Shown here: positions 1 to 64,000 of the stretch, one piece after another | How the letters are laid out: each line of letters starts with the position of its first letter | How positions within the stretch are numbered: position 1 is the first letter of the stretch | Assembly: GCA_030390025.1 (NCBI GenBank) | Contig: CM059432.1 | Coordinates: 10,106,001 to 10,170,000 of the forward strand | Direction of reading: 5' to 3' | From: Squalus acanthias | Lineage: Eukaryota | Length of the DNA: 64,000 nt | Notes under the pieces: model-generated | Told to the model about the DNA's origin: nothing | Databases searched by the model: none | The model's input: only the letters and a program-made list of their open reading frames with translations | Made by a program: the position numbers and the translations under genes

Positions 1-239
1 AATACCTTGTAATACTTTTTAATGCTTTGTTAGATTTTGGCCATCAATATCTGCCATTGATTACTGCTGGGCGAAACAGGACCACACTGAATAAAACCAT
101 CTATTAAGTTTAATGTTATATAGTTTGCCCTGAAGTGATTTTAGCTCATGATTATTACATTATGTGAACTCCTGGGTTGCGATTACCATCTTGTAATCAT
201 TCTCAGGTATGTATTATTTTCTCCAGGAATCTGACCGCA

Positions 240-299
240 AGCGCCTTGGGACGTTTTACTATGCTAAAGGCGCTATATAAATGCCAGTTGCTGTTGTTG
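240..299 (+). mobile_element. L2-type 3' tail fragment
   Basis: gcgccttgggacgttttactatgctaaaggcgctatataaatgc...(tgt)n matches the L2 3' ends at 9590-9645 and 10474-10535. Confidence 0.6.
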
Positions 300-1200
300 G
301 ATTTGAGAACATAACAAAATGTACAAGGAGCAAAGCTCATCCAGCCCTTCTTATAGTGTCGTCAATTGGGAGCAACTCCTACGTTTGAAAATGAAATGTA
401 ACGATGCCACGATCTCGCTATCATGGTGGCTCTGGCAGCTTTACTGGTATTTTTAATTATTATTTAAGTACATCATGAGAGACGGGAGCTGTGGGGAGTA
501 GTATTTTCTGTGTAAAGTAATTACCTCAGCCATTAGATCTTCTACATCTTTATATTTAAGTGCCTTCGTTCATTTCAGGGAAAAAAAAACTGATTGAGAA
601 GGCTCCCCTGCAAATATCTGCTAACAGGTCAAACAGCATTTCATTTTTAATACAGTTCCCTCAGCAAGCTGATACTAAATGTAAATAACATCTACAAAAT
701 CAAATAATAGAATCATTAGTAGATTAAGTATTAAACACCTCATATTAAAAACATTTATAAGTAATTCTATCCTTACGTTCTAGGTTTTGCAAATAATTTA
801 GAATTATTATTGATTTCTGAAATCCATTTGTTAAGTAAGATTTGTGTTTCACACTATAGTCTTCGTGTTATGCTTTGTATAATGCATTTTAAAAATGAGT
901 TGGAATTCTGCAATTTCATCAGAAAAATAAAGCGATAAAGAATGTAGCAGCCGAGGCCTTCAGCTTCTTTGCATTCTTGGGAGTTAAAGTTTGATCTGGT
1001 TTGTGTTATCATAGCACTCATGCTTCCGCTAGCGATGGAGACCAGAACTAGGGGCCATCAATATAAGATATAGTCACCAATAAATCCAACAGGGGATTCA
1101 GGAGAGACTTCTTTCCCCAGAAAGTGGTGAGAATGTGGAACTCGCTACCACAGGGAGTGGTTGAGGTGAATAGCACAGATTCATTTAAGGGGAAGCTGTA

Positions 1201-1843
1201 TTTTTTTTATTCGTTCCTGGGATGTGGGCGTCTCTGTCAAGGCCAGCATTTATTGCCCATCGCTAATTTCCCTTGAGAAGGTGGTGGTGAGCCACCTTCT
1301 TGAACCGCTGCAGTCCGTGTGGTGAAGGTGCTCCCACAGCGCTGTTAGGGAGGGAGTTCCAGGATTTTGACCCAGCGACGATGAATGAACGGCCAATATA
1401 CTTCTAAGTCAGGATGGTGTGTGATGTGGAGGGGAACTTGGAGGTGGTGATGTTCCCATGCACCTGCTGCCCTTGTCCTTCTAGGTGGCAGAGGTCGCGG
1501 GTTTGGGAGGTGCTGCCGAAGAAGCCTTGGCGAGTTGCTGCAGTGCATCTCGTAGATGGTACACACTGCAGCCACGGTGCGCCGGTGATGGAGGGAGTGA
1601 ATGTTTAAGGTGGTGGATGGGGTGCCAATCAAGCGGGCTGCTTTGTCCTGGATGGTGTCGAGCTTCTTGAGTGTTGTTGGAGCTGCACTCATCCAGGCAA
1701 GTGGAGAGTATTCCATCACACTCCTTACTTGTGCCTTGTAGATGGTGGAAAGGCTTTGGGGAGTCAGGAGGTGAGACACTCACCGCAGAATACCTAGCCT
1801 CTGACCTGCTCTTGTTGCCACAATATTTATATGGCTGGCCCAC
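1201..1843 (-). mobile_element. LINE family B (CR1-group), 5'-truncated copy
   Basis: ORF 1345-1779 (IYKAQVRSVMEYSPLAW...LDTIQDKAARLI) and poly(A) tail; near-identical to 17911-18550. Confidence 0.9.
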
Positions 1844-1867
1844 ATGAGGGAGAGAAGGAATAGAAGG

Positions 1868-2062
1868 AATAAAAACAGAAAATGCTGGAAATACTCAGCA
1901 GGTCATGCAGCATCTGTGGAGAGAGAAACAGAGTTAACAGAAATCTGAAACATTAACTCTGTTTTTCTCTTCACAGATATGCTGCTTGACCTGCTGAGTA
2001 TTTCCAGCATTTTCTATTGTTATTTCACAAATCCAGCATCCGCAGTATTTTGCTTTTGCATT
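1868..2062. mobile_element. Penelope-like element end (family P2), fold-back arrangement
   Basis: Inverted repeat aaaatgctggaaatactcagcagg.../...cctgctgagtatttccagcatttt; flanking duplication aaggaatagaag; same family as 12322-12464. Confidence 0.75.
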
Positions 2063-2221
2063 AAGGAATAGAAGATATGCTGACAGGGTTAGATGAAGAG
2101 GGGTGGGAGGAGGCTCGTGTGGAGCATAAACACCGGCACGGACCAGTTGGGCTGAAAGGTCTGTTTCTGTGCTGTACATCCTATGTAATTCTATGTAATG
2201 TTCCAATATGAAACCTGGTAC

Positions 2222-3090
2222 CATGTCACCTCAAAAAGTCCACCAGCTCCAACAGTGTAGCACTCCCTCAGTATTACACTGCAATGTCAGCCTAGGTTAT
2301 ATGCTGCAGGTTCTTGGAGTGGGGCTTGAACCCAAGACTTTCCAACTAAGAGATGAGAGTGCCAGCACAGAGCCAAGGCTGACACTTGATATATGTGTTC
2401 CTCTTCCTCTGTCTGTCCACCTCTGTCTTTCTCTCACAAATACGGATAAGCACATAATATAGAAGGAGAGGAACACTGAAATCCATAACAGGACTACAGA
2501 TGTAACATAAGAAACAGGAGCAGGAGTAGGCCATTTGGCCCTTCGAGCCTGCTCCGCCATTCAATAAGATCATGGCTGATCTTCTACCTTATCTCCACTT
2601 TCCTGCACTATCCCCATATCCTTTGATTCCTTTAATATTCAAAAATCTACCGGTCTCTGTCTTGAATATACTCAACGGCTGAGCCTCCACAGCCCTCTGG
2701 GGTAGAGAATTCCAAAGGTTCACCACCCTCTTGAGTGAAGAAATTTCTCTTCATCTCAGTCCTAAATGGCCGACCCCTTATTCTGAAACTGCGACCCCTG
2801 GTTCTAGACTCTCCAGCCAGGGGAAACATCCTCCCTGCATCTGCCCTGTCAAGCCCTGTAAGAATTTTATACGTTTCAATGAGATCAGAAAGGGTTAGTT
2901 CAGAAAAGGGTACATGACGCACATGACTTAAAGGGCATTCGCTTCACAAGAGAGTTTTTGGCAGACTTTGCTGTGTTCTTGACCGAGAGCGAGAAATTCT
3001 GTTCAACATATTTCTCACAATAACTTCATAAGCAAGTAGTTTTTCAACGCAATTAGGTTATTTCTTCATAAATGAAACAAATTTTAATTG
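2222..3090. repeat. Arm 1 of local inverted duplication (partner: 5545-5794 + 8874-9105)
   Basis: SINE head plus adjacent unique sequence match the reverse complement of the partner; the ORFs at 2208 (+) and 8880 (-) translate to near-identical peptides. Confidence 0.85.
2504..2886 (-). mobile_element. CR1 3' end
   Basis: DLIETYKILTGLDR...TRG..F....RNFFTQ peptide; typical CR1 3' UTR and (ttcttatg) tail. Confidence 0.9.
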
Positions 3091-3113
3091 TTACTGTGCC
3101 TTAATCTGTATCA

Positions 3114-3271
3114 AAATGAGAAGTCGCACAACACCAGGTTATAGTCCAACAGTTTTATTTGAAATCACAAGCTTTCGGAGTGTGATTTCAAATAAAACTG
3201 TTGGACTATAACCTGGTGTTGTGCGACTTCTCATTTTTGTCCACCCCAGTCCAACACCGGCATCTCCGCAT
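3114..3271. mobile_element. Penelope-like element end (family P1), fold-back with 14-bp TSD
   Basis: ~60-bp inverted repeat; TSD cttaatctgtatca at 3100-3113 and 3272-3285; hammerhead core deleted from the loop. Confidence 0.85.
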
Positions 3272-4707
3272 CTTAATCTGTATCATGACAGATTACCTTT
3301 GTGGAGCAATATTTACTTAGTAGATTTAGTAGATTAACTTATTTTTGGATTTATTGACAATAGTTCACAATTTCAAATATTATACGTATTCACTGGAACA
3401 GATCATTCCCTCCTCACCACCCCCCTCCCAACCCCCTCACAATTCCGTCTGCTCAGTACCTCTATGGTAAATTATTCATGGAAACAAGAAAAGAGCATAT
3501 TTCTCCTGTTTCATGTAAGAGGCAAATGTTTACAACATTTTGTGCTAATTGATTTGTTGGCAGCCAGCTGGCCACCCCAGGCATTTCATCAGTGGGAACT
3601 GCAGTCGCGGAACCAACTGAGGGTGATTCACAGATTAAAATGATTGGAAAATCTACCAGAGAGTTTCTTAATATAGAGAGAGGAGAGAGAGAGAGAGAGT
3701 GGATCAAAATTCAGCCCTGGAGTACCTCAATCAATATTAATTTAGCCTCTAGCCGGCTTGGAAATATAAAAATCCATTTGAAGATACGGTAGAAATTCAT
3801 CTATCGTGGGACGCTGGTCAAAGCCCTTAAAGCTTCAGTCACATCATTGATTGAGCAGACCTTTTTAATCAGTGGGGCAACAGTAATGGTCAAATAGAGA
3901 ACAGGCTATACTGGGGAGTCATTACAAGGCTCTAATCTAATTGAGGGGTTCATAAACAGTGATAGTGCAGTTCGAGCAGTGTACTTCACTCTCGAGCAGT
4001 CTAGAGCCAGCACCTGAACCCTGAAATGAGATTACAGCCTTGAAAGCACCCCAGAGTATCCATTAGTTTCAATAATATGTTCTCTGAAGCTCGCGGACCA
4101 TTTAATTTGGCGCTGGGTCCTTTTTTTCCCTCTTTGTTCTTTCAAAGCAGCTGTGAAATAAAAAGGTGACGGTCTGTGTGTTCTCTCTCGCTGATGTTCG
4201 CGTAGAAGGCATGGCTTGTGGATGTTCTGACTGATCATCAGTAAACAAGGCAATCAGGTGGGAATAAACAGGAAAGCACCTTGATGGTGAAAGGGGTTTG
4301 CAACAACCATCAAGTCAGAAGTAAAGGAGTTCGAAGCAAACTCGGAGGAGGATGGTGGAGGGTCTTGGGTGAGTTTTGGACAGCTGGAAGAGATTGATCA
4401 GATCGGCGTGGTGCCTGAATTTAAGACATCAGGCGCGCAAATGGGGAAAAAAAGAGGTGTTGTGAAAAAAAGATGACTTCAAGGGCACGGAAGAGAATAC
4501 ATGAGTGGCGAGATCAGAGAATAAAGGTTTCTCAGTGATGAAAGAGGTAGAGGTCCTATTGGCGTGGTACTGGATGAGGGGGCATTAAGGAGTTTACAGG
4601 TTATCAGGCAGCATAAGAGGGAAAGGGGTTTGCCAAAGGTTTGAACTGGTTGGTAAAACTTTGGAAAAGGAATGGTGGGATGCTCCAAGACAAGAACGAT
4701 AGGCCAT

Positions 4708-5517
4708 CTTGATGATTCTGGTAAACCTACGCTGCACTCCCTCCAAGGCCAATATATCCTTCCTAAGGTGTGGTGCCCAGAACTGCTCACAGTACTCCAG
4801 GTGTGGTCTTACCAGGATTTTGTACAGCTGCAGCATAACTTCTACCCCTTTGTATTCTAGTCCTCTAGATATAAAGGCCAGCATTCCATTAGCCTTTTTG
4901 ATTATTTTCTGTACCTGTCCATGACATTTTAATGATCTATGTACATAGACCCCCAAGTCTCTTTGGACCTCCACTATTTTTAGCTTTTCACCATTTAGAA
5001 AGTACCCTGTTCTATCCTTTTAGGTCAAAAGTGGATGACCTCACATTTGCCTACACTGAAATCCATTTGCCACAGTTTTACGCATTCGCTTAATCTATTA
5101 ATATCTCTTTGTAATTTTATGCTTCTATCTACACTGCTTACAATGCCGCCTATCTTTGTGCCATCAGCAAACTTGGATATGTGACTCTATTCCATCATCT
5201 AAGTCGTTAATAAATGCAGTGAATAGTTGAGGCACCAACACAGATCCCTGCGGGACACCACCAGTCACACCCTGCCAATTAGTGTACCTACCCATTATCA
5301 CTTCCCTCTGTCTCCTGCCGCTCAGCCAATTTCTTAACCAGGTCAATAATTTGCCTTCAATTCCATGAGCTTCAACTTTAGCTAACAGTCCTCCTTATGT
5401 GGGACTTTATCAAATGCCTTCTGGAAGTCTATGTAAATAACATCCATAGACATTCCCCTGTCCACTACTTTAGTCACCTCTTCAAAAAATTCAATCAGGT
5501 TCGTCAGGCATGACCTA
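4708..5517 (-). mobile_element. CR1 RT fragment
   Basis: GVPQGSVL..., KFAD, RDLGV...LVRPHLEYC motifs. Confidence 0.9.
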
Positions 5518-6275
5518 TTAATTAAAATCGTTTGACAAAACATGTTTTATTTTGTTTCATTTATGAACAAATTAACTAAATTGCATTGAAATATATTTAC
5601 TTGCTTATGAAGTTATTGTGAGAAATATGTTGAACACAATTTCTTGCTCTTGGTTATGAATACAAAAAGTCTGCCAAAAATTATGTCATGAAACGAATGC
5701 CCTTTAAGTAATCTGTATCGTGGCATATTACCCTTTCTGAAGTAACATCTGTTGTCTTGTTATGGATTTCAGTGTTCCTCTCCTTCTATATTATGTGGGA
5801 AAAATTTGTCAGCTTAACGCCTCCTGTTAGCACCAGTAGATGGTATCGCCGGGGCGAGGTGAATCCAGCACCGCACGCTAAATCCCGCCCCCCATAGCGC
5901 TGCTGGTAAGAGGTATCTCCGGGAAAGTCAACGCGAGGTGGATCGTGACGTCAGTGAGTGTGCAATGCTCACTGACCGCCTGATCTGTGAAATTGATTCT
6001 CGCCACTTACCTTAGCGCCTAGAGTAAACACTGACAGGGAGAGCTGGTGTGAAGCACCAGGAAGCCAGCTCCAGGGATGTTAGTTAAAGGGGTCATCAGT
6101 AATGACCCACAGCTGTCAGGTTAGTGCAGTTTCAGTGGTTTCTTGTCAGTTTCACATACTGCAACAGTTTCATTCAGTAATTTCAAGGTTCTTTTGTATC
6201 AACTAAAAAGTAGCAACTAAAAAGTAGCTACATTTATTCTTCAAAGATTCAAACTGCTACACTTGGTAACATTAA

Positions 6276-6550
6276 TGGGGGCTGTACTGACATGCCACCT
6301 CACCCTCCAGGATCTACAGTGGAGGGAGCGTTGGCAGCGAGAAAGACTGGAACATGTGCGCAGAGGGAGGAGGAGGGCCATCAGGGTTCTCAAGAGGAGG
6401 CCTTGCCCTCCGGGGGTATTCCGAGAGCACTTCTCCTACCATCAGTGAAGTGAGGAGCAGTGTATTAGAAGGCTCCGCCTCACCAAGGAGGTGGTCACAG
6501 AACTCTGCCATCTCCTCCAAACAAACCTCCAGCCTCACACCAGGATGACT
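6276..6550 (+). pseudogene. Harbinger (HARBI1-like) transposase N-terminal remnant
   Basis: RRPCPPGVFREHFSYHQ*SEEQCIRRLRLTKEVVTELCHLLQTNLQP resembles the HARBI1-family N-terminus; no DDE core follows. Confidence 0.75.
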
Positions 6551-6736
6551 TAAAGCCCTTTGCTCAGTACATCATTCCATTCCTGTCGTAGGCCATTTCA
6601 CACCGCAAAGCTGAAATGTTAGACACCACAAAAGAATGGTAAGTGAATTAATAAATGTATCAAAAATCAGTGAACACATATTTACAACAAAAATATTAAC
6701 TATTCACCCTTGCACAATTCCTTACTGTGCCTTTGC

Positions 6737-8543
6737 CTACTCTAGTGCTCCTACGAAGTGTTGGCCCAGTGGTTGCAGCAGGGCTGGTGGAAGGCTGCTC
6801 AGTGTCTGTGCGGGAGACTTCAAATGGCCTTGCAGGACGCCCTCAACCAGTTCTGGACCTGAAGGCCCACCTGTAGACTGCACCACCTCAGCATGGGCTG
6901 GCTGGATGACAGGCAGCCACAAGGGCAATGGCAGTGGTGGGAGCAGGAATGCTGTCATCCTGAGAGAGGACAGCAGGTTCCTGCTCCACTGACCCACTGC
7001 CACTCCCCCAGGGCAGCACCTCAGCATCCCTAGCAATCTGTTGGAGCACAGATTGCTGGCCTGCTGTGACACCGTGAAAGCCTCGGTCGACAGTGGTAGA
7101 CCCAGCCATGATGGCAGCAGTCACAGCTTGCGTGGCATCAAGCTGAGACTGCATGAGAGCAGTCGGAGATTGGATGCCACCAAGCATAGACTGCATTACA
7201 GCACTAAGACAATGCGTCGCTTCCACCTGTGCTGCAATGGAAGGTGCGACATCGCCCATCACACGCGGCATCAGGTCTGGGTCGCCACGGTCTCTCTGGC
7301 AGTCAACCATCCTTTGCAGTCTGGAAATGATGGACTCCATGGTGTGTGCAGACATCTGTGCAATGTTGGAGGGGGACTCCTCCACGTTCCTTACCATTAC
7401 CGAGAGGCTCTCGGGCACCCTTGCCATTGCACCGATCATCTCCGTGTGCATGCCCATCACCCTTCTTCGAAAGGCCTCCCCATCAAGGTCCTCATCTGAG
7501 TCCTGTGCAACAGAACTCGCACGCGAACTCACCCTCCAGGAAGCTGGCCCCAGAGCTACCCTTTCCCCCGGCCTTGCTGCAGCCCACTCGTCCCCGGTTC
7601 CTCACCCTGTGCAGATCCCGCTACTATACTAGCCTCTAAAGAATGGGTAGTGCCAGTATATGACCTGGTGTCTGCAGTGACGCAGTGTGTTCTTCCTCCT
7701 CCTCTTCTCCTGCCTCGATCTCTACAGTGCCCTCAGGGACAGGCTGCTCAGGTGCTTGCTCATTATCTGAAAGCATACAGGCACAAGAGTCGGGTTAAGG
7801 TGAGGGGAGGGGGGCAGGAAGGGAGAAATGCATGCTTACAGCATGATTAGCTGGAAACTGCGAAAGGCTTGTGGGGTGAGTGGGAAGCGGGATGTGATAA
7901 GAAGGAGTATAGATGAACATACCATTGTTGTCCCCAAGGGGGGTCAACATCGCCAGTGGTCACGGCGCCCAACACCTGGAGCCCAATAATCTGCAGCACT
8001 CGATTCTCCAGACAGTGGTTGGGTTTTGGCTTGTCCCCCGCTCCTGCTCCCTCCTGTTGTGAGCCACCTTGGCCTGCAAGAGAAAGGAAAGTGTGTGAGT
8101 GAGTGTGGAGCAATGTGTTTGGAAGATGTGCCTGCCATAGTTGAATAGCTGTCATTGTGTGCAAGGTGTGAGATGTGGGTGTGAGTGTTGGTAGGTAGAG
8201 ATTGTTGGTGGGTGAGTGCTGGGGGCGTAGTGCTTTGGACAGTGTGTGGAGACTGAGGTTCAGATGGTGGTATGTCGCATTTGTTGAAGCATTCACTCAC
8301 CCTGACCACCCGAGTGAGGTCATTAAATTTCTTCCTGCACTGTGTGTGGGTCCTGGGGACCACAGTGCTGCCCGAGACCTGCTGGGCAACCTCCCTCCAC
8401 ATGGTGCGGAAGACTTGTGGCGAGGGCCTCCTGCCACTTGCCGGGTAGAGCACCGCCCTCCGTCTCTCCCAGCGAAAACCAACGCCTCCAACGTTTGATC
8501 GCAGAATCTGCGGGCCCTTCTCCCTGGGGCATGGATCTGCCAT
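6737..8543 (-). pseudogene. Harbinger accessory Myb/SANT-like DNA-binding protein gene, 3 exons (8543-8301, 8073-7923, 7766-~6737), frameshifted
   Basis: RARRF...LEALV; MWREVAQQVSGSTVVPRTHTQCRKKFNDLTRVVR then gtgagt donor; cttgcag|AKVAHNRREQ exon 2; gtatgt donor; tttcag acceptor. Confidence 0.8.
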
Positions 8544-8944
8544 GGCTTCGGCTTCGGCTTCTGCTTGTTGAGGCAGCTGCACAGCCAGCAATGCTGAGAA
8601 TGAAGTGCTGCAGCATCAATGAAGCTCCTCTTTAAGTAGTGAAATAAGCCTGTGGCAATCATGACTTGCGATTAGACTGCACCTAATATTGGTTTACGCT
8701 TTGATTGTAACGCCAATGAGCTTGGGTTTTAAGACTTGAATTAGGACTCCAATCTGTTTTGTGAACAGTGAGCATGAATTTTGCGTGCAGTCTAAAGCAT
8801 TAGCGCCTGGCGTTAATTCTCCAACTTTTCTACTGACACCGTCCATTCCTTGGCTATAATGAATTTCTAGCCCTATGTGTTATTCCGTATTTGTGAGAGA
8901 AAGACAGAGGTGGACAGACAGAGGAAGAGGAACACAAAGATCAA

Positions 8945-9330
8945 GTGTCAGCCTTGGCTCTGTGCTGGCACTCTCATCTCTTAGTTGGAAAGTCTTGGGT
9001 TCAAGCTCCACTCCAAGAACCTGCAGCATATAACCTAGGCTGACATTGCTGTGTAATACTGAGGGAGTGCTACACTGTTGGAGCTGGTGCCTTTCGGATG
9101 TGACATTAAACTTAGGCCCTGGCTCTTTGATCAGGTTGAAATAAAAGATTCCATGGCACGATTTGAAGAAGAGCAGGGGAGTTGTCCTGGTCATCATTAA
9201 TCCCTCAATCAACACTAGTAATACAGGTTAATTTTTCATTGATCTCATTGCTGTTTGTGGAACCTTTGGCTGCCTCGTTTACCTACATTAGAACAGTGAC
9301 TGCACTTCAAAGATAATTAATTGGCTATGA
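8945..9330 (+). mobile_element. tRNA-derived Deu-domain SINE (SacSINE1-like)
   Basis: Degenerate A/B boxes then ctgagggagtgctacactg...tttcggatg Deu-domain core; many copies in window. Confidence 0.75.
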
Positions 9331-9339
9331 ATAGACTTT

Positions 9340-9646
9340 GGAACTCTGCATTCCTCCAATTTTGTCTCTGATGCATCCCCCAACTTCGCCCCTCCATTGG
9401 TGGCCGTGCCTTCAGCTGTCTAGGCCATAAACTCTGGAGTTCCCTCCCTAAACCTCTCCGCCTCTCCACCTCTCTCTCCTCCTTTAAGACGCTCCTTAAA
9501 ACCTACCACTTTGACCAAACATTAGGTCACCTGTCCTAATATCTCTTTACGAGGCTCGGTGGCGAATGTTGTCTGATTACGCTCCTGTGAAGAGCATTGG
9601 GAAGCTTTACTACATTAAAGGCGCTATAGAAATGCAAGTTGCTGTT
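9340..9646 (+). mobile_element. L2 3' end
   Basis: GGRAFS..G..LW.SLP..L remnant and aaaggcgctatagaaatgcaagttg tail. Confidence 0.8.
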
Positions 9647-9829
9647 CAGAACGTAAGAAATTAAGAACATGGGGCAGGAGTAGGCCACAGGGCCCCTCGA
9701 GCCTGCTCCACCATTCAATAAGATCACGGCTGATCATCGACCTCAACTCCACTTTCCCGCTGATTCTCCATGTTCCTTGATTCCTCTAGAGTCCAAAAAT
9801 CTATCGATCTCAGCCTTGGATAAACTCAA

Positions 9830-10320
9830 AGGCGCGAACCGGGGCCCAGCTGGGCCCCCAGGGATCGGGAGTGCCGGCAAAAGAGCCCGGCACTCAAGAG
9901 AAGTGCCGGGCTCTTGGAGCGCAGCCGGCACTTCACGGTGGGGGGGCTTCACGGGGGCCGGGGGCAGGTGCTGGCAGGCGGCCAGCAACAAAAATGGCCG
10001 CCTGCCACCTCCCCTTTAAATATCGCCGCCCCGGCCGCACGTACGCCTCCCTGAACCCGTCGGACATAGCGTCTGGTGGTAAATCAGGGGGCGCGACTGA
10101 AGATCGCGGCTGGAGCGCGAGCGGGGTGCTGCGCACGGCGATGACGTCATCGCCGGCGGTGCAGCGCCACAGGGCGCTACCGGCTGGCGCCGCCGCTAAC
10201 CTCCCGCTGAATTTTTCGGGAGGCGTGGGCGGCGCTGCGCCCGGACGTTAGCTGCTTTACGCTCCATTAGCGCCCTCTTAAGGCGCTAACGGGAGGCGCA
10301 AGCAGCTGAATTTTTCCCCC
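9830..10320. mobile_element. GC/CpG-rich Harbinger-type MITE fragment (one end visible)
   Basis: Ends gaatttttccccc (same TIR as 12578) with a related subterminal ggcgctaacgggaggcgc; interrupts the CR1 3' UTR. Confidence 0.7.
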
Positions 10321-10473
10321 ATAGACTCAGCATCCACAGCCCTCTGGGGCAGAGAATTCCAAAATATTCACAACCCTCTGAGTGAAGAAATTCCTCCTCA
10401 TCTCGGTCTTAACTGGCCGACCCCTTATCCGAGACTATGCCCCCTTAGTTCTAGACTCCCCAGCCAGGGGAAA

Positions 10474-11998
10474 CAACAACAACAACTTGTATTTATATAG
10501 CGCCTTTAATGTAGTAAAACCTCCCAAGGTGCTTCACAGGAGTATTTTAAGACAAAAAATTTGACACCGAGCCACATAAGGATAAATTAGGGCAGGTGAC
10601 CAAAAGCTTGGTCAAAGAGGTAGGTTTTAAGGAGCGTCTTAAAGGAGAAAAGAGAGATAGAGAGGCAGAGAGGTTTAGGCAGGGAATTCCAGAGCTTAGG
10701 GCCAAGGCAACAGAAGGCACGGCCACCAATGGTTGAGCGATTATAATCAGGGATGCTCAAGAAGGCAGAATTAGAGGAGCGTAGATATCTCGGGGGTTTG
10801 TGGGGCTGAAGGCGATTACAGAGATAGGAAGGGGCGAGGCCATGGAGGGATTTGAAAACAAGGATGAGAATTTTGAAATCGTGGTGCTGCTTAACCGAGA
10901 GCCAATGTAGGTCAGCGAGCTCAGGGGTGATGGGTGAATGGGACTTGGTGCGAGTTAGGACACGGGCAGCCGAGTTTTGGATGACCTCAAGTTTACGTAG
11001 GGTAGAATGTGGGAGGCCAGCCAGGAGTGCGTTGGAATAGTCAAGTCTAGAGTTAACAAAGGCATGGATGAGGGTTTCAGCAGTGGATGAGGTGAGGCAG
11101 GGGCGGAGACGAGCGATGTTACGGAGGTGGAAATAGGCGGTCTTTGTTATGCTATGGATATGTGGTCGGAAGCTCATTTCAGGTTCAAATATGACACCAA
11201 GGTTGCGAACAGTGTGGTTCAGCCTCAGACAGATGTTAGGGAGAGGGATGGAGTCAGTGGCTAGGGAACAGAGTTTGTGGCGGGGACAGAAAACAATGGC
11301 TTCGGACTTCCCAATATTTAATTGGAGAAAATTTCTGCTCATCCAGTACTGGATGTCGGACAAGCAGTCTGACAATCTAGACACCGTGGAGGGGTCGAGA
11401 GAAGAAGTAGTGAGGTAGAGCTGGGTGTTGTCAGCATACATGTGGAAACTGACACTGTGTTTTCAGATGATGTCGCCAAGGGGCAACATGTAGATGAGAA
11501 ATAAGAGGGGGCCAAGGATAGATCCTTGGGGGACACCAGAGGTAACGATGCGGGAGCGGGAAGAGAAGCCGTTGCAGGTGATTCTCTGGTTACGATTAAA
11601 TAGATAAAAATGGAACCAGGTAAGTGCAGTCCCACCCAGCTGGACGACAGTGGAGAGGCGTTGGAGGAGGATGGAGTGGTCAACCATGTCAAAGGCTGCA
11701 GACAAGTCAAGAAGGATGAGGAGGGATAGTTTACCATGGTCACAGTCACAAAGGATGCCATTTGTGACTTTGATGAGAGCCGTTTCGGTACTGTGGCAGG
11801 AACGGAAACCTGATTAGAGGGATTCAAACATGGAATTGCAGGAAAGATGGGTACAGATTTGGAAGGCGATAACAAGTTCAAGGACTTTGGAGAGGAAAGG
11901 GAGGTTGGATATGGGGCGGTAGTTTGCAAGGACGGAGGGTTCAAGGTTTGGTTTTTTGAGGAGAGGGGTGATGACGGCAGATTTGAGGGAGAGGGGGT
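10474..11998 (-). mobile_element. L2 LINE RT/3' portion
   Basis: DLSAAFD, GVPQGSILGP, YADNTQLY, LIHAFV.SRLDYSN, LHWL motifs; (ttg)n tail. Confidence 0.92.
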
Positions 11999-12321
11999 CT
12001 GTAACCTCTCAGCATCTACCCTGTCAATCCCCCTCAGAATCTTATATGTTTCAATGAAATCACCTCTCATTCTTCTAAACTCCAGAGAGTACAGGCCCAA
12101 TCTACTCAATCTCTCTTCATAGGACAGCCCTCTCATCCCAGGTACCAATCTATTGAACCTTTGTTGCACCACCTCTAAGGCAAATATATCCTTCCTCAGA
12201 TAAGGAGACCAAAACTGTGCACAGTACTCCAGGTGTGGTCTCACCTGTACAATTGTAGCAAGACTTTCTTACTCTTGTACTCCAACCCCCTTGCAATAAA
12301 GGCCAACATGCCATTTGCCTT

Positions 12322-12464
12322 ACGATAGCAAAATACTGCGGATGCTGGAAATCCGAAATAACAACAGAAAACGCTGGAAAAACTCAGCAGGCCAGGCAGC
12401 ATCCGTGGAGAGAGAAAGAGAGTTAACGTTTCAGGTCGATGACCTTTCATCAGAACTGGGAAGA
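12322..12464 (-). mobile_element. Penelope-like element end (P2) with 14-bp TSD
   Basis: TSD atgccatttgcctt at 12308-12321 and 12465-12478; carries a hammerhead motif. Confidence 0.85.
12421..12457 (-). ncRNA. Minimal type I hammerhead ribozyme motif
   Basis: agtt-CTGATGA-A-AGGTC-atc-GACCT-GAAA-CGTT-aact: intact core, helix II, helix I agtt/aact, palindromic helix III. Confidence 0.75.
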
Positions 12465-12577
12465 ATGCCATTTGCCTTCCTAACTGCTTGCTGTATCTGC
12501 ATGCTACCTCTGTGTTTCCTGTATGAGGACACCCAAATTTCACTGAACATCAACATTTAATAGTTTCTCACCATTCT

Positions 12578-14104
12578 GGGGGAAAATTCAATAGGTTAGC
12601 GCCTCCCGTTAGGGCCAGCAGCTGGCGCTAACGGGGCGCTGATGCAGTAGCACTGGGGCGAGGCGAATCCAGCACCACACGGCAAATCCGGTCCCCCCCG
12701 TTGCGCCGCTGGTACGAGGTACTGCCGGGTATTTCAACGCCAGGCAGCTCATGAATTCAGTGAGCGTGCAACGCTCACTGGGCGCCCGATCTGCAAAATT
12801 GATTTTCACCACCTACCTTAGCACCTCGACCTGACAGCGAAAGGGAGAGGAGGTGTCAAGCCAGTGGAAGCTGGCTCCAGGGACATTATTTAAAGGGATC
12901 ATGAGTAATGAGTCCCAACTGTCAGTTTAGTGCAGTTTCAGTGCTTTCTTGTCAGTTTGACATTGTACAACAGTTTAATTCAGTAATTTAAAGGTTCTTT
13001 TGTATCAGGAGTGTTGTGGTAACTAAAAAGTAGTTACATTTATTCTTTAAAAATACACTTGGCTTGCATTAATGGGGGCTGTACTGGCAGTCGGTCGGCC
13101 CTCCAGGATCTACGGCAGAGGGAGCGGAGGCAGCGAGAAAGACAGGAACATGTGCCGAGAGGGAGGAGAAGGGCCATCAGGACTCTCAACCCTCCGAGGG
13201 TATTCTGAAAGCACTTCTCCTACCTCCAATTAAGTGAGGAGCAGTGTATTAGATGGCTCCGCATCACCAATGTGGTGGTCACAGAACTCTGCCACCTCCT
13301 CCAAATAGACCTCCAGCCTCACACCAGGATGACTTAAATCCCAGATCTCTTTTGCTCACCACATGCCCATCATACCATCCCTGTGTCATGCCATATCACA
13401 GCCTCCTCCTGGGCGCAAAGGTGAAATGAGAAAGACCACAAAATATTGCAAACTCCATGAATAAATTTATGCATAAACATACATATCACATTCATTCTAA
13501 TAACTAATTACCCTTGTGCCTCCCATAGTTGAATAGCTGTCATTGTGTGCAAGGCATGAGATGTGGGTGTGAGTGTTGGTAGATAGAGATTGTTGGTGGG
13601 TGAGTGCTGGGGGTGTGGTGCCTTGGGGGGGGGGGGGCGGGGTGGTACTTTGGGCAGTGTGTGAAGCTTGTGGTACAGATGGTGTTATGTAGCATTTGTT
13701 GAAGCATTCAATCACCCTGACCACCCGACTGAGGTGGATCTGCCATGAGCACACCTGCTTCAGTCCTCTGGCTCTTCTCCTTGTTGTGCTTCTCCTTGCT
13801 GAGGCAGCTGCACAGCCAGCAATGATGAGAATGAGGTGTTGCAGCATCAATGACCCTCCCCTTTAAGCACTGGGAAAAGCCTGTGGCAATGATGAGTTCT
13901 GATTAGACTGCACCCGATATTGGTCCACCCTTTGAGTGCAACGCCACTGAGCTAGGCCTTTAAGACTTGATTTAGCACCCCAATCATTTCTTTGAGCAGT
14001 GAGAATGAATTTTGCATGCAGTGTAAAGCATTAGCGCCTGACGCTAATTCTCAAACTTTTCTAAAGATACCACCCATTCCTGGGCTATAATGAATTTCTA
14101 ACCC
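12578..14104. mobile_element. Harbinger non-autonomous derivative (1.5 kb)
   Basis: TIRs gggggaaaattc / gaatttctaaccc, TSD tct; collinear with 5795-8873 with further deletions. Confidence 0.88.
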
Positions 14105-14645
14105 TCTGGTTTTCTATTCTTCCTACCAAAGTGAATAACCTCACATTTTCCCACATTATAGTCCATCTGGCATCTTAGTGTTCACTCACTTAACCTATCT
14201 ATATCCCTTTGCAGGATCTTTGTGTCCTCCTGACAGCTTACTGTCCCACCTGGCTTTGTATCGTCAGCAAACTTGGATATATTATACTCGGTTCCTTCAT
14301 CTAAATCATTGATATAGGTTGCAAATAGCTGAGCCCAAGCACTGATCCTTGCGGCACCCCACTAGTTACAGCCTGCCAACCCGAAAAATAACCCGTTTAT
14401 CCCTACTCTCTGGTTTCTGTCTATTAACCAATTCTCTATCTGTGCTGCTATATTACCCACAACCCCATGAGCCCTTAACTTGCGTAACAACTTTTTATGT
14501 GGCACCTTATGTACCAAATATACTACATCCACTGGTTCCCCTTTATCTACCTTGCTACTTACATCCTCAAAAATCTCTAATAAATTTGTTAAACATGATT
14601 TCCCTTTCATAAAACCATGTTGACTCTGCCTAATCACACTATGAT

Positions 14646-14855
14646 GTGGAGATGCCGGTGTTGGACTGGGGTGGACAAATGTGAGAAGTCGCACAACACC
14701 AGGTTATAGTCCAACAATTTTATTTGAAATCACAAGCTTTCGGAGCGCTGCTCCTTCATCAGGTGAAGTCCTGACGAAGGAGCAGCGCTCCGAAAGCTTG
14801 TGATTTCAAATAAAACTGTTGGACTATAACCTGGTGTTGTGCGACTTCTCACATT
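14646..14855. mobile_element. Penelope-like element end (P1), fold-back with 15-bp TSD
   Basis: ~85-bp near-perfect inverted repeat; TSD taatcacactatgat at 14631-14645 and 14856-14870. Confidence 0.88.
14730..14803. ncRNA. Two back-to-back minimal hammerhead motifs (- 14730-14766; + 14771-14803)
   Basis: tcac-CTGA(T/C)GA-A-GGAGC-agc-GCTCC-GAAA-GCTT-gtga; helix I is complete only in the minus-strand copy. Confidence 0.72.
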
Positions 14856-15599
14856 TAATCACACTATGATTTTCTAAGTGCCCTGATACCACTTCCTTAA
14901 CAATGGAATCCAGCATTTTCCTGATGACTGATGTCAGGCTAACTGGCCTGTAGTTCCCTGTTTTCTCTCTCCCTCCTTTGTAGGTTTGGATGAAGAAGAG
15001 ACTCAGCCCATTTCAATCCATTATCAGGAAAAGCTCATCTTGAAAGCTTCCCATTATAGTATTATGTTTCTTAAATATCTCCTTTCCTGCCCTTAACCAC
15101 CATTCCTGGCAACCAGTTCCAGCTACTGATGATGTGTGTAAAGAAGTAGTTGCTGGCATCTGTCCTAAATTTGCTGTTCATCATCCTGAACCTGTGCCCT
15201 CTAGTCCTTTTGCCTTAGCATATCGGAAAGTATTGATCTAAGTTTACTTTCTCTGTCCTGTTAGGTATCACATAGCTTTTGAGTGAGTTTCTGTTAGCAG
15301 TGGTCAGTTAGTAATGGGGAGTCCAGTCAGGCAGTGTTTTAGTTGATAAAGAGAGGCCTCAAAATCGTCTCTGTTCGCTCCAGCCTTGAAAAAGTGCCTG
15401 CCATAGATTTGGAAAATTATTCTTGTTAAAACTGAAGTCCAGCTAATTGGATGAGGTAATACTTTAAAACATGCGGCTTCTCGCTGTGCTAGAGTGAAAG
15501 AAGGGAATAAAAGAAGGGGACGGTTAGAATAGATACTTCAGAAATCGACAAGGCTTGGCCAGCTATCCACTCAAGCTCGAAACCTGTGACGTGATGAAT

Positions 15600-16030
15600 T
15601 CCAAACAAGGCCCCCGTCTGCCCTCTCAGGTGGACGGAAAAGATCCCACGGGCACTATTTCCAGGAAGAGCAGGGGAGGAGTTCTCCCCGGTGTCCTGAC
15701 CAATATTTATCCCTCAATCAACATCACTAAAAAAACAGATGATCTGGTCATTATCACATTGCTGTTTGTGGGAGCTTGCTGTGCGCAAATTGGCTGCCGC
15801 GTTTCCCACATCACGACAGTGACTGCACTTCAAAAAGAAATTCACTGGCTGTAAAGCGCTTTGAAACGTCCTGAGGTCATGAAAGGCACGATATAAATGC
15901 AAGTCTGCTTCTGCCGCGTTTCCCACATTACAACAGTGACTCCACTTCAAAAGTACTTCATTGGCTGAAAAGCGCTTTAGGACGTCCGGTGGTCATGAAA
16001 GGCGCTATATAAATGCAAGTCTTTCTTTTA
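15600..16030 (+). mobile_element. Deu-domain SINE, 5'-truncated, duplicated 3' segment
   Basis: Deu core; ctgccgcgtttcccacat...aaatgcaagtct occurs twice in tandem. Confidence 0.8.
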
Positions 16031-16267
16031 TCTTTCTTTTCTCTTCTCTCCAGTACATGGTAGCGTAAGGGTCTCAGGTATATGTGTAATTATTATTAGC
16101 AATGGTTATCATTATATATGTGTAATTGTTGATAATAATGGTTATCATTGGATGCTTAATTCCTATGAAAGCCAATAAATGCCTTTGAACCCTAAAATCT
16201 TCTGGAATAATTTATAAACTTATAAGTAAGAATATCCATTCACTAACAAGTTTCACTCAACACTTCT

Positions 16268-16792
16268 CATAGAGTCATACGGCACAGAAGGAGGCCATTC
16301 GGCCCATCGAGTCCGTGCCAGCTCTCTGTAGAGCAATCCAGTCAGTCCCATTCCCGCGCTCTATCCCCGTAGCCCTGCAAGTTTATTTCCCTCAAGTGCC
16401 TATCCAGTCTCCCCTTGAAAACATTGAGTGTCTCCGCTTCCACCACTTCCGTCGGTAGCGAATTCCTGGTCATCACCACTCGCTGCGTAAAAAAGTTTTT
16501 CCTCACGTCTCCCCTGTATCTCTTACCCAAAACCTTAAATCTGTGTCCCCTAGTCCTTGTACCATCAACTAGTGGGAACAGCCTTTCCCCGTCTAGCCTA
16601 TCTAAACCAGTCATAATCTTGTACACCTCTATCAAATCACCCCTCACCTCCTTTGCTCTAATGAAAACAAATCCAGCTTCACCAACCTGTCCTTGTAGCT
16701 AAGATCCCCCATCCCCGGAACCATTCTGGTAAATCTCCTCTGCACCCTCTCAAGGGCCTCACATCCTTCCTAAAGTGTGGTGACCAGAACTG
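16268..16792 (-). mobile_element. CR1 3' end
   Basis: RGDLIEVYKI...TRGHRFK...NFFTQRVV peptide. Confidence 0.9.
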
Positions 16793-17972
16793 GAGGCACA
16801 CTTCTTTTAGAAACTGAGTTGACTTGGGCCTGCCAATTGCATAGCAAATTCCACAAGTTACTAGCAAAACTACAGTCTAAATCCCTTCATTTAACTCATG
16901 GCTCAACATTTCTAGGAGTTCCTGTTTTGGCCACTATCTTTCGCACAGAATCGCTATCTCCCATCCCTAGTCCTGCCAAACATGAGCAACCTCTCTTCTG
17001 GACAGTCACTAGACGCTCTGATGGGATTGTTATCTCCCATGCCGGACCTGTTAATTGCCAAAGTGGCTTTCTTTCAATCCATTCAGCTGGAATACTCTTT
17101 CCCATTGCACATTGAACTGGCCATTGTTATTCAAGACATTTAAGAGATAATATTGCTTTAATTATTTTAATTGCAATCGGTAGAGCTTTCCCCACAACTA
17201 ATAGCAAGCTTGTGCTTCCATCATACTCCCAATAACTTTTCTCCATTCTTTATGGTTGCTGCCTCTGTGTCATGAAGAATTTATCTGAAGTCCCAAGACC
17301 AGGAGATTAGCTTGTCGTTGCAGCTGACATCCATTCTCCTGGTGATTTCAGGACTGATGTTATCACATCCAGATTGAAGTAATAGAGGACCGTTGTCAAT
17401 TTCTGCCTGAGTGACTGCTCAATTTCAATAGAGTTGTGCATAATGTCATTCTAAATCGAAGTTCCAATTGTGCATGCTATACTTCTTGGAAGCATATTAT
17501 TTAACGGTGTCAGCCATGGTTCAGTTGGTAGCACTCTCACCTCTGAATCTAGAAGGCTGTGGGTTCATTGTCCCACTCCCGATTCCTGAGCACAGAATCT
17601 AGGTTGGCACTCCCAGTGCAGTGCTGAGGGAGTGCTGCACTGTTGGAAGTGCTGTTTTTCGGATGAGAGGTTAAACCGAGGCCCCGTCTGCTCTCTCAGA
17701 TGGATGTAAAAGATCCCACAGCACTATTTCGAAGAAGAACAGGGGAGTTCTTCCTGGTGTCCTGGCCAATATTTATCCTTCAACCAACATCACTAAAACA
17801 AACAGATGATCTGGTCATTATCCCATTGCTGTTTATGGGAGCTTGCTGTGCACAAATTAACTGCCGTGTTTCCTACATTACAATAGTGACTACACTTCAA
17901 AAAAGTACTTTTTTTTTTATTCGTTCCTGGGATATAGGTGTCGCTGGCAAGGCCAGCATTTATTACCCATCC

Positions 17973-20883
17973 CTAGTTGCCCTTGAGACGGTGGTGGTGA
18001 GCCGCCTTCTTGAACCGCCGCAGTCCGTGTGGTGATGGTACTCCCACAGTGCTGTTAGGTAGGGAGTTCCAGGATTTTGACCCAGCGACGATGAAGGATC
18101 GGTGATATACTTCCAAGTCAGGATGGTGTGTGACTTGGAGGGGAACTTGGAGGTGGTGGTGTTCCCATGCGCCTGCTGCCCTTGTCCTTCTAGGTGGAAG
18201 AGGTTGCGGGTTTGGGAGGTGCTGCCGAAGAAGCCTTGGCGAGTTGCTGCAGTGCATCTTGTAGATGGTACACACTGCAGCCACGGTACGCCGGTGGTGG
18301 AGGGAGTGAATGTTTAAGGTGGTGGATGGGGGTGCCAATCAAACGGGCTGCTTTGTCCTGTATGGTGTCGAGTTTCTTGAGTGTTGTTGGAGCTGCACTC
18401 ATCCAGGCAAGTAGAGAGTATTCCATCACACTCCTTACTTGTGCCTTGTAGATGGTAGAAAGACTTTGGGGAGTCAGGAGGTGAGACACTCGCCGCAGAA
18501 TACCTAGCCTCTGACCTGCTCTTGTTGCCACAGTATTTATGTGGCTGGTCCAGTTAAGTTTCTGGTCAATGGTGACCCCCCAGGATGTTGATGGTGGGGG
18601 ATTTGGTGATTGTAATGCCATTGAATGTCAAGGGGCGGTGGTTAAAGACTCTCGCTTGTTGGAGATAGTCATTGCCTGGAAATTCTGTGGCACGAATGAT
18701 ACCTGCCACCTATCAGCCCAAGCCTGAACATCGTCCAGGTCTTGTTGCATGCGGGCATGGACTGCTTCATTATCTGAGGAGTTGTGAATGGCACTGAACA
18801 CTGTGCAGTCATCAGCGAACATCCCCATTTCTGACCTTATGTTGGAGGGAAGGTCATTGATGAAGCAGCTGAAGATGGTTGGGCCTAGGACACTGTCCTG
18901 AGGAACTCCTGCAGCGATTTCCTGGGGCTGTGATGATTGACCTTCAATCACCACAACCATCTTCTTTTGTGCTCGGCATGACTCCAGCCAGTGGAGAGTT
19001 TTCCCCCTGATTCCCATTGACTTCAGTTTTACTAGGGCTCCTTGATGCCACACTCGGTCATATGCTGCCTTGATGTCAAGGGCAGTCATTCTCAACTGAC
19101 CTCTGGAATTCAGCTCCTTTGTCCATGTTTGGACCAAGGCTGTAATGAGGTCGGGAGCAGAGTGGTCTTGGCGGAACCCAAACTGGGCATCAGTGAGCAG
19201 GTTCCGCTTAATAGCACTGTCGATGACACCTTCCATCACTTTGCTGATGATTGAGAGTAGACTGATGGGGCAGTAATTGGCCGGGTTGGATTTGTCCTGC
19301 TTTTTATGGACAGGACATACCTGGGCAGTTTTCCACATTGTCGGATAGATGCCAGTGTTGTAGCTGTACTGGAACAGCTTGGCTAGAGGCGCGGCTAGTT
19401 CTGGAGCACAAGTCTTCAGCACGATAGCCAGGATGTTGTCAGGGCCCATAGCCTTTGCTGTATCCAGTGCGCTCAGCCATTTCTTGATATCACGTGGAGT
19501 GAATCAAATTAGCTGAAGACTGGCTTCTGTGATGGTGGGGACCTCAGGAGGAGGCCGATATGGATGGTCCACTCGGCACTTCTGGCTGAAGACGGTTGCA
19601 AACGCTTCAGCCAAACGCTGGGCTCCACCATCATTGAGGATGGGGATATTATTGGAGCCTCCTCCTCCCGTTAGTTGTTTAATGGTCCACCACCATTCAC
19701 AACTGGATGTGGCAGAACTGCAGAGCTTTGATCTGATCCGTTGATTGTGGGATCGCTTAGCCCTGTCTATAGCATGCTGCTTCCGCTTTTTAGCATGCAT
19801 GTAGTCCTGTGTTGCAGCTTCCCCAGGTTGGCACCTCATTTTTAGGTACGCCTGGTGCTGCTCCTGGCATGCTCTTCTACATTCCTTATTGAATCAGGGT
19901 TGGTCCCCTGGCTTGATGGTAATGGTAGAGTGAGGGATATGCCAGGCCATGAGGTTACAGATTGTGGTGGAATACAATTCTGCTGCTGCTGATGGCCCAC
20001 AGTGCCTCATGGATGCCCAGTTTTGAGCTGTTAGATCTGTTCTGAATCTATCCCATTTAGCACGGTGGTAGTGCCACACAACACGATGGAGGGTGTCCTC
20101 TGTGTGAAGACGGGACTTTGTCTCCACAAGGATTGTGCGGTGGTCACTGCTACCAATACTGTCATGGACAGATGCATCTGCGACAGGTAGATTGGTGAGG
20201 ACGAGGTCAAGTAGGTTTTTCCCTCATGTTGGTTCTCTCACCACCTGTTGCAGGCCCAGACTGGCAGTTACGTCCTTCAGGACTCGGCAAGTAGTGCTAA
20301 CGAGCCACTCTTGGTGATGGACATTGAAGTCCCCCACCCAGAGAACATTCTGCGCCCTTGCTACTCTCAGTGCTTCGTCCAAATGGTGTTCAACATGGAG
20401 GAGTACTGACTCATCAGCTGAGGGAGGGCGGTAGGTGGTAATCAGCAGGAGGTTTCCTTGCCCATGCTTGACCTGAAGCCATGAGACTTCATGGGGTCCG
20501 GAGTCAATGTTGAGGACTCCCAGGGCCACTCCTTCCCGAGTGTATACCACTGTGCCACCACCCCTGGTGGGTCTGTCCTGCCGGAGAGACAGGACGTACC
20601 CAGGGATGGTGATGGAGGAGTTTGGGACATTGGCTGAAAGGTATGATTCTGTGAGTATGACTATGTCAGGCTGTTGATTGACTAGTCTGTGGGACTGCTC
20701 TCCCAATGTTGGCACAAGTCCCCAGATGTTGGTGAGGAGGACTTTGCAGGGTCGACTGGGCTGGGTGTGCCGTTGCCGTGTCCGTAGCCGGTGCCGAGGT
20801 CAACGCCGGGTGGTCCGTCCGGTTTTATTTTTATTATTCTTTCTTGTAGCGGTTTGTTACAACTGAGCGGCTTGCTGGGCCAT
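17973..20883 (-). pseudogene. Disrupted APE-RT polyprotein ORF of LINE family B
   Basis: ATG at 20883 (gaaATGg) is in frame with KVLLTNIWGL apart from two stops; later ORF pieces are 20224-20715, 19894-20127, 19504-19839, 18628-19449 and 17973-18338. Confidence 0.8.
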
Positions 20884-21024
20884 TTCAGAGGGCAGTTAAG
20901 AGTCAACCACATTGCTGTGGTTCTGGAGTCACATATAGACCAGACCAGGTAAGGACATTCAGATTTCCTTCCCTAAAGGACATTAGTTAATTAACTGAAT
21001 TTAAATTCCCCAGCTGCCATACTA

Positions 21025-21099
21025 GGATTTGAACTCACATCTCTGGATCATTAATTGAGGCCTCTGTATTACTAGTCCAGTAACATAACCACTCTGCTA
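21025..21099 (-). promoter_or_regulatory. Pol III type-2 internal promoter: A box TAGCAGAGTGG (21099-21089), B box GAGTTCAAATCC (21036-21025)
   Basis: Matches TRGCNNARYGG and GWTCRANNC; anticodon-like arm ctgga-ctAGTaa-t(a/c)cag lies between them. Confidence 0.75.
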
Positions 21100-21282
21100 C
21101 CGTACCTACTTCATTGGCTACAAACAAATTAGAACGTACCGAGATCATGAAAATAACTAGATAATTACAAGACTTTCTTTTTTTCTTTATTTATATATCT
21201 ATCACCATACACCTTCCAGCAGCTTTTAAGGCGTACTTTGAACATTAATTAATCCGATGCGTTCGAGCTCTTACCAAGTATA

Positions 21283-22232
21283 TATTAATGATCTAGATGA
21301 GGGACCTAGATGTAATATCTCCAAGTTTGCAGACGACACAAAGCTGGGTGGGCGTGTGTGTTGTGAGGAGGATGCAGAGAAACTCCAGTATGATTTGGAC
21401 AAGTTGGGTGATTGGGCAGATGCAGTATAAATGCGAGGTTATCCACTTTGGTGGCAAAAACAGGAAGGCAGATTATTATCTGAACGGCAATAGATTGGGA
21501 AAAGGGGAAGTGCAACAAGACCTGGGAGTCTTTTGTGCACCAGTCGTTGAAGGTAAGCATGCAGGTGCAGCAGGCGGTTAAGAAGGCAAATGGTATGTTG
21601 GCCTTCATAGTGAGAGGATTCGAGTACAGGAGCAAGGATGTCTTGCTGCAGTTGTACAGGGCCTTGGTGAGACCACACCTTGAGTATTGTGTGCAGTTTT
21701 GGTCGCCTTATCTGAGGAAGGATGTTCTTGCCATGGAGGGAGTGCAGCGAAGATTCACCAGACTGATACCTGGGATGGCAGGAATGACGTATGAAGAGAG
21801 ATTGGGACGATTGGGCTTGTATTCGCTAGGGTTTAGAAGAATGAGAGGGGATCTCATTGAAACTTATAAAATTCTAACAGAACTAGACAGACTAGATGCA
21901 GGAAGGATGTTCCCGATGGCAGGGGAGTCCAGAACCAGGGGTCACAGTCTAAGGATAAGGGGTAAGCCATTTAGGACTGAGATGAGGAGGAATTTCTTCA
22001 CCCAGAGAGTGGTGAACCTGTGGAATTCTCGACCACAGAAGGCAGTTGAGGCCAATTCATTAAATATATTCAAGAAGGAGTTAGATATATTTCTTAAGGC
22101 TAAAGGGATCAAGGGATATGGGGAGAAAGCAGGGACAGGGTACTGAATTTGGATGATCAGCCATGATCTCATTAAATGGCGGAGCAGGCTCGAGGGGCCG
22201 AATGGCCTACTCCTGCTCCTATCTTCTATGTT
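21283..22232 (+). mobile_element. CR1 RT/3' portion
   Basis: [24 protein letters not shown] motifs; 3' UTR. Confidence 0.92.
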
Positions 22233-22849
22233 AAGTATAGATTTGGTGGGTCACCTTACTTTTCATTCAGTCTGACAGCTTCTTTTTTTTGTGACTAATC
22301 GAGAATATTCTCTGCTCAGCGGGAGATCTTTGTGAATCTCACAATGGTGGCCATGTTGACTTTGAACGATGGTGTAAAACGGGACGATATGGGTTTGGCC
22401 ACCTGTTAATCACACCTCCCCATTTACCTTCCCATTCACTCCGATGGCCCAGCCCCATAGTCTGCTTTTTACAAGATCGTCCGACATCAATATTACCCCC
22501 CACAAGTTCAGGTGAAGAAAAACACTCAGCTCATCTGAGCTCATCCTTTCCAAATTCTAACCATCCCGTTATAGTATCTGTTTCTTCAGCAACTGCTTTC
22601 CTGTCCTGAATCCCCACTCCCAGCAGCCTGCTCCAGATGTTGGTTATCTGTGAACAATCTAAACCCAAATTGCTTATTTAAGATGCATTGCCTTTCTGTA
22701 TATGTAATGTAAACATTTGGAGAGAAAATGATGCAGCTGACTTTCTAATATGCCCCGACAGGCTAATGAGTTGCTCGCTGGAAGGGTAAAGTTGGACAAT
22801 TACCACCGCAGAGCACAGCTTGTAAGGACTTGGGGAAATATTTTATAAC

Positions 22850-23258
22850 ACTCCAGGGGACTTGAGCACATAAAGCTAGGCTGACACTCCCAGTGCCAGT
22901 GCTGAGGGAGTGCTGCACTGTCTGAGGTGCCGTCTTTCGGATGAGATGTTAAACCGAGGCCCCGTCTGCTCTCTCAGGTGGACGTAAAAGATCCCGTGGC
23001 CGCTATTTCGAAGAAGAGCAGGGGGGAGTTATCCCCGGTGTCCTGGCCAATATATTTATCCCTCAACCAACATCACAAAAACAAATTATCTGGTCATTAT
23101 CACATTGCTGTTTGTGGGACCTTGCTGTGTGCAAATTGGCTGCCACGTTTCCCACATTACAACAGTGACTCCACTTCAAAAGTATTTTATTGGCTGTAAA
23201 GCGCTTTGAGACGTCCGGTGGTCATGAAAGGCGCTATATAAATGCAAGTCTTTCTTTC
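22850..23258 (+). mobile_element. Deu-domain SINE
   Basis: Deu core and (cttt)n tail. Confidence 0.85.
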
Positions 23259-23462
23259 TAACAGACACTGAAGGGTTAACAGCATTCTACCATACCAACT
23301 GTGCACTTCAGAGTAACTCAATGCTTGTGAAGCACTTTGGGACATTTCTGAGGGATGTGGTTACTGGTTAGGTGTCTAATTGGCTCAGTTCATAGTATTC
23401 TCACCTCTCATACTTCTCAGTTGGAAGGTTGTGAGTTCAAGCACCACTCCCAGATTTGAACA

Positions 23463-24452
23463 GTGCTTGGGCCTCAGCTGTTTACAATCTACATCAATGA
23501 TTTGGATGAGGGGACCAAATGTAATATATCCAAGTTTGCTGATGATACAAAGCTAGGTGGGAATGTAAGTTGTAAGGAGGATGCAAAGAGGCTGCAAGGG
23601 GATATTGACAGGTTAAGTGAGTGGGCAAGAACATGGCAAATGGAATATAATGTGAAGTTATCCACTTTGGTAGGAAAAATAGAAAAGCAGAGTACTTTGT
23701 AAATGGTGAGAGATTGGGAAATGTTGGTGTTCAGAGGGACCTGGGTGTCCTTGTATACAAATCTCTGAAAGTTAACCTGCAGGTACAGCAAGCAATTGGG
23801 AAAGCAAATGGTATGTTGGCCTTTATTACAAAAGGATTTCAGTATAAGAGTAAAGACATCTTACTGCAATTATATAGGGCCCTGGTGAGACCACACCTAG
23901 AGTATTGTGTACAGTTTTGGTCTCCTTACCTAAGGAAGGATATACTTGCCATAGAGGGAGTGCAATGAAGGTTCACCAGACTGCTTCCTGGGATGGGGGG
24001 ATTGTATTATGAGGAGAGATTGAGTAGACTAGGCCTATATTCTCTAGAGTTTAGAAGAATGAGAGGCAATCTCATTGAAACATACAAAATTCTTACAGGG
24101 CTTGACAGGGTAGATGCAGGGAGGATGTTTCCCCTGGCTGTGGAGTCTAGAACCAGGGGTCACAGTCTCAGAATAAGGGGTCGGCCATTTAGGACTGAGA
24201 TGAGGAGAAATTTCTTCACTCAGAGGGTGGTGAATCTTTGGAATTCTCTACCCCAGAGGGCTGTGGAGGCTCAGTCATTGAGTATATTCAAGACAGAGAT
24301 CGATACATTTTTGGATATTAAGGGAATCAAGGGATATGGGGATAGTGCAAGAAAGTGGAGTTGAGGTAGAAGATCAGCCATGATTTTATTGAATGGCGGA
24401 GCAGGCTCGAAGGGCCGAATGGCCGACTCCTGCTCCTATTTCTTATGTTCTT
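23463..24452 (+). mobile_element. CR1 RT/3' portion
   Basis: [13 protein letters not shown]...KFADDTK...NFFTQRVV. Confidence 0.92.
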
Positions 24453-24574
24453 ATATAATATAGAATAACACTTAATTGCGGTCATGAGAGGATGTGTAGC
24501 TGCATTGTTAGAAGTGCTGTATTTTGGGTGAGACATTATACCCAGGCCCCATCTAGCTGTTGAAGTGGATGTAC

Positions 24575-25011
24575 GGGGTATGGTAGCATAGTGGTTATGT
24601 TACTGGACTAGTAATCCTGAGGTCTAGACTAACTGATCTGCAAGACATGAGTTCAAATCCAACTATGGCAGCTGGGAATTTAAATTCAGTTAATTAAATA
24701 AATTTGGAATAAAAAAGCTAGTAGTAGTAATGGTGACCATGAAACTATCGGATTGCTGTAAAAACCCATCTGGTTTACTAATGTCCTTTAGGGAAGGAAA
24801 TCTGCCGTCCTTACCCGGTCTGGCCTATATGTGACTTCAGACCCACAGCAATGTGGTTGACTCTTAACTGCCCTCTGAAATGGCCTAGCAAAACACTCAG
24901 TTGTACCAAACCACTACAAAGAAGTATCATGGACTGTGGCGGTTCAAGATTAGTGGCCCACCACCTTCTCGAGGGCAATTAGGGATGGGCAATAAATGCT
25001 GACTAAAAAAA
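24575..25011 (+). mobile_element. tRNA-headed SINE that is an internally deleted form of LINE family B
   Basis: A box 24584-24594, B box 24649-24660; 24575-~24925 matches the LINE 5' end (21106-~20840); ~24928-25000 matches the LINE 3' end. Confidence 0.88.
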
Positions 25012-25024
25012 ACCAAGCTGCAAT

Positions 25025-25442
25025 GGTAGCTGTGACTCAGTGGGTAGCACTCTCGCTCTCTGCGTCAGAAGGCTGTGGGTTCAAGTCCCACTCCGGAGAC
25101 TTTGAGCACAAAATACAGGCTGACATTTCAGTGCAGTACTGAGGGAGTGCTGCACTGTCTTTCAGATAAGATGTTAAACCAAGGACCCTTCTCAGGTGAA
25201 TGTAAAAGATCCCATGGCACTATTTCGAAAAAGAGCAGGGGGAGTTCTCCCCTGGTGTCCTGGCCATTGTTTATCCCTCAACCAACACCCTAAAACAGGT
25301 GGTCATTATCACTAAGAGAGAGGTGTTTGTGGGAGCTTGCTGTGTGCAAATCGGCTGCCGTGTTTCCTGTACTTCATTGGCTGTAAAGTGCTTTGGGACA
25401 GCTTGGATGCTGTGAAATGTGCAATATAAATTCTTTCTTTTA
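25025..25442 (+). mobile_element. Deu-domain SINE
   Basis: tRNA-like head (gggttcaagtcc), Deu core, tail. Confidence 0.8.
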
Positions 25443-26164
25443 CATAAAAATCATAACTAGACTTCAAAAGTAGTGAAGCATTTAGGAATGCCCTGCAGAC
25501 GTCACTGTATAAATTCAACTGTTTTGTTCTTTACAATGTGAACGCACACCCGCTTCAACTAATCAATGATTAACAGCTACATTTCAGTCAGATGCAGCAT
25601 ACCACAGGTATCTTAACCAGAAGCTGTATATGCCTACATATAAAAGTCCCGCTGCAGGCACAGGCCTCAATTTTGCTTCAATTGCAATATTGACTCATTT
25701 TGTTACCAAGTGATATTTTCCATGGGTTCGGCCGAAGTCTTATTTTTAGCCTATTTTATTGTACTGTGCATTCCTTTCAGCGAAGTACCTCGAGATGCTG
25801 GAGCGGTTCAAAAACTGTGCGCTCACTTCAAAGCTTAAACTTTCTCTTGCGATTCAACCCCATCATTACTTTATGACTGCGAGCATGATTCGCTTTCAAA
25901 ATCGAAAGCTTGCACCGTCCCTTGTAAGGAATAGTGCAACATCTGTCTTTTTTGTAAATGATGTTGCTATTTCCTTTTTGTAATGAACTTATGCCGACAG
26001 TGTCCAAAACATGCTGAATGTTGGGGACGGTTAAATTACTTAATTTCTTCCCCCTAGCTTATTGCATGTTCTCGGAGTATATTGCGACAGTTTGAACTTT
26101 TCATTGAAGCTGAATTTTTATCGATCTTATATGAACGATCTGTCCTGGTCATTTTGAGCTTAGG

Positions 26165-27143
26165 TTTTTTTTAAAATTCATTTATGGGATGTGGGCGTCG
26201 CTGGCAAGGCCAGCATTTATTGCCCATCCCTAATTGCTCTCGAGAAGGTGGTGGTGAGCCGCCTTCTTGAACCGCAGCAGTCCGTGTGGTGAAGGTACTC
26301 CCACGGTGCTGTTAGGGAAGGAGTTCCAGGATTTTGACCCAGCGACGATGAAGGATCGGCGATATACTTCTAAGTCAGGAAGTCCCCTCCTGGGTGCAAA
26401 GGTGAAATGAGAGAGACCACAAAATATTGCAAACTCCATTAATAAATTTATGCATAAACATATCACATATCTTCTAATAACGAATGACCCTCGTGCCTGC
26501 TATAGTTGAATAGCTGTCATTGTGTGCCAGGTGTGAGATGTGGGTGTGAGTGTTGGTAGGTAGGGATTGTTGGTGGGTGAGTGCTGGGGGTGTGGTGCTT
26601 TGGGCAGTGTGTGAAGCTTGTGGTACAGATGGTGGTATGTAGCATTTGTTGAAGCATTCAATCACCTTGACCACCCGAGTGAGGTGAATCTGCCATGAGC
26701 ACCAGCTTCAGTCCTCCGGCTCCTTTTTTTTATTCGCTTATGGGATCTGGGCGTCGCTGGCAAGGCCAGGATTTATTAGCCATGCCTAGTTGCCCTTGAG
26801 AAGGTGGTGGTGAGCCGCCTTCTTGAACTGCTGCAGTCCGTGTGGTGAAGGTACTCCCACAGTGCTGTTAGGGAGGGAGTTCCAGGATTTTGACCCAGCA
26901 ACGATGAAGGATCGGCCGATATACTTCCAAGTCAGGATGGTGTGTGACTTGGAGGGGAACTTGGAGGTGGTGGTGTTCCCCATGCGCCTGCTGCCCTTGT
27001 CCTTCTAGGTGGAAGAGGTCGCGGGCTTGGGAGGTGCTGCCGAAGAAGCCTTAGCGAGTTGCTGCATCTTGTAGATGGTACACACTGCAGCCACGGTGCG
27101 CCAGTGGTGGAGGGAGTGAATGTTTAAGGTGGTGGATGGGGGT
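26165..27143 (-). mobile_element. Two LINE family B 3' ends (26165-26381, 26722-27143) flanking an internal Harbinger fragment (26382-26721)
   Basis: Direct similarity to 17911-18335 and 13405-13775. Confidence 0.85.
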
Positions 27144-27559
27144 GCTAAGGTTGGAACGAGCATAATAACAGTGTCTGATGCCCACAACAGGTCACCAATG
27201 TTAAGTAGCTATATTTATGTAATATTAGAAATTGTTCCAGCATCATAATGCTTGAGGTGAAATCTTTAAAGATGACCATTACAGGAACGCAGAATGGTCT
27301 ACAGGATAAAACATTTATTATAAATTTTAAATAATTTCAAGTTCCTCAACCTTGTCCTCGAATCACTCCACAGCTTCTCTCCACACTATCTAGGAAATGT
27401 CCACCAGCTTATGTCCCTATAACTATAAAAGTGAATTAACTGCATATTAAATAATCACTGCACCATTTTTGTAGAATGCTAACAAATCTTTTTATACAGA
27501 AGACCTCTGCATTTTTTTTCCTGCTTCTATTTCCAACTATTGATAATGTAAGAGCAACT

Positions 27560-28070
27560 GAACACTTTGTTTTGTACGAGTTTTGTACTCCCACATCCTC
27601 CATCCCTTTGATTCCCGACGACTCCCACTTCCTCTGCTCCACCATTTGAGGTGGATCTTCCAGTCGATATGCCCCTTCTCAAGAGTGGAACCAAAGTTAA
27701 TCCCAATCAGCTGTCCAATGGAGCAGAGCCATTGGAAGAAGATCAGGAGGAGTCGCTCAGTGCAGAGGCTGAGGGAGGAAAGAAGCGAGGATGTGAGAGA
27801 AGCTCGGCGTGGGGCTTGGGGTGTGGGGGGGTTGCCGTGGACAATGAGAATTTTAAAGAAAAGTCAAGAAGGATTTTACAGGGCGGAGTGCTTGAAGAGG
27901 AGAAGGTGACAGAAGAGTAGAGGGAGAGATCAAGGTGTGACCTGACAATAAGTGTCACACCATCACCGCAGTGGTTGTGGCAGGGCAAGTAGTGAAGCGT
28001 GTAGGTAGGCGGGAAAGCTTTGGTAAGGGGTAACTTGTTACTATGTGAAAGCCAGGCAGAAAGGAAAATC
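27560..28070 (-). mobile_element. Old L2-like endonuclease fragment
   Basis: PPTYTLHYLP...GDGVTLI and GDF-like remnants; strong purine skew on + strand. Confidence 0.5.
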
Positions 28071-28842
28071 ATGGGTGGAAGATCACACGCCCTTTACAGA
28101 ACCGGTTGAGTTTTCTTTTCCATTACGTTTCAATGGAAGGATTATCAGACGAGTTCTGTTACCGGTGTGATCCTTCATAGCTGTAACTCTACAAATTCTC
28201 ACTGTGTGTTATCCTTCATAACTCTATCCCTACAACCCCTCACTGTGTGTGATCATAGAGTCATAGAATCATAGGATCATAGACTGGTTACAGCACAGAG
28301 GAGGCCATTCAGCCCATTGAGCCCTTGCCGGCTCTCTGCAAGAGCACTTCAGCTAGTCCCACTCCCCCACCCTTTCCCCGTAGTCCTGAAAAGTTTTTTC
28401 ATTCATAGCTCGAACCCTACAACCCCTCAATGTCTGTGATCCTCTCCACCAGATTTTCCTTTTAGTGTACCACCCAGGTGCTGCCGAATGCCCAAGGCAG
28501 TGAGACGAAAATCCACTCCAAAGTGTTTACAATTTTGCTATTATTGACCAGTGTAATTCTTTACCGTGCGTTTATTTAATAACTTTTGGAATTTGTAACA
28601 ATGTGGAATGAAACATTTTTGTTTGTGTTTTGCATGCCCAGTATTGAGCACAGCCGGCTCAAATAATGGCACAGAACTGATACAGGGCAAAACTATAGCT
28701 ACTCTACATCATCAGAGGAGCATCCCATACTCCCTTATAGAATCATAGAATCATACAGCACAGAAGGAAGCCATTCAGCCCATCGTGCCTATGCCAGCTC
28801 TTTGAAAGTTCCACTCACCTGCTCTTTCCCCATAACCTGCAA

Positions 28843-29675
28843 AGGGATATAGTTAAGTGAGTGGGCAAGAAGGTGGCAGATGGAGTACAATGCAGGGAAA
28901 TGTGAGGTTATTCACTTTGGTAAGAAGAATAGAAAAATTGAATTTTTTTAAATGGTGAGAAATTATTAAATGTTGGTGTTCAGAAAGATTTGGATATCCT
29001 TGTACATGGAACACAAAGAGTTAACATGCAGGTACAGCAAGCAATAAGGAAGGCAAATAGTATGTTGGCCTTTATTGCAAGGGGGTTGCAGTATAAGAGT
29101 AAGGAAGTCTTGCTACAATTGTACAGGGCCTTGGTGAGACCACACCTGGAGTACTGTGCACAGTTTTGGTCTCCTTTTCTAAGGAAGGATATACTTGCCT
29201 TGGAGGCGGTGCAACGAAGGTTCACTAGATTGATTCCTGGGATGAGAGAGTTGTCCTATGAGGAGAGATTGAGTAGATTGGGCCTATACTCTCTGGAGTT
29301 TAGAAAAATGAGAGGTGATTTCATTGAAACATGTAAGATTCTGAGGGGGATTAACAGGGTAGATGCTGAGAGGCTGTTTCCCCCAACTGGAGTGTCTAGA
29401 ACTATGGGGTCATAGTCTCAGGAAAAGGGGTCAGCCATTTAGGACCAAGATGAGGAGAAATTTCTTCACTCAGAGGAGTGCGAATCTTTGGAATTCTCTA
29501 CCCCAGAGGGCTGTGGAGGCTCAGTCGTTGAGTATATTCGAGACTGAGATCGATAGATTTTTGGACTCTAAGGGAATCAAGAGATATGGGGATCGAGTGG
29601 GAAAGTGGAGTTGAGGTAGAAGGTCTTATTGAATGGCGGAGCAGGTTCGAGGGGCCGAATGGATTAATCCTGCTC
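28843..29675 (+). mobile_element. CR1 RT/3' portion
   Basis: KCEVIHFG, LVRPHLEYC, NFFTQR motifs. Confidence 0.9.
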
Positions 29676-30585
29676 CTTTTTTTAATTCGTTCATGGGATG
29701 TGGGCGTCTCTGGCAAGGCCAACATTTATTGCCCATCCCTAATTGCCCTTGAGAAGGTGGTGGTGAGCCGCCTTCTTGAACCGCTGCAGTCCGTATGGCA
29801 AAGGTACTCCCACAGTGCTGTTAGGGAGGGAGTTCATTGATTTTGATCCAGCGACGATGAAGGAACGGCCGATTTATTTCCAAGTCAGGATGGTGTGTGA
29901 CTTGGAGGGGAACTTGGAGGTGGTGGTGTTCCCATGCACCTGCTGCCCTTGTCCTTCTAGGTGATAGAGGTCGTGGGTTTGGGAGGTGCTGGTACGCCAG
30001 TGGTGGAGGGAGTGAATGTTTAAGGTGGTGGATGGATGCCAATCAAGCGGGCTGCTTTGTCCTGGATGGTGTTGAGCTTCTTGAGTGTTGTTGGAGCTGC
30101 ACTCATCCAGGCAAGTGGAGAGTATTCCATCACACTCCTTACTTGTGCGTTGTAGATGGTGGAAAGACTTTGGGGAGTCAGGCGGTGAGACACTCGCCAC
30201 AGAATACCTAGCCTCTGACCTGCTCTTGTTGCCACAGTATTTATGTGGCTGGTCCAGTTGAGTTTCTGGTCAATGGTGACCCTCCAGGATGTTAATGGTG
30301 GGGGATTCGGCGATGGTAATGCCGTTGAATGTCAAGGCGCGGTGGTTAGACTCTCACTTGTTGGAGGTAGTCATTGCTGATTACCACCTACCGCCCTCCC
30401 TCAGCTGATGAACCAGTACTCCTCCATGTTGAACACCACTTGGAAGAAGCACTGAGAGTAGCAAGGGCACAGAATGTACTCTGGGTGGGGGACTTCAATG
30501 TCCATCACCAAGAGTGGCTCGGTAGCACCACGACTGACCGAGCTGGCCGAGTCCTGAAGGACATAACTGCCAGTCTGGGCCTGCC
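29676..30585. mobile_element. LINE family B copy with 5' inversion (- 29676-30377; + 30374-30585)
   Basis: 3' end on - strand joined head-to-head to an APE segment (LITTYRPP...VGDFN) on + strand. Confidence 0.82.
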
Positions 30586-30617
30586 AATATTTCCTATTTC
30601 CTTGTGTTCTTATGTAA

Positions 30618-30877
30618 CCTTACGGTTTCTTCCTTTTCAAGTACATGTCCAATTCCCTATTAAAAGTTACTATTGAATCTGCTTCTACCACCCTTTGAGG
30701 CAGTTCATTCCAGATCATAACAACACGCTGAGTAAAAAGAATCTCCTCCTCTCCCCCTCTGCCTTTATTGCCAATTATCTTAAATCTTGTTACAAACCCA
30801 CTTGCCAGTGGAAACAGATTCTCCCTATCCACCCTATCAAAGCCCTTCATAATTTTGAACACCTCTATTAAATCTCA
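30618..30877 (-). mobile_element. CR1 3' fragment
   Basis: FKIMKGFDRVDRE.LFPL...FTQRVV.IWN. Confidence 0.8.
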
Positions 30878-31644
30878 TTTTATTTCCCACACCAACCTTC
30901 CTTGGGACATGCCTGAGTGAGAGTGGCAATTAATGCAAAAATTATGCGCTGTAGAATCACATCTGGTAAGAACTTTTACCTGATGTGTGAGAAGAATAAT
31001 CTGTTCCATCTCATAAATATTTCAAAATGTGAAAGTTTCGCAAAAGATTACCGTCTTCAATCAATTTCCAACGCAAATAATAAAACTGTTAACAGACAAA
31101 TTAAAATGAAATCTCCCGGGGAGTCAGCCGACAAAGATTAAAAAATAACCTTTACACGGTTCCGTCAGAGAATTTCAGCCTTCAAGCTGAGAGACAGTCT
31201 CAGTCAGGGAGCTGCTTAGATGCTGGACAAATAACAGAAAATGTAATTAGTCCTGTGACAACACAGGAAGGAGCTGGTGTGAAAGGCAGATCGCAGAATC
31301 TGTGAAGTTGAGGAACTGCGTCCTCGGGCGGTTACTGAGTTACTCAGTGTCAGTCAAGGATTTGGTCCTGGGGCTCCTCTGAGCGGAGCTCACAGATGAT
31401 TTCCCTGCTGAGGTTGTTTTCCGATCAGAGCACCTAGGCATGTGCAATTAGAATGTAGTGACACCCATTTGACTAGGACAGAGACTGGGGTTTTTGGGGG
31501 GACCCGTAGGCCTCAGATATTCAGCCTTAAAAGTGTCCAGTTGCTGTCTATTAATGACCTTCACCACAATCAAATAACTTGTGGTATTTCTTATGATTTG
31601 AGACATAAATGGCAGGTGTGAAATTGATGGCATTATATATCAGG

Positions 31645-31767
31645 ATGTGGAGATGCCGGTGTTGGACTGGGGTGGACAAAAATGAGAAGTCGCACAACAC
31701 CAGGTTATAGTCCAACAGATTTATTTAAAATTACAAGCTTTCGGAGCTGTCGCCCCTTCGTCAGGTA
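31645..31767 (-). mobile_element. Penelope-like end (P1) with hammerhead motif at 31732-31767
   Basis: tac-CTGACGA-A-GGGGC-gaca-GCTCC-GAAA-GCTT-gta. Confidence 0.8.
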
Positions 31768-32134
31768 GAGTAGCTGAGTAGCTGATCTCTGAGCTGGTGC
31801 TGGGAAGAGATAGAGCGAGGGGCGGTGCTTCTTCGAGAGGGTTCTCCTCCTCCTTCGCAAGATGAAGCAGAAGCCTTGGAGGGGGAGAAGGGACAAGGGT
31901 TATTATGGAGAAAACAGCTAACAGAGCAGGGGATGACTGTCAACGTTAGACGGCACCAAAGTGCCACTACATGCAGGATAGTGAGAGGAAAGAGAGATTG
32001 TAGTAATAAAGGTAGACACCATACTGTGGGCGTGTGCCAGGCTTACCATCACCAATGCTTCTGGCTGCTCCTTGCCCCAAATCTGCATCGCTTCCTCCTC
32101 CATTCTGAGTGACGGGGTGGATGGAGGCATCTGC

Positions 32135-33955
32135 CCCCCTACCACCCTCTCCCCCTCCCCATCCCCACCCCCACCCTCTCCCCCTCCCCCCTCTGCCCCA
32201 CCCTCTCCCCCTCCCCCACCCTCTCCCCCTCCCCCCCTCCGTCCCAACCTCTCCCCCTCCCCATTCCGCCCACACCCTCGCCCCCCTCCACCCACACCCT
32301 CTCCTCCTCCGCCCCACCCTCTCCCCCTCCCCCACCCTCTCCCCCTCCGCCCCACCCACTCCCCCTCCCCCACCCTCTCCCCCTCCCCCACCCTCTCCCC
32401 CTCCCCCCTCCGCCCCACCCTCTCCCCCTCCCCCACCCTCTCCCCCTCCACCCAAACCCCCTCCCCCTCCTCCCCCACCCTCTCCCCCTCCCCCACCCTC
32501 TCCCCCACCCCCACCCTCTCCCCCTCCCCCACCCTCTCCCCCACCCTCTCCCCCACCCTCTCCCCCACCCTCTCCCCCTCCCCCACCCTCTCCCCCTCCG
32601 CCCCACCCTCTCCCCCTCCGCCCCACCCTCTCCCCCTCCCCCCTCCGCCCCACCCTCTCCCCCTCCCCCCCTCCGCCCCAACCTCTCCCCCTGCCGCACC
32701 CTCTCCCCCGCCCCCCTCCACCCACACCCTCTCCTCCTCCGCCCCACCCTCTCCACCTCCCCCACCCTCTCCCCCTTCCCCCCTCCACCCACACCCTCTC
32801 CCCCTCCCCCACCCTCTCCCCCCACCCTCTCCCTCCTCCACCCTACCCTCTCCCCCCTCCGCCCCACCCTCTCCCCCTCCCCCACCCTCTCCCCCTACGC
32901 CCCACCCTCTCCCCCTCCGCCCCACCTCTCCCCTCCCCTCCGCCCCACCCTCTCCCCCTCCCCCCTCCGCCCCAACCTCTCCCCCTCCCCCACCCTCTCC
33001 CCCCCCCATTCCGCCCACACCCTCGCCCCCCTCCACCCACACCCTCTCCTCCTCCGCCCCACCCTCTCCCCCTCCCCCCACCCTCTCCCCCTCCGCCCCA
33101 CCCTCTCCCCCTCCCCCCACCCTCTCCCCCACCCTCTCCCCCCTCCGCCCCACCCTCTCCACCCTCTCCCCCCTCCGCCCACACCCTCTCCCGCCTCCCC
33201 CACCCTCTCCCCCTCCGCCCACACCCTCTCCCCCTCCCCCCCACCCTCTCCCCCCTCCGCCCCCACCCTCTCCCCCTCCCCCCCACCCTCTCCCCCCTCC
33301 GCCTCCACCCTCTCCCCCTCCACCTACCCTCTCCCCTCCCCCATCCGCTCCCCTCCACCCACCCTCTCCCCCTCCACCCACCCTCTCCCCCTCCGCCCCA
33401 CCCTCTCCCCCCTCCGCCCACACCCTCTCACCCCTCCCCCCACCCTCTCCCCCCTCCCACCACCCTCTCCCCCTCCCCCACCCTCTCCTCCTCCCCCACC
33501 CTCTCCTCTCCCCCCTCCGCCCACACCCTCTCCCCCCCTTCCCCCCCACCCTCTCCCTCCTCCGCCTCCACCCTCTCCCCTCCCTCCCATCCGCTCCCCT
33601 CCACCCACCCTCTCCCCCTCCGCCCCACCCTTTCCCCCTCTGCCCCACCCTCTACCCACTCCGCCCACACCCTCTCACCCCTCCCTCCCCCACCTTCTCA
33701 CCCCTCCCCACCCCCACCCTCTCACCCCTCCCCACCCCCACCCTCTAACCCCTCCCCACCCCCACCCTCTCACCCCTCCCCACCCCCACCCTCTCACCCC
33801 TCCCCACCCCCACCCTCTCACCCCTCCCCACCCCCACCCTCTCACCCCTCCCCACCCCCACCCTCTCACCCCTCCCCACCCCCCACCCTCTCACCCCCCA
33901 CCCTCTCACCCCTCCCCCGCCCCCACCCTCTCACCCCTCCCCACCCCTCTCCCCT
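32135..33955. repeat. C-rich variant minisatellite (~17-20-nt CCCCACCCTCTCCCCCT(CCG) units, then ~24-nt CCCTCCCCACCCCCACCCTCTCAC units)
   Basis: Visible directly; extreme C skew on + strand. Confidence 0.95.
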
Positions 33956-34189
33956 CAATGCCTGGAAAGCCCACAAATGAAATGCAAATAAGTCTCGGCT
34001 GTCAGACTTGACCATGGGTTCCGCACCACGTGACTGGGGCAACCAGATCGATCGCCCCCACCCACTGACCACCCGAACACTGCCTGGGGTGGGGGGGAGG
34101 AGGGCGGGGAATCTACCCCAGAGACTCATTGTTGTTTTCTTGTGCAAAAGCTACGATTAGACAGTTCCTGGTTCTTGCTAAGTTAGACT

Positions 34190-34765
34190 CATCTGGAGCA
34201 CTGCCTTCAGTGCTGGGCACCAGTCCTCAGGAAGGGTTATTGGCCTTGGAGAGGGAGCAGCGCAGATTCACCTTGATGATACCGGAGCTAAAAGGGTTAA
34301 ATTATGAGGAATGGCTACAGAGACTAGGATTGTATTGCCTTGAGTATAGAACATCAAGGGGTGAACTAATTGAGGTGTTCAAGATGATTAAAGGATTTTA
34401 TAGGGTAGAGAGAGAGAAACTATTTGCTCCGGTGGGGGGATGTCCGGAACAAGGGGGCAGAACCTTAAAATTAGAGCTAGGCCGTTCAGGGGTGATGTCA
34501 GGAAGCACTTCTTCTATTTAAAAGGTCTTCTATTTAAAACCTATTCTAGTGGAAATCTGGAACTCTCTCCCCCAAAAAGCTGTTGAGTCTGGAGGTCAAT
34601 TGAAAATGTAAAAACCGAGATTGAAAGATTTCAGTTAGGCAAGGGTATTGAGAGGTACGGAACCAAGGCGGGTAGATGGAGTTAAGATGCAGATCAGCCG
34701 TGATCTAACTGAATGTCGGAACAGGCTCAAGGGGCTGAATGGACTACTGCTGATTCCCAGGTCCC
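34190..34765 (+). mobile_element. CR1 3' portion
   Basis: LALEREQRRFT...RGELIEVFKMIKG. Confidence 0.85.
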
Positions 34766-35384
34766 TAAGTTAGCTCGTCTGCGACGCCCCGCTCAGCCCC
34801 CATTTCAGTAAACTGCTGTTAGGACTCACACGTCAATCATGGCCACTCGCTCGCTGCCAGGATCCTCGGAACGTGCCTCCGCATGATTCAACACCTTCGG
34901 CAAAAGGGAGGAGAAAATTGAGGGAAAAAATACATCAAAAAAATCCAAGTGAGATGGGAGGCAGTTTGCTTCGAATGTTAGGGATTCTGTTTCATGTTAT
35001 GTTTAAAACCGAACATCTTTACCAGCACGTGCAAGGAGAACGATCGTTACACAGGGGTGTAAAAGTTGAACCAGATAATCGCAAGGGGAAAAAAAAAATC
35101 AAACAGATCTGGAATGCAGTTCACAGCATCTTGATCTGTAATAAAGAAAAAAAAATTCAATTGAACGGATTCAATTACTCCTGTGTTACACCTACAACAG
35201 GTTACTGTCATTAGCATGTAATTACATCAGTTAAAATAATGCAATTCTGCGTTTGTTTTACAATGCATCAACCACTTCCAGCAAACATATTTATCTAATT
35301 TACTTGGATATTTATTGCACATTAACTTCTGATGGCATATGTTATTATCAATTTCCCCAATTTTCTCCTCTCCTTTGCTGAAGG

Positions 35385-35778
35385 TTGAGAGGAGATTTGC
35401 TAGAGGTGTTCAAAATCATGAGGGGTCTGGACAGAGTAGAGAGAGAGAAACTGTTCCCATTGGCGGAAGGGTCGAGAACCAGAGGACACAGATTTAAGGT
35501 GATTGGCAAAAGAACCAAAGGCGACGTAAGAAAAAACTTTTTTACGCAGCGAGTGGTTAGGATCTGGAATGCACTGCCTGAAAGGGTGGTGGAGGCAGAT
35601 TCAATCGTGGCTTTCAAAAGGGAGTTGGATAAGTACCCGAAGGAAAGAAATTTGCAGGGCTATGGGGAAAGGGCTGGGGAGGGGGACTGGCTGAAGTGCT
35701 CTTGCAGAGAGCCGGCACGGGCTCGACAGGCCGAATGGCCTCCTTCCGTGCTGTAACCATTCTATGATTCTATGATTC
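35385..35778 (+). mobile_element. CR1 3' end
   Basis: RGDLLEVFKI...NFFTQRVVRIWN; (attctatg)n tail. Confidence 0.9.
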
Positions 35779-36291
35779 AACACCCACTGTGATGCAAATT
35801 ATTACCGGGCAGGTAATTTAACTGATAACCTTAAAGTAATACCGAGAGAATATTCTTGTGTTAGAATTGGACTGGGATTATATCAATGAATATAACTTGA
35901 TGTTTAATGAGAAAGGCAAGGGTATTAAGAGTTACGGAACCAATGCGGGTAGATGGAGATAAGATACAGATCAGCCATGATCTAATTAAATGGAAGAACA
36001 GGTTCAAGGGGCTGAATGGCCTCCTCCTGTTCCTATGAAACTTTAACAGCCTGTTTAACATCTCATCCTGTCTTTGATCAAAGCTGAGTTATTCAAAAAA
36101 GTTGAAATGATTCTAATTGTAAGCATAGAATTAAATATCATTTCCGAAGGTAAAATTGAGGATTCTGAGGGTGTAACTTTAATTAATTTAGTTGGTGCAT
36201 ATAATGCAACAATTAGAAAGAGTGACAGAGCTTGAATTTACATAGTGCTAGATTTCCTGAAGCACTTCTCAGGCAAACAATTCCTTCAGAA

Positions 36292-36390
36292 GTAAAAACA
36301 GAAAATGTTGGAACACACACAGCAGGTCAGGCAGCATCTGTAGGGAGAGAAACAGAGTTAGCGTTTCAGGTCGATGACCTTGCATCAGAA
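36292..36390 (-). mobile_element. Penelope-like end (P2), hammerhead core mutated
   Basis: Similar to 12360-12457; core reads CTGATGC. Confidence 0.7.
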
Positions 36391-36633
36391 CATTTACTTT
36401 TGAAGTGCAGTTAATTAATAAGGAACCTTCCAATTACTTAGGTTCAAGAGACCTCAGATTCACCAATGCTGCCCACTTGAACTCTGAACACCGTCTGGTT
36501 GGGGATCAGATACATCAATCAGACCACAAGTGTCAATATAAATCATGTGTTAAAAATACTGCAGACGGCATGCAATTCCTAGCCACGTGGGCATTACTTC
36601 CTGGGTCATAATTTTTGAGTTATAGAGTCATAT

Positions 36634-36879
36634 GGGCTGGATTTTGTCTTGGGGTCGGGTTAGGGTTGTATTACCCGAATTTCGTGTTGTCCCCCTGACT
36701 CCAGATGAATGTGGATGAATGATGCAATTTTCACTTAATTGGGCAATTGAGTTCCAGCATGTGGGAGCCTATGAACCAATTAGTGGTTTCAGTGGGAAAG
36801 TCGCCTCTGATGATGTCATCAATGCAGGCTGCCTGGTCTCAGAGATTGCCTGGCTTTTGCTGTGAGTGGATCTGGATGC

Positions 36880-36914
<35 letters not shown>

Positions 36915-37386
36915 TTTTTCTATCAGGGCCTCTCACAGCAAGGCCAGGCAGTCTCTGAAGAAAATGCAGCAGCATCAGACCTAATACTACTACCCATCAC
37001 AATACTACTACCCATCAAATACTACTACTACCTTCATCACATCTCCGTTGTAATAGTGGACCTGCAGCTGATAGTCAGCTATCCACTTGTGCTCCCGCCA
37101 GGTTTCACTGGCGTGTTTCACATCAGGCGTACTTCACGTCGGAAAAGGGTTAAACTAGCTAAAACGTTTCAAAATGGCATTACAGAGCCAATTTAGGGTT
37201 GTTAAGGGCTTTAATGGCCTCTCCCACCTCTTGGAGGCGGGACGGAGTCGGGAACTCCGTGACCCATTTTGTCAAAATTGCGTGGAGGCGGGATGGAGTC
37301 GGGATGGGGTCGGGACCCCCGACCCCGCAACTTTAACCCCCCACACGCCTCCAAACCCGACTCCACGGTCATTGAAAATCCAGCCC
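36634..37386. mobile_element. MITE-like DNA transposon (Harbinger-like TIRs)
   Basis: Perfect 12-bp TIR gggctggatttt / aaaatccagccc, subterminal inverted motifs; sits in the CR1 tail microsatellite; TSD ambiguous (TA or ATA). Confidence 0.8.
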
Positions 37387-37466
37387 ATAGAGTCATGGAG
37401 TTATACAGCACAGAAAGAGGCCCGTCGGCCCATCATGTCTGCGCCAGCCATCAAGCCCTATCTATT

Positions 37467-40364
37467 CTAATCCCATTTTCCAGCACTTGGTCCGTAGCCT
37501 TGTATACTATGGCGTTTCAAGTGCTCATCTAAATGCTTCTTGAATGTTGTGAGGGTTCCTGCCTCTACCACCCTTTCAGGCAGTGAGTTCCAGATTCTAA
37601 CCACCCTCTGGGTGAAAAAGTTTTTCCTCAAATCCCCTCTAAACCTCCTGCCCCTTACCTTGAAACTATACCCCCTGGTTATTGACCCCTTTACTAAGGG
37701 GAAAAGTTGCTTTCTATCTACCCTATCTATGCCCCTCATAATTTTGTACACCTCAATCAGGTCCCCCCTCAGCCTTCTCTGCTCTAAGGAAAACAACCCC
37801 AGCCTGTCCAGTCTCTCTTCATAGCTGAAGTGCTCCAGCCCAGGTAACATCCTGGTGAATCTCCTCTGCACCCTCTCCAATGCAATCACATCCTTCCTAT
37901 AGAGTGGTGACCAGAACTGCACACAATATTCCAGCTGTGGCCTAACTAGCGTTTTGTACAGCTCCATCATAACCTCCCTGATCTTATATTCTATGCCTCG
38001 GCTAATGAAGGCAAGTATTCCATATGCCTTACCTACCTGTCCTGCTGCCTTCAGGGATCTATGTACATGCACACCCAGGTCCCTCTGATCCTCTGTCCTT
38101 CCTAGGGTCCTACCATTCATTATGTATTCCCTTGCCTTGTTAGTCCTCCCAAAATGCATCACCTCACACTTTTCAGGGTTAAATTCCATTTGCCACTGTT
38201 CTGCCCATCTGACCAACCCGTCTATATCGTCCTGTAGCCTGAGGCTTCCCTCCTCGCTATTTACCACCCCACCAATTTTCGTGTCATCTGCGAACTTACT
38301 GATCATACCTCCTACATTCATATCTAAATCATTAATGTACACTACAAACAGCAAAGGACTCAGCACCAATCCCTGAGGTATACCACTGGACACAGGCTTC
38401 CAGTCACAAAAACAACCTTCGACCATCACCCTCTGCCTCCTGCCACTAAGCCAATTTTGGATCCAATGTGCCAAATTGCCCTGGATCCCATGGGCTCTTA
38501 CCTTCTTGACCAGTCTCCCATGCAGGACTTTGTCAAAAGCCTTACTGAAGTCCATGTAGACTACATCAACTGCACCACCCTCATCCACACACCTAGTCAC
38601 CCCCTCGAAAAATTCAATCAAATTGGTTAGACATGATCTCCCCCTGACAAAGCCATGCTGACTATCCTTGATTAATCCTAGCCTCTCCAAGTGGAGACTA
38701 ATTCTGTCCCTCAGAATTTTTTCCAATAATTTCCCTACCACTGATGTTAGGCTCAGTGGCCTGTAATTCCCTGGTTTATCCCTACTACCCTTCTTGAATA
38801 ATGGTACGACGTTAGCTGTCCTCCAGTCCTCTGGCACCTCCCCTGTGGCCAGAGAGGTTCTGAAAATTTGTATCAGAGCCCCTGCAATCTCCTCCCTTGC
38901 CTCACACAGAGGCCTGGGATACATCTCGTCTGGGCCTGGGGATTTATCCACTTTTAAGCCCACTAAAACCATTAGTACCTCCTCCCTCTCAATACTAATT
39001 TGTTCAAGTATATCACAATCAACCTGCCTGATTTCTATGCCTACATCGTCCTTCTCCATAGTGAACACAGATGCAAAATATTCATTTAAAACCTCACCCA
39101 CATCTTGGGGCTCTACACACAGATTTCCACTTTGGTCCCTTATGGGCCCTACTCTTTCCCTGATTATCCTCTTGCCCTTAATATACTTATAAAACACCTT
39201 GGCATTTGCCTTTATTTTGCCCGCCAGTGTTTTTTCATGCCTCCTCTTCGCTCTCCTAATTTCTTTTTTAAGTAACCCCCTGCACTTTCTATACTCCTCT
39301 AGAGCTTCAACTGTTTTTAGTCCTTTGTATCTGTCAAATGCCTCCCTTTTTTTCCTAATCTAGTCTTGTATATCCCTTGACATCCAGGGTTCCCTGGGCT
39401 TGTTGGTCCCACCCTTGACCTTTACGGGAACATGTTGGCGTTGTACTCTCTCTATTTCCTTTCTGAAAGACTCCCACTGCTCTGATGTGGATTTTCCTAC
39501 AAGTAGCTGATCCCAGTCCACTTTGGCCAGATCCTGCCTTATCATATTAAAATCGGCCTTCCCCAATTTAGAACCTTTATTTCCGGTCCATCTTTGTCCT
39601 TTCCATGACTACCTTAAATTTCATCGAATTATGGTCACTGTCACCAAAATGCTCTCCTACTGACACTTCTACCACTTGCCCGGCTACATTCCCTAGAATT
39701 AGAAAACTCTCTTTCTCTCTCCACGGATGCTGCCTGGCCTGCTGAGTTTTTCCAGCGTTTTCTGTTGTTATTTCCCTAGAATTATGTCCAGTACCGCCCC
39801 CTCTCTTGTAGGACTTTCAACATGCTGGCTCAAAAAGCTCTCCTGGATGCACTTTAAGAATTCCACACTCTCTAAGCCTTTCACACTCTGACTATCTCAG
39901 TTAATATTGGGGAAGTTGAAATCCCCTACTATTATTACCCTATTATTTCTACACTTCTCTGAGATTTGCCTACATATCTGTTCCTCTATCTCCCCCTGAC
40001 TGTTTGGGGGCCTATAGTACACTCCCAGCAAAGTGCTTGCCCCCTTTTTGTTTTTAAGTTCTACCCATATGGCCTCATTAGAGGAACCTGCTAAGATATC
40101 ATCCCTCCTTACAGCAGTAATTGACTCCTTGATTAATATTGCGATACCCCCTCCTCTTTTACACCCCCCTCTGTCTAGCCTGAAGATTCTATACCCTGGA
40201 ATATTGAGCTGCCAGTCCTGCCCCTCCCTCAACCATGTCTCTGTGATAGCAACAATATCATACTCCCATGTGTTCATCAACACCTTCAATTCATCTGCCT
40301 TAGTCGTAAAACTCCTTGCATTAAAATAAATGCCATCCAGCCTTGCCATACTCCCTTGTGCCAT
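37467..40364 (-). pseudogene. CR1 ORF2 (APE 39897-40364; RT 37467-39197 open for 576 aa), disrupted
   Basis: YFNARS, AITETWL, YRPP, VGDFN; KSPGPD, QHGF, DFSKAFDKV, KFADDTK; frameshift and Penelope insertion in between. Confidence 0.9.
39702..39771 (+). mobile_element. Penelope-like end (P2) inside CR1 ORF2, 13-bp TSD
   Basis: TSD ttccctagaatta at 39689-39701 and 39772-39784. Confidence 0.82.
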
Positions 40365-40705
40365 TACGTATTTGCTCTGCCTTCCAGGCTGACTTGTTTT
40401 TTCCTCTATATTTGGCTGTGCATCGCCCCCTACTATAGCTCCACTCTGTATCCCATCCCCCTGCCAAGTTAGTTTAAACCCCGCACAACAGTACTAGCAA
40501 ACCTCCCCGCAAGGATGTTAGGTCCCGTTCCGGTTCAGGTGCAACCCGTCCGACTTGTACTGGTCCCACCTTCCCCAGAAGCAGACCCAGTGATCCAGGA
40601 AACTAAAGCCCTCCCTCCTGCACCAACTCTGTAGCCACGCATTCATCTGCTCTATCCTCCTATTCCTATACTCACTAGCACGTGGCACCGGGAGTAATCC
40701 AGAGA

Positions 40706-41419
40706 TTACAACCTTTGAGGTCCTGCTTTTAATCTGCTACCTAGCTCCCTAAATTCTTGTTGCAGGATCTCATCCCTCTTTCTACCTATGTCGTTGGTAC
40801 CAACGTGAACCACGACCTCTGACTGTTCGCCCTCCCCCTTCAGAATGCCCTGCAGCCGTTCAGTGACATCCCTGACCCTGGCACCAGGGAGGCAACATAC
40901 CATCCTGGAGTCACGTCTGCAGCCACAGAAATGTCTATCTGTTCCCCTTACGATAGAATCCCCTATCGTTATTGCTCTCCCACTCTTTTTCCTCCCCTCC
41001 TGTGCAGCTGAGCCACTCCTAGTGTCACAGACTTGTCTCTTGCTGCATTCCCCTGAGAAACCATCTCCCCCAGAAGTATCCAAAACAGAAAATCTGTTGG
41101 AGAGAGAGATGGACCCAGGGGACTCCTGCACTACCTTCCTAGTTCTTTTACTCTGTCTGGCAGTCACCCATTCCCTGTCTGCCTGTGCACTCTTTACCTG
41201 CGGTGTGACCACCTCGTTAAACGTGCTATCCACGAAGATCTCAGCTTCGCGGATGCTCCACAGTGACTCCAGCTGCAGCTCCAACTCCGAAACGCGGATT
41301 TCGAGTAGTTGCAGCTGGAGACACTTCCTGCACATGTGTTCGCCCTGGACACTGAAAGTGTCCCTGACTTCCCACATAGCACAGGGGGAGCACTCCACGC
41401 TGCCGAGCTGCCCTGCCAT
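40706..41419 (-). CDS. CR1 ORF1p (CxxC..CxxC zinc finger/leucine zipper plus SGNH esterase), probably frameshifted near its C-terminus
   Basis: CSPCAMWE...CRKCLQL; IGDSIVRG; CCLPGARVRD; VVHVGTND. Confidence 0.88.
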   Translation of the reverse strand: MAGQLGSVECSPCAMWEVRDTFSVQGEHMCRKCLQLQLLEIRVSELELQLESLWSIREAEIFVDSTFNEVVTPQVKSAQADREWVTARQSKRTRKVVQESPGSISLSNRFSVLDTSGGDGFSGECSKRQVCDTRSGSAAQEGRKKSGRAITIGDSIVRGTDRHFCGCRRDSRMVCCLPGARVRDVTERLQGILKGEGEQSEVVVHVGTNDIGRKRDEILQQEFRELGSRLKAGPQRL

Positions 41420-42015
41420 GTCCTACCCTTAATTTACTCCCTTTACTTCCTTTAAATTAAAGAATATTAAATACACTAGGACCTTACTTCCCTTTAAACC
41501 CTACTTACTCTAAACTAGAGACCTTACTTTTACTTCAATGACTGGACTGTAGAAATACTCACCAGGTCCTACTTACCAATCAGCTCCTTCCCTGGTTGAG
41601 ACGTCACTTTAGCGGTTTCAAAGTTGTTGTTGTTTGACTGCTCCCGCTCTCAGACTCTTTCCCAACTCGCAGTGTGAAGGAATAGCCAGGATTCAGAAAA
41701 ATACACGATACTTGGAACAGATTTCTGAAATTATTAATAAATGACATACTGGGTTTAAAAGTCTGAAAGCCTCAGCGACTCAGGCTGCAAACAGAATACA
41801 GGCTTATGAGATAAGATCAGTTGTTAACACAAAGCTGTGAGCACAGGCTTTGAAATGGGAATGGTTTATTGACCAAGAAACAAGCCCTATTGATAAAGCA
41901 AAGGTTTGCTTCCAGAGCGTCTGAACATTGGAATCAAAACAATGGAATGACCCAAGTAAAGTGTTATAATCTAACACGTCGAACAGGTGCACAGAACATT
42001 AAAAAAAACAAGTGC

Positions 42016-42390
42016 CTTTGAAAGAATGACATCAAGTAAGAAATACCTGTCGTAAAATAGTTTTATGTTAAACTTAGAAACAGGAAACACGATTAAATAT
42101 GCAACCAATTGAGCTAGCTAGAAAACAAGTAAACACTGAGAGAAGTGTTTTCAATTTACATATTGTAAATATAATACCTACACAAGGCTTTGAAGAAATG
42201 ACATCAAGTAAAAGAAACGCCTGCTGAACAAATAGTTTTAATGTTAAGCTTGAAAGATGGAGTCCCAAGGTCTGATAAAAACCAATTGAAGTAAATTAGA
42301 AATGCATGAAGATACTAGAGAAGTGGTTTTAATTTACAAGTTGTAAAAAGTACACAAACAAGACGACTTTGAAAATATTACTTCAATGGA
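42016..42390. repeat. Degenerate tandem repeat, ~175-bp period, ~2.1 copies
   Basis: ctttgaa..aatgacatcaagtaa...aaatagtttta...aaccaattga...gagaagtg.ttt.aatttaca recurs at ~42016 and ~42188, partial at ~42367. Confidence 0.75.
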
Positions 42391-42534
42391 TGCACCAAGC
42401 ATTCACATTGTTCTTGTATTGAACTTGGAATATCACGGAGTCACAACGTCTGAAAAAAACAGTTAAAGTAGTATTAGAAATTCAATAGAAAGACTTCCTA
42501 AGAATTGCATCAAACAGAAACCATTGCTGTCATT

Positions 42535-42783
42535 GGCCCAAAAGTTCGGCCGGAATCGGGAGAGTACTCAGTGCGTACTCACCGGTATTCGTTCCTGAAG
42601 TGCCGGTTTCCTGCATGCACTGCGCATGCGCGGGAAACCGGCACTTCCGGTATGGCGCCGGCACTAGGGAGAGGCCCGGGACCCAAAGTTCCTGCGGGGG
42701 CAAACAAGGACGGCAGACGTGGTAGATGATATCGCGCGCGATCCTTACCCCCGCGGCAAGCCTCCGAATCGAATTTCTAGGCC
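42535..42783. mobile_element. ~250-bp CpG-rich MITE
   Basis: Imperfect TIR ggcccaaaagttcg / cgaatttctaggcc; internal palindrome gaagtgccggtttcc...ggaaaccggcacttc. Confidence 0.72.
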
Positions 42784-44522
42784 ATAGTGTTTATGATGGT
42801 TTGGAAACACCTAAACAGGACACAAGTCTAAAAGCTGACAGCTGAGATGTCAATAAAGAATAGAACAAAGTCAGCAAAGAATGACTTGATACAATTAGCT
42901 TACACAAGCACGAAAACTTCAAAGGATAAACCACCCAAAAAAGAGTATAAAAAATAGACCTTTTCAGACAGAAAAGTCAGAAGTCGCTGGGAAGGCAAGT
43001 GTTTCTCAACTTAACAGACATTCTCTGTAAGTTTTTTACTTTTGAGTCTCGGGTAATCAAAGTACTCTTATTTGATTTTGGTGGATATTCTGGATTAAGA
43101 AATAAGTAGAAGTGTGGAAATGTAACGAAGTTAAGATTTGAGAATAAGGATCTCTGAGAATAAGAAAATGTAAGCTATTTGTATTTTGAATGATTAAAGT
43201 TGCGATTGCCATAATAAATGTTAACTGAATGTCGGTTCTGTAATAAATCTATATATTTTTAAAATAGTCTCAAAGAGTTTTCTGTATCATCTTGCGAACT
43301 CAAATTCTGTACACTCAAAGGAGTTGCAGAATTCTGGGGGGTATTCCGGACCCTTATAATATCCGGAAGGTTACAGTCTAGTTAAACTTATTAAAAGTAT
43401 TATCTGGAGCACGGTAACATCTTTAGACCGTTTCTTTCCTTTAGGGAGCGGTAGTCTGACCTTTAGACCCAGTTAAGCGTCTTATGGGATCCGGCTACCG
43501 CTAACTTTAGTTGAAGGTAAACGTCTGGGGAATACGCCTGATCTGGGGTAGTCCGAAAGGGCTAGGACTTGTAATTATCCCTTCAGCAGGCCTCCTCTGC
43601 AGCGCTCTTTGATGGCCGCTCCGCCTTCTCTCGGGTCCTGCTGCTGCTCCCACACAGGTCCGCCTCCTCCGAGTTAATGCCAACATCTATAATGTAAAAA
43701 TTCTGGCCCTGAATTTCCACAGTCTTCTCCTAGTTTTTAGCCACTTAGGCCATTTCTTCCAGGGTTCCTGGAAAATCTCCATAGAAATTCCAGGCATCTA
43801 TGTCAACAGTTATCCTGGTTAAATCCAATTCATCGTCACATTGTAATTGTCGACCTCCCACCACTAGATGTCACTATGGCCTTTCCTGTTCCCATTGTCC
43901 GCCTCCTCCATTTCTTGCTATTCTTTCCTTCTGCTTCTGGGCCTCCCCACTTCATTTCCAACCCAACAAAGTCCCATTCTGTGAATTGAGGCGTCCAACT
44001 CTTTGCCTTTTATCTCCGCACCCTCACTCCCCTATAATGCCACCTGCCAACAGACCTGCGACCTACTGGCCCAGTGCCGAATCGTCACAGCTTTTGTCAC
44101 AGTCTGTTTCTAAATACCAGGTCGCTGTGTCTTGCTATCACTGGATATTCGTCACGGCTTTGGCCACAGCTTACTGTTGCTTCTGGCTCCCATTGTGAGC
44201 CTGTGCAGCCAACTCCCTGACCTAAGCTACTACCACCTGACTGCACCCCGACACAAGGACGCCCCCATATTCTGGTTCCCTATCTGGTGTGCCATTTCCT
44301 GATGCCCCCACTGCCTAAGCATTATGGTTTCAGCCATAGTTTGTCACTGTCTTCAGCTCCTGCTGTGGGTGGGGGGGGAGAATTCTGGGCTCCCACTCCC
44401 TCCTCCCGCCCCACACACCCACGATTTCCCACCCCTTCACCTACTCTCTCTCCCTGCTACAAGCATCGTACCCACACACCTCCTCCTTTCCTTATCCTTC
44501 CTGCCATCGTCAGCCTCTAGCT

Positions 44523-46522
44523 CATAAGAACATAAGAGCATAACAATTAGGAGCAGGAGTAGACCATACGGCCTGTAAGGGTTTTGTCTCTCTGAACCTG
44601 TGAGATTCGTGTGGCTCTGTGCAGCCTGGATGCTAGTGCGGGTTTAGGCCTTGTTGCCTGTTCTGGTCTCCAGCCAGTCTGGGAGCACTAGACACCTGTG
44701 AGTGGTTCGACCCACTCGCCCTTACGGTTCTGACACTGGACTTAGGTGCGAAAGCAGTAGTGGAGATAAAACTCAGGTAGACCCGGTTGAATGGTACGAA
44801 ATGGAAAATCTTTATTGCATATTATTTAAGATTACGAAATACATGTCATAAGCACAGATTAATGACAGTACAATCTTACACGCAGTTATGTAACTAATTT
44901 CAGGGAAACGAGGAACGAACGACACATCGTAAATGGGGGCACACATTACAATTATCCTTAAAACTTAAACCCTCCCCTATCAATATCTGCCCTAAGCTAG
45001 ATTTGTAGGATCGAGACTCATGCTCACCACTCGTGATAACTCGGAGAATTCCGAAAACTCTGATCGGATGTTTTTCACCGCAGCACCCACGTGTCGATCA
45101 GGGGTCTCTGTACCCCACTTGTTTACTCGTTTCTGCTCCGGCTAGCAGGCTGGAACGTCTGCTGTCATGAAGATCTGTGTTGTCCTCGGAGTTCCGACTC
45201 TACTCAAAGAAGAGTCTTCCTGTGCCCTCGCACGGATACGATAAAATTCGAAGAATAGTCTTCCTGTGCCAGTTCTATAAAACTCAAAAGAAAGTCTTCC
45301 TGGGCAAGGAAAGTGTCTATTCGACCTACAGGCGCGGTCGGAGCTTACTGACCGTGGCGATACGTATGGTCTTCTTCTCTTCTCATCTCATCTCATCTCA
45401 TCTCATCTCATCTCATCTCGGGCCTTCGGTTCCAACACCGTTTACCGACTTCTCGGGATGGTGCGCCCGCTTCAAGGCTTCAGAGCCCAGTTCCACACAG
45501 ATCTTCGCGGCACGCCACGAGGTAGATCCGAGCGGATCGTAAAGTTCAACAGTCTTTAAAAGCTGCAAGAGGCAGAGACACGAGGCAGGCGGCAAGGAGT
45601 CGAAAGGATAAGAGAAAGATGGACGGTTGGAGCTTGCAGTTATAGTGCAAAATCTTCCTTTTCCCGCCCAACCTTAATGTCTTTTCTTTTGTTAGGGTTT
45701 GGCGCTCAAATTTCTTGTATATGGTGATCTCCGTTTTAATGGGTTTCGGGGATACTCGTAACTGTCTGAGTACCTGTTAATACTTTTCCCATTGTTTAAT
45801 CGGTCGGTGTTCTTCCTGGAGGGGTTTTGGGGCTTCCAAATGTTTTCTGTAACTACCCGCTAACGGCTCTCTCATCGTAGAGTCGTTGGGATTTTACATA
45901 TTAATGTCTTTGGATGGGTTCTTGATTACTTGGTACAATAGCCCTTATTCGCACCTGGGAGACCGATTTCAGTATTTATGTGTATACTGCAAACCCATGA
46001 TGTCTCGTGTATTATCTTAAATGTGCTGAGTCTTGATCGATCTTGCACAAATGTTTATTGGAACGCCATCTTGTCTGCCTGTCGAAGAATCTAGAATGTT
46101 CCGCCACGAGGCGTGGCGGCCATTTTACAGGCTGCTTGTGTCCACTTTGAAAACCTGACAGCATTCTGCTGAAATAAAAGCTGTTTGAACGAAACTATGT
46201 GTTTTTCTCCTTATTAATAAAATCGCGATATATTGCGAATTCTACAGGCCCTTCGAGCCTGCTCTGCCATTCAATAAGATCATGGCTGATATTCGACCTC
46301 AACTCCACTTTCCTGCCCGATCCCCATACCCTTGATTCCCCGAGAGTCCAAAAATCTATCTACCTCAGATTTGAATATACTCAACAACTCAGCTTGCACA
46401 GCCCTCTGGGGTAAAGAATTCCAAAGATTCACAACCCTCTGAGTGAAGAAATTCCTCCTCATCTCAGTCTTAAAAGGCCGACCCTTATCCTGAGACGTGA
46501 CCCCACGTTCTAGACTCTCTAG
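44523..46522 (-). mobile_element. CR1 3' end split by the solo LTR (44523-44573, 46247-46522)
   Basis: gtagaccatacggcc|cttcgagcctgctc restores the CR1 3' UTR. Confidence 0.85.
44574..46246 (-). mobile_element. Solo LTR, 1,673 bp, 4-bp TSD
   Basis: TGTA...TACA termini; TSD ggcc at 44570-44573 and 46247-46250; no coding capacity; orientation inferred from minus-strand TATA-like (45640-45645) and AATAAA (44811-44816). Confidence 0.85.
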
Positions 46523-46721
46523 CTCGATCCCTCCCTGACTAAAGCTCTGCTTCAGCCCTGGCAAATACAACCAATGGCCTGGATCCATCTCACCATTAAA
46601 GCCTCCAGGCTATTCAACATAGAGGGCATTCCAACCCAGCTCAAACCTGTCGTCAGTCAGCATACATACACATTCTAGTAGGCAGCTGATAGAAACAATC
46701 AGGAACAGAAACCCTGCCCAA

Positions 46722-47203
46722 TGTGTCAGCTGTGGCCTCAGTGGGTAGCACCCTCACCTCTGAATCAAAAGGTTGTGGGTTCGAGTCCCACTCCGAGAGA
46801 CTTGAGCACAAAAATCTAGGCTGACACTCCAGTGCAGTGCTGAGGGAGTGCTGCACTGTCGGTAGTGCCGTCTTTCAGATGAGACGTTACACCGAGGTCT
46901 CCGTCTGCCCTCTCGGGTGGATGTTAAAGATCCCGTGGCACTATTTCAAAGAAGAGCAGGGGAGTTCTCCCCGGTGTCCTGGGCCAATATTTATCCCTCA
47001 ATCAACATCACTAAAAATAGATTATCTGGTCATTATCACGTTGCTGTTTGTGGGAGCTTGCTGTGCGCAAATTGGTTGCCATGTTTCCTATATTACAACA
47101 GTGACTAAAATTCAAAAAGTTCTTCATTGGCTGTAAAGCGCTTTGGGACGTCCGGTGGTCGTGAAAGGCGCTATAGAAATACAAGTCTTTCTTTTCTTTC
47201 TTT
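46722..47203 (+). mobile_element. Full-length Deu-domain SINE
   Basis: tRNA-like head (gggttcgagtcc), Deu core, (cttt)n tail. Confidence 0.9.
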
Positions 47204-47789
47204 CCTACTTCTTAACCTCCTGCTGCTGACAGGAGTTAACTCATCGCCGGCTGGCCATTGAATCTGGGACCTCTCTCCTCTTTCTGGCTCAGCTCTCCAC
47301 TGCTGATTAATCAGAGCAGCCAATAGTAAGCCAACTTACAATAAATGAACTTCAAGCTTGTAACAAGCTATCTACCATCAAAATGTAACACCTGGCAGAC
47401 TTGCTGCAAGTGGGCACGATTACATTAACTTTTTTCTTCAGTGACTAATTTGCTGGGGAATTAACCCAAGCCAGACGGTGTAGCCGTTTCATTGATTCCA
47501 ATCTCAGTGCAATTTGAGGTCAACTTAATGCTCATGTGGGCTATGAACACTCTCAAACGGTTATTTATTCAGGCCAATGGTGTGGGAAAAATAGGCCATC
47601 AGTCCTCGTATGAGCAACTTCTGACCCTGTTAAATCTGCAGCACACATTGTATTGCAATCCTTTGAGTACTTATGGTTTCCTAAAATACTACACAATCTC
47701 TTGAGTTGGGGTGCACCCACCCCCCCCCCCCCCCCCCCCCCCAGCCCCCGCCGCTATTTTTGTCTTCAGGTGCTCTTATATTATGTATT

Positions 47790-48085
47790 CATTCTTCAGA
47801 TGTGGGCTTCGCTGACTTTCCAGCATTTATTGCCCATCCCTAGTTGTCCTTGAGAAGGTGCTGGTGGGCCTTCTTCTTGAACCGCTGCAGTCCACGTCGT
47901 GAAGGTGCTCCCACGGTGCTGATCAGTCGGGAGTACCAGGACTTTTGACCCAGGACGCTGAAGGAACGGCGATAAAGGCCCAAGTCGGGATGGTGCGTGA
48001 CCTGGATGGGGAACTTGGAGGCGATGGTGTTCACATGCACCTTCTGCTCTTGCCCTTCTAGGTGGAAGAGGTTGTGGGTTTTGGG
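47790..48085 (-). mobile_element. LINE family B 3' end, more diverged
   Basis: Similar to 17920-18215. Confidence 0.75.
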
Positions 48086-48229
48086 ACGTGCTTTAGGACC
48101 CACCGAGATGCCAATAGCACTCAATTTTTGTGTCTAACCTTATTTGCGTAGTGATTCAAATTTCCAGGAGTGAGCTCTGCCGATTCTAGAGACTGGTAAC
48201 AGACAAAAATTGAATATAGGTCAAGGAAT

Positions 48230-48733
48230 GAAAAGAAAGAAAGAAAGACTTGCATTTCTATAGCGCCTTTCACGACCACCGGACATCTCAAAGCGCTTTA
48301 CAGCCAATGAAATACTTTTGAAGTGGAGTCACTGTTGTAATGTGGGAAACGTGGCAGCCAATTTACGCACAGCAAGCTCCCACAAACAACAATGTGAAAA
48401 TGACCAGATAATCTGTTTTTTTAGTGATGTTGATTGAGGGAGAAATATTGGTCAGGACACCGAGGGAAAACTCCCCTGCTCTTCTTCGAAATAGTGCCAT
48501 GGGATCTTTTACATCCACCTGAGAGAGCAGACGGGACCTCGGTGTAACGTCTCATCCCGAAGGCAGAAAGACAGAATGGGCATGCATGATTTCAAAGAAG
48601 AGCAGGGGAGTTCTCCCTGGTGTCCTGGCCAATGTTTATCCCTCAACCAACATCATTAAAACAGATTATCGGGTCATTATCACATTGCTGTTTGTGGGAG
48701 CTTGCTGTGCGCAATTTGGCTGCTGCATTTCCT
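48230..48733. mobile_element. Two Deu-domain SINE fragments (- 48230-48560; + 48585-48733)
   Basis: Similarity to 46722-47203. Confidence 0.8.
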
Positions 48734-48734
48734 A

Positions 48735-49332
48735 CTTCTTCTTCTTAGGCAGTCCCTCGAAACCGAGGATGACTTGTTTCCACACTAAAAATGAGTTCTC
48801 AGGTGACTGATGAGTCCAATGCGGGACCTAGAGTCTCTGTCACAGGTGGGGCAGACGGTGGTTGAAGGGGTGGGTGGGTGGGGTGCTTGGATTGACGTGC
48901 GCTCCTGGCGAAGAGACTCGAGGTGTTCGGCGCCTTCCCGGATGCTTCTCCTCCACTTTGTGCGGTCTTGGGCCAGGGATTCCCAGGTGTCGGTGGGGAT
49001 GTTGCACTTTTTCAAGCAGGCTTTGAGGGTGTCCTTGAAGCTTTTCCTCTGCCCACCTCGGGCTCTCTTGCTGTGTCGGAGCTCCAAGTAGAGCGCTTGT
49101 TTTGGGAGTCTCGTATCGGGCATGCGGACGATGTGGCCCGTCCATCGGAACTGATGGAGCGTGGTCAAAGCTTCGATGCTGGGGATGTTGTCCTGAGCAA
49201 GAACACTGACGTTGGTGCGCCTATCCTGCCAATGGATTTGCAGGATCTTGCGGAGGCAGAGTTGGTGGTGCCTCTCCAGTGCTTGCTGTACATGGTCCAT
49301 GTCTCTGAGGCATACAGGAGGGCGGGTATCAC
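48735..49332 (-). mobile_element. RTE-clade LINE 3' end
   Basis: CLRKILQIHWQDRRTN..., RWTGHIVRMPDTRLPKQ, GGQRK.FKD, C-terminal CPTC...SHLRTH zinc finger; (gaa)n tail. Confidence 0.88.
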
Positions 49333-49344
49333 TGAACTTTAAAC

Positions 49345-50176
49345 TTTTTTTACTGGAAATCACAGCAGGTCCGGCCGCATCTGTGTAGCGAGAACAAGCC
49401 AACGACGACTCGAGTCTGGATGACTCTACATCAGGTGGGGTTACATGTAGTGTGACATGAACCCAAGATCCCGGTTGAGGCCGTCCTCATGAGTGCGGAA
49501 CTTGGCTATCAGTTTCTGCTCGACGATTTTGCGTTGTCGTGTGTCTCAAAGGCCGCCTTGGAGAACGCTTACCCGAAGATCGGAGGCTGAATGTCCTTGA
49601 CTGCTGAAGTGTTCCCCGACTGGGAGGGAACACTCCTGCCTGGCGATTGTTGCGCGGTGTCCGTTCATACGTTGTCGCAGTGTCTGCATGGTCTCGCCAA
49701 TGTACCATGCTCCGGGGCATCCTTTCCTGCAATGTATGAGGTAGACAACGTTGGCCGAGTCACATGAGTATGTACCATGGTGGGTGGTGTCCTCACGTGT
49801 GATGATGGTATCTGTGTTGATGATCTGGCATGTCTTGCAGAGGTTGCCGTGGCAGGGTTGTGTGATGTCGTGGTCGCTGTTCTCCTGAAAGCTGGGTAAT
49901 TTGCTGCGAACAATGGTCTGTTTGAGGTTAGGCGGCTGTTTGAAGGCGAGTAGTGGAGGCGTGGGGATGGCCTTAGTGAGGTGTTCATCGTCATCGATGA
50001 CATGTTGAAGGCTGCGAAGAACATGGCATAGTTTCTCCGCTCCGGGGAAGTACTGGACGGGGTAGGGTACTCTGTTGGTTGTGTCCCGTGTTCGTCTTCT
50101 GAGGAGGTCTATGCGATTTTTCGCTGTGACCCGTCGGAACTGTCGATCGACGAGTCGAGCGTCATATCCCGTTCTC
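49345..50176 (-). mobile_element. Penelope-like element 3' part with GIY-YIG endonuclease
   Basis: Manual translation at 49650-49780: YSCDSANVVYLIHCRKGCPGAWYIGETMQTLRQRMNGHR; C-terminal GLNRDLGF. Confidence 0.88.
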
Positions 50177-50189
50177 CGCCAACGTTGTC

Positions 50190-50560
50190 TAACTCAAAAG
50201 TTTTTTGTTTCCATACAGACACCAGCATCTGCCACATTTGACCCCTTGTGACCCCACCTCATTGTCTTTGATGTAATGTTTTCCTGACTGACCTGTTTGG
50301 ACACCATCCACACCTTTGATTGCCGTGATTATCTCTCAGCCAAGGTGTGATAAAGGGCAGTTAGAAAGATTAACTGTAATCATCTGGCAGTGTTCTCTGA
50401 CTATATATGCTGTGCCGATATACAATTCTTCACTTCACCTGACGAAGGAGCAGCGCTCCGAAAGCTTGTGATTTCAAATAAAGCTGTTGGACTATAACCT
50501 GGTGTTGTGCGACTTCTCACATTTGTCCTCCCTAGTCCAACACCGGCATCTCCACATCAT
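50190..50560 (+). mobile_element. Penelope-like pseudo-LTR (P1)
   Basis: 3' part matches 14771-14855 and 3181-3271. Confidence 0.8.
50435..50471 (+). ncRNA. Minimal type I hammerhead ribozyme motif
   Basis: tcac-CTGACGA-A-GGAGC-agc-GCTCC-GAAA-GCTT-gtga. Confidence 0.75.
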
Positions 50561-50656
50561 CCTTTCCCATTGACAAGCAAGAGCTGCATGACAGCACTGT
50601 CCAATTCCACGAGACTGTTGGCTTCCTTAAAATAGATGGGGGGGCCGCAGGGGTGG

Positions 50657-50804
50657 GGGGTAGTAATTTTGACTTTGGCCAATAGTGTAACACAGGCAAT
50701 ATCGGATCAGCCAACGGAAATGTAAATGAGGAGAGATGTATACAACGGACAGATGATCCGATATCGCCCGTCTTACACTGTCGTCCAAAGTCAAAATCAC
50801 TCCC
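50657..50804. mobile_element. Short palindromic MITE-like element
   Basis: taattttgactttgg..agtgtaa..ggcaatatcggatca pairs with tgatccgatatcgcc..ttacact..ccaaagtcaaaatca; degenerate relative at ~22355-22500. Confidence 0.65.
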
Positions 50805-50849
50805 CGGGAGAGATTGATGGACCCCATGTGGCCAATCAGGTGGCTGGCC

Positions 50850-53430
50850 ACATAGAAACATAGAAACATGAAAACATAGAAGATAGGAGCAGGAGTAGGC
50901 CACTCAGCCCCTCGAGCCTGTTCCGCCATTCAATGAGATCATGGCTGATCATCTAAATTCAGTACCCTGTCCCTGCTTTCTCCCCATATCCCTTGATCCC
51001 TTTAGCTTTAAGAAATATATCTAACTCTTTCTTGAATATATTTAATGAATTGGCCTCTACTGCCTTCTGTGGTAGAGAATTCCACAGGTTCACCACTCTC
51101 TGGGTGAAGAAATTCCTCCTCATCTCAGTCCTAAATGGCTTACCCCTTATCCTTAGACTGTGACCCCTGGTTCTGGACTCACCGGCCATCGGAAACATCC
51201 TTCCTGCATCTAGTCTGTCTAGTCCTGTTAGAATTTTATAAGTTTCAATGAGATCCCCTCTCATTCTTCTAAACTCCGGTGAGTATAAGCCCAATCGACC
51301 CAATCTCTCCTCATATGTCATTCCTGCCATCCGAGGTATCAGCCTGGTGAATCTTCGCTGCACTCCCTCCATGGCAAGAACATCCTTCCTCAGATAAGGC
51401 GACCAAAACTGCACACAATACTCAAGATGTGGTCTCACCAAGGCCCTGTACAACTGCAGCAAGACATCCTTGTTCCTGTACTCGAACCCTTTCGCTACGA
51501 AGGCCAACATACCATTTGCCTTCTTAACCGCCTGCTGCACCTGCATGCTTACCTTCAGTGACTGGTGCACAAGGACACCCAGGTCTCGTTGCACTTCCCC
51601 TTCTCCCAATCTATTGCCATTCAGATAATAATCTGCCTTCCTGTTTTTGCCACCAAAGTGGATAACCTCACATTTATCCACATTATATTGCATCTGCCAT
51701 GCTTCTGCCCAATCACCCAACCTGTCCAAATCTTACTGGAGTTTCTTGGCATCCTCCTCACGGCACACACTCCCACCCAGCTTTGTGTCATCTGCAAACT
51801 TATTACATCCAATTCCCTCGTCTAGATCATTAATATATATTGTGAATAGCTGGGGTCCTAGGACCGATCCCTGCTTTACCCCACTAGTCACTGCCTGCCA
51901 CTCGGAAAAAGACCCATTTATTCCAACTCTTTTCTTTCTGGCTGCCAACCAGTTCTCTATCCAAGTCAATACCTTGCCCCCAATCCCATGTGCCTTAACT
52001 TTACACGCTAATCTCTTATGCGGGACCTTATCGAAAGCCTCCTGAAAGTCCAAATACACCACATCCACTGGTTCTCCCTTATCTATTTTACCAGTTACAT
52101 CCTCAAAAAATTCCAGTAGATTAGTCAAGCACGATTTACCTTTTGTAAATCCATGTTGACTTTGTTCAATCCTGTTACTGTTTTCCAAGTGCTCTGCTAT
52201 TACATCTTTTATAATGGACTCTAGCATTTTCCCCACTACCGATGTCAGGCTTACCGGTCTATAATTCCCCGTTTTCTCTCTACCACCTTTTTTGAATAGT
52301 GGGGTAACATTAGCTAGCCTCCAATCCATGGGTACTGTTCCAGAGTCTATAGAATTTTTGAAGATGACCAGCAATGCATCTACTATTTCTAGTGCCACTT
52401 CCTTAAGTACCCTAGGATATAGATTATCAGGCCCTGGGGATTTATCGGCCTTCAATCCCATCAATTTTCCTAACACTATTTCCCTACAAATACTGATTTC
52501 TTTCAGTTCCTCCCTCTCATTAGACCCTATGTTCCCCGACATCTCTGGGAGGTTATTTGTGTCCTCCTTTGTGAAGACAGAACCAAAGTATGTATTTAAT
52601 TGATCTGCCATTTCTTTGTTCCCCATTATAAATTCCCCTGATTCTGACTGCAAGGGACCTACGCTTGACTTCACCAATCTTTTTCTCTTCACATATCTAT
52701 AAAAGCTTTTACAGTCAGTTTTTATGTTCCCTGTAAGCTTACTTTCATACTCTATTTTCCCCTTCTTAATTAATCCCTTTGTCCTTTTTTGCTGAATCCT
52801 ATACTGCTCCCAATCCTCAGGTTTTCTGCTTTTTCTGGCCAATTTATATGTCCTCTCCTTGGATCTTATGCTATCCCTAATTTCCTTTGTTAGCTACGGT
52901 TGAGACACCTTTTTTGTTTTATTTTTATGCCAAACTGGGATGAACAAATTCTGTAGTTCATTCATGCGATCTTTGAATGTTTGCCATTGCCTATCCACCG
53001 TCAACCCTTTGAGTGACATTCCCCAATTAATCCTACCCAACTCGCGCCTCATACCATCGTAGTTTCCTTTATTTAAATTCAGGACCCTAGTCTCTGAGTC
53101 AACTACTTCACTCTCCATCTTAATGAAGAATTCTATCATATTATGATCGCTCTGACCCAAGGGGCCTCGTACAACAAGATTGCTAATTAATCCTTTCTCA
53201 TTACATAATACCCAGTCTAAGATGGCCTGATCTCTAGTTGGTTCCTCGACATATTGGTCCAGGAAACCATCTCGTATACACTCCAGGAATTCCTCCTCCA
53301 CAGTATTGTTACTAATTTGGTTAGCCCAATCTATATGTAGATTAAAGTCGCCCATGATAACTGCTGTGCTCTTATTGCCGCTTCTCTAATTTCCCTTGTA
53401 ATGCCATCCGCAACCTCCGCATTACTGTTA
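50850..53430 (-). mobile_element. CR1 ORF2, 5'-truncated, frameshifted
   Basis: ORFs 52894-53355, 51733-52842 and 50959-51729 carry APE C-terminus and RT motifs; (tttctatg)n tail. Confidence 0.95.
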
Positions 53431-53860
53431 CACAATACCATGGCCTACTTGGAAAGAAGCGCGTTCTACTGTATCAATATACATTTGGCCAGTGACTTAG
53501 GGGTTTTTTTTTTTAACTCTATCTTTACCACTTTAGGGTACCGAGAGGTAAGGATCAACTAAGGCTAAATACTCTTTTAAATAATTGCGTTTATTGGCAT
53601 TAACCCGCAACAGCTTACAGAGAGAGATGCTTACAACCTTAGTCAGTAGCGCAACTCGAAACTCAGAATACTCAATTCTTCTGCTTCGAGAGACTGAAGG
53701 GCTAATGCTTTGTTGACACCTACCTTTCTCGGTCTCGGACTGTCTCCTCCTTTCACTTGAAAATTACTGTTCTTATACCAGTGTCGCTGCCTCAAAAATA
53801 GCTTCAGATGTTTTTCTCTCTTCTCATGGTTTTAGAGCACAGCTGTCTAGTTCTGTCTCC

Positions 53861-55865
53861 TTATCCATGCACCTTATAGTTATGCCCCCTTGTAACAGCT
53901 GCCTCTACCCGAGGAAATAGTCTCTGAACATCCACTCTATCTATCCCCCTCATCATCTTATAAACCTCTATTAAGTCGCCTCTCATCCTCCTCCGCTCTA
54001 AAGAGAAAAGCCCCAACTCCCTCAATCTTTCCTCATAAGACCTCCCCCCCAAACCAGGCAGCATCCTGGTAAATCTCCTTTGCACTCTTTCCAATGCTTC
54101 CACGTCCTTCCTATAGTGAGGTGACCAGAACTGCACACAATATTCCAAATGTGGTCTCACCAAGGTCCTGTACAGTTGCAGCATAACCTCACGGTTCTTA
54201 AACTCAAACCCTCTGTTAATAAACGCCAACACACCATAGGCCTTCTTTACTGCTCTATCCACTTGAGTGGCAACCTTCAGAGATCTGTGGATATGAACCC
54301 CCAGATCCCTCTGCTCCTCCACATTCCTCAGAACCCTGCCGTTGACCCTGTAATCCTTATTCAAATTTGCCCTACCAAAATGAATCACCTCGCACTTATC
54401 AGGGTTAAATTCCATCTGCCATTTTTCGGCCCAGCTCTGCATCCTATCAATGTCTCTTTGCAGCCTACAACTGCCCTCCACCTCATCCACTACTCCACCA
54501 ATCTTGGTGTCATCAGCAAATTTACTGATCCACCCTTCAGTCCCCTCCTCCAAGTCATTGATAAAAATCACAAACAGCAGAGGACCCAGCACCGACCCCT
54601 GTGGCACACCGCTGGTAACTGGTCTCCAGTCCGAAAATGTTCCATCCACCACCACCCTCTGCCTTCTATGAGATAGCCAGTTACCTATCCAATCGGCCAA
54701 ATTTCCCTCTATCCCACAACTCCTTACTTTCTTCATGAGACGACCATGGGGAACCTTATCAAACGCCTTACTAAAATCCATGTATACGACATCAACTGCT
54801 CTACCTTCATCTACACACTTAGTTACCTCCTCAAAGAATTCAATCAAATTTGTTAGGCAAGACTTACCCTTCACGAATCCGTGTTGACTATCCCTGATTA
54901 AGTTGCCCCTTTCCAAATGGTCATAAATCCTATCCCTCAGGACCTTTTCCATTATCTTACCAACCACCGAAGTAAGACTAACCGGCCTATAATTACCAGG
55001 GTCATTCCTATTTCCTTTCTTGAAGAGAGGAACAACATTCGCCACTCTCCAGTCCTCTGGCACCATCCCCGTGGACAGTGAGGACCCAAAGATCAAAGCC
55101 AGAGGCTCTGCAATCTCCTCCCTTGCCTCCCAAAGAATCCTAGGATATATCCCATCTGGCCCAGGGGACTTATCGACCCTCAGGTTCTTCAAAATTGCTA
55201 AAACATCTTCCCTCAGAACATCTACCACCTCCAGCCTATCCACCTTTATCACACTCTTATCCTCAAGAACATGGCCCCTCTCCTCGGTGAACACTGACGA
55301 AAAGTATTCATTCATCACCTCTCCTATCTCTTCTGACTCCATGCATAAGTTCCCACTACTGTCCTTGACCGGCCCTACCCTCACCCTGGTCATTCTTTTA
55401 TTTCTCACATAAGAGTAAAAAGCCTTGGGGTTTTTCTTGATCCGACCCGCCAAGGACTTCTCATGCCCCCTACTAGCTCTCCTAAGCTCTTTTTTTAGCT
55501 CATTCCTTGCTACCTTGTACCCCTCAATCGACCCAACTGAACCTTGTTTTCTCATCCTTACATACGCTTCCTTTTTCCTCTTGACTAGACATTCAACCTC
55601 TTTTGTGAACCATGGTTCTCTCACTCGGCCATTTCCTCCCTGCCTGACAGGGACATACCTATCAAGGACACGCAGTAATTGCTCCATGAAAAAGCTCCAC
55701 TTTTCGTTTGTGCCTTTCCCTGATAGTTTCTGTTCCCATCTTATACTCCCTAATTCTTGCCTAATCGCATCATAATTACCCCTCCCCCAATTATAAACCC
55801 TGCCCTGCCGTATGGCCCTATCCCTCTCCATTGCAATAGTGAAAGTTACCGAATTGTGGTCACTA
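53861..55865 (-). mobile_element. CR1 ORF2 segment, open for ~665 codons, both ends missing
   Basis: SDHN...KSPGPDG...QHGF...[10 protein letters not shown]...KFADDTK...TRGHNYK with no stops. Confidence 0.95.
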
Positions 55866-55911
55866 CTCCTTCTCCTTCCAAAGTGCAGCAAATCATGAAC
55901 TAAGGATACAC

Positions 55912-56385
55912 AAAGAAGAAAAAGAAAAAAGACTTGCATTTACATAGCATCTTTCACGATCTCAAGACGTCCCAAAGCGCTATACAGCCAATGAAGTACT
56001 TTTTGAAGTGTAGTCACTGTTGTAATGTAGGAAACATGGCAGCCAATTTGCGCACAGCAAGCTCCCACAAACTGCAATGTGATAATGACCGGATAATCTG
56101 TTTTTGTCATGTTGATCGAGGGATAAATATTGGCCAGGACACCAGGGAGAACTCCCCTTGCTCTTCTTCAAAATAGTGCCGTGGGATCTTTTCTGTCCAC
56201 CTGAGAGAGCAGACGGGGCCTCGGTTTAATGTCTCATCCGAAAGACGGCACCTCCGACAGTGCAGCACTCCCTCAGCACTGCACTGGATTGTCAGCCTAG
56301 ATTTTGGCGCTCAAGTCTCTGGAGTGGGACTGTGAACCCACAACCTCCTGACTCAGAGGCGAGGGTGCTGCCCACTGAGCCGCAG
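55912..56385 (-). mobile_element. Full-length Deu-domain SINE
   Basis: Reverse complement of the 46722-47203 type. Confidence 0.88.
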
Positions 56386-56389
56386 CACA

Positions 56390-57217
56390 TACTTTTAACC
56401 AATCCTCATGGACAGCGTAAGACGTGCGGAATTACCCCTCGCCCCGTCCAACAGGTTATAGAGTTCAGACTTGAGACTTATGAGAAATTACACCAGACAC
56501 TCGGGTTCTGCCTTTAACCTTTTATTGTTCCTAAGACAGATTCAAAACCCCAACCACTATTCGAGCAGTTCACCAATAATATTACAAGAAATCATACATA
56601 TAACCACCCGCTGATGATCAGTCCAGCGTTGATTGCAGGTCCTCGTAAGCGAAAAGACTGGCCAGGCCCCTCCTTCCGACTGCAGCTTGATCCTGCAGTG
56701 CTGATACTCTTTAGCCCCTGTGTTTTATACAGCCTTCCTTGCCTTTCGCAGTAAATCAATAACTCAGAGATAGTGAAATGTTCCTTTAATGTTGGTCTGA
56801 GCTGTTTGAGCTGTCAAACGTTTACATTAACTCATCCTGTGTGGCTATCCATTAGTTTGTCCTTATCACAGCCCAAAATTGTTCATTCACTTCTAAAGTT
56901 TACAAAGGTGGCAGAAAACCACTTGGTTCGATTCATGAGTTACGTCGTATTCTGCATTTCAAAACTTCAAAGGTTTGACTTCTCCCCATTAACCTCAGAA
57001 AAGTCACCAGAGACACCATGTCTGCAAAACTAAGGGGATTTGTTTATCTCTGTTTTCTCTCACTACCCCCTGCAGTCACAACCATGTTTCCTGCCTTATC
57101 AGTGAAAGACTGCTTGTTACATTCACCAATTTTATTTCACTTTGAAAAACCTTTTTGCCTGGCAAAGCATTTCAAGAAATATTTAAAATTAAGGGTCTGT
57201 ATATACTTTCTGCAACA
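56390..57217 (-). mobile_element. Possible LTR remnant
   Basis: Minus-strand AATAAA (~56521) and TATAAAA (~56723), ends ...caaca; no TSD found. Confidence 0.3.
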
Positions 57218-57247
57218 GTAAGCAAAAGAAACCATCATGCGCTCTTC

Positions 57248-58080
57248 AACATGGCAGATGGAATATAATGTGGATAAATGTGAAGTTATCCACTTTGGTA
57301 GAAAAAACAGAAAGGCAGAGTATTTCCTCAATGGTGAAAGATTGGGGAATGCAGATGCTCAAAGGGACCTGGGTGTCCTTGTACATGAGTCACTGAAAGT
57401 GAATGTGCAGGTGCAGCAAGCCATTAGGAAGGCAAATGGTATGCTGGCCTTCATTACAAGAGGATTTGAGTACAGGAATAAAGAAGTCTTACTCCAATTA
57501 TATAGGGCCTTGGTGAGACCACACCTGGAGTACTGTGTACAATTTTGGTCTCCTTACCTAAGGAAGGATATACTTGCCATAGAGGGAGTGCAACGAAGAT
57601 TCACGAGATTGATTACTGGGATGGCGGGACTGTCGTATGAGAAGAGATTGAGTAAACTAGGCCTGTATTCTCTTGAATTCAGAAGAATGAGAGGGGATTT
57701 CATTGAAGGATACAAAATTCTTACAGGGCTTGATAGGGTGGATGCTGGGAGAATGTTTCCCTTGGCTGGGGAGTCTAGAACCAGGGGCCACAGCCTCAGG
57801 CTAAAGGGTAGGCCATTCAGGACTGAGATGAGAAGAGATTTCTTCAGACAGAGGGTGGTGAATCTTTGGAATTCTCTACCCCAGAGGGCTGTGGAGGCTC
57901 AGTCATTGGGTATATTCAAAACAGAAGTCGATAGATTTCTGACTAGTAAGGGCATCAAGGGATATGGCGATAGGGCCGGTGAATGGAGTTGAGGCAGAAG
58001 ATCAGCCATGATCTCATTGAATGGTGGAGCAGGCTCAAAGGGCCGAATGGCCTACTCCTGCTCCTATTTCTTATGTTCTT
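57248..58080 (+). mobile_element. CR1 RT/3' portion
   Basis: ORF 57237-57992 motifs and 3' UTR. Confidence 0.93.
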
Positions 58081-58402
58081 AACACAGCAGTTAGTAACAG
58101 TTCTGTGAATCTAACCCATTCTTTTAGTTTTAAAAGTACTTATTGAAAAGGTTTGGAAATTCCGTCATGACCACCAACACCCTATCATGCACCTGGGATG
58201 CTTTAATTTTGTGCTAATCATCTCTGGCAGGTTTATTTGGAGGTGAAGGGACACTGAAAGGCTGGCTATTTTTCAGCCCTGGTGGCTAACAGCCTTGTGG
58301 GCAACCACAGACAGAACGTGACCACAGATAATATAAAGACCCTGAAACCGCTCTGATCATTCTTGAATCTAGCAATTCTTTAAGCACTGCTGTATCCTTA
58401 AT

Positions 58403-58660
58403 CTTGCATTTATATAACGTAGTAAAACATCCCAAGGTGCTTCACAGGAGCGTTATCAGACAAAATTTGACACCGAGTCACGTAAGGATATATTAGGACA
58501 GGTGACCAACAAGCTTGGTCAAAGAGGTCGGTTTTAAGGAGCGTCTTAAAGGAGGAGAGAGAGATAGAGAGGTTTAGGGAGGGAATTCCAGAGCTTAGGG
58601 CCTCGGCAACATAAGGCATGGCCACCAATGGTGGAGCGATTAAAATCAGGGATGCTCAAG
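58403..58660 (-). mobile_element. L2 3' end
   Basis: Similar to 10487-10760. Confidence 0.85.
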
Positions 58661-58744
58661 AACCATCTTCTTCGTCATTTTTATTCAGGTCCCTTGGATC
58701 CAGCAAATGGTATTGACTCTGGCTGTAAATTTCTTTCTAATACT

Positions 58745-59530
58745 TGTTCCTGGGATGTGGGCGTCGCTGGCAAGGCCAGCATTTATTGCTCATCCCTAGT
58801 TGCCCTTGAGAAGGTGGTGGTGAGCCGCCTTCTGGAACCGCTGCAGTCCGTGTGGTGAAGGTTCTCCCACAGTGCTGTTAGGGTGGGAGTTCCAGGATTT
58901 TGACCCAGTGACGATGAAGGAATGGCGATATATTTCCAAGTCAGGATGGTGTGTGACTTGGAGGGGAACTTGGAGGTGGTGGTGTTGCCATGCGTCTGCT
59001 GCCCTTGTCCTTCTAGGTGGTAGAGGTCGCGGGTTTGGGAGGTGCTGCCGAAGAAGCCTTGGTGAGTTGCTGCAGTGCATCTTGTAGATGGTACACACTG
59101 CAGCCATGGTGCGCCGGTGGTGGAGGGAGTGAATGTTTAAGGTGGTGGATGGGGTGCCAATCAAGCGGGCTGCTTTATCCTGGATGGTGTCGAGCTTCTT
59201 GAGTGTTGTTGGAGCTGCACTCACTCAGGCAAGTGGAGAATATTCCACCACACTCCTGACTTGTGCCTTGTAGATGGTGGAAAGGCTTTGGGGAGTCAGG
59301 AGGTGAGACACTCGCCGCAGAATACCCAGCCACTGACGTGCTCTTGTAGCCACAGTATTTATGTGGCTGGTCCAGTTAAGTTTCTGGTCAATGGTGACCC
59401 CCCCCAGGATGTTGATGGTGGGGGATTCGGTGATGGTAATGCCATTGAATGTCAAGGGGAGGTGGTTAGACTCTCACTTATTGGAGATAGTCATTGCCTG
59501 CACTTCTGTGGCGTGAATGTTACTTACCAC
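58745..59530 (-). mobile_element. LINE family B 3' portion
   Basis: Similar to 17920-18710. Confidence 0.9.
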
Positions 59531-60159
59531 TTAATAGTCCATATTTGAATCATGTTTGAATAATATTTTTAGGGAGGGTGCCTTTCAGTCCCACACATGA
59601 CATCACTCTTTTCCTGAATTTCATGGATGAGAAACATCAAATTTAGCAGTTGTCATTCTGGCAGGCCACATTTTACAGGTACATTGAAGTGTTTGGCATA
59701 TTCTCGCTGCACAAATGCAGAGATTTAAATGCCTGTTAAATCAATTTAAATGATGTTCAATGGTCTAATTCATCCCACACTCCATTGGGCAGCTTGCTGT
59801 GCAGACCAAAGATTGGTTGGTTGCTAAAGAACAGCAAAATGGGGGTGAACAGGATGATGAAAAAGCTTTCGTGTCTCACAGCTAGCCCTCGAGTAACACA
59901 CCACTGTAATTTCTAGGCTTGTATCACACTGAACATAGCAGCATCAATTCAATAGAAGGGACAAGAATGGTTGTGACAGAGAGAGAAGACTCGAGACTAG
60001 AGGTGACAGAGGATTTGCTTTTGGATGACAAGGTTCAGAGTGCAAGGGTGTGCGTAAGTAGAGCCTCCCCAGATATGGGGACAGGACTATTTAAGTCTGG
60101 GGCAAATTTGGGTTTTATAGGGCGAATGAAGGTTGTGAATGTCGAATGGAACCATCAGC

Positions 60160-61040
60160 AACAATAGCAACAACTTGCTTTTATACAGCGCCTTTAATGT
60201 AGTAAAAAGTCCCAAGGCGCTTCACAGGAGCGTTATCAGACAGAACTTGACACCGAGACACATAAGGAGATATTAGGACAGATGACCAAAAGAGGTAGGC
60301 TTTACGGAGCGTCTTAAAGGAGGAGAGCGAGGTAGGGAGGTGAAGAGGTTTAGAGAGGGAATTCCAGAGCTGAGGGCCGAGGCAGCTGAAGGCTTCACGG
60401 TGGCATAGTGGTTAGCACTGGTGCCTCACAGCGCCAGGGACCCGGGTTCGAATCTGGCCTCGGGTGACTGTCTGTGTGGAGTTTGCACATTCTCCCCGTG
60501 TCTGCGTGGGTTTCCTCCGGGTGCTCCGGTTTCCTCCCACAGTCCAAAAATGTGCGGGTTAGGTTGATTTGGCTATGATAAATTGACCCTTAGTGTTAGG
60601 GGGGGATTAAATATGTGGGGTTACGGGGATAGGATGGGATATGTTAGGGGGAATTAAATACGTGGGGTTATGGGGATAGGGTGGGATATGTGTCGGTGCA
60701 GGCTCGATGGGGATTCTGTGTGAGAGAGCAGGGACAGGGTACTGGATTTGGATGATCAGCCATGATCGTATTGAATGGTGGAGCAGGCTCGACGGGCCGA
60801 ATGGCCTACTCCTGCTCCTAGTTTCTATGTTTCTATGTTTCTAAGGCGCGGCCGCCAATGGCGGGGTGGAAAAAAATCGGGGATGCGCAAGTGGCCTGAA
60901 TTGGAGGAGCGCGGATAGGACTGGAGGTGGCTACAGAGACAGGGAGAGGCGAGGCCATGGAGGGATTTGAAAAGAAGAATGAGAATTTTAAAATTGAGCC
61001 AATTTAGGTCAGCGAGCACAGGGGTGATGGGTGAACGGGT
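60160..61040 (-). mobile_element. L2 3' end split by a V-SINE
   Basis: Similar to 10474-10940. Confidence 0.82.
60394..60842 (+). mobile_element. V-SINE (HE1-like) with CR1-derived tail
   Basis: A box tggcatagtgg, B box gggttcgaatc, V-domain tgtgtggagtttgcacattctccccgtgtctgcgtgggtttcctccggg; TSD aaggc. Confidence 0.88.
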
Positions 61041-61624
61041 CGAGAATGGACTGAGCGAGATCAGATATCAAAAGGACAACATTTCTAAGCTGTATGTCAC
61101 CCCGTCCAATACTAGCAGAGTCTGATTTAGCTGAACATGAAAAAAATCCGTGACTTTAATTTAACTTCCGGACTTACTGGCACTTTTTTTGGATTTGTTC
61201 TAATGAAACACTGATTTTTGATCCTAGTGAATGAGAAAATTAGTTGTAATTATTATCTCTGTTGTGCTGCCAGTATTTTTTAATTAAATAAATGCAAACG
61301 TCTTTATATTTTTGTAATTCAGATATTTTAATTATGGTGATTAATTATTTGTTATATTTCACGCTATTTAAACTCCTACAAAGTTTCAATTAAAGGTTCC
61401 ATCTTTTGTTGGGATAGCACTTTAATAGAAATTAATAATACAGCCAATCCACTGCTAAAAGACATAAAGATGCATTTTCTTTTCAGACAAGAAGAGAAGG
61501 TTTCTCTCTGGATCCCTCTGCCGGGATTGACATCTTGGAACAGTCGCAGCTCCGTGAAGTGCCATGGCAACCCACTCCTCCCCACACCTCCCCCCACCCC
61601 CTCAACTCCCCCATCAATCCACAC

Positions 61625-61868
61625 GTTCCTCCAAGTTCCCCTCCAATTCACACACCATCCTGACTTGGAAATATATCACCATTCCTTCATCGTCGCCGGG
61701 TCAAAATCCTGGAACTCCCTCCCTAACAGCACTGTGGGAGTACCATCACCACACGGTCTGCAGCGGTTCAAGAAGGCGGCTCACCACCACCTTCTCGAGG
61801 GCAATTAGGGATGGGCAATAAATGCTGGCCTTGCCAGCGATGCCCACATCCCAGGAACGAATAAAAAA
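61625..61868 (+). mobile_element. LINE family B 3' end
   Basis: Ends cccacatcccaggaacgaataaaaaaa. Confidence 0.88.
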
Positions 61869-62139
61869 ATATATACACTCATCTTCTGATGCCCTGATCC
61901 CATTTAAGCTGGCAGCAGACACAGAGTGTACAGACAGATTCAATTGGCCTTTGGCCACACCCATCATTCTATTTCAATCTGGATGGCCGTGGTTAACGTT
62001 AACAGAGCAGATCCGTTCATTAGTCCAAGCCCGATTAGCTTTGGAAATCCCTCAGTTGTGCAAGGATGGATACGAAGGGAGCAGAGGGACGAAGGAAGCT
62101 GGCAATCAGCAGGTTCCCTTGCCCAAGTTTGACCTGCAG

Positions 62140-62385
62140 CCACGGTATTTCATGGGGTTCGGAGTCAATGTTGAGGACTCCCAGGGGCAAACCCCTCAGA
62201 TTGAATACCGCTGTGTCCCCCCACCTCTGGTGGATCTGACCTGCTAGTGGGACTGGGCATACCCAGGGATGGAGATGGAGGAGTCTGGGGTGTTGGCTGA
62301 TAGGTATGATTCTGCGAGTATGACTATGTCAGGCTGTTACTTGACGACTCTGTGGGGCAGCTTTCCCAACTTTAGCACCAATCCT
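62140..62385 (-). mobile_element. LINE family B endonuclease fragment, diverged
   Basis: Similar to 20455-20720. Confidence 0.75.
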
Positions 62386-62904
62386 GGGAGCGTTTCCGTG
62401 GGTCCCCGGTGGCGTCCAGCTCCTGCCTGTCGGCATTGAGATCATTCCTGCCAAGTTTGGGCAGGAGACAGTTCAGCACTATTTAAATGAGGCCCAGAAG
62501 TTAAAACGATGCGGACCTCATGCTGCACACCCCTGCTTCCCCCTCCACACCCCCCACCCCCCCACCCCCCACCGCCCCATCACCTCTCCCGCCCTGAACA
62601 TTCCCCGAGTTAAATTGGAGGCTAACGTGTCTTTTAAAACTTGACACTGACTGCCTCTTATTAACTCAAATTTCTCCAAGTGCTTTCTAATTTCGTTCCA
62701 TATTATAGACTCGTGTATGTTACCAACAACTGAAGGCTAACTGGGCTATAATTTACCAGTGTCACATTTGTCATCCCTGTAGTCCTTTGGCACATTTCCT
62801 TTCCACAGAATTTTGGAAAATAGTAGACTGAGCCTTCACTATTTCCACCTTGGCTTCACTCAGGATCCTCAAATGTAATCTATCAAGTTCCGGGGGCTTG
62901 TTTA

Positions 62905-63178
62905 GAAAGAAAAAAAGACTTGAATTTATGTAGCACCTTTCGCGACCTCAGGATGTCTCAAAGCGCTTTACAGCCAATGAAGTACTTTTTGAAATGTAGT
63001 CACCTTTGTAGTGTAGGAAATGCGGCAACCAATTTGCGCACAGCAAGCTCCCACAAACAGCAATGTGATAATGACCAGATACTAATACAAAAGACCTGAA
63101 GCGTTGACTCTGTTTCTCTCTCTCCACAGATGCTGCCTGACCTGCTGAGTATTTCCAGCATTTTCTGTTTTTATTTCA
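62905..63178. mobile_element. Deu-SINE 3' part (-, 62905-63085) plus Penelope-like P2 end (63087-63178)
   Basis: P2 piece flanked by duplication aatgaccaRatactaa. Confidence 0.78.
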
Positions 63179-63196
63179 AATGACCAAATACTAAGT

Positions 63197-63712
63197 GGGC
63201 TAGAAATTCATTATAGCCCAGGAATGGGCGGTATCTTTAGAAAAGTTTGAGAATTAGCGCCAGGCGCTAATGCTTTAGACTGCACGCAAAATTCATTCTC
63301 ACTGCTCAAAGGAATGATTGGTCTTAAAGGCCTAGCTCAGTGGCGTTACACTCAAAGGGTGGACCAATATCGGGTCCAGTCTTATCTCAACTCATCATTG
63401 CCACAGGCTTATCCCAGTACTTAAAGGGGAGGTTCATTGATGCTGCAGCACCTCATTCTCAGCATTGCTGGCTGTGCAGCTGCCTCAGCAAGGAGAAGCA
63501 CAACAAGGAGAAGGAGCTGGAGGACTGAAGCAGGTGTGCTCATGGCAGATCCACCTCACTCGGGTGGTCAGGGTGAGTGAATGTTTCAACAAATGCTACA
63601 TACCACCATCTGTACCACAAGCTTCACACACTGCCCAAAGCACCACACCCCCAACCCTCACCCACCAACAATCTCTACCTAACAACACTCACACCCACAT
63701 CTCACACCTTGC
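63197..63712. mobile_element. Harbinger derivative, one end only
   Basis: Starts gggctagaaattc; reverse complement of ~13550-14104. Confidence 0.88.
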
Positions 63713-64000
63713 AAGTAATCAAAAAGGCAAATGGAATGATGGCCTTTATTGGAAGGGGGTTGGTGTATAAAAGCAGGGAAGTCCTGCTACAACTGTATAA
63801 GGTATTGGTGAGACCACACCTTGAGTACTGTGTACAGTTTCGGTCTCCTTATTTAAGGAAGGATATACTTGCATTGGAGGCAGTTCAGAGACGATTCACT
63901 AGGTTAATTCCAGAGATGAGGTGGTTGACTTATGAAGAAAGGTTGAGCAGGTTGGGCCTATACTCATTGGAATTTAGAAGAATGAGAGGTGATCTTATTG
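63713..64000 (+). mobile_element. CR1 RT fragment running off the window
   Basis: KKANGM..., LVRPHLEYCVQF. Confidence 0.9.

What the first reader, a model, noticed from the sequence alone, without database searches (positions are those of the whole stretch)
17911..21106. Candidate RNA polymerase III-driven LINE: tRNA-like head fused to a single APE-RT ORF, inserted as one unit
Seen: the element's first ~85 nt carry an A box, an anticodon-like arm (AGT loop) and a B box. About 220 nt from the start a Kozak-context ATG (20883) leads into endonuclease and RT, with no ORF1. One TSD (tactt) brackets head and body together inside a Deu-SINE, so they were retrotransposed together. Established: LINEs normally use internal Pol II promoters; tRNA A/B-box heads define SINEs; SINE bodies derived from LINE 5' UTRs are known. 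Inference: here the protein-coding element itself carries the SINE-type promoter, blurring the SINE/LINE distinction and raising the question of how an uncapped Pol III RNA would be translated. This copy is dead (stops, frameshifts).
Basis: partly seen in the sequence, partly recalled or inferred. Interest (0 to 1): 0.9.

Follow-up and report, generated by a model that had tools for sequence, protein, structure and literature searches.

The report
Shark LINE family with tRNA-like head
A large family of protein-coding jumping genes in this shark-like genome starts with the kind of tRNA-derived promoter head that normally defines short non-coding SINEs, which blurs the line between the two classes and shows how SINEs can arise from a LINE by simple deletion.

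Summary
The element is real, and its head is not a one-off chimera. It is a dead 3,196-nt non-LTR retrotransposon (window 21106..17911, minus strand) with a 5-bp target duplication, inserted in another SINE.

Its first ~85 nt carry canonical A-box and B-box motifs. In the 3.7-Gb genome, 732 places link the B box to a LINE-only word at the right distance (control 0). Of 29 copies sampled without regard to the head, 13 begin at head position 1-5. None of 49 sampled copies has another 5' sequence or an ORF1.

Short SINE-like elements share the head, 5' UTR and 3' tail. They show many different internal-deletion junctions, so they are repeated deletion products of the headed LINE. Variants shared among head-bearing copies are enriched for synonymous changes (p=0.0025), so the ORF was under selection in headed lineages.

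Instead, a 76-codon upstream ORF overlaps an AUG-less APE-RT frame.

Pol III transcription of the whole 3.3-kb unit fits the anatomy: a sharp 5' end 8 nt before the A box, no ancestral internal T4 run, and a T4 run at the 3' end in a third of tails. It is not shown. No description was found in six literature searches; Repbase and Dfam could not be searched.

The parts
17911..21106 (-). Whole headed LINE copy (3,196 nt). It is dead and lacks ~72 nt of the family's 5' UTR.
   Evidence: Other copies run ~3.22-3.26 kb from head to A-tail (L074, L075, L076, L078).
21017..21106 (-). tRNA-derived SINE-type head. A box 21099-21089, anticodon-like arm (AGT loop) 21080-21064, second similar hairpin, B box 21036-21025.
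   Evidence: motifs; shuffles 0.01. Not recognised by ARAGORN or Rfam. Fold z-score -1.1.
20833..21016 (-). 5' UTR segment shared with the short SINE-like derivatives. This copy's private ~72-nt deletion lies at about 20983/20982.
   Evidence: (the window SINE copy matches element 1-124 and 117-274, with 72 extra nt) and the alignment.
20682..20912 (-). Upstream ORF of 76 codons, starting at the ATG in CAGCAATGTGG. It overlaps the start of the APE frame, which is in the -1 frame relative to it.
   Evidence: ATG kept in 47 of 48 copies; 21 of 48 open for >=70 codons against 0 of 48 in each other frame. No Pfam hit. No canonical slippery heptamer.
20881..20883 (-). It is not the ORF start.
   Evidence: In-frame TAA at 20859-20857, present in 25 of 26 copies.
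20242..20730 (-). Apurinic/apyrimidinic-type endonuclease domain. The frame is open from 20799 and has no in-frame ATG upstream.
   Evidence: Pfam PF03372 and PF14529 (on L080); no in-frame ATG in the 58 copies listed.
18670..19302 (-). Reverse transcriptase domain.
   Evidence: Pfam PF00078, E 6.4e-28.
17954..18047 (-). 3' tail region shared with the SINE-like derivatives.
   Evidence: (element 3078-3153 matches window 24928-25001) and the junctions.
17911..17920 (-). AATAAA merging into the A-tail.
   Evidence: Genome-wide, this tail is followed by AAA at 5,757 places and by TTTT at 2,935 places.
17906..17910 (.). Target-site duplication TACTT. The second copy is at 21107-21111.
   Evidence: Empty-site reading of the host SINE, table 7.
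24577..25008 (+). An internally deleted SINE-like derivative of the same family: head + 5' UTR + 3' tail.

Best explanation
This is one dead copy of an old, abundant family of autonomous non-LTR retrotransposons. The host genome looks like a shark's.

Anatomy: a full-length member is ~3.25 kb. In order it has a tRNA-derived head with A and B boxes, a ~260-nt 5' UTR, a 76-codon upstream ORF, an overlapping AUG-less ORF of ~954 codons encoding APE endonuclease and reverse transcriptase, and a ~140-nt 3' tail ending in AATAAA or T-run plus A-tail.

Shown:
- The head is the heritable 5' terminus of the unit.
- Head and body diversified together.
- The ORF stayed under purifying selection in headed lineages.
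- The family repeatedly gave rise to short SINE-like elements by internal deletion.

[quoted passage not shown] This is near-certain for the short derivatives. For the full-length unit it is plausible, because the unit lacks internal T4 terminators and often carries one at its very end. The long RNA would then serve both as template and, by some non-canonical route (short ORF plus a -1 frame ORF2), as messenger.
For: LINKAGE OF HEAD AND BODY
- Genome search with element 1-407: about 35 copies cover 117-407 at 92-94% identity, with the head piece ~72 nt upstream. In the +-1.5 kb fetched for the 29 other listed places, at least 20 run on into the LINE body to the end of the flank.
- Exact pattern 'B-box 10-mer, 268-295 nt, LINE-only 13-mer': 732 places, reversed control 0. 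The comparable LINE-only pair gives 1,128 places.

5' ENDS
- Sample drawn with ORF-start sequence only (29 copies): starts at 1-5 in 13, at 26-78 in 4, and further in for 12.
- Second sample of 20 copies that lacked the exact pair: 6 start at <=13.
- No shared alternative upstream sequence among the 49. Only one segmental duplicate pair and four weak off-register repeat matches appeared.
- At least 17 of 26 aligned copies begin with the same GGGAAYGG after unrelated flanks.

WHOLE UNITS
- Head-to-A-tail copies L074, L075, L076 and L078 lie in different flanks.

CO-EVOLUTION AND SELECTION
- Two head types associate with body variants 0.6-1.5 kb downstream: 5 of 56 columns at p<0.02, best p 0.003.
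- Shared non-CpG variants are 30 synonymous: 43 other. Private ones are 114: 367. Fisher p = 0.0025.

DELETION DERIVATIVES
- 841 short-gap joins of the 5' UTR to the 3' tail (control 1), with many different junctions. At least two cannot derive from each other.

POL III COMPATIBILITY
- A and B boxes match the consensus motifs.
- 10 runs of T4 or longer in 40.5 kb of sense strand across 13 copies. For the 8 whose sites could be matched in other copies, none is shared; 2, both in L063, could not be matched. The same copies hold 11-20 A4 runs each.
- The terminal AAT is followed by TTTT in 2,935 of 8,692 tails.
Against: - No transcript evidence at all. No listed run is on record as RNA, and contigs cannot show starts or strand.
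- tRNA models do not recognise the head. It does not fold better than shuffles (z -1.1).
- The lack of T4 runs is not significant per copy: 0-1 observed against 1.3-2.6 expected from dinucleotide shuffles, P 0.06-0.9.
- A 3.3-kb Pol III transcript would be far longer than SINEs. The literature read here ties the 100-700 nt SINE length to weak Pol III processivity (PMC10886601, passages).
- An uncapped RNA has no known efficient route to translation, yet the ORF was under selection.
- 5' ends also cluster at 194-201 (5 copies), 260-272 (6 sampled copies, of which L037 and L055 are one segmental duplicate) and 331-349 (5 copies). These clusters could mark other start sites used by Pol II.
- All copies seen are old. 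Protein identity is 86-89% among the 70 best-scoring other copies. Only 6 of those 70 have no stop across the 624-residue query, and no open frame without a stop exceeded 819 residues.
Confidence: 0.5

Rival explanations
1. Passenger head. A SINE-type head was fused once to a LINE master, by template switching or recombination, and has since been carried along as 5' UTR. The productive full-length RNA is made by Pol II, from an internal promoter in the 5' UTR or head region or from host read-through. Only the short deletion derivatives use Pol III.
For: - The ORF was under purifying selection, which is easiest to explain with a capped, translatable mRNA.
- Discrete secondary 5'-end clusters at 194-201, 260-272 and 331-349.
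- AATAAA hexamers sit in the tail (5,757 tails).
- The T4 deficit is not significant.
- The literature read here treats LINEs as Pol II units (PMC5786205 discussion; PMC10886601 passages).
Against: - The commonest 5' end is exactly the head's first base, 8 nt before the A box, in at least 17 of 26 aligned copies. That is where a type-2 Pol III promoter would start, so a Pol II start at the same base would be a coincidence.
- Head and body co-diversified, so head-containing RNAs founded new masters again and again.
- No T4 run in the 13 near-full-length copies is shared at a matched site.
- One third of tails end in a T4 run.
Confidence: 0.33
2. Giant SINE. Headed full-length copies are non-autonomous cargo, mobilised in trans by a separate headless autonomous LINE. 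Their ORF is irrelevant.
For: - All sampled copies carry stops.
- 5 of 49 copies start at 194-201. That could be the native 5' end of a headless form.
Against: - Shared variants in head-bearing copies are enriched for synonymous changes.
- No alternative 5' UTR or ORF1 in 49 sampled copies.
- Headed starts outnumber every other class: 13 of 29 in the unbiased sample.
Confidence: 0.1
3. One-off artefact. Either a single template-switch chimera of the U6-L1 type, or a LINE that inserts site-specifically into a SINE, or a misassembly.
For: A single copy viewed alone cannot exclude this.
Against: - 732 exact linked places against a control of 0.
- 26 aligned copies have different flanks.
- 3' flanks after the A-tail are unrelated to each other and are not the remainder of a SINE.
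- The host SINE is read uninterrupted across the empty site in other runs.
Confidence: 0.01

Closest known systems
SINEs whose bodies and tails come from the 5' and 3' parts of a partner LINE (bipartite model of Okada & Hamada 1997 and Kojima 2018, PMC5786205; discussion read)
   Same: The short elements here are head + LINE 5' part + LINE 3' tail, as in SINE2-1_ACar, WALLSI or CoeSINE4. They arise by internal deletion.
   Different: - In that model a small-RNA head is added to an already deleted, Pol II-transcribed, headless LINE, and the autonomous partner has no head.
- Here the full-length protein-coding LINE itself carries the head, and deletions happened afterwards, many times.
- That paper found only the RTE and Vingi clades as donors. 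The clade of this LINE was not determined.
tRNA-derived SINEs (SINE2), including those with AATAAA plus a T-run terminator plus an A-tail (abstracts of PMC8466645 and PMC12101331 seen in search listings)
   Same: A-box/B-box head at the extreme 5' end, 3' tail shared with a LINE, and tail variants with AATAAA or a T4 run before the A-tail.
   Different: The full-length element is ~3.25 kb and encodes APE and RT. SINEs are 100-700 nt and non-coding.
U6-L1 and other small-RNA/LINE template-switch chimeras (abstracts of PMC4476161 and bioRxiv 10.1101/2025.02.02.635956 seen in listings)
   Same: A Pol III-type small-RNA sequence is fused upstream of LINE sequence within one target duplication.
   Different: Those are dead-on-arrival single events with variable LINE breakpoints. 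Here one architecture is shared by hundreds of copies, has subfamilies, and the ORF shows selection.
TRIMp3 elements (Cassandra, Helenus, Ajax): LTR retrotransposons with tRNA- or 5S-derived Pol III promoters (Kojima 2024, PMC10886601; passages read)
   Same: A retroelement class normally driven by Pol II has taken up a small-RNA Pol III promoter.
   Different: Those elements are non-autonomous, under ~1.3 kb, and of the LTR type.
LINEs that borrow a host gene's transcription: R2 in rDNA with a 5' ribozyme (cited in PMC5786205); 5S- or snRNA-gene-specific LINEs (recalled, not checked here)
   Same: The 5' end is defined by something other than a classic internal Pol II promoter.
   Different: Those depend on target-site specificity, and the host gene part is not carried along. 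Here the flanks are unrelated and the head travels with the element.

Membership tests
APE-type non-LTR retrotransposon (LINE) | Apurinic-type endonuclease and reverse transcriptase in one ORF | tested here: met
   Pfam PF03372/PF14529 and PF00078 on the window copy and on L080. L080 reads 954 codons with one stop.
APE-type non-LTR retrotransposon (LINE) | Graded 5' truncation, A-rich 3' end, short target duplication, dispersed copies | tested here: met
   TSD TACTT. TSDs of other full-length copies are short or unclear.
APE-type non-LTR retrotransposon (LINE) | Separate ORF1 (nucleic-acid-binding protein). Present in many clades but not all. | tested here: not met
   Only a 76-codon upstream ORF without a Pfam match. 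No other upstream sequence in 49 copies.
LINE clade (RTE, Vingi, CR1/L2/Jockey-like ...) | Placement in an RT phylogeny with reference elements | not testable with these tools
   No Repbase or Dfam references are held. The protein search gave only unnamed relatives at <=39% identity outside sharks. The Atlas gave generic names. RT motifs recall the Jockey/CR1 group, but that is recall only.
tRNA-derived SINE (SINE2) | 5' head derived from a tRNA, with A and B boxes | tested here: inconclusive
   Both boxes match the consensus motifs with ~47-nt spacing, and there is an anticodon-like arm. ARAGORN and Rfam tRNA models give no hit.
tRNA-derived SINE (SINE2) | Short (100-700 nt) and non-coding | tested here: not met
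   The full-length unit is ~3.25 kb and coding. The deletion derivatives do meet this (~430 nt).
tRNA-derived SINE (SINE2) | Transcribed by RNA polymerase III | not testable with these tools
   No run is on record as RNA. Contigs show no starts.
Template-switch small-RNA/LINE chimera | Unique event, variable LINE breakpoint, no propagation | tested here: not met
   732 linked places, 26 aligned copies with the same architecture, and subfamily linkage.
Bipartite-LINE-derived SINE system (Kojima 2018) | SINE body equals the LINE 5' part and SINE tail equals the LINE 3' part | tested here: met
Bipartite-LINE-derived SINE system (Kojima 2018) | The autonomous partner is headless; the head is added to the deleted derivative | tested here: not met
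   The autonomous-length partner carries the head.

The most novel reading that the evidence does not exclude
An autonomous LINE lineage that is itself a Pol III unit: an 'autonomous SINE'.
- A tRNA-derived internal promoter starts a ~3.3-kb terminator-free transcript.
- The transcript ends at its own terminal T-run or is polyadenylated.
- It is translated without a cap, via a short upstream ORF and an AUG-less -1 frame ORF2.
- It is copied in cis.
- It sheds true SINEs whenever its coding part is deleted.
Probability: 0.35. Interest if true: 0.92.

Novelty: new variant of a known kind. Interest (0 to 1): 0.78.

Why it matters
Textbook and recent specialist accounts separate Pol II-driven, coding LINEs from Pol III-driven, non-coding SINEs. 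The literature read here says that SINEs cannot encode a protein (PMC5786205, discussion) and that Pol III limits element length (PMC10886601, passages).

Here a full-length coding LINE carries the SINE head as its inherited 5' end. It also visibly spawns SINE-like elements by deletion.

That gives a concrete, testable route for SINE birth: head first, deletion later. This is the reverse order of the current bipartite-LINE model.

If the head does drive the whole unit, three open questions become directly testable on a natural system:
- how long a Pol III transcript can be;
- whether such RNA can be translated;
- how cis-preference would work on it.

Even if Pol II makes the long RNA, the family shows that a Pol III head and a LINE promoter or 5' UTR can coexist for a long evolutionary time. 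The current model doubted this.

Tried and rejected
DETECTION TOOLS THAT GAVE NOTHING
- ARAGORN on the window: 0 genes.
- Rfam at gathering threshold on the window, and at E<=1 on four full-length copies: no tRNA or SINE family.
- Folding the head: z -1.1, no cloverleaf and no acceptor stem. I therefore dropped the idea that RNase P processing of a tRNA-like fold defines the 5' end.

EXPRESSION
- No RNA holder was listed.
- The four runs laid are contigs whose 'RNA?' label is a guess. They show that the family and the SINE-type joins occur in four coded organisms. They show nothing about expression, and no listed piece bridges the head-ORF boundary.

STATISTICS THAT FELL SHORT
- T4-run depletion against dinucleotide shuffles is not significant per copy.

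TRANSLATION MECHANISM
- A search for a -1 slippery heptamer in the ORF overlap found none.
- I considered a covariation between the stop at upstream-ORF codon 20 and the second ATG, then dropped it. The counts did not differ (read off).

RELATEDNESS TO KNOWN SINE FAMILIES
- MetaSINE kinship was considered because those heads are also Thr-like. The one MetaSINE head printed in that paper's supplement (BivaMeta-SINE1) looks unlike this head by eye.
- HE1/V-SINE kinship was considered from memory. The V-SINE-like copies in the window (for example at 60401) have a different sequence.

CLADE AND EARLIER FINDINGS
- Clade assignment through the protein search and the ESM Atlas gave no clade names.
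- Earlier findings of this scan: nothing returned.

LIMITS ON DATA
The loci could not be cut out. So only 13 near-full-length copies were examined end to end.
- Repbase and Dfam cannot be searched here.
- Ogiwara et al. 1999 (HE1/HER1) was seen only as a reference and a table row in PMC3747384.
Full report
WHAT IS AT THE COORDINATES

On the minus strand, window 21106..17911 holds a 3,196-nt element.
- Its first 82 nt carry TAGCAGAGTGG (matches the A-box consensus TRGCNNAGTGG), a 5-bp stem with a 7-nt loop holding AGT, a second similar hairpin, and GAGTTCAAATCC (matches the B-box pattern GWTCRANNC).
- A composite A-box/B-box pattern occurs 3 times in the 64-kb window, against a mean of 0.01 in 200 shuffles. 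The hits are this head, a short relative at 24584, and an unrelated SINE at 60401.
- Neither ARAGORN nor Rfam scores the head as a tRNA. It does not fold better than shuffles. 'tRNA-derived' therefore rests on motifs, as it does for many SINEs.
- Downstream, Pfam finds an APE-type endonuclease and a reverse transcriptase in one frame. That frame is broken by four stops and shifts to another reading frame near its 3' end.
- The unit ends in AATAAA plus an A-run and is flanked by TACTT on both sides. Contigs from four sequencing runs read the host SINE straight through the empty site (table 7). Head and body therefore arrived together.

THE HEAD IS A FAMILY FEATURE

The window lies in a 3.7-Gb genome that can be searched.

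Searching with element 1-407:
- About 35 copies match 117-407 at 92-94% identity, with the head piece ~72 nt further upstream. The window copy has a private 72-nt deletion in its 5' UTR.
- In the flanks fetched, at least 20 of the 29 other loci run on into the LINE body to the end of the flank, ~1.8 kb.

A sample not biased toward the head, drawn with ORF-start sequence only (element 282-707), gave 29 other copies. Their 5' ends, measured against a natural full-length copy, are:
- positions 1-5 in 13 copies;
- 26-78 in 4;
- 148-210 in 3;
- 260-271 in 5 (two of these are one segmental duplicate);
- 331-349 in 4.

Genome-wide exact patterns:
- A B-box word is linked to a LINE-only word at 732 places, control 0.
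- A LINE-only pair of similar span gives 1,128 places.
- On contig C1, 29 of the first 100 LINE places have the exact head pair. I matched the coordinate lists by hand.
- Of the first 20 places without the exact pair, 6 still start at <=13 and 4 at 40-89.

Among all 49 sampled copies, the upstream flanks share nothing except one duplicate pair and four weak, off-register repeat matches. I found no alternative 5' UTR and no ORF1.

Four copies run from head to A-tail (L074, L075, L076, L078; ~3.22-3.26 kb) in unrelated flanks. The 3' flanks are not the rest of a SINE, which rules out site-specific insertion into a SINE. At least 17 of 26 aligned copies begin with the same GGGAAYGG, 8 nt before the A box.

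CODING ARRANGEMENT

It is followed after 8 codons by a TAA that 25 of 26 copies share, and by TAG at codon 3 in 17 of 26.

The APE frame is open for at most ~105 nt upstream of the first conserved endonuclease residues. It holds no ATG in any of the 58 copies listed.

In the frame one base downstream, an ATG (window 20912) is kept in 47 of 48 copies. It opens a 76-codon ORF that is intact in 21 of 48, against 0 of 48 for each other frame. It ends at a common stop inside the endonuclease region. It has no Pfam match. The overlap holds no canonical slippery heptamer.

How ORF2 is reached is unexplained. Frameshifting or reinitiation from the short ORF are the obvious candidates (inference).

The best-preserved copy I read, L080, has 954 codons with a single stop.

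Among the 70 best-scoring other copies, protein identity is 86-89%. Six have no stop across the 624-residue query, and the longest stop-free open frame reported is 819 residues. The family is old here and probably inactive.

HEAD AND BODY TRAVELLED TOGETHER UNDER SELECTION

The heads fall into two main types, with 13 and 7 of 26 copies. Head type associates with variants 0.6-1.5 kb downstream: 5 of 56 informative columns at p<0.02, best p 0.003. The sample is small and no single column survives Bonferroni correction.

In 1.5 kb of ORF from the 26 head-bearing copies:
- non-CpG variants shared by at least 4 copies are 30 synonymous : 43 other;
- private singletons are 114 : 367;
- Fisher p = 0.0025.

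Changes that occurred in master lineages were therefore filtered for protein function. This argues against the headed copies being mere cargo.

THE SHORT ELEMENTS ARE DELETION PRODUCTS

The window holds a ~430-nt relative (24577-25008) made of head, 5' UTR (with the 72 nt) and LINE 3' tail.

Genome-wide, a short-gap pattern joining the 5' UTR to the tail occurs 841 times, control 1. The 100 joins listed show many different junctions. Some keep more 5' LINE sequence and others keep more 3' LINE sequence, so at least two cannot derive from each other.

This fits repeated internal deletion of a headed parent. It is the reverse order of the published model, in which a head is added to an already deleted headless LINE (PMC5786205, discussion read).

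IS IT A POL III UNIT?

For:
- canonical A and B boxes and a sharp 5' end just upstream of the A box;
- 10 runs of T4 or longer in 40.5 kb of sense strand from 13 copies, none of them shared at the 8 sites that could be matched in other copies, against 11-20 A4 runs per copy;
- a terminal T4 run in 2,935 of 8,692 tails, the rest ending in AATAAA. This layout resembles the polyadenylated class of SINEs (abstracts only).

Against:
- the T4 deficit is within chance per copy;
- no expression data exist;
- the length is several-fold beyond known Pol III-driven elements;
- a selected ORF implies efficient translation;
- secondary 5'-end clusters at 194-201, 260-272 and 331-349 could be Pol II starts or truncation hot spots.

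I put the full 'Pol III drives the whole LINE' reading at about 0.35-0.4. I put the structural conclusions at about 0.9.

DISTRIBUTION AND IDENTITY

Close protein matches (66-84% identity) are LINE fragments embedded in gene models of Heptranchias perlo, Heterodontus francisci and Pristiophorus japonicus. Relatives outside sharks reach at most 39%. Four coded organisms' runs hold the family. The LINE clade could not be determined with the tools at hand.

PRIOR KNOWLEDGE

The six literature searches that ran and the texts read turned up no LINE with a small-RNA head. The texts were:
- PMC5786205: outline, passages and discussion;
- PMC10886601, PMC3747384, PMC4824008 (plus one supplement) and PMC11481361: passages;
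- PMC5499810: outline and abstract only.

The authors read state that LINEs are Pol II units and that SINEs cannot encode protein.

Limits: Repbase, Dfam and SINEBase are not searchable here, subscription papers are missing, and Ogiwara 1999 was not read.

VERDICT

The structural interpretation is upheld and generalised. The promoter function is open. The start codon is wrong.

Noticed in passing
window 24577-25008 (+): SINE-like internally deleted member of the same family. Its 3' end stops ~15 nt after the upstream AATAAA of the LINE tail and then has an A-run, about 43 nt short of the LINE's own end. Whether this shorter tail is typical of the short elements was not checked.
   Followed up: partly
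window 1201-1842 (-), 26165-26380 (-), 26724-27148 (-), 29677-30377 (-), 30375-30584 (+), 47786-48092 (-), 58746-59541 (-), 61628-61869 (+), 62080-62384 (-): Nine further 5'-truncated or fragmentary copies of the same LINE within 64 kb. The family is very abundant: the protein search had 369,607 first-look candidates genome-wide.
   Followed up: partly
family coordinates 194-201, 260-272 and 331-349 of the 5' region (loci L086, L092, L094, L096, L100 and others): The 5' ends of truncated copies are clustered rather than uniform. The 194-201 cluster coincides with the 3' edge of the window copy's private 72-nt deletion. The 260-272 cluster sits at the upstream ORF's ATG. These could be alternative start sites, a former headless 5' end, or truncation hot spots.
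   Followed up: partly
window 20682-20912 (-) and homologous sites: The APE-RT frame has no AUG. It overlaps a conserved 76-codon upstream ORF in the +1 register (ORF2 is -1 relative to it). No canonical slippery site was found.
   Followed up: partly
3' ends genome-wide: Tail dimorphism. The same 16-nt tail word is followed by TTTT at 2,935 places and by AAA at 5,757 places.
   Followed up: partly
window 60401-60560 (+): An unrelated tRNA-headed SINE with A and B boxes, followed by a stretch that I recall as the V-domain type. The label comes from memory and was not tested.
   Followed up: no
proteins P0001, P0031, P0038, P0043, P0049, P0074: Public gene models of three shark species carry 66-84%-identical pieces of this LINE's ORF. 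Examples are an 'aldo-keto reductase family 1 member B1-like' and a 'probable G-protein coupled receptor 139'. This is likely transposon sequence annotated as exons.
   Followed up: no
loci L037 and L055 (same contig, ~40 kb apart): Two copies with 100% identical 250-nt upstream flanks: a segmental duplication, not two insertions.
   Followed up: yes

Follow-up and report, generated by a model that had tools for sequence, protein, structure and literature searches.

The coding strand of a tRNA-headed LINE family (hereafter family B) carries T-clusters more rarely than chance would give, and the best reading of this purge, one that we consider somewhat probable, is selection for RNA polymerase III (Pol III) read-through. 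It is from the tRNA-type head of the element that we infer Pol III to be the selecting agent. The fuller picture that follows, on which we are evenly divided, would be of an autonomous, protein-coding retrotransposon whose 3.2-kb messenger is made by Pol III from a SINE-type head, whose coding strand avoids Pol III stop signals through its choice of synonymous codons and of amino acids, whose uncapped RNA is translated from a non-AUG start, and of which the partner SINE is an internal-deletion derivative.

Structure of family B

One full-length copy of family B was located in the window, the whole 64,000-nucleotide stretch of DNA that was analysed, with the following parts.

17909..21106, minus strand: full-length tRNA-headed LINE copy of family B (self-BLAST, sequence)
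20990..21106, minus strand: putative tRNA-derived head (motif scan)
20833..21106, minus strand: 5' leader (head and body), common to the SINE at 24577-24930 (BLAST of element nt 1-274)
17976..20844, minus strand: region of the one ORF, which is interrupted here (tblastn with the translated majority frame)
20715-20224, minus strand: endonuclease domain (Pfam PF03372, PF14529)
19449-18628, minus strand: reverse transcriptase (RT) domain (Pfam PF00078, E 5.5e-28)
17909..18029, minus strand: 3' tail common to the SINE, containing AATAAA and terminating in GAAT + A10 (BLAST match between element nt 3078-3153 and 24928-25001; sister tails; sequence)

With AP-endonuclease and RT domains in one ORF, followed by a C-terminal domain after the RT, the element has the predicted architecture of an autonomous APE-type non-LTR retrotransposon (LINE). 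At ~3.2-3.3 kb, and with its own endonuclease-RT frame, it falls outside the definition of a SINE as short (<~0.7 kb), non-coding and reliant on LINE proteins, a definition that the partner SINE at 24577-25001 (0.42 kb) fits. The nearest database proteins are 41-47% identical, unnamed, single-ORF endonuclease-RT proteins of 930-980 aa, and the CR1-like elements within the window are only ~26% identical to family B. The element terminates 3' in an A-run instead of a microsatellite, and the family may belong to the CR1, L2 or Rex1-like group. AATAAA occurs at majority nt 3140 (in the tail), at the very end, and three times in the 5' leader. The window copy has its ORF interrupted by stops and frameshifts, lacks a 72-nt leader segment present in most copies, and is inserted inside an older repeat that runs on across the site in other sequencing runs. 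In the main frame of the family no ATG precedes the endonuclease domain; a programmed -1 frameshift that would lead into this frame from an ATG frame of 49 codons was considered and set aside, inspection by eye having revealed no canonical slippery heptamer.

A motif scan of the head located an A-box-like element, TAGCAGAGTGG, at 21099-21089 (minus strand) and, after a 53-nt spacer, a B-box-like element, AGTTCAAATCC, at 21035-21025 (minus strand). The similarity to tRNA is weak: within the window ARAGORN called no tRNA genes and Rfam gave no matches at gathering scores, one sister copy (L056) reached 26.2 bits against the Rfam tRNA model (E 0.082, under the gathering score of 29), and a tRNA-Thr(agt) was called by ARAGORN in one (L058) of 14 scanned loci. 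The head is nevertheless probably tRNA-derived, and its A and B boxes stand at the element's 5' end as in SINE2.

Among 36 genomic loci that span the junction of leader and ORF, 14 share the same starting nucleotide and 17 start no more than 4 nt from that point, with scattered 5' truncation in the remaining 19. This common 5' end lies 8 nt before the A box and coincides with the 5' end of the partner SINE. Internal boxes with a start a few nucleotides upstream of the A box give the element the apparent layout of a type-2 Pol III unit, and the common 5' end, as read from DNA copies, would correspond to the Pol III transcription start. On the sense strand the window leader (20833..21106) contains neither T4 nor any non-canonical terminator motif, and in four sister leaders and the SINE terminator motifs number 0-1 on the sense strand versus 10-17 on the antisense strand.

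Genomic copies and the majority sequence

A majority sequence of 3.18 kb was built from 20 near-full copies, which diverge from it by 3-5.5%. Its main frame is open over 973 codons, while none of the 20 individual copies (0/20) keeps the whole frame open. All copies come from one burst, given their 3-5.5% divergence, so that the T-run purge described below amounts to one evolutionary sample. Family B is present in contigs of four runs (X1, X3, X9 and X16) from four differently labelled organisms. The 3' end and tail are common across copies, and contig depth increases toward the 3' end. One copy (L035) is enclosed, from head through A-tail, by an exact 38-nt flank duplication, the only clear flank duplication among the nine copies tested. 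Copies that are dispersed, truncated to differing extents at the 5' end, alike at the 3' end and flanked by target-site duplications are the hallmark of a LINE, and family B appears to bear it.

Template-switch chimeras are well known among LINEs, and the headed element could in principle be a dead-end chimera, formed by RT template switching onto SINE RNA, that was never a transcription unit and whose T-pattern would be uninformative on Pol III. We find this very hard to credit. The junction of leader and ORF is invariant in all 36 loci, with no SINE tail separating the two, and first-look searches returned many candidates, as yet unscored as copies, for the 5' region (6119) and for the 5' ORF piece (2943). 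Since the copies lie within 3-5.5% of one majority sequence, the headed form itself must have been amplified.

Further members of the family, and the host-repeat T-run that adjoins the full-length copy, are found at the following positions.

24577..25001, plus strand: partner SINE, with the same head and leader (72-nt segment included) fused to the terminal ~75-95 nt of the LINE's tail; no T4 (BLAST)
1210..1842, minus strand: 5'-truncated copy, element nt 2555-3187; no sense T4 (self-BLAST)
29686..30584, minus strand: rearranged copy, with the 3' part (nt 2432-3187) on the minus strand (self-BLAST)
30375-30584, plus strand: inverted internal piece (nt 660-857) of the rearranged copy; no AAAA or TTTT on either strand
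58746..59541, minus strand: 5'-truncated copy, nt 2387-3184 (self-BLAST)
17899..17904, minus strand: T6 on the sense strand, 4 nt past the A-tail, in the older host repeat and outside the element (sequence; host-repeat loose-end consensus in four runs)

A fragment at 62062-62384 was also considered as a diverged subfamily and rejected; it is an old copy, to which all matches are ~82% identical.

Absence of T4 from the sense strand

The initial annotation had reported, from a manual scan, that the plus strand of 17920-21106 contains no AAAA, hence no sense-strand T4, and that TTTT is frequent there. Both statements hold: AAAA is absent and TTTT occurs in 12 runs, alongside 9 runs of CCCC and 10 of GGGG. 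Its estimate by eye of ~21% sense T is matched by a computed 20.6% (the A share of the plus strand), and its rough expectation of about five runs is close to the values given by independent, identically distributed (iid) bases, which are 4.6 runs in the window copy and 3.7 in the majority sequence of the family. The coordinates proved right at the 21106 end, and the start at 17920 omits 11 tail bases of an element that, with its A-run, occupies ~17909-21106. The longest AAAA-free stretch of the window is 17901-21149; the runner-up, 31911-34145, is a C-rich 20-bp satellite.

The same absence, as had been claimed, extends to the fragments of family B at 1210-1843, 29690-30585 and 58745-59530, where AAAA does not occur on the plus strand, and to the SINE (24575-25001), which has no TTTT on its own plus strand; these short pieces have an iid expectation of 0.2-1.7 T4 each, and the fragments are copies of the same family and not independent samples. 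For the CR1 element at 37467-39197, said to hold about ten sense-strand T4+ runs, we counted 12.

In the majority sequence T4+ is likewise absent (0 runs, versus 12 of A4+, 11 of C4+ and 9 of G4+), a count on the family consensus being one of the checks that the annotation had proposed. Thirteen of the 20 copies have no T4, and the other seven hold nine runs at nine different columns, each private to its copy. A unit without internal T4+, as would be expected of a Pol III transcription unit, is thus indicated by the family sequence, with no T4+ and one weak non-canonical motif in 3.18 kb.

T-clusters against chance

Counted alone, T4 is absent only weakly beyond chance. The probability of no T4 in the majority sequence is 0.023 with iid bases and 0.23 in first-order Markov simulations, the latter discarded as a test, since that null absorbs the very TT depletion under examination. 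For the 973-codon majority ORF it is 0.14 under codon-order shuffles and 0.11 under synonymous-codon shuffles. The synonymous shuffles, which preserve protein and codon usage, are the control that the annotation had itself suggested; with zero T4 in 11% of these trials, the T4 count by itself is, under the annotation's own refutation rule, not the independent proof that had been hoped for, and the earlier inference, supported in part, of selection for Pol III read-through stands on the motif tests, the junction tests and the majority sequence instead. A lower probability, 0.0013, is obtained when the family B protein is written with codons used as in the window's CR1-like LINEs, which leads to an expectation of 5.4 T4+ runs.

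These shuffle and simulation frequencies lend some weight to an account by chance and ordinary composition, in which a C-rich, T-poor sense strand that prefers TTC to TTT and encodes few Phe would suffice without any selection on T-runs; the TTC preference for Phe does follow from C being in excess at third codon positions overall (34.5%). We judge this account quite improbable, since T-clusters in general are rarer than chance. TT across codon junctions was observed 8 times against 25.0 expected, a three-fold depletion (z -4.15) reached by none of 3000 shuffles, and 5 runs of T3+ were counted where synonymous shuffles predict 11.3 (P 0.004). The depletion of junction TT is strand-specific, because AA junctions stand at 0.78 of expectation.

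Terminator motifs follow the same pattern. The motif set (T4+, TTVTT, TVTTT and TTTVT) was taken from PMC3141230, and represents rules for human Pol III in vitro that may not be those of this animal. By this set the sense strand of the majority sequence has 1 motif (iid 14.7), whereas the antisense strand, with 55, equals its iid expectation of 55.1. Within the ORF there is 1 motif, a single TTCTT, against 7.4 by shuffles (P 0.004, ratio 0.13, 0.34 per kb). The junction and motif tests behind these values were chosen after the data had been seen, and they are mutually correlated.

In the dead copies 91 junction TT were gained and 12 lost relative to the majority sequence, and host mutation pressure therefore opposes the depleted state.

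The depletion is graded from T2 upward with no step at T4, junction T2 numbering 6 against 15.9 expected. This gradient fits the published weak terminators and would fit equally any other pressure against U-rich RNA. A pure T4 rule, for its part, does not predict depletion at T2, for which a weak-terminator argument or second-order selection is needed.

Comparison with headless LINE frames

As comparators we used 36 LINE frames, namely six CR1-like open frames from the window and 30 frames from metagenomes, for which 50 of 80 metagenome loci were left out as having no open frame of 700 aa. ARAGORN called no tRNA heads in the 30 metagenome comparator loci. The annotation had proposed headless relatives as a check on the Pol III reading, and none of the 36 frames comes near the junction and motif values of family B, although these frames are only distantly related to it (26% identity within the window, 28-45% for the AT-rich metagenome frames) and include no headless family that is a close sister. 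On every measure family B takes the extreme place among the 37 frames, which again argues against chance: its motif ratio is 0.13 (median of all 37 frames 0.96, comparator minimum 0.62), its motif density is 0.34 per kb where no comparator has fewer than 7.8 per kb, and the lowest junction TT ratio among the comparators is 0.66.

The same comparison bears on a second alternative, that family B is transcribed by Pol II, either from an internal leader promoter or by read-through from a host gene, and that its U-clusters were purged for another cause. Such causes might be avoidance of U-rich downstream elements (with premature cleavage and polyadenylation of an A-rich RNA), avoidance of U-rich sites that destabilise the RNA or expose it to nucleases, or an effect of codon pairs; the head would have been kept for a different role, for example as a tRNA-like processing signal that sets the 5' end, as the R2 ribozyme does. 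The graded depletion without a T4 step speaks for this alternative, as do the somewhat low TA junctions (0.71 of expectation) and the AATAAA in the tail and at the very end, which resembles the polyadenylated RNAs of Pol II LINEs. It also agrees with the published view, as expressed in passages of Kojima 2018 (PMC5786205), that autonomous LINEs are transcribed by Pol II. We nonetheless think it unlikely, if worth keeping in sight. The 36 other frames, presumably read by Pol II, have undergone no such purge, three leader AATAAA are tolerated, and the common 5' end falls at the start position of a type-2 Pol III unit and is that of the SINE. A tRNA-like processing signal, moreover, would be expected to invite cleavage behind the head.

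Proposed mechanism

Under selection for Pol III read-through, family B would be an autonomous LINE family with an internal Pol III promoter of SINE type, derived from a tRNA, at which its RNA starts. TFIIIC and TFIIIB would assemble at the head's A and B boxes, and Pol III would start ~8 nt upstream of the A box, at the 5' end that the long copies share, and would then have to run for ~3.2 kb to the tail that is presumably recognised by the element's own RT. The enzyme halts at T4+ and, less efficiently, at interrupted T-clusters, and full-length RNA would be produced only from lineages without T-clusters on the sense strand. The resulting purge would operate at three levels: a low T content with a Phe-poor protein, the choice of TTC over TTT, and avoidance of TT at codon junctions. 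Zero T4 would be the visible tip of this purge, and mutation returns T-clusters to dead copies. Translation would have to follow an unconventional route, since such an RNA would lack a cap and its main frame offers no AUG before the endonuclease domain. We know of no element for which natural 3-kb Pol III transcripts, or their translation, have been established.

Relation to known systems

On the standard account LINEs are transcribed by Pol II and SINEs by Pol III, and SINEs borrow the LINE tail alone. Pairs of a tRNA-derived SINE and a partner LINE include HE1 SINE/HER1 LINE of elasmobranchs and UnaSINE1/UnaL2 of eel. Such classical pairs share only the 3' tail and sometimes parts of the 5' UTR, whereas in family B the LINE itself carries the head and leader. 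The head with A and B boxes, the body, the 3' tail identical to that of the LINE and the lack of internal T4 are features of SINE2, and the SINE at 24577-25001 has exactly this build. If the Pol III reading is true, Pol III would be the polymerase of a natural 3-kb mRNA, SINEs might arise by simple internal deletion of a headed LINE, the boundary between SINE and LINE would be blurred, and the family would offer a natural system for studying Pol III run length and the translation of Pol III transcripts. Counting terminator motifs, sense versus antisense and versus codon shuffles, is a cheap screen for any repeat library.

A parallel in polymerase use is R2, an autonomous non-LTR element co-transcribed with rRNA by Pol I, in which an HDV-like ribozyme sets the 5' end and translation is cap-free. 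Family B would resemble it in its use of a polymerase other than Pol II and in unconventional initiation, both proposed only for family B. R2 is site-specific, with a restriction-like endonuclease and no promoter of its own, whereas family B is dispersed, with an AP-type endonuclease and a putative internal Pol III promoter.

The literature covered by our search, with subscription journals and Repbase outside its coverage, yielded no tRNA-headed or Pol III-transcribed autonomous LINE. In the terminator classes set out by Orioli et al. 2011 (PMC3141230), those of human Pol III comprise T4+, T3VT2/T2VT3, T3VT/TVT3 and T2VT2, and these are the classes nearly absent from the sense strand of family B; the data concern human Pol III in vitro at tRNA gene flanks, whereas family B would involve the enzyme of another animal and a 3-kb unit. 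The relevant passages of Kojima 2018 (PMC5786205) take the LINE of classical pairs to be a Pol II transcript, and describe bipartite non-autonomous LINE derivatives and SINE bodies that stem from LINE 5' UTRs. The partner SINE here resembles those derivatives, being composed of a 5' part and a 3' part of the LINE as an apparent internal-deletion derivative; the model as given in those passages adds a small-RNA head to the deleted derivative only, whereas in family B the head stands on the full-length coding element. The deletion joint that matches the SINE (~20886 joined to ~18008-18014) was present in contigs from X1, X3 and X16, but not in those of the fourth run.

A tRNA-headed LINE family and its amplification

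The window copy of family B, a LINE at 17909-21106 on the minus strand, carries the following features:

Minus strand, tRNA-like head, with an A-box-like TAGCAGAGTGG 8 nt from the 5' end
Minus strand, within the head, 53 nt past the A box, B-box-like AGTTCAAATCC
Minus strand, leader, between the head and the long frame
Minus strand, one long frame, with AP-endonuclease (PF03372/PF14529) and reverse transcriptase (PF00078)
Minus strand, tail, ending in GAAT followed by A10

A 0.42-kb SINE at 24577-25001 (+) has the same head, leader and tail, and the nearest database proteins are single-ORF endonuclease-RT proteins with no name attached, 41-47% identical to family B. Neither ARAGORN nor Rfam reported a tRNA in the window itself; among heads of sister loci, Rfam scored a tRNA below threshold (26.2 bits, E = 0.082), and ARAGORN called a tRNA-Thr in one of 14 such loci. 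A 72-nt leader segment missing from the window copy (20985-20995, minus strand) is present in most full-length copies and in the SINE (24702-24773). Four more pairs of A-box/B-box-like motifs lie on the plus strand (25033-25088, 60401-60455, 29598-29654 and 31771-31850), those at 25033 and 60401 resembling the heads of other tRNA-derived SINE families; among tblastn matches in the window, no LINE frame lay behind any of the four.

The 3.7-Gb genome was searched with the first 507 nt of the element, 40 of 6119 first-look candidates were scored and 39 of these 40 were retrieved, 19 of them near full length. Together with the window copy, these 19 gave the majority sequence analysed below, its 20 copies having been selected by 5'-region similarity to the window copy. 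Across the 39 retrieved loci and the window, an identical leader-ORF junction was found in 36 loci, window copy included; the 5' end fell on the SINE's exact start nucleotide in 14 and no more than 4 nt from it in 17, the remaining 19 of the 36 being truncated at scattered points. One of nine copies tested was enclosed, from head through A-tail, by an exact 38-nt flank duplication. On this evidence, the headed LINE is a real, amplified family rather than a chance pair of neighbours. A dead-end chimera of head and LINE is very improbable, and effectively excluded, because one invariant junction was amplified.

Copies differ from the majority sequence by 3-5.5%, and the whole frame is open in none of the 20. 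The window copy was inserted within an older, very abundant repeat (flanks 17700-17908 and 21107-21150), which runs uninterrupted across the insertion site in contigs of four sequencing runs (X1, X3, X9 and X16) labelled with four different organisms. Its two flanks have just 3-4 nt in common (GTAC/GTAG, sense strand), and a T6 directly past its tail is part of the older host repeat. In contigs of the same runs (compared over 17850-21200), the family is present and, at the sites with the best support, departs identically from the window copy; the family B majority sequence is therefore common to those organisms. Another copy, at 29686-30584, pairs a minus-strand 3' part with an internal segment (element nt 660-857) that is inverted and lies on the plus strand, the arrangement produced by twin priming in L1.

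Absence of T4 from the sense strand

The initial annotation had claimed that no T4 occurs on the sense strand over 17920-21106, and our run count bears this out: the plus strand holds no AAAA there (TTTT 12, CCCC 9, GGGG 10; A = 20.6%), so the coding sense, which is minus, is without T4. The longest AAAA-free stretch of the 64-kb window is 17901-21149 and the second longest, 31911-34145, is a C-rich 20-bp satellite, which at 32142-33954 (1.8 kb) consists of about 89 copies of CCACCCTCTCCCCCTCCGCC without AAAA or TTTT. The family B fragments at 1210-1843, 29690-30585 and 58745-59530 and the SINE at 24575-25001 were likewise correctly described as free of sense T4, and the approximately ten sense T4+ runs ascribed to the CR1 at 37467-39197 number 12. 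The fragments and SINE contribute little evidence, since independent (iid) bases would give fewer than one run in each fragment and 1.7 in the SINE, and all belong to the same family. The consensus count proposed in the annotation also returned zero: the majority sequence (3184 nt, T 19.5%) has no T4+, with 12 A4+, 11 C4+ and 9 G4+. T4 is absent from 13 of the 20 copies; the other seven hold nine runs at nine different alignment columns, which therefore arose after insertion.

In the codon-shuffle control that the annotation itself had named, the number of T4 runs does not by itself reach significance. Expected T4+ in the majority sequence was 3.7 with iid bases (P(0) = 0.023) and 1.47 under a first-order Markov model (P(0) = 0.23); in its 973-codon frame, synonymous-codon shuffles gave 1.87 (P(0) = 0.11) and codon-order shuffles 1.78-1.79 over two runs (P(0) = 0.14). 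For LINE frames, synonymous shuffling makes a fair null model, as 30 related metagenome frames held 674 T4+ in sum versus a shuffle-mean sum of 645. Encoding the family B protein at the codon frequencies found in the window's CR1-like frames would give 5.4 T4+ (P(0) = 0.0013), and uniform synonymous usage 5.1 (P(0) = 0.004). Phe makes up 1.85% of family B residues versus 4.25% in those CR1-like frames, and the suggested check of its codons gave TTT:TTC = 3:15. Chance and base composition would be consistent with the T4 count alone, but are improbable as the explanation, being at odds with the tests of T3+, of T|T (third-position T followed by first-position T) and of terminator motifs.

Graded, strand-specific depletion of T-clusters

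Relative to iid expectation, the majority sequence has T2, T3 and T4+ at 0.95, 0.46 and 0, and A, C and G runs at 0.64-1.29. In synonymous shuffles of the family B ORF, several of these statistics being post hoc and mutually correlated, T3+ runs numbered 5 versus 11.3 expected (P = 0.004) and junction T|T 8 versus 25.0 (0 of 3000 shuffles as low; z = -4.15), with third-base T at 6.3% ahead of T-starting codons versus 21.1% ahead of others. Junction-spanning T runs numbered 6 versus 15.9 at length 2 (P = 0.00075), 2 versus 7.2 at length 3 (P = 0.015) and 0 versus 1.9 at length 4+; the depletion is graded by run length. It is also strand-specific, since junction A|A stays at 0.78 of expectation, and it exceeds what protein and codon usage account for.

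Family B was compared with 36 further LINE frames, six of them open CR1-like frames from the window and 30 from metagenomes. Of all 37 it had the lowest ratios for junction T|T (0.32; next 0.66) and T3+ (0.44; next 0.75), the 36 comparators being distant relatives that include no headless sister family. Individual copies carry 7-17 junction T|T, with 91 gains versus 12 losses from the majority over 20 copies; the window copy alone has nine private gains, and its depletion is no longer significant. As all copies derive from one burst, the purge amounts to just one evolutionary sample. The window also has two CR1-like copies on the minus strand (37470-39359 and 53864-55939) that seem young, their frames being still open over 630 and 692 aa. 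On the sense side they are rich in purines and contain ~14.5% C, in strong contrast to family B.

Pol III terminator motifs

In the in vitro human Pol III data of Orioli et al. (PMC3141230), termination is efficient at T4 and T5, partial at T3VT2/T2VT3, T3VT/TVT3 and T2VT2 (V, non-T; TCT3 ~50%, T2AT2 32%, T2CT2 15%) and minimal at isolated T3. Because weaker motifs also stop Pol III, selection for read-through does not require a step at T4. We counted T4+, TTVTT, TVTTT and TTTVT, a set picked after the T|T result with its content taken from those human data: the majority sequence has 0/1/0/0 in sense, a single TTCTT (iid 14.7), versus 12/20/8/15, or 55, in antisense (iid 55.1). Real copies (n = 20) average 3.7 in sense (range 1-10) and 55 in antisense. 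Five 350-nt leaders, counted separately because the majority sequence is without part of the head, hold 0-1 and 10-17, respectively. The ORF has one motif versus 7.4 in synonymous shuffles (P = 0.004), a ratio of 0.13 (median of the 37 frames 0.96; comparator minimum 0.62) and a density of 0.34 per kb versus 7.8 per kb or more in each comparator frame.

The read-through selection proposed in the initial annotation thus draws support from the T|T, T3+ and motif tests (P = 0.004 or lower) and little from T4 alone. We consider it the best explanation, and a reasonably probable one, that Pol III would make full-length family B RNA from the head, the common 5' end presumably marking its start, and that the lineage was kept without T-clusters on that account, Pol III being the likely selecting agent. 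Transcription by Pol II, with U-clusters avoided for another reason, would fit both the graded depletion and the AATAAA in the tail, but is the less probable reading, given that the purge is absent from all 36 other LINE frames compared.

Translation and relation to known LINEs

Pol III transcripts can act as mRNA and can be polyadenylated via AAUAAA. Full-length Pol III RNA of family B would presumably be exported and translated. Translation would be unconventional whichever polymerase is used: the first in-frame ATG of the 973-codon endonuclease-RT frame does not come before codon 286, leaving none ahead of the endonuclease domain, and related proteins have their initial M ~15 residues before the endonuclease motif. 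In 15 of the 20 copies, a 49-codon frame starts from an ATG at the leader end and lies at -1 offset to the main frame, with which it overlaps; no canonical slippery site was seen by eye. The leader-end region was compared between the window (20780-20850, minus strand) and other genomic family B loci (L032-L066).

Full-text literature searches, which did not extend to Repbase or most subscription journals, turned up no autonomous LINE that bears a tRNA-derived head or is transcribed by Pol III; such a LINE may have been described before. In Kojima 2018 (PMC5786205), LINEs of both the autonomous and the bipartite kind are taken to be transcribed by Pol II, and in the scheme set out there small-RNA heads join deleted derivatives only, whereas in family B the head stands on a full-length LINE.
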